Virus record (IMG/VR): IMGVR_UViG_641736163_000006
Source: a virus
Taxonomy: Duplodnaviria; Heunggongvirae; Uroviricota; Caudoviricetes
Direction: 5' to 3' (one strand)
DNA: 13,814 nucleotides
A model generated the notes under the pieces. That model saw only the letters and a program-made list of their open reading frames with translations, was not told the DNA's origin and searched no databases. Both the position numbers and the translations under genes were made by a program. Numbering within the stretch: the first letter of the stretch is position 1; the number at the start of each line of letters is the position of its first letter. Positions 1-13,814 of this stretch are shown piece after piece.

Positions 1-2913
1 TTAATTTCGTTTCAGATTAGCCAACGCTCGCAAAGGCCGCCTTTCCAGCTCGAATGTATCAATGAATCGCAATGAGGATCTGTCATCGATGAGTCCCAAT
101 GAGTCAATCAGCGCTTTACGCTCAGGTTCTCTCCATTGCCACAGGGGATGTGTAACGACTGCGCGCCAGAGTTCTTTTCCATCCTGAATTTCGGTAAGGA
201 CCGGTAATGAGTGCTCTTTTGACAATTTGATGGTTCCAGGTCGTAACGCCTCGACGTCTTCCGCCAGCTCAAATGCCCTGTCTCGCCACCCGACCATTTC
301 AGGATGAATCCAGTCATTGTCGTTCAAGCCGCAGGCGAATTCAGGTACTACCATTGCCCGTAAGTAGGCTATGCCTAAACGCCAGTCCAGTAAGCCGTGG
401 TACCGGCGGTTGCCATAACGTTGTATGCACTTGTAACAAGCAGTTTGGCATTGTGCGGGATGATCATTACTCAAGAAATCGACCATCGGCCAGTCGCTCT
501 TATTGTTCAGGATTTCATCCAGTAATGTGGCTACCAATGGAGGGTCGCCAGCAACCGATGGTTCGGCAAGCCGTCGGCATAATCCTGAACCGTTGATCAA
601 CGCGTCGGCGATTTGCAATATCGGTTTGCCGAAGTGCAACCGGGGTTCAAGCGTTTCGAACTCGTCTGGCGATACATCCAGATGGAGCGCGGCTTTATGC
701 GTTAATATTTGAGTCGCGCTGATAGCCGCCGCTCGCGTAGGCAAATTCATATATTCGCCGTATCTGGCGACCATATTCAGATTAAGGCGTTCATCGAATT
801 GCATTAACTCCAGGTGAAGCGACTCCGTCTCTTTGCTTGATACAAGCCCAAAGCTTTTCTTCTCTCCGGTGCACCGCCATCTAAAATTATTGCGCAGTCC
901 AGCCCAGTTTGAATCAATCGCCTGACTTCCTTTAATCGGCGATCGGTAGGTAGCTAAAGGAATCGGCACCTTTTGATCGCTCGCCAAATCAACGGTAAAG
1001 CGCTCTCCTTCTTTCTCCCCATTAATGGGCCCATCGTTAAGACGCAAAATAGTAACGCCGCCGCGCCGTACGATAAAAGAACCGCAACTTTCTGAGGCTC
1101 CTGTATGCAATACGGTCGCCGTAGTTTTTAACGACATACGGGTAAAGCTGTCCATCTCGTCCTTTGGCTCAAAATCTGTGCGGAAAGCGGCAGGCGTGAT
1201 ATAGAGTTCGAATTCGTCCGGGCTGATCGGCGTATCGCAATCCTTGCAGTTAATGTCACTATCAGGTTGACTTTGCTCCAGCTTTGCCGAACCGCATGCC
1301 GGACAAATCGCGACATAGTGACTCGATTCCAGCCATGAACATACCGTCGAGAGATCTGATACACGGTTGTCCTGGACCTGGGGTTCCCGATAATTGCCGG
1401 TGAAGCCGATCACCTCATGCTTTTTCTTATCCTTGATCAATACCGAACCAGGAGCATACTCAAAAACCGCAAGGTCAAGATCGCGATCCATCGTTGACCA
1501 TTCGTATTCGGTTTGGTCATTCGCACCTTTTGTTTTGCGTAATCCCAGATAAAGGTTGCGTACCCGAGTCGGCATTCCATACATCGGCAATAGCCCTCGC
1601 TCAGCCAGAAAACAAGCAAGCCCTGTATTATCGTCAGGAGCGGAAGTTCCCAATCCCGCGATTTCTTCGATTATTTTTTCAGCGTTGATTGCGGAATAAA
1701 GGCGTTGGCGTTGACCGGGGGCGAACGTTGCGGCTTCGATAAAACGCTCACGTATATTCTGAGTCGCCTCCAGCGCGCTGTACAATAGTTTGGCCCAGTC
1801 AGCTTTATCATCATGATAGTAATCATGCGTTGAAACATATTCGCCATGAATATCAGGCGGTACGAGTTTATCGCCAGGGAATGTTATTTTGTTCTTACGG
1901 CATTCTTCACGCAGAAGATTAAATGCGCTTCTGAGCCAAATTTTCCGCAGAAGTCTTTTGGGTATATCATCATGATCGACCGCCAGGAAGGGCGGCGGCG
2001 GCGGATCGCCGGTGATCGCGTGAGGGTGTGCGAAATAGTAAGCATCATGAGTACGCCCGCGACAAAACGTGATAACGAAAGAAAATGCCTGGCCGCGTCG
2101 TCCGGCGCGACCGACGCGCTGCTGGTAATTAAATCGCTGGGGCGGCATGTTGGCCTGATAAACTGACTGAAGCGAACCGATATCAATACCGACTTCCATC
2201 GTTGTGGTAACGGCAAGCATATCGATTTCCGCATCCAGTTTTTCAAGTTCGCTCATCTTATCGACGAAAATCCCCTTGAATTTACGCAACCGCTCGGAAA
2301 AATCATCCGTTTGCCCGGTCAATTCTTCGACGTTCAACCGGAAACGTTTAACACCATCTCGTTCCCCGCGCACGATGCGTTTGCCAAGAAAATTGTCTTC
2401 CCATAGCTTTTCAACGACGCCGCTGGGTTCAATATTGAGCGGATTTACGCAACGGGTACAATGCTTAAACCCTAAATGTAAGTGAATTCGTCCGCAGTTG
2501 CTGCATTGCCAGTAATGATCGCCAGGTTTAGCGACCTTAAGAAACAATTTGCCGATACTAATTAATCCCGCCGTATGTTTCAGATCAGCAAACTGCTTTA
2601 AGATACTCGTCAGACCTTCCTGATAGAGGTTATCGCCGAATAAAACTCTGGCGACGCGCTTAACTTTCTCTTTGTCGACATTCGCTCCGACATGCCAGTC
2701 CCGGGTGCGGCTGGCGTCGAAATATTTATTTTCCTTAACGCGATAGACGCCGGAAAACACCCTCAGCCACGCATCGAGTTGCGGCATATCATCTTTACCA
2801 GCGATGCACGGATACGCCAGTCCAGTTTCTTCCAGCGCGAAAAAGATATTGGCGAAAATTACGTCGTCTATCAGTTCAAATTGATCATCGAATATTTTCG
2901 TTTTTATCTTCAT
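1..2913 (-). CDS. 5'-truncated SF2 helicase: C-terminal RecA-like domain plus long Zn-ribbon / DUF1998(MrfA)-like tail; defense-associated helicase remnant (DruE/MrfA-like, family not verified)
   Basis: 970-aa ORF with stop at 1-3. Helicase motif V (TTTMEVGIDIG) and motif VI (QRVGRAGRRGQ) lie about 235-275 aa from the Met. CxxC...CxxC clusters occur at WQCSNCGRIHLHLGFKHCTRC and CPACG...CKDC, and the tail has CQTACYKC...LDWRLG. No Walker A (GxxxxGK[ST]) or DExH motif anywhere, so the ATPase RecA1 domain is missing. The minus-strand frame stays open from 2913 up to 3099 across the IS1 junction, and there is no SD before the ATG at 2913. Confidence 0.6.
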   Translation of the reverse strand: MKIKTKIFDDQFELIDDVIFANIFFALEETGLAYPCIAGKDDMPQLDAWLRVFSGVYRVKENKYFDASRTRDWHVGANVDKEKVKRVARVLFGDNLYQEGLTSILKQFADLKHTAGLISIGKLFLKVAKPGDHYWQCSNCGRIHLHLGFKHCTRCVNPLNIEPSGVVEKLWEDNFLGKRIVRGERDGVKRFRLNVEELTGQTDDFSERLRKFKGIFVDKMSELEKLDAEIDMLAVTTTMEVGIDIGSLQSVYQANMPPQRFNYQQRVGRAGRRGQAFSFVITFCRGRTHDAYYFAHPHAITGDPPPPPFLAVDHDDIPKRLLRKIWLRSAFNLLREECRKNKITFPGDKLVPPDIHGEYVSTHDYYHDDKADWAKLLYSALEATQNIRERFIEAATFAPGQRQRLYSAINAEKIIEEIAGLGTSAPDDNTGLACFLAERGLLPMYGMPTRVRNLYLGLRKTKGANDQTEYEWSTMDRDLDLAVFEYAPGSVLIKDKKKHEVIGFTGNYREPQVQDNRVSDLSTVCSWLESSHYVAICPACGSAKLEQSQPDSDINCKDCDTPISPDEFELYITPAAFRTDFEPKDEMDSFTRMSLKTTATVLHTGASESCGSFIVRRGGVTILRLNDGPINGEKEGERFTVDLASDQKVPIPLATYRSPIKGSQAIDSNWAGLRNNFRWRCTGEKKSFGLVSSKETESLHLELMQFDERLNLNMVARYGEYMNLPTRAAAISATQILTHKAALHLDVSPDEFETLEPRLHFGKPILQIADALINGSGLCRRLAEPSVAGDPPLVATLLDEILNNKSDWPMVDFLSNDHPAQCQTACYKCIQRYGNRRYHGLLDWRLGIAYLRAMVVPEFACGLNDNDWIHPEMVGWRDRAFELAEDVEALRPGTIKLSKEHSLPVLTEIQDGKELWRAVVTHPLWQWREPERKALIDSLGLIDDRSSLRFIDTFELERRPLRALANLKRN

Positions 2914-3066
2914 TTTTTCAGAAGAAGGAAGTCTTTCACTGTATTTAATGATTTCATCTTCTTTAATGAAATTAGCATACCAAACAGTACTATCATCTTC
3001 TTCTGAATTAGGGTGATGCTGCCAACTTACTGATTTAGTGTATGATGGTGTTTTTGAGGTGCTCCA

Positions 3067-3342
3067 GTGGCTTCTGTTTCTATTAGCTGTCCCTCCTGTT
3101 CAGCTACTGACGGGGTGGTGCGTAACGGCAAAAGCACCGCCGGACATCAGCGCTATCTCTGCTCTCACTGCCGTAAAACATGGCAACTGCAGTTCACTTA
3201 CACCGCTTCTCAACCCGGTACGCACCAGAAAATCATTGATATGGCCATGAATGGCGTTGGATGCCGGGCAACTGCCCGCATTATGGGCGTTGGCCTCAAC
3301 ACGATTTTACGTCACTTAAAAAACTCAGGCCGCAGTCGGTAA
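3067..3342 (+). CDS. insA: IS1 InsA (transposition inhibitor / N-terminal part of InsAB' transposase)
   Basis: 91-aa product [22 protein letters not shown]...LKNSGRSR recognised as IS1 InsA; GTG start. Confidence 0.9.
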
Positions 3343-3764
3343 CCTCGCGCATACAGCCGGGCAGTGACGTCATCGTCTGCGCGGAAATGGACGAACAGTG
3401 GGGCTATGTCGGGGCTAAATCGCGCCAGCGCTGGCTGTTTTACGCGTATGACAGTCTCCGGAAGACGGTTGTTGCGCACGTATTCGGTGAACGCACTATG
3501 GCGACGCTGGGGCATCTTATGAGCCTGCTGTCACCCTTTGACGTGGTGATATGGATGACGGATGGCTGGCCGCTGTATGAATCCCGCCTGAAGGGAAAGC
3601 TGCACGTAATCAGCAAGCGATATACGCAGCGAATTGAGCGGCATAACCTGAATCTGAGGCAGCACCTGGCACGGCTGGGACGGAAGTCGCTGTCGTTCTC
3701 AAAATCGGTGGAGCTGCATGACAAAGTCATCGGGCATTATCTGAACATAAAACACTATCAATAA
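3261..3764 (+). CDS. insB: IS1 InsB reading frame (expressed as InsAB' fusion by -1 frameshift)
   Basis: 167-aa frame ending ...HYLNIKHYQ, overlapping the insA 3' end in the -1 frame, as in IS1. Confidence 0.9.
3318..3324 (+). promoter_or_regulatory. A6C slippery heptamer for programmed -1 ribosomal frameshift (insA to insB)
   Basis: AAAAAAC lies within the insA/insB overlap (sequence TTAAAAAACTC), the established IS1 frameshift site. Confidence 0.7.
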
Positions 3765-3779
3765 GTTGGAGTCATTACC

Positions 3780-5016
3780 TAAGGAGTTGATTGGCAAATT
3801 TCGTTTATTGCCGAAAAAATTAACCACAAAGGAAAAAGATGAATCCAAAAATGGACACGTTCATTTTTCTAACCCTAAACGAGCAGCCGACCATTTATTT
3901 AAGAATTTTGATCTGATACCAGAGTTTCGTATTATTGGCGACTTCCCGGTTGATAGTCACATTATCTCTGCGCTATGGATTAACATGGTCGGGCATAAAT
4001 TTGATGCCAGCTTAGATAACTGTTGCTATGGCGCGCGGCTAAAACGTATTCGTAATGATGAATTGTTTAGCAATGAGCAGGATAATCCATTCCATATCAG
4101 TGCTGTGGGTTCTTTTAGCTCCTACTTCCAGCCCTACCAAAAATGGCGTGGTGATGGCTTAAAAGCTATACGTGACGAACTGGAAAAAGATCACGATATT
4201 ATCGCCGCTTCACTGGATTTAAAAAGTTACTATCATTTTATTGATCCACTGGCTATAACTTCTGACGATCTCTGTGACGCGCTAAACGTAAAACTGACTG
4301 AGGATGAAAAAGCGTTTACTGAACAGTTAGCAATATTCTTAAAGCACTGGTCTGACGGCGCAGCAACGTTTGGAAAGAAAATAGCGTACAAAACACCAGT
4401 TATTAATGGTGGTCTGGTCATTGGATTGACGGCCAGTCGGATCATATCTAATATACTGCTACACCAGTGGGATAAATTAGTCATTGAGAAACTATCGCCG
4501 ATCCACTACGGTCGTTATGTCGATGATATGTTCCTCGTGATACGCGATACAGGTAAAATTACTAATAATCACGAATTTATGTTATTGCTGCAAGAGCGGC
4601 TTGGCAACGATTGCATTAGCCAGAAAAACGGGCAAGAACAGATATGGCAAATACAGCAGGGTGAGCAGTTTCAGGGTAAGACTACCATCCAGTTACAATC
4701 CGATAAGCAAAAACTTTTCGTGCTTCAGGGGCGGGCGGGAATAGACCTGCTCGACAGTATCGAAAAGGAGATCTACGAGCTTTCTAGTGAACACCGCTTG
4801 ATGCCTTCACCGGATCAACTGGAACACTCCACCGCGGCTAAAGTCCTTTCCGCTGCCGGTAGCGTGGGTGAAAATGCCGATACTCTGCGCCGTGCGGATG
4901 GATTAACCATCCGTCGTTTGGGCTGGTCACTGCAATTACGCTACGTTGAAACACTGGCGCGAGATCTGCCTCCAGGTGAATGGAAAGAACAGCGGGAAGA
5001 GTTTTATCAGTTTGCC
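3780..5016 (+). pseudogene. UG/Abi-type reverse transcriptase (DRT1-like), RT-domain fragment; 5' end removed at the IS1-A junction, 3' end interrupted by IS1-B
   Basis: RT motif A (IIAASLDLKSYYHFID), motif B-like (INGGLVIGLTASRIISNILL) and motif C (HYGRYVDDMFLV; YVDD at 4516-4527). The ORF-track start at 3766 is a TTG inside the IS1 end; the first native base is 3780 and no plausible native start follows. Confidence 0.75.
5008..5016 (+). repeat. Target-site duplication (left copy) of IS1 copy B: CAGTTTGCC
   Basis: Identical 9-mer directly flanks both ends of IS1-B (5008-5016 and 5785-5793). Confidence 0.85.
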
Positions 5017-5071
5017 GGTGATGCTGCCAACTTACTGATTTAGTGTATGATGGTGTTTTTGAGGTGCTCCA

Positions 5072-5347
5072 GTGGCTTCTGTTTCTATTAGCTGTCCCTC
5101 CTGTTCAGCTACTGACGGGGTGGTGCGTAACGGCAAAAGCACCGCCGGACATCAGCGCTATCTCTGCTCTCACTGCCGTAAAACATGGCAACTGCAGTTC
5201 ACTTACACCGCTTCTCAACCCGGTACGCACCAGAAAATCATTGATATGGCCATGAATGGCGTTGGATGCCGGGCAACTGCCCGCATTATGGGCGTTGGCC
5301 TCAACACGATTTTACGTCACTTAAAAAACTCAGGCCGCAGTCGGTAA
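5072..5347 (+). CDS. insA: IS1 InsA (copy B)
   Basis: Protein identical to copy A InsA. Confidence 0.9.
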
Positions 5348-5769
5348 CCTCGCGCATACAGCCGGGCAGTGACGTCATCGTCTGCGCGGAAATGGACGAA
5401 CAGTGGGGCTATGTCGGGGCTAAATCGCGCCAGCGCTGGCTGTTTTACGCGTATGACAGTCTCCGGAAGACGGTTGTTGCGCACGTATTCGGTGAACGCA
5501 CTATGGCGACGCTGGGGCATCTTATGAGCCTGCTGTCACCCTTTGACGTGGTGATATGGATGACGGATGGCTGGCCGCTGTATGAATCCCGCCTGAAGGG
5601 AAAGCTGCACGTAATCAGCAAGCGATATACGCAGCGAATTGAGCGGCATAACCTGAATCTGAGGCAGCACCTGGCACGGCTGGGACGGAAGTCGCTGTCG
5701 TTCTCAAAATCGGTGGAGCTGCATGACAAAGTCATCGGGCATTATCTGAACATAAAACACTATCAATAA
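5266..5769 (+). CDS. insB: IS1 InsB reading frame (copy B)
   Basis: Protein identical to copy A InsB. Confidence 0.9.
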
Positions 5770-5784
5770 GTTGGAGTCATTACC

Positions 5785-5793
5785 CAGTTTGCC
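5785..5793 (+). repeat. Target-site duplication (right copy) of IS1 copy B: CAGTTTGCC
   Basis: See the left copy at 5008-5016. Confidence 0.85.
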
Positions 5794-7566
5794 TACAACC
5801 ATATTCTTAGGGCCGATAATCTATTTGCACATTTTAGTTATCTGCCAAGGTTGCTTGGCTTTGCTATCAGTATGAATGAATGGCAGCACGCGGAAAAAAT
5901 TGTACTTAAAGCTTACGAATCCATCAATCTGCTGGCCTCGGTGATTACCTCAGGCAAGGAAGTGACTATAAATGGTTGCAAAACTCGAGCAGTAAATGAT
6001 CTTTGGCGTTGTATAAAAGGCACCTTAAGCTGGCTATTTGTTGATGCAGCAACACGATATTACAATCCTGATAAATTATTTCTTGATAAACATTCCAAGA
6101 AAGAAGAGTGTCTTGCGGATACATTTTTTAATCATATTTCACAAAGCCTGACAAACCTAAAGGATTTACTGGATCTTCGTTTTGATTCAGCAGACTTTTA
6201 TTTAAAAGTGCCATTGGTAGCTCGGGCTGACTTAGCAAAAGAACCTTATAAACAGATCGTAAAGAGTCAGTCCGCAGAAAAACTTGTTAATCAGCGTGAT
6301 AGTAAAAAAGAAGCTAAAATACTGAAATTAATGAGCACTTCATCGCTTATTGATATTGATGTTATTAAGCTATTTTTGAAATCAACCAAGAATACCCGAC
6401 TGGAAAAAGTGGCTAAAGGAAATCGTAAGAATGAGAGTTACTTACCTTACATTTTCCCTACACGTCCTTTAACACCCGCTGAAATATCTGAACTGGCCCC
6501 CGAATGTGTTGGATTACCCTCCAGATACGACAAAAACTCAGATGGAAGGCCGTCCACTATTTGGGCCAAATATACGCAAGCATTACGTGGAGTATGGATC
6601 AAACCGACATTGCTGGCATCGGAGCAAGACTCAGACGAAGCGACAAAAACAGTTCGGCCTAAGAAATTCATTCATATTGGTACAGACAGGAAACATAAAA
6701 TTGTCGTTGCGCTAACCAGCATCAAAACCGATGAGGACGACTGGGCTAAAATGGCCTGTAACAAATCTAACCTGTCCCGTTCAAGGTATCAGCGGATTTC
6801 TGAACTGGTTAATGCAACATTGAAACTGTCGCCTAAACCCGATTATGTTTTATTCCCTGAGCTTTCAATTCCGTTACGTTGGGTTAACAGTATTGCCGAT
6901 CGTTTGAGTTCGGCGGGTATCAGTCTGATTGCGGGGACGGAATACCGCCACTTTGACGATAATCAACTGAAGAGTGAAGCAGTGCTTGTCCTGTCAGATA
7001 ACCGACTCGGCTATCCGGCGAGTGTCAAAATATGGCAACCCAAGCTGGAACCCGCTGTAGGTGAAGATGAGGCATTGTTTTCAACGTTTGGTAAGTCCTG
7101 GGCATTTTCAACGCTTAATCCGAAACATCGTAAACCTGTATATATTCATCACGGCGTCAATTTTGGCGTTATGATTTGCTCTGAACTCCAGAACAGCAAA
7201 GCAAGGATCCGGTTTCAGGGCGCGGTCGACGCATTGATGGTATTGAGCTGGAATAAAGATCTGGATACGTTTGCATCGTTGATTGAATCAGCAGCGCTGG
7301 ATGTTCATGCCTATACCATCTTGGTGAATAACCGAAAATATGGCGACAGCCGGGTACGTTCTCCGGCAAAAGAATCCTTTATGCGCGATATTGCCCGCGT
7401 GAAGGGCGGTGATAATGACTTTGTGGTTGCTGCAACGCTGGATATCGATGCGTTAAGGGCATTCCAGAGCAGGGCAAAACGCTGGTCTAAAGATGGCGAT
7501 AAATTCAAGCCATTGCCTGAAGGATTCCAGTTGGCAAAGAATCGTAAAAAACTACCGCCAAAATAA
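5785..7566 (+). pseudogene. 3' portion of the same RT gene: helical linker plus C-terminal nitrilase-like (C-N hydrolase) domain
   Basis: Frame continues from the 3780-5016 fragment once IS1-B and one duplication copy (777 bp, a multiple of 3) are removed. Nitrilase-like triad: E in YVLFPELSIP (6859-6861), K in SVKIWQPKLEP, C in GVNFGVMICSELQ (7177-7179). Stop at 7564-7566. Confidence 0.65.
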
Positions 7567-7692
7567 GAAACTGATTTCGTTATTATAGATCAGGGTATTT
7601 TTGCGTGAGAGGCCGGAAAACAGGATGTCGCCCCTGTGTAAGTTCACAGAGATATTGCAATTGCCTCCGGATAAGTAAGGGGAGATTGCACT

Positions 7693-8739
7693 ATGCAAAT
7701 GCAGCATCTGATGGTTGGCTATCCTAAGTACTACCAAACGGCCGATTATGCGTTGAGGCTTTCAGTGATGGCTGATATAGCAACAATGAGAATGAAGGCT
7801 CTGCACTTCTGGGATAAACACGGTATTTCTGCAGCTTCTGAAGCCTTTGGCGTGTCCTGCCGCACGCTTTACTGGTGGCGTCAGTTACTGAACAAGGAAG
7901 GACCTGAGGGGCTAATCCCGCACAGTAAGGCACCTCTGGTGCGACGAAAAAAACACTGGCATCCCGATGTGCTGAAAGAGATTCGACGCCTCAGGACAGA
8001 GCTGCCGAACCTCGGTAAAGAGCAGATTTTTGTTCGCCTGAAGCCCTGGTGCGAACAGCGCTATCTGGCCTGTCCGAGTGTTTCCACCATCGGCAGAATG
8101 ATCGCTGCCGCACATGATAAAATGCGGATGATACCTGTGCGTCTGGGATCGCGGGGGAAGGCACTGCTTGTCAAAAAGCGGTCTGCCAAACCCCGCAGGC
8201 CAAAGCACTCCCGCCCGGTAAAGACAGGTGAGCTCATTGGGATGGACGCCATTGAGCTCAGAATGGGCGAACTGCGTCGCTATGTCATCACCATGATCGA
8301 CGAATGCAGCAATTACGCGCTGGCGCTGGCTGTGCCGTCACTCAACAGTGATATCGTCAATCACTTCTTCAGCCGCGCAGCCCGGTTGTTCCCGGTCGGT
8401 ATCAGCCAGATAATCACAGATAATGGAAAAGAGTTCCTGGGAAACTTCGACAAAACGCTGCAGGAAGCCGCTATCAAACACCTCTGGACCTATCCCTACA
8501 CGCCAAAAATGAACGCTATCTGTGAACGTTTTAACCGGACGTTAAGAGAGCAGTTTATTGAATTTAATGAGATTTTACTCTTTGAAGATCTGGCGCTATT
8601 TAACCAGAAGCTGGCGGAATATCTGGTGCTGTATAACAGCAAAAGACCCCACAAGGCGCTCGCACTAATGACGCCCGTGGAATATATTTTAAAAGAGAAT
8701 AAAAATTGCAATATGTGGTGGACCCATACATCTCCTTGA
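7693..8739 (+). CDS. DDE-type transposase with N-terminal HTH and integrase-core (rve-like) domain; IS481-family-like
   Basis: 348-aa ORF with SD GGGGAG 8 nt upstream. Single frame carrying an HTH (GVSCRTLYWWRQ) and DDE-like signatures (MIDECS ... ITDNGKEF ... ICERFNRTLREQ), an architecture typical of IS481-family transposases. Element ends not identified. Confidence 0.75.
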   Translation: MQMQHLMVGYPKYYQTADYALRLSVMADIATMRMKALHFWDKHGISAASEAFGVSCRTLYWWRQLLNKEGPEGLIPHSKAPLVRRKKHWHPDVLKEIRRLRTELPNLGKEQIFVRLKPWCEQRYLACPSVSTIGRMIAAAHDKMRMIPVRLGSRGKALLVKKRSAKPRRPKHSRPVKTGELIGMDAIELRMGELRRYVITMIDECSNYALALAVPSLNSDIVNHFFSRAARLFPVGISQIITDNGKEFLGNFDKTLQEAAIKHLWTYPYTPKMNAICERFNRTLREQFIEFNEILLFEDLALFNQKLAEYLVLYNSKRPHKALALMTPVEYILKENKNCNMWWTHTSP

Positions 8740-8793
8740 CCTTTTGGTCCGTAAGAGGCTAATCTCTATGTGTCGCATAGATATGGCCTCAGA

Positions 8794-8879
8794 TTAACAT
8801 TAAGCGTCTTGCAGGACGCGTAATGTTAACTGGGGCTTTTCTCTATCTGCCTTTTGGTGTTCATGCCTGAGGCAGATAG
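8794..8879 (+). repeat. Two adjacent strong inverted repeats (hairpins) of unknown function
   Basis: Hairpin 1 at 8794-8829: TTAACATTAAGCGTC / loop TTGCAG / GACGCGTAATGTTAA, a 15-bp stem with one mismatch. Hairpin 2 at 8843-8879: CTATCTGCCT / 17-nt loop / AGGCAGATAG, a 10-bp stem. Confidence 0.5.
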
Positions 8880-8933
8880 CCTCAAGCACCCGCAGCAATT
8901 CTACTTAACTCCCGTCACCTCGCCAATATAAAA

Positions 8934-13814: not shown

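What the first reader, a model, noticed from the sequence alone, without database searches (positions are those of the whole stretch)
1..3011. Remnant of a large defense-type helicase with multiple zinc ribbons and DUF1998-like C-terminus
Only the C-terminal RecA-like domain (motifs V and VI) is present, followed by about 700 aa containing CxxC...CxxC clusters. This resembles MrfA/YprA and the DUF1998-bearing helicases of DISARM (DrmA/DrmB) and Druantia (DruE). The absent Walker A / DExH domain means the ATPase core is gone. The gene's stop codon is exactly at the window edge, so partners may lie outside the window.
Basis: partly seen in the sequence, partly recalled or inferred. Interest (0 to 1): 0.45.

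Follow-up and report, generated by a model that had tools for sequence, protein, structure and literature searches.

The report
IS1-truncated Druantia II helicase gene remnant
This is the dead 3' half of the big helicase gene (druE) of a known anti-phage system, type II Druantia, left in an Escherichia albertii genome after an IS1 insertion sequence deleted 13.4 kb that held the rest of the system; it is ordinary gene decay.

Summary
Window 1-3011 (minus strand) encodes the last 1002 codons of a 1946-codon type II Druantia helicase gene, druE (PADLOC DruE2, 1259 bits, model positions 940-1925 of 1928). It is 99.93% identical to the intact druE of other Escherichia albertii strains. Homology stops exactly at base 3011, where a 768-bp IS1 begins.

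This IS1 has no target-site duplication. Its other flank is a reverse-transcriptase-nitrilase defence gene that lacks its first 203 nt. In a conspecific strain these two genes are divergent neighbours separated by abiEi/abiEii, a DUF4917 pseudogene and druM-druF-druG. The window strain has therefore lost 13,435 bp, replaced by one IS1.

- No promoter-like site or Shine-Dalgarno sequence precedes the annotated ATG.
- Both nucleotide changes relative to intact alleles are nonsynonymous.
- The Druantia partners are deleted and do not lie beyond the window edge. Only vsr lies there.

Verdict: a pseudogene remnant of a known system, of low interest.

The parts
1..3011 (-). druE' : 3' remnant (gene nt 2831-5841, codons 945-1946 plus 2 nt of codon 944) of a type II Druantia DruE helicase gene; stop TAA at 3..1
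   Evidence: PADLOC DruE2 PDLC00014 1259 bits, positions 940-1925/1928. 99.93% identity to intact E. albertii druE (L085 15841..12831), with homology ending exactly at 3011. PDB 9wae_A E = 0, residues 962-1959.
1..2913 (-). ORF as annotated in public records (970 aa, WP_000695525.1 'helicase-related protein'); ATG at 2913 is an internal Met (M977) of the intact protein
   Evidence: No Shine-Dalgarno-like sequence in the 25 nt before the ATG, and no promoter-like site on the minus strand upstream.
2092..2247 (-). Distal part of the second RecA-like domain: SF2 helicase motifs V (TTTMEVGID) and VI (QRVGRAGR)
   Evidence: Pfam Helicase_C E 2.3e-7, profile positions 58-110/110. These residues are invariant in alignment A1.
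2449..2505 (-). Zn-ribbon-like CxxC...CxxC (C169/C172/C184/C187 of the 1002-aa translation), lying N-terminal of motif V
   Evidence: Invariant Cys columns in A1; weak Pfam Zn_ribbon_15 hit. G1114S, one of the two remnant-specific changes, lies inside the first CxxC.
1237..1305 (-). Second CxxC...CxxC cluster (C569/C572/C588/C591)
   Evidence: Invariant or near-invariant Cys columns; weak NCBIfam ECs_2282_CxxC hit, E 1.3e-4, below cut-off.
424..708 (-). MZB/DUF1998-like Zn-binding domain (includes CQTACYKC)
4..402 (-). C-terminal alpha/beta domain with a restriction-endonuclease-like fold (published prediction: inactivated Vsr-like domain)
3012..3779 (+). IS1 copy 1 (768 bp), the deletion junction; flanks CTGAATTAG / TAAGGAGTT, so no 9-bp target duplication
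   Evidence: Sequence read directly; 100% identical to copy 2.
3780..7566 (+). RT(UG5)-nitrilase defence gene, lacking its first 203 nt and split by IS1 copy 2 (5017-5784, perfect 9-bp duplication CAGTTTGCC). This is the other side of the deletion.
   Evidence: PADLOC RT_UG5-nitrilase 434 and 485 bits. Matches to L090 10204-11440 and 11432-12351. Intact 1069-aa gene in E. coli 042. Duplication read.

Best explanation
Window 1-3011 is a non-functional 3' fragment of druE, the roughly 1946-aa SF2/YprA-family helicase of a type II Druantia anti-phage system (druM-druF-druG-druE, followed by vsr) in Escherichia albertii. In the ancestor, the Druantia cassette and an RT(UG5)-nitrilase gene were divergent neighbours, separated by abiEi/abiEii, a small HTH/156-aa module and a DUF4917 gene. 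An IS1 element then produced a 13,435-bp deletion. This happened either by intramolecular transposition from one of the two sites or by recombination between two direct IS1 copies. The deletion runs from nt 203 of the RT gene to nt 2830 of druE and left a single IS1 without a target duplication. It removed the methyltransferase DruM, DruF, DruG, and DruE's whole first RecA domain (Walker A GSGKT136, DELH362) together with the motif IV-like strand. The remaining frame has lost its own start, promoter and ribosome-binding site, so it cannot hydrolyse ATP or translocate on DNA and has no partners. It is a recent pseudogene whose frame is still open only because little time has passed. Shown here: identity, break point, missing parts, ancestral gene order. 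Inferred: the mechanism of deletion and the lack of expression.
For: - Family: PADLOC DruE2 1259 bits covering only model positions 940-1925 of 1928. PDB 9wae_A (1970 aa) aligns residues 962-1959 to the fragment and 16-1959 to the intact allele.
- Same species, intact allele: P0123/P0122/P0127 are 1945-1946 aa and sit in the same 90% cluster. Window 1-3011 is 99.93% identical to them, and homology ends at 3011.
- Ancestral order: on contig DBGXXK010000005.1 (L090/L093) the order is RT, abiEi, abiEii, HTH_35, 156 aa, DUF4917, druM, druF, druG, druE, vsr. The window matches both outer edges at 99.8% or more.
- IS1 copy 1 has no target duplication, whereas IS1 copy 2 has a perfect one.
- No DruE N-terminal half, DruM, DruF or DruG by tblastn in the window or in 10 kb on either side. 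The DruM/F/G 90% clusters contain no accession from the window strain's assemblies, unlike the DruE and RT clusters.
- 70 of 81 homologous loci have one open frame of 1900 codons or more, and 78 of 81 have the N-terminal half directly upstream.
- No promoter-like site on the minus strand upstream, no Shine-Dalgarno sequence, and an in-frame stop inside IS1.
- The only two differences from intact alleles are nonsynonymous. One is T999I, at a position that is T, N or S in 72 of 72 homologues.
Against: - The 1002-codon frame is still fully open, and public annotation calls it a protein. Expression was not measured.
- The promoter scan is a crude sigma-70 consensus search, and IS1 ends are known (my own knowledge) to be able to create hybrid promoters.
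- Two substitutions are too few for a dN/dS test.
- Absence of druMFG elsewhere in the genome rests on protein-cluster accessions, not on a whole-genome DNA search.
- The reference strain used for the ancestral order is a relative, not the actual ancestor, and shows decay of its own (RT truncated at the 3' end, DUF4917 pseudogene).
Confidence: 0.93

Rival explanations
1. The 970-aa ORF is a complete, standalone protein family (a helicase C-terminal-half / MZB protein that works without its own ATPase domain or with a separately encoded one, as DrmB does with DrmA in DISARM).
For: The protein search returned many hits of 1000-1260 aa, some on long contigs (P0001, P0005, P0006, P0054, P0096). 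In Nitrospira the gene is called as 971 + 1003 aa in two independent samples, split within about 10 residues of the E. albertii break.
Against: - The hit list contained no protein longer than 1749 aa and missed even the 1946-aa conspecific allele, so it is biased towards fragments.
- The unbiased genome scan shows single frames of about 1950 codons in 70 of 81 loci.
- The Massilia (L004) and Enterobacteriaceae B14 (L005) cases are overlapping-frame frameshifts.
- In Nitrospira, sequence resembling the family consensus (GVHPVDETG; compare GxHPxDxxG in the A1 consensus) continues in the downstream frame upstream of its ATG, which I read as a frameshift and not a designed split.
- In the window the frame is open and homologous for 32 codons upstream of the ATG, right up to IS1.
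Confidence: 0.02
2. This is a simple IS1 insertion (or an IS1-flanked inversion) that merely interrupts druE. The 5' half and druMFG survive nearby or elsewhere, and could be restored by IS1 excision or recombination.
For: IS1 copy 2, 1.2 kb away, is a simple insertion with a 9-bp duplication. This region has also undergone an inversion between two inverted IS481-family copies, so rearrangement without loss does occur here.
Against: - IS1 copy 1 has no target duplication.
- Its other flank is the RT gene in exactly the relative orientation expected for a plain deletion of the reference arrangement.
- No druE 5' half or druMFG lies within 10 kb on either side.
- No DruM/F/G proteins from the window strain's assemblies are in the 90% clusters.
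Confidence: 0.04
3. The junction is an assembly artefact: collapsed or mis-joined IS1 repeats have created a chimeric druE'-IS1-RT' linkage.
For: IS1 is a multicopy repeat. In short-read assemblies of other E. albertii strains the druE' fragment and the 1.2-kb inter-IS1 piece form separate small contigs (3.4-3.6 kb and 1.2 kb), so linkage is not shown there.
Against: Two assemblies, a 2008 scaffold (CH991859.1) and a 4.69-Mb contig (JALHKM010000002.1), show the identical arrangement. Several other strains have partial proteins of exactly 1000-1002 aa, meaning their contigs end at the same druE/IS1 boundary. The truncation itself is therefore real whatever lies beyond the IS1.
Confidence: 0.01

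Closest known systems
Type II Druantia DruE (PADLOC DruE2; intact E. albertii allele WP_149477564.1, 1946 aa; solved homologue PDB 9wae, 'Helicase', 1970 aa)
   Same: Sequence is 99.9% identical at the DNA level to the 3' 3011 nt of the conspecific gene. It has the same motifs V/VI, Cys clusters, MZB-like domain and C-terminal endonuclease-like domain, and the same downstream vsr.
   Different: It lacks codons 1-944: Walker A, DExH, the first-RecA-domain insertions, two N-terminal CxxC pairs and the motif IV-like strand. It lacks druM, druF and druG, and its own start and promoter. It carries T999I and G1114S.
MrfA/YprA (Bacillus subtilis DUF1998 helicase, PDB 6znp)
   Different: MrfA is a compact 749-aa DNA-repair helicase. 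DruE is 2.6 times larger, with large insertions and an extra C-terminal domain. Profile-sequence search does not align the MZB regions.
DISARM DrmA/DrmB (PDB 7s9w)
   Different: PADLOC DrmA hits are marginal (E 1e-6, motifs V-VI only). There are no drmC/D/E or DISARM methylase neighbours. In DISARM the partner ATPase DrmA is present, whereas here no ATPase partner exists.
Type III Druantia DruE (PDB 9tu7; DruH-DruE systems characterised in 2025-2026 preprints)
   Same: Shares the helicase core motifs (E 1.3e-13 over motifs V-VI) and the general idea of a giant YprA-like helicase at the centre of the system.
   Different: It is a different subtype: a PLD-type nuclease C-terminus and a druH partner according to Bell et al. 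2025. PADLOC DruE3 models score only 83-162 bits, against 1259 for DruE2.

Membership tests
Type II Druantia DruE | Full-length match to the DruE2 profile (about 1930 positions) | tested here: not met
   Only positions 940-1925 of 1928 are matched (1259 bits). The intact homologue L007 matches 1-1924 (2571 bits). It is a fragment of a member, not a complete member.
Type II Druantia DruE | SF2 ATPase core: Walker A (motif I) and DExH (motif II) in the first RecA-like domain | tested here: not met
   GSGKT136 and DELH362 of the intact allele lie upstream of the break at aa 944/945. There is no tblastn hit to the N-terminal 944 aa in the window or within 10 kb on either side.
Type II Druantia DruE | Helicase motifs V and VI in the second RecA-like domain | tested here: met
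   Pfam Helicase_C above cut-off, aa 255-306; residues invariant across homologues.
Type II Druantia system | Operon partners druM (C5 cytosine methyltransferase), druF and druG upstream of druE | tested here: not met
   Present in conspecific intact loci L085-L088, L092/L093 and in Citrobacter L007, confirmed there by PADLOC DruM2/DruF2/DruG2. Absent from the window and its flanks and from the strain's entries in the protein clusters.
YprA/MrfA-like (DUF1998/MZB) helicases | C-terminal Zn-binding MZB/DUF1998 domain | tested here: met
DISARM (DrmA/DrmB) | DrmA/DrmB profile matches plus drmC and methylase neighbours | tested here: not met
   DrmA matches only at E 1e-6 over about 65 residues. 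No DISARM genes appear among the window ORFs scanned.
IS1 | 768-bp element with terminal inverted repeats (GGTGATGCTGCC... / ...GGAGTCATTACC), insA/insB ORFs, and a 9-bp target duplication on simple insertion | tested here: met
   Two identical 768-bp copies with 91-aa and 167-aa ORFs (DDE_Tnp_IS1, Zn_ribbon_InsA). Copy 2 has the 9-bp duplication; copy 1 does not, as expected at a deletion junction.

The most novel reading that the evidence does not exclude
The ATPase-less C-terminal half of DruE (partial second RecA domain, Zn ribbons, MZB domain, inactive Vsr-like domain) is transcribed from an IS1-derived or read-through promoter. Together with the intact vsr gene just downstream, it acts as a DNA-binding decoy, regulator or dominant-negative factor. 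On this reading it has been kept open by selection, not merely by lack of time. The break falls in a poorly conserved stretch where independent frameshifts also divide the gene in other lineages, so the half may be an autonomously folding unit.
Probability: 0.03. Interest if true: 0.4.

Novelty: already known. Interest (0 to 1): 0.1.

Why it matters
It matters little beyond annotation. Public records call this ORF a 'helicase' or 'helicase-related protein'. It should be flagged as a druE pseudogene, and defence-system finders should not count Druantia (or the neighbouring RT-nitrilase and AbiE) as present in this E. albertii lineage. It is a clean, fully reconstructed example of a single IS1 event that removed AbiE and most of type II Druantia and truncated the RT-nitrilase gene. 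A second IS1 insertion then split what was left of the RT-nitrilase gene. This illustrates how quickly defence islands decay in IS-rich Escherichia genomes.

Tried and rejected
- Megablast of 1-3011 against complete E. coli genomes and against plasmids gave no match. The gene is not an E. coli or plasmid sequence; its source is E. albertii.
- The first protein search suggested many 'half-length' homologues. I rejected this as evidence for a standalone family once the genome scan, the cluster look-up and the frame analyses showed they are contig-end fragments or frameshifts, and that the list omitted everything longer than 1749 aa.
The ancestral gene order was obtained instead through the RT fragment's protein cluster.
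- No publication for PDB 9wae or for a type II Druantia mechanism was found in the library.
- The promoter and terminator scan found nothing above the shuffle expectation.
- I did not try to decide between the two IS1 deletion mechanisms, because the sequence does not discriminate between them.
Full report
**What is in the sequence.**
- On the minus strand of window 1-3011 there is one uninterrupted reading frame.
- The first in-frame start codon is ATG at 2913, giving 970 aa. The frame stays open for 32 more codons up to base 3011 and then runs 30 codons into foreign sequence, to a TGA at 3100-3102.
- Base 3012 is the first base of a 768-bp IS1 (GGTGATGCTGCC...GGAGTCATTACC, 3012-3779). A second, 100% identical copy lies at 5017-5784 in the same orientation.

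**What the frame encodes.**
- The 1002-aa translation matches the PADLOC profile for type II Druantia DruE (DruE2, PDLC00014) with 1259 bits, E = 0. The match covers only profile positions 940-1925 of 1928.
- Other DruE subtypes score lower. DISARM DrmA, BREX BrxH and Dpd helicases match only over about 60 residues around motifs V-VI.
- Pfam finds the distal half of Helicase_C (motifs V and VI, aa 255-306), above its cut-off. It finds MZB/DUF1998 only below its cut-off (E 0.007).
- An AlphaFold model of the last 303 residues, built on 61 homologues, is confident (pLDDT 88, pTM 0.86).
- A solved 1970-aa 'Helicase' (PDB 9wae and six sister entries) aligns residues 962-1959 to the fragment. I found no paper for it.
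The specific answer is DruE of type II Druantia.

**It is a fragment, not a short family.**
- The source is Escherichia albertii (TW07627 scaffold CH991859.1, and NBRC 107761). The exact 970-aa protein is EDS90746.1 / WP_000695525.1.
- Its 90% identity cluster also contains 1945-1946-aa 'DEAD/DEAH box helicases' from other E. albertii strains.
- Window 1-3011 is 99.93% identical (2 mismatches) to the last 3011 nt of that 5841-nt gene. Homology stops exactly at 3011.
- The missing 2830 nt encode Walker A (GSGKT136), DELH362, two CxxC pairs, and a KSIVFSDSRQD strand at 822-832 that looks like helicase motif IV (the motif IV reading is my inference). Even the second RecA domain is therefore probably incomplete.
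- Across one genome per species, 70 of 81 homologous loci carry a single open frame of 1900 codons or more. Five more are cut by contig ends, and 78 of 81 have the N-terminal half directly upstream.

The first protein search seemed to show many proteins of about 1000 aa. However, that list contained nothing longer than 1749 aa and missed even the conspecific full-length allele. The cases I examined are overlapping-frame frameshifts in Massilia L004 and Enterobacteriaceae B14 L005, and a frameshift in Nitrospira L094/L095. In Nitrospira, sequence resembling the family consensus continues in the downstream frame upstream of its called ATG.

**How it was truncated.**
- IS1 copy 2 is flanked by a perfect 9-bp duplication (CAGTTTGCC). 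It is a simple insertion into an RT(UG5)-nitrilase defence gene (PADLOC 434 + 485 bits).
- IS1 copy 1 has unrelated flanks (CTGAATTAG / TAAGGAGTT). druE' lies on one side and the RT gene, lacking its first 203 nt, on the other. The two genes point away from each other.
- The protein cluster of the RT fragment led to E. albertii assembly GCA_048985605.1, where RT and DruE accessions are eight apart on one contig.
- On that contig the order is: RT, then divergently abiEi, abiEii, an HTH_35/156-aa module, a DUF4917 pseudogene, druM, druF, druG, druE, vsr.
- The window matches the two outer edges at 99.8% or more. Converted to contig coordinates, bases 20590-34024 (13,435 bp) are replaced in the window strain by one IS1.
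- This is the signature of an IS1-mediated adjacent deletion, or of recombination between two direct IS1 copies. The sequence cannot tell which.

**Where the partners are.**
- tblastn with DruM, DruF, DruG and the DruE N-terminal half finds nothing in the window or in 10 kb on either side.
- Their protein clusters contain no accession from the window strain's two annotated assemblies, unlike the DruE' and RT' clusters.
- The partners are therefore deleted and not beyond the window ends. The gene just past the stop codon is an intact vsr.

**Is the remnant likely to do anything?**
- It has lost its native start, and no in-frame start lies between the IS1 stop and ATG 2913.
- The 25 nt before that ATG contain no Shine-Dalgarno-like sequence.
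- The consensus scan finds no promoter-like site on the minus strand upstream.
- It has no ATPase core and no system partners.
- Intact alleles from two strains are identical over this region apart from one 3-nt indel. The remnant carries two extra substitutions, both nonsynonymous. T999I falls in the conserved FANTFFALEETG motif, at a position that is T, N or S in 72 of 72 homologues. G1114S falls inside a CxxC, at a variable position.
- This hints at relaxed constraint, but two changes are not statistically meaningful.
- The most economical reading is a young pseudogene. Several other E. albertii assemblies have partial proteins of 1000-1002 aa ending at the same boundary, so the event is shared by a lineage.

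**Comparison with known systems and verdict.**
- The object is the remnant of a member of a known family (type II Druantia DruE, YprA-like helicases), inactivated by a textbook mechanism. It fails the membership tests for a functional member: no ATPase core and no druMFG.
- Nothing here is new in kind.
- The small residual novel reading is an expressed ATPase-less MZB/Vsr-like protein acting with vsr. I put it at about 3%.
- Interest is low. The practical value is correct annotation as a pseudogene, so that Druantia, RT-nitrilase and AbiE are not counted as present in this lineage's defence repertoire.

Noticed in passing
window 3780-5016 and 5785-7566 (+), IS1 at 5017-5784: An RT(UG5)-nitrilase (DRT-class) defence gene is disabled twice. 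Its first 203 nt were lost at the IS1 copy 1 junction, and IS1 copy 2 was inserted with a perfect 9-bp duplication, CAGTTTGCC. The intact 1069-aa gene is present at about 93% identity in 261 of 5426 complete E. coli genomes; in E. coli 042, the one context read, it lies next to abiEi/abiEii near tRNA-Thr/proA.
   Followed up: yes
window 7634-8738 (+ strand transposase 7693-8739); second copy just outside the window (L001 13481-14585): There are two inverted copies (99.8% identical) of a 1.1-kb IS481-family element. The RT gene's natural downstream sequence, as seen in E. coli 042, sits next to the far copy beyond vsr. The whole RT'-IS1-druE'-vsr segment therefore appears to have been inverted between the two copies. 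The flanks of the putative second original insertion show no matching duplication, so the history is more complex than a single inversion.
   Followed up: partly
window 8725-8891 (-): Rfam finds a full-length sok antitoxin RNA (RF01794, 108 bits, E 3e-24), which points to a hok/sok type I toxin-antitoxin locus abutting the IS481-family element.
   Followed up: no
window 9094-10125 (-): A 343-aa SIR2_2-domain protein lies between the hok/sok locus and the prophage replication genes. It has Pfam SIR2_2 at E 1e-5 and weak PADLOC hits to Aga_SIR2, PDC-S21 and SIR2. It sits in low-GC DNA (0.36-0.41) and is possibly a prophage-borne defence gene.
   Followed up: no
window 10494-13814: This is the immunity/replication region of a lambdoid (Rac/mEp460-like) prophage: DUF977, an O-like replication protein (10942-11961) containing four 23-nt iteron-like repeats at 11448-11563, YdaT, Cro-like and cI-like HTH genes. 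It is 88-92% identical to the best-matching lambdoid phages over up to 43% of the query.
   Followed up: partly
L001 13002-13409 (immediately left of window base 1); L004-L084: An intact vsr gene (very-short-patch-repair endonuclease) follows druE by 88 nt and survives the deletion, although its presumed methyltransferase partner druM is gone. A Vsr homologue lies within 10 kb in 53 of 81 type II Druantia loci from different species, so it is a frequent but unlisted companion of the cassette.
   Followed up: partly
L004, L005, L011, L094/L095, L096; Photorhabdus P0001/P0128: druE is found broken independently in several other lineages: by frameshifts in Massilia, Enterobacteriaceae B14 and Nitrospira, with further broken or fragmentary copies in an Atlantibacter MAG, a Melainabacteria MAG and Photorhabdus. 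Several breaks fall near residues 900-980, a poorly conserved stretch. The 'intact' E. albertii strains also show decay nearby: druG is 591 instead of 684 aa in L085, the RT is 794 instead of 1069 aa in L090, and vsr is 98 instead of 135 aa in L085.
   Followed up: partly
(tool behaviour): The word-indexed protein search returned no hit longer than 1749 aa. It missed the 1945-aa representative of the query's own 90% cluster, which made the family look as if it consisted of half-length proteins. This is worth remembering when judging 'standalone short family' claims for giant proteins.
   Followed up: yes

Follow-up and report, generated by a model that had tools for sequence, protein, structure and literature searches.

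An IS1-associated deletion in a multi-system anti-phage defence island of E. albertii

In the window, the 13,814-nucleotide stretch of E. albertii TW07627 / NBRC 107761 DNA analyzed here, one complete IS1 element (copy A, 3012–3779, + strand, 768 bp) stands where IS1-free E. albertii strains carry 13.4 kb of ancestral DNA. The flanks of the element retain their ancestral order and orientation while the 13.4 kb between them are missing, and an IS1-associated deletion of this ~13.4-kb interval therefore almost certainly took place in the lineage of E. albertii TW07627 / NBRC 107761. As to the route, we favor, with moderate confidence, an adjacent deletion driven by the transposase of a single IS1.

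IS1 copies, junctions and the ancestral locus

For comparison we used the E. albertii loci L018–L021, which were reached via the DruM protein P0281. Both flanks of copy A are 99.8–99.9% identical in nucleotide sequence to the IS1-free loci L018, L019, and L020. Window positions 426–3011 correspond to 1–2586 of the reverse complement of L018 (99.92%), and positions 3780–5016 to 15949–17185 of the same sequence (99.76%). In the IS1-free strains the two flanks have the same order and orientation but lie 13,362 bp (L018) or 13,421 bp (L019, positions 5289–18709, with an intact druG) apart. The interval replaced by the single complete IS1 runs from druE codon 944 to nucleotide 2 of codon 68 of a reverse transcriptase (RT) gene, and the breakpoints coincide with the IS1 termini to the base, with no common bases and no duplication. 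Collinear flanks, intervening DNA replaced by one intact element, exact breakpoints and a missing target-site duplication (TSD) together identify the site as an IS-associated deletion scar. An earlier note on this DNA had read copy A as the mark of an IS1-mediated deletion and had called for alignment of both flanks to relatives. The alignment recovers the ancestral interval and both gene 5′ ends, and the collinear IS1-free loci, with 13.4 kb absent from the window, support that reading.

Other sources were less informative. A scan of genome contigs gave only relatives of 81–86% identity (L005 and L006). Complete E. coli genomes contain no counterpart of the druE flank and only a 93–94% RT allele, located beside abiE at thrW, so that E. 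coli is unable to supply the ancestral junction.

A second IS1, copy B (5017–5784, + strand), is a simple insertion in the RT gene. The two copies are identical at 768/768 positions, have the same orientation and lie 1.2–2 kb apart. Each is 768 bp long, with terminal inverted repeats matching at 18/23 positions (GGTGATGCTGCCAACTTACTGAT vs GGTAATGACTCCAACTTATTGAT). Copy A encodes insA (3067–3342, 91 aa) and the overlapping insB′ (3261–3764, 167 aa), with the A6C motif AAAAAAC for −1 frameshifting at 3318–3324, and precomputed Pfam matches assign the domains DDE_Tnp_IS1, Zn_ribbon_InsA, and HTH_Tnp_IS1 to its transposase. Length, inverted repeats, frames, frameshift motif and domains identify both copies as IS1. 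A promoter scan revealed only the inward promoter-like site of IS1 and weak matches, nothing usable for read-out transcription.

A simple IS1 insertion creates a target duplication of 8–9 bp, which is present at copy B and absent at copy A. Around copy B, the 9-bp sequence CAGTTTGCC occurs on the left at 5008–5016 (RT codons 478–480) and on the right at 5785–5793. The duplication is perfect (9/9), and the IS1-free locus has its target only once. Copy B is therefore a simple insertion and an internal control for copy A. At copy A, the left 9-mer CTGAATTAG (3003–3011) has no second copy at the right, and the right 9-mer TAAGGAGTT (3780–3788) has none at the left. No TSD was found here, cryptic ones included, in agreement with the earlier note, and the longest word common to the 25 nt on either side is 4 nt and out of register. 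The deletion explains this absence. The range of 2914–3788 given in the note does contain copy A, but also 98 nt of native druE to its left and 9 nt of flank to its right. The G+C content near the three IS1 sites is 0.38–0.41, compared with 0.51 for the locus.

The truncated flanking genes and the missing interval

The left flank is the 3′ remnant of druE, the helicase gene of Druantia type II. It occupies 1–3011 on the − strand and comprises the final two nucleotides of codon 944, then codons 945–1946 and the stop at 1–3. Its 1002 codons (3009 down to 4) are identical at 1000/1002 positions to residues 945–1946 of P0123, a 1946-aa E. albertii DruE, and match positions 940–1925 of 1928 of the PADLOC DruE2 profile. 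The only Pfam matches are Helicase_C and MZB: the MrfA Zn-binding region is kept, and the DEAD/Walker half is gone. ORF finders begin a 970-aa frame at the ATG at 2913, a methionine that full-length DruE proteins carry in their interior (..SSEKMKIKTK..). Upstream of it, 32 codons and 2 nt of coding sequence (2914–3011, − strand) are native to druE, and the − strand frame is open from 3099 down across the junction, with a stop at 3100–3102 inside IS1. The open helicase frame described in the earlier note is thus borne out, with 32 native codons between 3009 and the ATG. A natural start at 2913, which would have spoken against a deletion, is contradicted by the 943–944 additional codons in 99.8%-identical E. 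albertii.

The full-length DruE is present in other E. albertii strains as a single 1946-aa ORF, and partial DruE proteins that start at the same residue as the remnant in the window occur in several further E. albertii assemblies. Many database entries have the length of a ~1000-aa C-terminal “helicase-related protein”, and we considered whether this part is a natural stand-alone gene. This was rejected, since the E. albertii gene is a single ORF and homology to full-length DruE persists beyond a change of frame at codon ~981 in L005 and codon ~770 in Massilia (L007). L005, L006, and the IS1-free E. albertii loci all have a complete Druantia II operon (DruM-DruF-DruG-DruE). Only DruE residues 945–1946 are left in the window, which thus holds a remnant of Druantia II and no system.

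The right flank belongs to a UG5 reverse transcriptase-nitrilase gene. The first fragment (3780–5016, + strand) extends from the last nucleotide of codon 68 to codon 480, contains the YVDD active-site motif of RT and is without a native start. The 3′ part (5794–7566, + strand) comprises codons 481–1070 and the stop, and includes the C-terminal C-N hydrolase (nitrilase) domain with an RTasNitrilase match. The window RT covers positions 77–901 of 907 of the PADLOC RT_UG5-nitrilase profile. When aligned with the intact E. coli AR_0067 and E. albertii RTs, the gene is seen to retain only the third base of codon 68 (3780); its frame starts at 3781, and the TTG at 3766 is inside IS1. This confirms a frame that begins mid-codon with no start of its own, as had been claimed, and the 67 additional N-terminal codons are incompatible with a natural start near 3790. 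An N-terminally intact RT is found in other E. albertii strains. The ancestral 1070-aa protein of L018 matches PDLC03780 over 9–901 of 907 (E = 0) as well as RTasNitrilase; with ~1000 aa or more, an RT domain and a C-terminal C-N hydrolase, the ancestral gene is of the UG5-large type, whose members are Class 3 UG/Abi reverse transcriptases (PMC9226505). Since codons 1–67 are missing and copy B splits the rest, the window copy is a pseudogene of this family. A 156-aa gene 3′ of the RT was examined as a candidate for the transmembrane partner described for UG5-large and was set aside, as its translation, inspected by eye, has no obvious long hydrophobic stretch.

An IS481-family element (7634–8738, + strand) lies 68 bp past the RT stop. 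This element and a second, inverted copy bracket the whole vsr-druE′-IS1-RT segment and have inverted it, separately from the event at copy A.

The gene order in IS1-free E. albertii is vsr<-druE<-druG<-druF<-druM, DUF4917->, HTH_35->, abiEii<-abiEi<-, ->RT. The deletion removed 2,830 nt of druE (codons 1–943, half of the gene), 203 nt of the RT gene (codons 1–67 of the 1070-aa protein) and seven annotated genes entirely, namely druG, druF, druM, the DUF4917/PDC-S21 gene, the HTH_35 gene, abiEii, and abiEi. A 72-aa ORF and the abiEi-RT intergenic region were lost as well. Of Druantia II, druM, druF, and druG are missing together with the ATPase half of druE. AbiE and the DUF4917/PDC-S21 gene are gone, and the UG5 RT-nitrilase, besides being split by copy B, is without promoter, start codon and its first 67 codons. 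Given the 5′ losses and this split, both flanking ORFs are pseudogene remnants. The earlier note had supposed that the deletion took both 5′ ends and a shared promoter region. Both 5′ ends are indeed lost, but there was no shared promoter, and the loss is that of a whole chromosomal multi-system defence island. The divergent neighbor of the RT gene is abiEi, across a 316-bp intergenic region, and druE is the last gene of the druM-druF-druG-druE operon, ~10 kb from the RT gene. Helicase and RT were never direct neighbors and had no common promoter region.

Loss of the interval from the rest of the genome was judged indirectly, by one exact-protein look-up of DruM. The exact DruM protein of the IS1-free strains was found on no contig >1 Mb, and hence not on the 4.67-Mb or 4.69-Mb records that carry the window.

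Routes to the deletion

In the favored route, ordinary transposition would have placed one IS1 at one of the two breakpoints, both of which are in locally AT-rich DNA. The IS1 ends would then have attacked a target 13.4 kb away in a second, intramolecular and replicative transposition. The far side of the target would thereby become linked to a single remaining IS1, with the intervening DNA freed as a non-replicating circle and lost, an “adjacent deletion”. Missing TSDs have been ascribed to adjacent deletion or to IS–IS recombination (PMC11708052), and a passage of PMC12428005, citing Grindley 1978 and Turlan & Chandler 1995, attributes to IS1 both 8–9 bp duplications and “replicative deletions”.

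If two directly repeated IS1 copies recombined through RecA, the end state would likewise be one intact IS1 between unrelated flanks, and the sequence by itself does not tell the two routes apart. Two same-orientation elements, at druE codon 944 and RT codon 68, each with its own 9-bp duplication, would have recombined, deleting the 13.4 kb and one IS1. The surviving hybrid would be bordered on its left by the flank of one insertion and on its right by that of the second. We regard this as possible, though doubtful. It yields exactly what is seen (intact IS1, unrelated 9-mers, collinear flanks), and IS–IS recombination is a recognized cause of missing TSDs (PMC11708052). The region also collects same-orientation IS1, as the 100% identical copy B 1.2 kb away demonstrates, so that two earlier independent insertions are not far-fetched. 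On the other hand, recombination takes three events and adjacent deletion two, and copies A and B, equally able to recombine, are both still present. A simple insertion at druE codon 944 is predicted to give the junction IS1 end + CTGAATTAG + AACGATACTTATAGG, and one at RT codons 68–71 the junction TTCAGCAGCAATAAGGAGTT + IS1 end. No strain or protein fragment fitting either single-insertion intermediate was found in small clusters of 7 and 5 members. The 90% protein cluster holds C-terminal but no N-terminal DruE fragments, so that a simple IS1 insertion in druE, as expected of an intermediate, is not seen within the few strains that these clusters represent. Metagenome contigs also lack the predicted druE-side junction, which carries little weight as the collection is poor for E. 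albertii.

Rearrangements of other kinds fit less well. An inversion or translocation between distant IS1 copies, with the missing segment surviving elsewhere beside a reciprocal IS1 junction, is highly unlikely. IS elements have indeed inverted this region, but the copies involved were of the IS481 family. An inversion between IS1 copies would flip the relative orientation of the flanks, which both keep ancestral order and orientation, and this geometry rules it out. The absence of the exact DruM from contigs >1 Mb and of N-terminal fragments from the DruE cluster also argues against a surviving segment. A mis-join in assembly, in which druE′ and RT′ are not truly linked by one IS1, could in principle arise through the 768/768 identity of the two copies, at which short-read contigs break. 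Two separately deposited assemblies (GCA_000155105.1 and GCA_022833075.1, one with a 4.69-Mb contig) are, however, identical over 12.9 kb, including all four IS1 junctions, and the contig of a third assembly has the left junction. Flanks collinear with the IS1-free locus are unexpected from a random mis-join, and neither the N-terminal DruE half nor DruM was found in the window-carrying records, leaving such an artefact barely credible. The least credible reading takes IS1 A, the RT fragment and IS1 B as a composite transposon inserted in druE as a unit. Identical direct IS1 copies do bracket a 1.2-kb segment, but its outer flanks, CTGAATTAG and CAGTTTGCC, form no duplication, and the TSD of copy B is on the two sides of copy B itself. 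Moreover, the RT frame is seamless across copy B once one TSD copy is removed, and in IS1-free strains the RT fragment is contiguous with the sequence to the right of copy B. This continuity of frame and of sequence refutes the composite transposon.

At the RT-side endpoint, the 17 nt of ancestral RT sequence now replaced by the IS1 right end resemble the IS1 right terminus, with 12/17 matching positions for E. albertii and 13/17 for the E. coli allele. The similarity is offset by 2 nt and has a background frequency of ~5e-4 per position. With the junction shifted by 2 nt relative to this similarity, pairing of the two sequences through microhomology or slippage was discarded as an explanation. 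There is a slim chance that the endpoint is non-random, the target having been captured through an IS1-end-like “pseudo-end”, and, as a separate matter, that the one-step loss of four systems was selected.

Relation to known IS-mediated deletions and meaning

IS1-promoted adjacent deletions were reportedly described by Reif and Saedler in 1975 in the gal region of E. coli K-12. Like these classical deletions, the present one keeps a complete IS1 and the orientation of the flanks, has no target duplication and extends from the very terminus of an IS1 to an unrelated AT-rich site kilobases away. In contrast to them, it is natural and fixed in a wild lineage rather than laboratory-selected, and either of its two junctions may be that of the original insertion. 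One IS amid a large deletion with no TSD is also the outcome of IS–IS recombination and IS150 adjacent deletions in the Lenski lines (PMC11708052). There the ancestor is known and the route can be assigned, whereas no intermediate was seen in the E. albertii clusters. Transposition of IS elements into cas genes inactivates immune systems (PMC10359306). In both situations defence against phages or plasmids is abolished by an IS, but here a deletion, and not the mere interruption of a single gene, removed or crippled four systems in one event: Druantia II, AbiE, the candidate system DUF4917/PDC-S21, and the UG5 RT-nitrilase.

Copy A represents clearly documented but ordinary IS-driven genome decay, a textbook phenomenon that reveals no new mechanism. 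For annotation, the deposited “helicase” of 970 aa is a pseudogene fragment, as are the “RNA-directed DNA polymerase / CN hydrolase” proteins of 418/425 aa and 564 aa, and the adjoining vsr is an orphan whose cognate cytosine methylase has been lost. In defence predictions for E. albertii TW07627 / NBRC 107761, this island is to be scored as dead. If capture by a pseudo-end were true and general, the endpoints of genomic IS1 deletions would be partly predictable. The locus provides a base-exact natural example of one IS1 event that strips several anti-phage systems, in the type-strain lineage of the emerging pathogen E. albertii.

Anatomy and borders of the two IS1 copies

The window holds two IS1 copies in the same orientation, copy A at 3012-3779 and copy B at 5017-5784, each 768 bp long and identical to one another at 768/768 positions. 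Terminal inverted repeats matching at 18/23 positions and the IS1 transposase Pfam domains are present in both, which thus have the defining IS1 anatomy; in copy A, insA (3067-3342) and insB' (3261-3764) overlap, and the A6C frameshift motif lies at 3318-3324. A perfect 9-bp direct repeat, CAGTTTGCC, is found on both sides of copy B, which therefore serves as an internal control for simple insertion. The 9-mers bordering copy A, CTGAATTAG and TAAGGAGTT, differ, confirming the absence of a target-site duplication described in an earlier note, and its 25-nt flanks share a word of at most 4 nt, which is out of register. All three IS1 target sites are locally AT-rich (G+C of 0.38-0.41 versus 0.51 for the locus).

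To the left of copy A, on the minus strand, lies the C-terminal half of druE, the gene of the large Druantia type II helicase (1-2913, plus 32 open native codons to the IS1 border). The remnant corresponds to positions 940-1925 of the 1928 in the PADLOC profile, and its Pfam hits are limited to Helicase_C and the MrfA Zn-binding domain, the DEAD/Walker half being missing. The right flank, on the plus strand, is a fusion of a UG5-large reverse transcriptase (RT), a Class 3 UG/Abi RT (PMC9226505), with a C-N hydrolase (nitrilase), and matches its profile only from position 77 onward. This gene is interrupted by copy B; once copy B and one of the two repeats flanking it are removed, the reading frame is again open without a break as far as the stop at 7564-7566.

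By exact-protein look-up, the window belongs to Escherichia albertii TW07627 (GCA_000155105.1) and to an assembly of NBRC 107761 = DSM 17582 (GCA_022833075.1). Neither assembly differs from the window over a 12.9-kb stretch that takes in the four IS1 junctions, and the left junction is also present on a contig of a third assembly. An artefact of assembly at these junctions is therefore very unlikely, and mis-assembly is further contradicted by the collinearity of the flanks with IS1-free loci. Partial DruE proteins starting at the same residue occur in several further E. albertii assemblies, as expected from short-read contigs breaking at IS1.

The ancestral locus and the extent of the deletion

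IS1-free E. albertii loci (L018-L021) were reached via the DruM protein of this species (P0281), and aligning the flanks to them, as the earlier note had proposed, recovered the ancestral 5' ends and interval. In window orientation, the order is possibly vsr, then druE, druG, druF, and druM (all leftward), a DUF4917 gene (PADLOC PDC-S21; rightward), a 72-aa ORF, an HTH_35 gene (rightward), and abiEii and abiEi (leftward), the last diverging from the rightward RT across a 316-bp intergenic region. Full-length DruE of other strains (1945-1946 aa) shares a protein cluster with the 970-aa ORF of the window, whose native druE codons are identical to residues 945-1946 at 1000/1002 positions, and an N-terminally intact E. 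albertii RT exists (MTYQATF...SSNKELIGKF). Both flanking ORFs are thus gene interiors, and neither the ATG at 2913 nor the TTG at 3766 is a native start, as had been suspected.

Window 426-3011 maps to 1-2586 of L018 in window orientation (99.92% identity), 3780-5016 to 15949-17185 (99.76%), and 5785-7635 to 17177-19027 (99.78%). The 9-bp overlap of the last two segments (17177-17185) is the target of copy B, which is thereby proven a simple insertion. Copy A replaces 13,362 bp in L018 and 13,421 bp in L019, where druG is intact (684 aa); 55 bp of the 59-bp difference lie in druG. The left breakpoint follows base 1 of druE codon 944 (TCT), with a loss of 2,830 nt from druE, and the right one follows base 2 of RT codon 68 (AAT), with a loss of 203 nt from the RT gene. 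At the ancestral junctions, CTGAATTAG continues into AACGATACT in druE and CAGCAGCAA into TAAGGAGTT in the RT gene, and no duplication or microhomology is found between the two sequences.

Mapping to the IS1-free loci supports IS1-mediated deletion, the cause originally put forward. The loss had been thought to take the 5' end of each gene together with a promoter region common to both; these 5' ends are indeed gone, but the missing DNA extends to a whole multi-system defence island, comprising half of druE, druG, druF, druM, the DUF4917 gene, the small ORF, the HTH_35 gene, abiEii, abiEi, and the RT start. Some 10 kb separated the helicase and RT genes, which never shared a promoter; the gene that diverges from the RT is abiEi, and this holds for E. 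coli too.

In the island-intact GCA_020443845.1, druG is 55 bp shorter at a tandem repeat (591 vs 684 aa; L018 13806-15581 vs L019 13806-15860), and given this shorter gene its Druantia system may also be defective. A stand-alone C-terminal DruE as a natural gene, suggested by many ~1000-aa 'helicase-related proteins' in databases, was rejected, since homology to full-length DruE crosses the frame change at two other loci (L005 and L007, codons ~981 and ~770) and E. albertii druE is one ORF. DruE is split into N- and C-terminal ORFs in the unrelated Enterobacteriaceae bacterium B14 and Massilia sp. MB5 (L005 7166-13007; L007 7236-13153; protein P0001), and probably likewise in Photorhabdus and a Nitrospira; sequencing error, decay of a costly gene, or a programmed frameshift are possible readings.

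Routes to the deletion

Order and relative orientation of the flanks are ancestral, and exactly the intervening DNA is missing, which on sequence comparison makes the event at copy A a deletion, not an inversion; the same collinearity contradicts an inversion between IS1 copies. A composite-transposon origin is contradicted by this mapping and by the RT frame restored without copy B. Indirect results argue that the missing DNA was lost rather than relocated: the exact DruM protein of intact strains is on no contig >1 Mb, and so is absent from the 4.67-Mb and 4.69-Mb records carrying the window, and the protein cluster into which the C-terminal DruE fragments fall contains no N-terminal one.

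A complete IS1 whose ends lie exactly at both breakpoints, without a target-site duplication, is an established mark of adjacent deletion or of recombination between IS copies (PMC11708052; PMC12428005, where Grindley 1978 and Turlan & Chandler 1995 are cited). We lean towards the action of a single IS1, whose transposase would have driven an adjacent deletion via intramolecular replicative transposition. The other route, homologous recombination between two IS1 copies in direct repeat, is somewhat less probable; the region does attract same-orientation insertions, such as copy B, but three events would be required instead of two, and the intermediate is not seen. Sequence alone leaves the two routes indistinguishable.

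The 17 ancestral RT nucleotides replaced by the IS1 right end resemble that end with a 2-nt offset, at 12/17 positions in E. albertii and 13/17 in E. coli AR_0067 (window 3763-3779 vs L018 in window orientation, 15930-15946, and L001 8001-8015); because of this similarity, the megablast match to E. coli ran on for 17 nt inside IS1. Such resemblance has an empirical background of ~5e-4 per position, uncorrected for the few sites looked at, and no such likeness is found at the druE breakpoint or the copy B site. IS1 reportedly favours end-like targets, a preference attributed to work of Galas, Calos & Miller in 1980; the resemblance may reflect this liking or, equally, chance.

Knowledge of IS1-mediated deletions goes back to the 1970s. 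Inactivation of immune systems by insertion sequences is also documented (PMC10359306), and our literature search found no paper describing this E. albertii deletion, which is a new, cleanly resolved case of a known event type.

Neighbourhood and probable functional consequences

Two 99.8%-identical IS481-family elements in inverted orientation (window 7634-8738, and L002 13481-14585 to its left) bracket vsr, the druE remnant, and the RT gene with both IS1 copies. The ancestral IS481 target, GCCCC(T), 68 bp past the RT stop, is divided between the two elements, and the 156aa-HTH-integrase block, 3' of the RT in IS1-free strains, is now inverted beyond vsr, indicating that the bracketed segment was inverted by recombination between the pair. 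The other two IS481 flanks have no common duplication, implying a further rearrangement.

A lambdoid prophage that many E. coli carry at a site beside yccA/tusE accounts for the SIR2_2-domain gene (9094-10125, on the minus strand) and for what follows it rightwards up to 13814 (DUF977, O-like, ydaT, cro, and a dicA-like repressor). An IS481 element cuts this prophage just after the SIR2 gene in TW07627, and hok, rem, rusA, Q, and the lysis genes are missing at the site. Four 23-nt direct repeats (CATCAGGCCATTTTGACCCGATG, 74-100% alike; 11448-11563) within a 339-aa minus-strand ORF (10942-11961) resemble replication-origin iterons located in a lambda O-like gene.

About 260 complete E. coli genomes also carry the abiEii-abiEi/UG5 RT-nitrilase trio, with a nucleotide identity of ~94%; of these, AR_0067 (L001 5812-11026) was examined, and there the trio lies beside thrW/proA, without Druantia. 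The E. albertii island is located near an integrase and nac/cbl, and the module seems to shift between integration hot spots.

The window locus lacks AbiE and the DUF4917 gene, and its RT is without promoter, start codon, and 67 codons, besides being split by copy B; a promoter scan for IS1-driven expression gave nothing convincing. The deposited 970-aa 'helicase', 418/425-aa 'RNA-directed DNA polymerase', and 564-aa 'CN hydrolase domain' proteins would be pseudogene fragments. Having lost DruM, DruF, DruG, and the ATPase half of DruE, Druantia II should, we infer, be unable to work. The gene for the very-short-patch repair endonuclease, vsr, is kept immediately 3' of the druE remnant, a little beyond the left edge of the window (L002 13002-13409), and is presumably orphaned by the deletion of its presumed partner, the DruM cytosine methyltransferase.

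Follow-up and report, generated by a model that had tools for sequence, protein, structure and literature searches.

A probable pseudogene of a UG5-large reverse transcriptase-nitrilase, truncated at one IS1 copy and split by another, beside a Druantia type II remnant

The window, that is the whole DNA stretch of 13,814 nucleotides analysed here, carries the remains of a reverse transcriptase (RT)-nitrilase gene between a truncated Druantia helicase gene and an insertion sequence of the IS481 family. The features of this part of the window are:

1-3011, minus strand: druE', the C-terminal half of the Druantia type II DruE helicase gene (PADLOC DruE2 PDLC00014)
3012-3779, plus strand: IS1-A, 768 bp, with 23-bp terminal inverted repeats and without target-site duplication
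3780-5016, plus strand: RT-nitrilase fragment 1, containing the palm and fingers of the RT; it corresponds to residues 69-480 in the intact protein of 1069 aa
5008-5016, no strand: left copy of the 9-bp target-site duplication of IS1-B, CAGTTTGCC
5017-5784, plus strand: IS1-B, 768 bp, inserted at about codon 480 of the RT-nitrilase gene
5785-5793, no strand: right copy of the 9-bp target-site duplication of IS1-B, CAGTTTGCC
5794-7566, plus strand: RT-nitrilase fragment 2 (helical middle and predicted C-terminal nitrilase domain), stop codon at 7564-7566
7567-7634, plus strand: native 3' flank of the RT-nitrilase gene, about 70 nt; the megablast match to E. coli alleles ends at about 7636
7635-8739, plus strand: IS481-family insertion sequence, 1105 bp, encoding a 348-aa transposase; right border of the remnant

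As they stand, the two open reading frames of the RT-nitrilase occupy 3766-5043 (425 aa) and 5851-7566 (571 aa), and residues 1-68 of the protein are missing. Gene callers left both unnamed and no Pfam hit is on record for them. In-silico excision of 5017-5793, which removes IS1-B together with one copy of CAGTTTGCC, joined 3780-5016 to 5794-7566, and the resulting frame stays open over 1002 codons as far as the stop codon at 7564-7566. An earlier note on this DNA had proposed a rejoined frame of about this length, and the proposal proved right to the base; a run of 1002 codons would lack a stop by chance with a probability of about (61/64)^1002, or roughly 1e-21. The RT motifs that it had placed in fragment 1 were likewise found at their positions, motif A (ASLDLKSYY) at 4207-4233, motif B (LVIGLTASR) at 4414-4440 and motif C (YVDD) at 4516-4527, as was the Glu/Lys/Cys triad of fragment 2, with the Glu of FPE at 6859-6861, KIWQPK at 7027-7044 and the Cys of MICSE at 7177-7179. 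We could further single out the second lysine of KIWQPK (7042-7044), the one that is invariant among distant relatives. The candidate catalytic residues of fragment 2 are thus Glu 6859-6861, Lys 7042-7044, Glu 7063-7065 and Cys 7177-7179, with Glu 7183-7185 beside the cysteine, and a conserved C-terminal tail, FKPLPEGF, lies at 7504-7527.

The reconstructed protein matched the PADLOC profile RT_UG5-nitrilase (PDLC03780) with an E-value of 2.5e-289 and 961 bits over profile positions 77-901 of 907; an intact E. coli relative, described below, scored 1034 bits over positions 9-901. Both fragments were also recognised individually, fragment 1 at profile positions 77-428 of 907 (E 5e-130) and fragment 2 at positions 449-901 of 907 (E 1e-145), the latter in addition by the profile RTasNitrilase (E 6e-44). 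Drt1a was the next PADLOC model outside UG5, with 88-91 bits over partial stretches. Retron-type models gave 29-33 bits, among them NCBIfam retron_St85 with 33 bits against a cut-off of 235. The YVDD motif is invariant across the family (Y314, V315, D316 and D317 of sequence P0001) and aligned to the YxDD of DRT1, of a retron RT and of Drt3a. The clade of the window copy is gammaproteobacterial and strongly conserved, the E. coli protein sharing 70-72% identity with those of Marinobacter and Vibrio. An Rfam search detected no RNA family within 3780-7634, its sole hit in the window being sok at 8725-8891. Taken together with the lesions described below, the locus is very probably a pseudogene of a single-gene anti-phage RT-nitrilase of the UG5-large type (DRT11/DRT5L), beheaded at IS1-A and split by IS1-B. 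UG5-large RT-nitrilases as such are already known as defence proteins.

The reading of the earlier note as a UG/Abi RT with a C-terminal nitrilase was therefore upheld by the RT_UG5-nitrilase and RTasNitrilase profiles, and an RT of the retron, group II intron or DGR kind, which would have spoken against it, did not emerge, retron-type models remaining at 29-33 bits versus 961 bits for UG5. Its attribution to class 1 has to be corrected: class 1 UG/Abi enzymes carry HEAT-like (alpha-Rep) repeats C-terminally of the RT, and the nitrilase-linked ones form class 3 (Mestre et al. 2022, PMC9226505). The Pfam comparison that the note had suggested, with RVT_1 and CN_hydrolase, was unworkable in that form since the full 1002-aa protein returned neither domain at E<=1; the isolated nitrilase domain stayed below the threshold of CN_hydrolase (E 0.066, 13 bits against a cut-off of 23.2 bits). 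The domain calls consequently rest on family-specific and custom profiles, and PADLOC and custom profiles were used for domain detection in place of Pfam.

For the C-terminal domain, the reconstructed protein matched RTasNitrilase with an E-value of 2e-43. In an alignment of 24 sequences with 23-67% identity, E69, K130, E137 and C175 were invariant and E177 nearly so. A deep profile of the family (A3) matched the nitrilase of DRT1 (PDB 9yfd) at E 2e-18, with the family cysteine aligned to C1116 of DRT1, the mutation of which abolishes defence (PMC13275509). The same profile matched the glutaminase (CN-hydrolase) domain of the NAD+ synthetase 5kha at E 5.6e-5. The tail, FKP.P.GF, was invariant as well and aligned to the extreme C-terminus of DRT1. 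From these alignments, the UG5-large family is predicted to possess a C-terminal nitrilase domain with a Glu-Lys-Glu-Cys set of residues. AlphaFold2 models were poor, with a mean pLDDT of 45 for the full-length E. coli relative and of 40 for the window nitrilase domain, their alignments being shallow and made up of too similar sequences; the nitrilase fold is a prediction from profile matches.

An uninterrupted gene in related genomes, for which the earlier note had called, was found in E. coli and is contiguous at the IS1-B site. It encodes 1069 aa, is collinear with the reconstructed frame, shares 94.8% amino acid identity with it and occurs in 260 of 5,426 complete E. coli genomes. In E. 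coli 7/2, fragments 1 and 2 map to adjoining bases (297415-298651 and 295574-297414 of the record), and the excision hence reproduces a real uninterrupted allele. Fragment 1 could be aligned to the E. coli allele from end to end at 94.0% nucleotide identity, and the window copy begins at residue 69 of the intact E. coli protein. The dN/dS ratio against the E. coli allele was 0.093, and 3 of 480 family-invariant residues were changed in the window copy. As sampled, the 90% cluster of the E. coli protein held no allele above about 95% identity to the window copy. RefSeq labels the intact allele only as 'RNA-directed DNA polymerase' or 'hypothetical protein'. In E. coli 7/2 it lies beside ash and integrase remnants at a tRNA-Thr gene, and no downstream transmembrane (TM) gene was found at this locus; in the window, the native 3' flank of about 70 nt ahead of the IS481-family element holds none either.

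The two IS1 copies have the same orientation and no mismatch in 768 positions. Both correspond to IS1 (InsA/InsAB') in length, in their 23-bp terminal inverted repeats and in the Pfam domains of their product (DDE_Tnp_IS1 and Zn_ribbon_InsA), and the 9-bp duplication accompanies IS1-B only, which is flanked by a perfect direct repeat of CAGTTTGCC. The flanks of IS1-A, CTGAATTAG and TAAGGAGTT, differ, so that no target duplication exists there. A missing duplication is expected after an IS1-mediated adjacent deletion or after recombination between IS1 copies. Lost at the IS1-A junction are the promoter, the start codon and the first 68 codons of the RT-nitrilase gene, the latter highly conserved and nearly invariant across the family. 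On its other side, druE' matched DruE2 (PDLC00014; E=0) at profile positions 969-1925 of 1928, the N-terminal codons, about 960 in number, being cut away at the same junction. We considered whether the 970-aa druE open reading frame might be a complete 'split DruE', given that a 972-aa Photorhabdus homologue exists, and rejected this: from its ATG at 2913 the frame stays open up to the IS1-A junction (NSEEDDSTVWYANFIKEDEIIKYSERLPSSEKM), and this extension of 32 codons is homologous to an internal part of P0136, a longer DruE.

The gene thus bears two lesions. A rearrangement at IS1-A, by adjacent deletion or IS1-IS1 recombination, very probably came first and removed the RT promoter, start codon and first 68 codons along with the 5' half of the divergently oriented druE and everything between both genes. 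IS1-B then entered near codon 480 by simple insertion with its 9-bp duplication. The statement of the earlier note that the gene was inactivated by IS1 hence stands as far as IS1-B is concerned; this insertion was not the sole event, the rearrangement at IS1-A having taken the 68 codons and what lay upstream of them. The druE remnant had no DNA match in the 5,426 complete E. coli genomes, in near or distant mode, and its matches among plasmids reached at most 53% amino acid identity. The nearest DruE homologue (P0135) could not be placed on any contig, and P0136 lies on a contig of 5 kb. With the ancestral druE context found neither in genomes nor in plasmids nor on homologue contigs, the content of the deletion can only be deduced.

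As judged from its sequence, the window RT-nitrilase has probably lost its function. The dN/dS ratio, the few changes at invariant residues and the identity of the two IS1 copies together suggest that inactivation was recent. By itself, the window locus represents ordinary genome decay. It adds another case of IS1-driven decay of a defence island, a non-coli Escherichia genome having lost both its UG5-large RT-nitrilase and its Druantia type II system at the same IS1 junction.

Three other explanations deserve consideration. The earlier note had placed the gene in DRT type 1 (UG1), with which it does share the succession of RT, helical region and nitrilase. The Drt1a profile and the 9yfd sequence are also its closest matches outside UG5, and UG1 is nested within the UG5 radiation in the nitrilase phylogeny (PMC13436386). 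We nevertheless consider this assignment very improbable, since Drt1a gave just 91 bits over part of the protein versus 961 bits end to end for RT_UG5-nitrilase, since intact relatives are 1064-1073 aa long, not 1200-1300 aa as in UG1, with DRT1 itself at 1229 aa, and since the family profile aligns to just parts of 9yfd. PADLOC thus favours UG5-large over DRT1.

It is similarly hard to believe that the frames 3766-5043 and 5851-7566 still cooperate as a split system resembling UG5-small, in which RT and nitrilase naturally occupy separate open reading frames (PMC9226505). Both window frames have remained open with YVDD and the Glu-Lys-Cys residues kept, and dN/dS is low; this ratio, however, reflects the history before the insertions and not present function. 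The first 68 near-invariant residues, the native promoter and the start codon are all gone, and the break falls inside an invariant block (EEFYQF|A.NHILRADNLF) at profile positions of about 428-449, not at the boundary of UG5-small, where the RT model spans 631 positions. An assembly artefact, finally, could be suspected from the identical 768-bp repeats, a classic source of misassembly, and from an IS1-A without target duplication. Against it, GCA_000155105.1 and GCA_022833075.1, assembled independently of each other, agree in the order of these genes and in their truncated products, which are identical; the duplication at IS1-B is a perfect 9 bp, and the E. coli allele runs on uninterrupted at precisely this point, so that an artefact appears extremely improbable. 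A third assembly has the truncated druE product as well, on a 3.8-kb contig that ends before the IS1 junctions.

The pseudogene of a UG5-large system therefore remains our preferred reading, and it can be set beside the systems known so far. DRT11 of Sinorhizobium meliloti RMO17 (WP_040120558.1) is a UG5-large system, for which the structural paper on DRT1 uses the name 'DRT5L' (Neville et al. 2026). As far as can be compared from its description, DRT11 shares with the gene studied here the layout of one protein chain, about 1000-1070 aa long, that begins with the RT (YVDD) and ends with the nitrilase (Lys...Cys-x-Glu). Further common traits of UG5-large are the absence of a neighbouring TM gene and of an ncRNA and the end-to-end match to the PADLOC UG5-nitrilase profile. 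Unlike a working UG5-large gene, the window copy is a pseudogene, lacking 68 N-terminal codons and split by IS1. A downstream TM protein is optional in UG5-large, with 31 of 299 members having one (Mestre et al., PMC9226505), and such a partner does not define the group since DRT11 functions without it. DRT type 1 (UG1, Klebsiella pneumoniae, PDB 9YFD) has in common the class 3 architecture, the aligned nitrilase cysteine and a tail ending in FK, but it belongs to a separate RT family and is about 160 aa longer. Similarity to UG5-small was seen in the RT, which matched the RT_UG5_small profile at E 2e-35, and in the nitrilase domain (RTasNitrilase); the split in the window, in contrast, is an IS1 insertion within a conserved block and no evolved gene boundary. 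The RT-nitrilase + 1TM system of E. coli 101, located in a P4-like satellite (Rousset et al. 2022, PMC9122126), likewise combines, by its description, an RT of unknown group 5 with a C-terminal nitrilase in an E. coli mobile element; the ash and integrase remnants at tRNA-Thr in E. coli 7/2, whose allele is the E. coli one nearest to the window copy, are a comparable setting. It differs by its TM gene, which is absent after the RT both in the window and in E. coli 7/2.

Experimental knowledge of the mechanism comes from relatives (PMC13275509, PMC13436386), and for the UG5-large gene the following would hold by analogy. The intact polypeptide of about 1070 aa would comprise the N-terminal RT with YVDD, a helical middle and the C-terminal domain of the nitrilase superfamily with its Glu-Lys-Glu-Cys residues. 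The RT would make short DNA without a template in a protein-primed reaction, leading to a covalent DNA adduct as published for class 3 relatives. If the course of events resembled that of DRT1, this adduct would give rise to a dormant oligomer or filament with the nitrilase kept closed by the conserved C-terminal tail, and phage infection would free the nitrilase and thereby abort the infection. Filament and C-terminal lid have been demonstrated in DRT1 only, and the priming serine of DRT1, S402, was reported to be non-conserved in other class 3 families (PMC13275509); our profile alignment to 9yfd spans residues 202-373 and 1006-1226 only, with the S402 region outside the aligned part. For a UG5-large system, YVDD and the nitrilase cysteine were both found to be required, defence was abortive-infection-like, and neither a TM partner nor an ncRNA was involved (PMC13436386).

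Another observation concerned the genomic surroundings of the family. Of 64 species-level relatives, 23 have the RT-nitrilase at the 3' end of a type I restriction-modification (R-M) operon, in the same orientation as the operon and at a distance of -4 to 55 nt from the preceding gene. Between hsdS and the RT lies a swappable defence cassette: Kiwa, PDC-M59A with Fic, PDC-S06 or an SMC-like ATPase. A Salmonella locus with the order hsdRMS-Kiwa-RT is one such operon. The position is also kept beside an unrelated, EcoEI-like type I lineage and in Flavobacterium, where the RT is merely 26-27% identical. We came across no reference to this linkage in the two main papers on UG5.

It is conceivable, though we regard it as rather unlikely, that the function of UG5-large RT-nitrilases is tied to type I restriction, the solo lineage of E. 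coli and the window then being secondary and uncoupled. The RT-nitrilase could, for example, be a back-up firing once restriction has been overcome or inhibited. The conservation of the clade, with about 70% identity across distant Proteobacteria, and the recurrent placement in R-M operons could together reveal how cells deploy class 3 DRTs and what triggers them. Both are family-level observations that could merit a dedicated study, and the window itself matters little beyond its annotation.

The IS481-family element at the right border of the remnant carries the Pfam domains rve, rve_3, HTH_32 and LZ_Tnp_IS481 and has an inverted twin, 99.8% identical, at a distance of 8.2 kb, just outside the window.

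The RT-nitrilase gene belongs to UG5-large, a class 3 UG/Abi defence family that has been described before; this copy is a pseudogene, inactivated twice, and lies in a defence island scrambled by insertion sequences. As a locus it is ordinary; real novelty lies only in the reading that such genes are coupled to type I restriction-modification (R-M) operons, which concerns the family rather than this copy.

Features of the interrupted gene and its borders (window coordinates)
1-3011, minus strand: druE', C-terminal half of Druantia type II DruE (PADLOC DruE2 profile 969-1925 of 1928)
3012-3779: IS1-A, 768 bp, same orientation as IS1-B
4516-4527: YVDD
5017-5784: IS1-B, 768 bp, same orientation as IS1-A
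6859-6861: FPE glutamate, Glu69, invariant
7027-7044: KIWQPK
7042-7044: Lys130, second lysine of KIWQPK, invariant
7063-7065: Glu137, invariant
7177-7179: MICSE cysteine, Cys175, invariant
7183-7185: Glu177, nearly invariant
7635-8739: IS481-family element, 1105 bp, right border of the remnant, about 70 nt past the stop codon

The two IS1 copies differed at 0 of 768 positions, and on either side of IS1-B (5008-5016 and 5785-5793) stands the same 9-bp sequence, CAGTTTGCC, as a perfect direct repeat. Fusion of 3780-5016 to 5794-7566 gave a single open frame of 1002 codons with its stop at 7564-7566, the length expected in the earlier note, whose positions for YVDD, the FPE glutamate, KIWQPK and the MICSE cysteine were all exact. 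The uninterrupted allele, which it had proposed to seek in related genomes, is present in 260 of 5,426 complete E. coli genomes. Excision yields a real allele, since the two fragments lie there in a single gene with no base between them (92-94% nucleotide identity). In strain 7/2 this is a 1069-aa CDS, WP_001521910.1, annotated 'RNA-directed DNA polymerase'. The observation of a split gene is confirmed.

A Pfam search of the reconstructed protein matched nothing meaningful, RVT_1 and CN_hydrolase both being absent at E<=1, so that this check, proposed in the earlier note, would have resembled a refutation. The defence-specific profiles are unambiguous in the family they predict: PADLOC RT_UG5-nitrilase (PDLC03780) matched residues 2-1001 over profile positions 77-901 of 907 (E 2.5e-289, 961 bits), RTasNitrilase matched residues 723-991 (2e-43) and RT_UG5_small the RT part (2e-35). 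The intact E. coli protein covered positions 9-901 of RT_UG5-nitrilase with 1034 bits. The NCBIfam retron and DRT2-4 models all remained far under their cut-offs. The proposed fusion of a UG/Abi RT with a nitrilase was thus borne out, whereas its placement in UG1/DRT1 is rejected: Drt1a reached just 91 bits against the 961 of RT_UG5-nitrilase, and the family is UG5-large. Class 1 does not apply either, since the nitrilase-linked groups UG1, UG5, UG29 and UG6 form class 3 and HEAT-like repeats mark the class 1 group (Mestre et al. 2022, PMC9226505). The earlier interpretation was therefore partly supported.

In an alignment of the C-terminal domain from 24 relatives (A3; 23-67% identity), only 19 columns were invariant; these include Glu69, Lys130, Glu137 and Cys175, with Glu177 nearly so. 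The spacing of the lysine, the glutamate seven residues further on and the cysteine agrees with the Glu-Lys-Glu-Cys tetrad of nitrilase-superfamily amidases. The A3 profile matched the DRT1 nitrilase domain (PDB 9yfd) with E 2e-18 and the CN-hydrolase glutaminase domain of NAD+ synthetase (5kha) with 5.6e-5, PELS and LICxE being aligned. Pfam CN_hydrolase gave E 0.066 on the window nitrilase domain and passed E<=1 in 8 of the 24 relatives (best 6.9e-6). Two AlphaFold2 models were unusably poor (pLDDT 40 and 45), so that support for the predicted nitrilase fold comes entirely from sequence profiles. The residue aligned to the family cysteine is C1116 of DRT1, mutation of which abolishes defence (PMC13275509).

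DRT1, DRT5S and DRT5L were purified by Neville et al. 2026 (PMC13275509). In DRT1, adducts drive the assembly of tetramers and filaments, domain-swapped conserved C-termini shut the nitrilase active site in the filament, and activation then comes from phage factors, T4 Dda among them, with abortive infection as the outcome; the priming residue S402 is not conserved outside UG1 (PMC13275509). The window family resembles DRT1 in that its invariant C-terminal tail, FKP.P.GF, aligns with the C-terminal end of DRT1, and this would be compatible with the same lid mechanism. DRT11, a UG5-large system protecting S. meliloti, requires YVDD and the nitrilase cysteine, works without a TM partner and shows no ncRNA (Sanchez-Nieto et al. 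2026, PMC13436386).

The gene carries two lesions. Inactivation by IS1, as originally proposed, holds for IS1-B, a simple insertion with its 9-bp repeat at about codon 480, within the invariant block EEFYQF/A.NHIL, but this is not the sole lesion. Right of IS1-A, the first RT codon left corresponds to residue 69 of the intact protein of E. coli; the missing N-terminus, which the earlier note had wished to size, amounts to 68 residues, nearly invariant across the family, and neither promoter nor start codon remains. No target duplication accompanies IS1-A, which lies between CTGAATTAG and TAAGGAGTT. On its other side the frame of druE' is open right up to the element, and the end codons are homologous to the interior of a longer DruE. 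Since the duplication is absent and both flanking genes are cut, IS1-A marks a deletion or IS1-IS1 recombination in which the two divergently oriented genes, both of them for defence, lost their 5' parts and the DNA between them disappeared, presumably druM, druF and druG. The druE' DNA found neither near nor distant match in the 5,426 complete E. coli genomes. Loss of the RT-nitrilase gene looks recent, because comparison with the E. coli allele gives a dN/dS of 0.093 (dN 0.025, dS 0.26), only 3 of 480 family-invariant residues are changed and the IS1 copies are identical.

Read in reverse complement, the window is a stretch of scaffold CH991859.1 (GCA_000155105.1), probably from E. albertii TW07627, and GCA_022833075.1 shows the same order. 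The host is a non-coli Escherichia, since its core gene yccA shares only 89% identity with that of E. coli. A second, inverted copy of the IS481-family element, 99.8% identical, lies 8.2 kb away (13480-14584 of L090, a locus extending beyond the window), past druE' and the vsr gene that follows it just outside the window (L090 13002-13409). Beyond this second copy, the E. coli island resumes exactly where window homology ends (L001 12073-12848, 81% identity), which indicates that the 8.2-kb RT/IS1/druE'/vsr segment was inverted between the two IS481 copies. A 294-aa Integrase_1/Phage_int_SAM_2 integrase ends both this island (L090 16579-17463) and a Salmonella hsdRMS-Kiwa-RT island (L008 9061-9945), at 76% nucleotide identity, and suggests a common kind of integrative element carrying these defence genes.

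By sequence comparison, the clade is conserved from E. coli to Burkholderia to a degree unusual for a defence gene: Marinobacter, Vibrio, Alteromonas and Burkholderia have proteins at 70-72% identity and of constant length (1064-1073 aa), and mean column identity in family alignment A1 (P0001 and 14 relatives, 15 sequences) is 81%. Tn7-like transposons carry several of the copies (TnsC/D/E in L011, TniQ/TniB in L018 and L027). Among 64 GTDB species-representative loci with sufficient upstream sequence, a type I methylase gene precedes the RT in the same orientation in 23; there the RT is the last gene of an hsdR-hsdM-hsdS operon and follows the preceding gene at a distance of -4 to 55 nt.

Related loci with R-M linkage (RT start at about 10001; 5001 in L008, L011 and L012)
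L008, L011, L012, L015-L017, L020-L022, L024, L026, L033, L037, L038
L046, L048, L050, L052, L058, L060-L062, L067, L080-L082

In the loci of Salmonella, Yersinia and Marinobacter, hsdR-hsdM-hsdS is followed by two variable genes and, after 5-12 nt, by the RT. The hsdS-RT interval holds KwaA and KwaB (Kiwa), PDC-M59A and Fic, a PDC-S06 ATPase or an SMC-like ATPase, or is empty. Shewanella and Acinetobacter have an unrelated EcoEI-like type I system at the same position, and Flavobacterium keeps the arrangement although RT identity is only 26-27%. E. coli and Serratia, the branch nearest the window, show no R-M linkage and have divergent AbiEi/AbiEii upstream. The linkage is absent from the text of both main UG5 papers, and we regard the putative coupling of UG5-large RT-nitrilases to type I R-M operons as a lead.

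A Rac-like prophage occupies the opposite side of the window, with a cI-like repressor, YdaT, DUF977, a SIR2_2 protein and hok/sok.

Features of the prophage side (window coordinates)
8725-8891, minus strand: full-length sok antitoxin RNA (Rfam RF01794, 108 bits)
9094-10125, minus strand: SIR2_2-domain protein, 343 aa, between DUF977 and hok/sok
10494-13814: early region of a Rac/Qin-like lambdoid prophage
12701-13108: cI/DicA-like HTH repressor

The early region shares 95% identity with prophages from ETEC strains of pigs and encodes DUF977, a 339-aa replication-region ORF, a YdaT-family protein, a Cro-like ORF and the repressor. The hok/sok module was struck by IS481: sok adjoins the end of the element, and related prophages (e.g. 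L002) have the hok gene where the window has IS481. Apparently the toxin gene was displaced or destroyed and sok retained. The SIR2_2 protein, which recurs unchanged in numerous prophages of E. coli (145 index blocks), gave weak PADLOC matches to Aga_SIR2 and PDC-S21 and is a candidate prophage-borne defence gene.

Follow-up and report, generated by a model that had tools for sequence, protein, structure and literature searches.

How did two identical copies of IS1 come to bracket a piece of one reverse transcriptase (RT)-nitrilase gene, and could that gene ever be restored? The locus lies in the window, that is, the whole 13,814-nucleotide stretch of DNA analysed here, and an earlier sequence-only reading of it concentrated on the right-hand copy of IS1 (copy B). 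The best explanation, and one that I regard as very nearly certain, is that a single, unremarkable transposition of IS1 gave rise to copy B in the ancestry of the type strain of Escherichia albertii (TW07627 / DSM 17582), at a place where the surrounding island has been dismantled and the RT gene would be irreversibly dead. The island, still whole in other strains of E. albertii, was taken apart by three or more IS events, among them an insertion, a 13.4-kb deletion and an inversion. The features on which the argument turns are the following.

1-3011, minus strand: druE, gene of the Druantia type II helicase; 3' half only, from about codon 944 to codon 1945 and the stop codon, cut at the junction with IS1 copy A
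3012-3779, plus strand: IS1 copy A, complete at 768 bp, without a target-site duplication; marks the junction of a 13,435-bp deletion, druE nt 2830/2831 to RT nt 203/204
3780-5016, plus strand: fragment of the RT-nitrilase gene (UG5-large), starting at the third base of codon 68 and ending with codon 480; RT domain with YVDD; PADLOC RT_UG5-nitrilase match, 2.2e-129
5008-5016, plus strand: left copy of the target-site duplication, CAGTTTGCC, codons 478-480 (Q-F-A); single-copy in genomes with the empty site
5017-5784, plus strand: IS1 copy B, a simple insertion; insA 5072-5347, insB' frame 5266-5769, motif TTAAAAAAC
5785-5793, plus strand: right copy of the target-site duplication, CAGTTTGCC, matching the left copy in sequence
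5794-7566, plus strand: RT-nitrilase gene, codons 481-1070 plus the stop codon; middle region and C-terminal C-N hydrolase (nitrilase) domain; 564-aa open reading frame (ORF)
7635-8730, plus strand: IS481-family element, transposase ORF 7693-8739, 69 bp downstream of the RT stop codon; one of an inverted pair

Two identical copies of IS1

Pairwise comparison of 3012-3779 with 5017-5784, each 768 bp long and in the same orientation, gave 0 differences (100% identity), just as the sequence-only reading had claimed, and the identity ends exactly at the element boundaries, extending 0 bp beyond them at either end. Both 768-bp copies run from GGTGATGCTGCC to GGAGTCATTACC, with terminal inverted repeats that match at 18 of 23 positions. 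Pfam recovered Zn_ribbon_InsA (1.3e-21), HTH_Tnp_IS1 (4.7e-31) and DDE_Tnp_IS1 (1.5e-77) in copy A, of which copy B is the same sequence, and the A6C frameshift motif is intact in each copy from element position 305. Both are genuine IS1 elements and are apparently competent for transposition. The best E. coli matches are annotated as IS1A family, with 99.9% nucleotide identity over all 768 bp. Copies A and B have in common a single variant, one nucleotide off the best E. coli copies listed, and this shared variant fits a common recent source.

The window copies are like the IS1 (IS1A-type) of Escherichia coli and Shigella in their length of 768 bp, their imperfect inverted repeats of about 23 bp, and their possession of insA and insB' with an A6C site for -1 frameshifting. 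They differ from it by the one-nucleotide variant and by their E. albertii host, and mechanistically there is no difference. The 9-bp target duplication that is typical of such elements is likewise found at copy B but not at copy A, because copy A sits at a deletion junction.

Copy B and its empty site

The 9-mer CAGTTTGCC abuts copy B on both sides. It occurs only these two times in the window and nowhere on its reverse strand, and the chance of a 9-bp match across both sides of a given element is 4^-9, or about 4e-6. A query that represents the empty site, made of 400 bp from each side joined by one CAGTTTGCC, was searched against 5,426 complete E. coli genomes, 260 of which contain an uninterrupted match at about 95% identity in a gene annotated 'RNA-directed DNA polymerase'; in E. 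coli F2_81 the string reads GAGTTTTAT-CAGTTTGCC-TACAACCAT, exactly as predicted. The exact empty-site string is also present in two E. albertii strains, GCA_048985605.1 (single CAGTTTGCC at L006 11432-11440) and GCA_020443845.1 (single CAGTTTGCC at L014rc 10531-10539), in both of which the flanks are 99.8% identical to those in the window. Neither the filled junction nor the empty-site string turned up in a scan of the species-representative genomes; the gene is accessory and is absent from those representatives.

The sequence-only reading had taken copy B for a clean, simple insertion that duplicated 9 bp of its target, and had expected related genomes to carry an empty site with a single CAGTTTGCC. 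Both statements are borne out, and I found nothing that contradicts the simple-insertion reading. On established IS1 biology, the transposase InsAB' would have been made via a -1 frameshift at the A6C motif and would have cut the target in a staggered way, 9 bp apart, and repair of the staggered cuts would then have duplicated CAGTTTGCC.

Multicopy IS1 repeats often break or mis-join assemblies, and the structure might in principle be an artefact of repeat mis-joining around IS1. The probability of this is negligible. Window positions 1-12913 are 100% identical in CH991859.1 (E. albertii TW07627) and JALHKM010000002.1 (NBRC 107761 = DSM 17582), which are independent assemblies of the type strain, and draft assemblies contain the segment between the IS1 copies as a contig of its own, about 1.2-1.4 kb long, and their druE contigs terminate in IS1, breaks that fall at the expected places. 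A mis-join would moreover not be expected to create an exact target duplication. Collinearity with the intact gene, the two identical assemblies and the separate draft contig exclude an assembly artefact and a chance match alike.

A different origin is suggested by the resemblance to Tn9, in which two identical direct IS1 copies likewise flank a short segment. Copy A, the 1,237-bp RT fragment and copy B could on that account be a composite transposon that was inserted as a unit. However, the bracketed DNA is native. Positions 3780-5016 are 99.8% identical to L006 10204-11440 and to L014rc 9303-10539, and positions 5794-7566 are collinear with L014rc 10540-12312; both the inner segment and what lies to the right of copy B are thus collinear with the intact conspecific RT gene, with a single 9-mer at the join. 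Furthermore, the outer flanks, CTGAATTAG and CAGTTTGCC, show no duplication, whereas copy B has one of its own. The likelihood of insertion as a unit is vanishingly small: collinearity with the native gene and the absence of an outer 9-bp duplication rule out a Tn9-like composite, and the structure arose in situ.

Copy B as a simple insertion lies exactly between codons 480 and 481 of the 1070-codon RT gene and separates the RT domain, which has its YVDD motif, from the C-terminal nitrilase domain. Removing it in silico together with one copy of the repeat gives an open frame of 1002 codons that ends at the stop codon at 7566. With copy B in place, the RT frame reads ...YQFA-GDAANLLI-stop and ends 8 codons into IS1. 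It had been claimed that the insertion preserves the host reading frame. The arithmetic is correct (768 + 9 = 777, which is divisible by 3), but the statement is biologically empty, given that the RT frame stops within the element. The sum is a multiple of 3 for every canonical IS1 insertion, and it merely restates that removal of the element restores the original sequence.

The interrupted gene is a UG5-large RT-nitrilase

The host gene had been called an RT-nitrilase from its sequence, and PADLOC agrees and places it more precisely in UG5-large. The 564-aa ORF to the right of copy B matches RT_UG5-nitrilase (2.8e-143) and RTasNitrilase (5.9e-44), and the intact E. albertii allele (1070 aa) matches RT_UG5-nitrilase (PDLC03780) with E=0 over residues 1-1069 and RTasNitrilase (2.2e-43) over residues 791-1059. 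Pfam gave no match to the full RT-nitrilase.

The Class 3 UG/Abi reverse transcriptases include UG5-large (PMC9226505), and anti-phage defence has been shown experimentally for the family (PMC13436386; PMC9226505). The window gene is like the UG5-large RT-nitrilase defence systems in its full-length profile match, its YVDD motif, its C-terminal nitrilase and its defence-island site next to an integrase. By family membership, the Escherichia allele is a putative anti-phage defence gene. Two members of the family are instructive as regards partner proteins. The UG5-large system of an E. coli P4-like satellite (E101) defends against phage with a transmembrane partner that is required there, according to work cited in PMC9226505, and a transmembrane partner is encoded downstream in a minority of UG5-large members (PMC9226505). 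By contrast, in the UG5-large system DRT11 of Sinorhizobium (S. meliloti), the RT-nitrilase alone defends against phage, without a transmembrane partner (PMC13436386). No such partner is evident downstream of the RT gene in the intact E. albertii L014, where the Kyte-Doolittle mean over 19 residues reaches at most 1.15 in a 156-aa ORF on the same strand, which is also without a PADLOC match. As regards the missing transmembrane partner, the E. albertii gene is nearer to DRT11 than to E101.

When the RT gene is reconstructed and compared with the intact E. albertii allele, 7 of 3010 nucleotides and 2 amino acids (S182P and V619A) differ, and there is no other lesion. Against E. coli, the reconstructed gene has a dN/dS of 0.09 and a dS of 0.27. 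The absence of any other lesion, the few differences and the low dN/dS together show that purifying selection acted on the RT gene until not long before IS elements struck it. The IS events are recent, as the sequence-only reading had also proposed: the two conspecific strains, with flanks that are 99.8% identical, lack both copies of IS1, and the gene has hardly diverged from its intact allele.

One of these two strains has a damaged gene of its own. In GCA_048985605.1 (L006 10001-12385), which otherwise looks ancestral, the RT-nitrilase is also shortened, to 794 aa, and homology to the window stops at about 6704-6708 (about codon 785). Its nitrilase domain was lost by a different rearrangement, which amounts to an independent inactivation of the RT-nitrilase gene.

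Copy A and the missing 13.4 kb

Copy A has no target duplication around it, the flanks being CTGAATTAG on the left and TAAGGAGTT on the right. To its right, homology to the RT gene starts exactly at 3780, which is RT nt 204, the third base of codon 68. To its left is the 970-aa 'helicase' ORF (1-2913), which is the C-terminal part of DruE and begins at an internal Met, with the frame open up to base 3011. This ORF matches PADLOC DruE2 with E=0 over profile positions 969-1925 of 1928, and the window fragment of druE is 99.8% identical to L009 12831-15838, part of a full-length DruE of 1945 aa. Pfam gave only a weak Helicase_C match to the druE fragment. Megablast found no match to window 1-3011 in the 5,426 complete E. 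coli genomes, and this part was identified only via PADLOC and conspecific contigs.

In GCA_048985605.1 the two breakpoints at copy A (RT nt 203/204 and druE nt 2830/2831) are 13,435 bp apart on one contig. The interval between them, which is deleted in the window, contains the 5' half of druE, DruG2, DruF2, DruM2, a DUF4917 gene, a 156-aa ORF, an HTH_35 gene, AbiEii, AbiEi and RT codons 1-68. In the intact L009, DruM2 (4.5e-209) and DruF2, DruG2 and DruE2 (each E=0) are full-length PADLOC matches. The deletion at copy A would be the work either of IS1 itself, as an adjacent deletion, or of recombination between two directly repeated copies of IS1, and both routes give the same product.

IS1-mediated adjacent deletions and recombination between IS1 copies are classic in the gal and lac regions. 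Copy A is like those cases in being an intact IS1 without a duplication, one end of which abuts DNA that is 13.4 kb away in intact strains. Either route yields the end product seen at copy A, and there is no intermediate strain among the assemblies found.

Is the missing DNA gone, or has it moved? An inversion or translocation between IS1 copies would leave the 13.4 kb elsewhere in the genome. The absence of a target duplication is equally expected from recombination between IS1 copies, and the region does contain an inversion mediated by an IS481-family element. Against this, neither RT codons 1-68, nor AbiE, nor anything else from the missing interval was found within 10 kb on either side in the type strain. 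Furthermore, the 90% clusters of DruF, DruG and DruM contain proteins from other E. albertii strains only and no type-strain accession (EDS... or MCJ2196...). Because these clusters contain no type-strain protein, the evidence favours true loss of the 13.4 kb over relocation, which I consider very unlikely.

Given the copy A deletion, the RT gene would be irreversibly dead, because copy A marks a deletion rather than a simple insertion. It had been proposed that the interrupted gene could revert only by precise excision of copy B. This does not hold. With codons 1-68 and the upstream DNA lost in the 13,435-bp deletion, excision of copy B would leave the gene without a start codon or its native upstream sequence and would not revive it. 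Recombination of A with B across their 768-bp direct repeats would instead delete a further 2,005 bp, and such an event would be expected to be much likelier than precise excision. Since the RT gene is beyond reversion, copy B has no independent functional consequence today.

In the type strain, the ORFs that bear the annotations 'helicase', 'RNA-directed DNA polymerase' and 'CN hydrolase domain protein' accordingly represent fragments of two genes destroyed by IS1, the Druantia II gene druE and one RT-nitrilase gene, and should be treated as pseudogenes.

Did copy B come first? As noted above, the reconstructed coding sequence is otherwise undamaged and only two amino acids separate it from the intact allele, so the gene was intact until very recently, and copy B may have been the inactivating hit on a working RT-nitrilase gene (perhaps selected because the defence was costly); the copy A deletion would then have followed later. 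This order is quite possible but falls somewhat short of probable. Nothing speaks in its favour among the assemblies: every assembly found with the A or the B event appears to carry both, and the end state is the same in either order.

The ancestral island and its inverted remnant

In GCA_020443845.1 and in several read-set assemblies the gene order of GCA_048985605.1 recurs, namely integrase - HTH - 156 aa - RT (1070 aa) - AbiEi - AbiEii - HTH_35 - DUF4917 - DruM - DruF - DruG - DruE - Vsr, and this recurrence shows the order to be ancestral. As in Druantia type II, DruM-DruF-DruG-DruE are together in intact E. albertii strains, with vsr downstream. The window keeps only the C-terminal 1002 codons of druE, and the system is not present there.

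The IS481-family element downstream of the RT remnant (annotated in E. coli as 'IS481 family transposase') has a second copy, 99.8% identical and inverted, located 567-1671 bp to the left of the window start (L003 13481-14585). In the intact arrangement the hexamer GCCCCT occurs once, at L014rc 12376-12381, and after it come the 156-aa ORF, the HTH gene and the integrase. The type strain has GCCCCT at window 7630-7635 and its reverse complement outside the other IS481-family copy, where the downstream genes continue in inverted orientation. With GCCCCT split across both copies and the downstream genes inverted, a segment of about 8.2 kb that includes vsr, the druE remnant, IS1 copy A, the RT fragments and IS1 copy B has been inverted between the IS481-family copies. 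The inversion at the IS481 flanks is also seen in comparison with E. coli 042. The pair of elements would have inverted the remnant after the copy A deletion. The other pair of IS481 flanks (GACCAC... by vsr and TCTCCT... by the SIR2 gene) shows no matching duplication, and only one of the two original insertions can be reconstructed.

Taken with the insertion and the deletion, this makes the locus a case of ordinary IS-driven erosion of a defence island: a textbook event by a textbook element. Its significance is small beyond correct annotation. What the reanalysis adds is the identity of the host gene as UG5-large, the recognition of the 'helicase' as half of DruE, the 13.4-kb deletion at the sister IS1 and the IS481-mediated inversion. 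The locus is a clean, fully reconstructible case in which a handful of IS events wiped out a multi-system defence island, and it leaves the reference strain of the species without defences that other strains have kept, which is relevant to the choice of strain for phage work. That the stepwise, IS-driven loss of the UG5-large RT-nitrilase, AbiE and Druantia II in the type-strain lineage was selected rather than neutral seems to me unlikely. If it were, the possible gains would be relief from a cost of abortive infection or autoimmunity, or the uptake of prophage or plasmid DNA. The type strain would then form, with intact conspecific strains, a natural near-isogenic series in which an Escherichia UG5-large RT-nitrilase without a transmembrane partner could be tested.

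Several smaller observations concern the genes around the island. The 156-aa ORF downstream of the RT gene in the intact island (L014 3655-4125; L003 14861-15331; L006 7068-7538) has no PADLOC match and no transmembrane segment, and a second ORF of 156 aa lies between druM and AbiEii. In GCA_020443845.1, where the RT gene is intact, DruG is called at 591 aa against 684 aa and Vsr at 98 aa against 135 aa (L010 7986-9761 and 15930-16226), and other parts of the island may be decaying in that strain. The transposase ORF of the IS481-family element is not closed within the element; it runs to the very edge and borrows its final codons and stop from the adjoining DNA (7693-8739; L003 13540-14595), which is why the two copies encode transposases of 348 aa and 351 aa. 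Finally, window 9094-13814 is a fragment of a lambdoid prophage that matches prophage regions in some E. coli genomes at 99% identity, and it adjoins the RT remnant only because of the inversion. It contains a SIR2-family gene (9094-10125, with weak SIR2_2 and PADLOC SIR2 matches), a 339-aa ORF, a YdaT-like gene and an HTH_3 repressor-like (DicA-like) gene.
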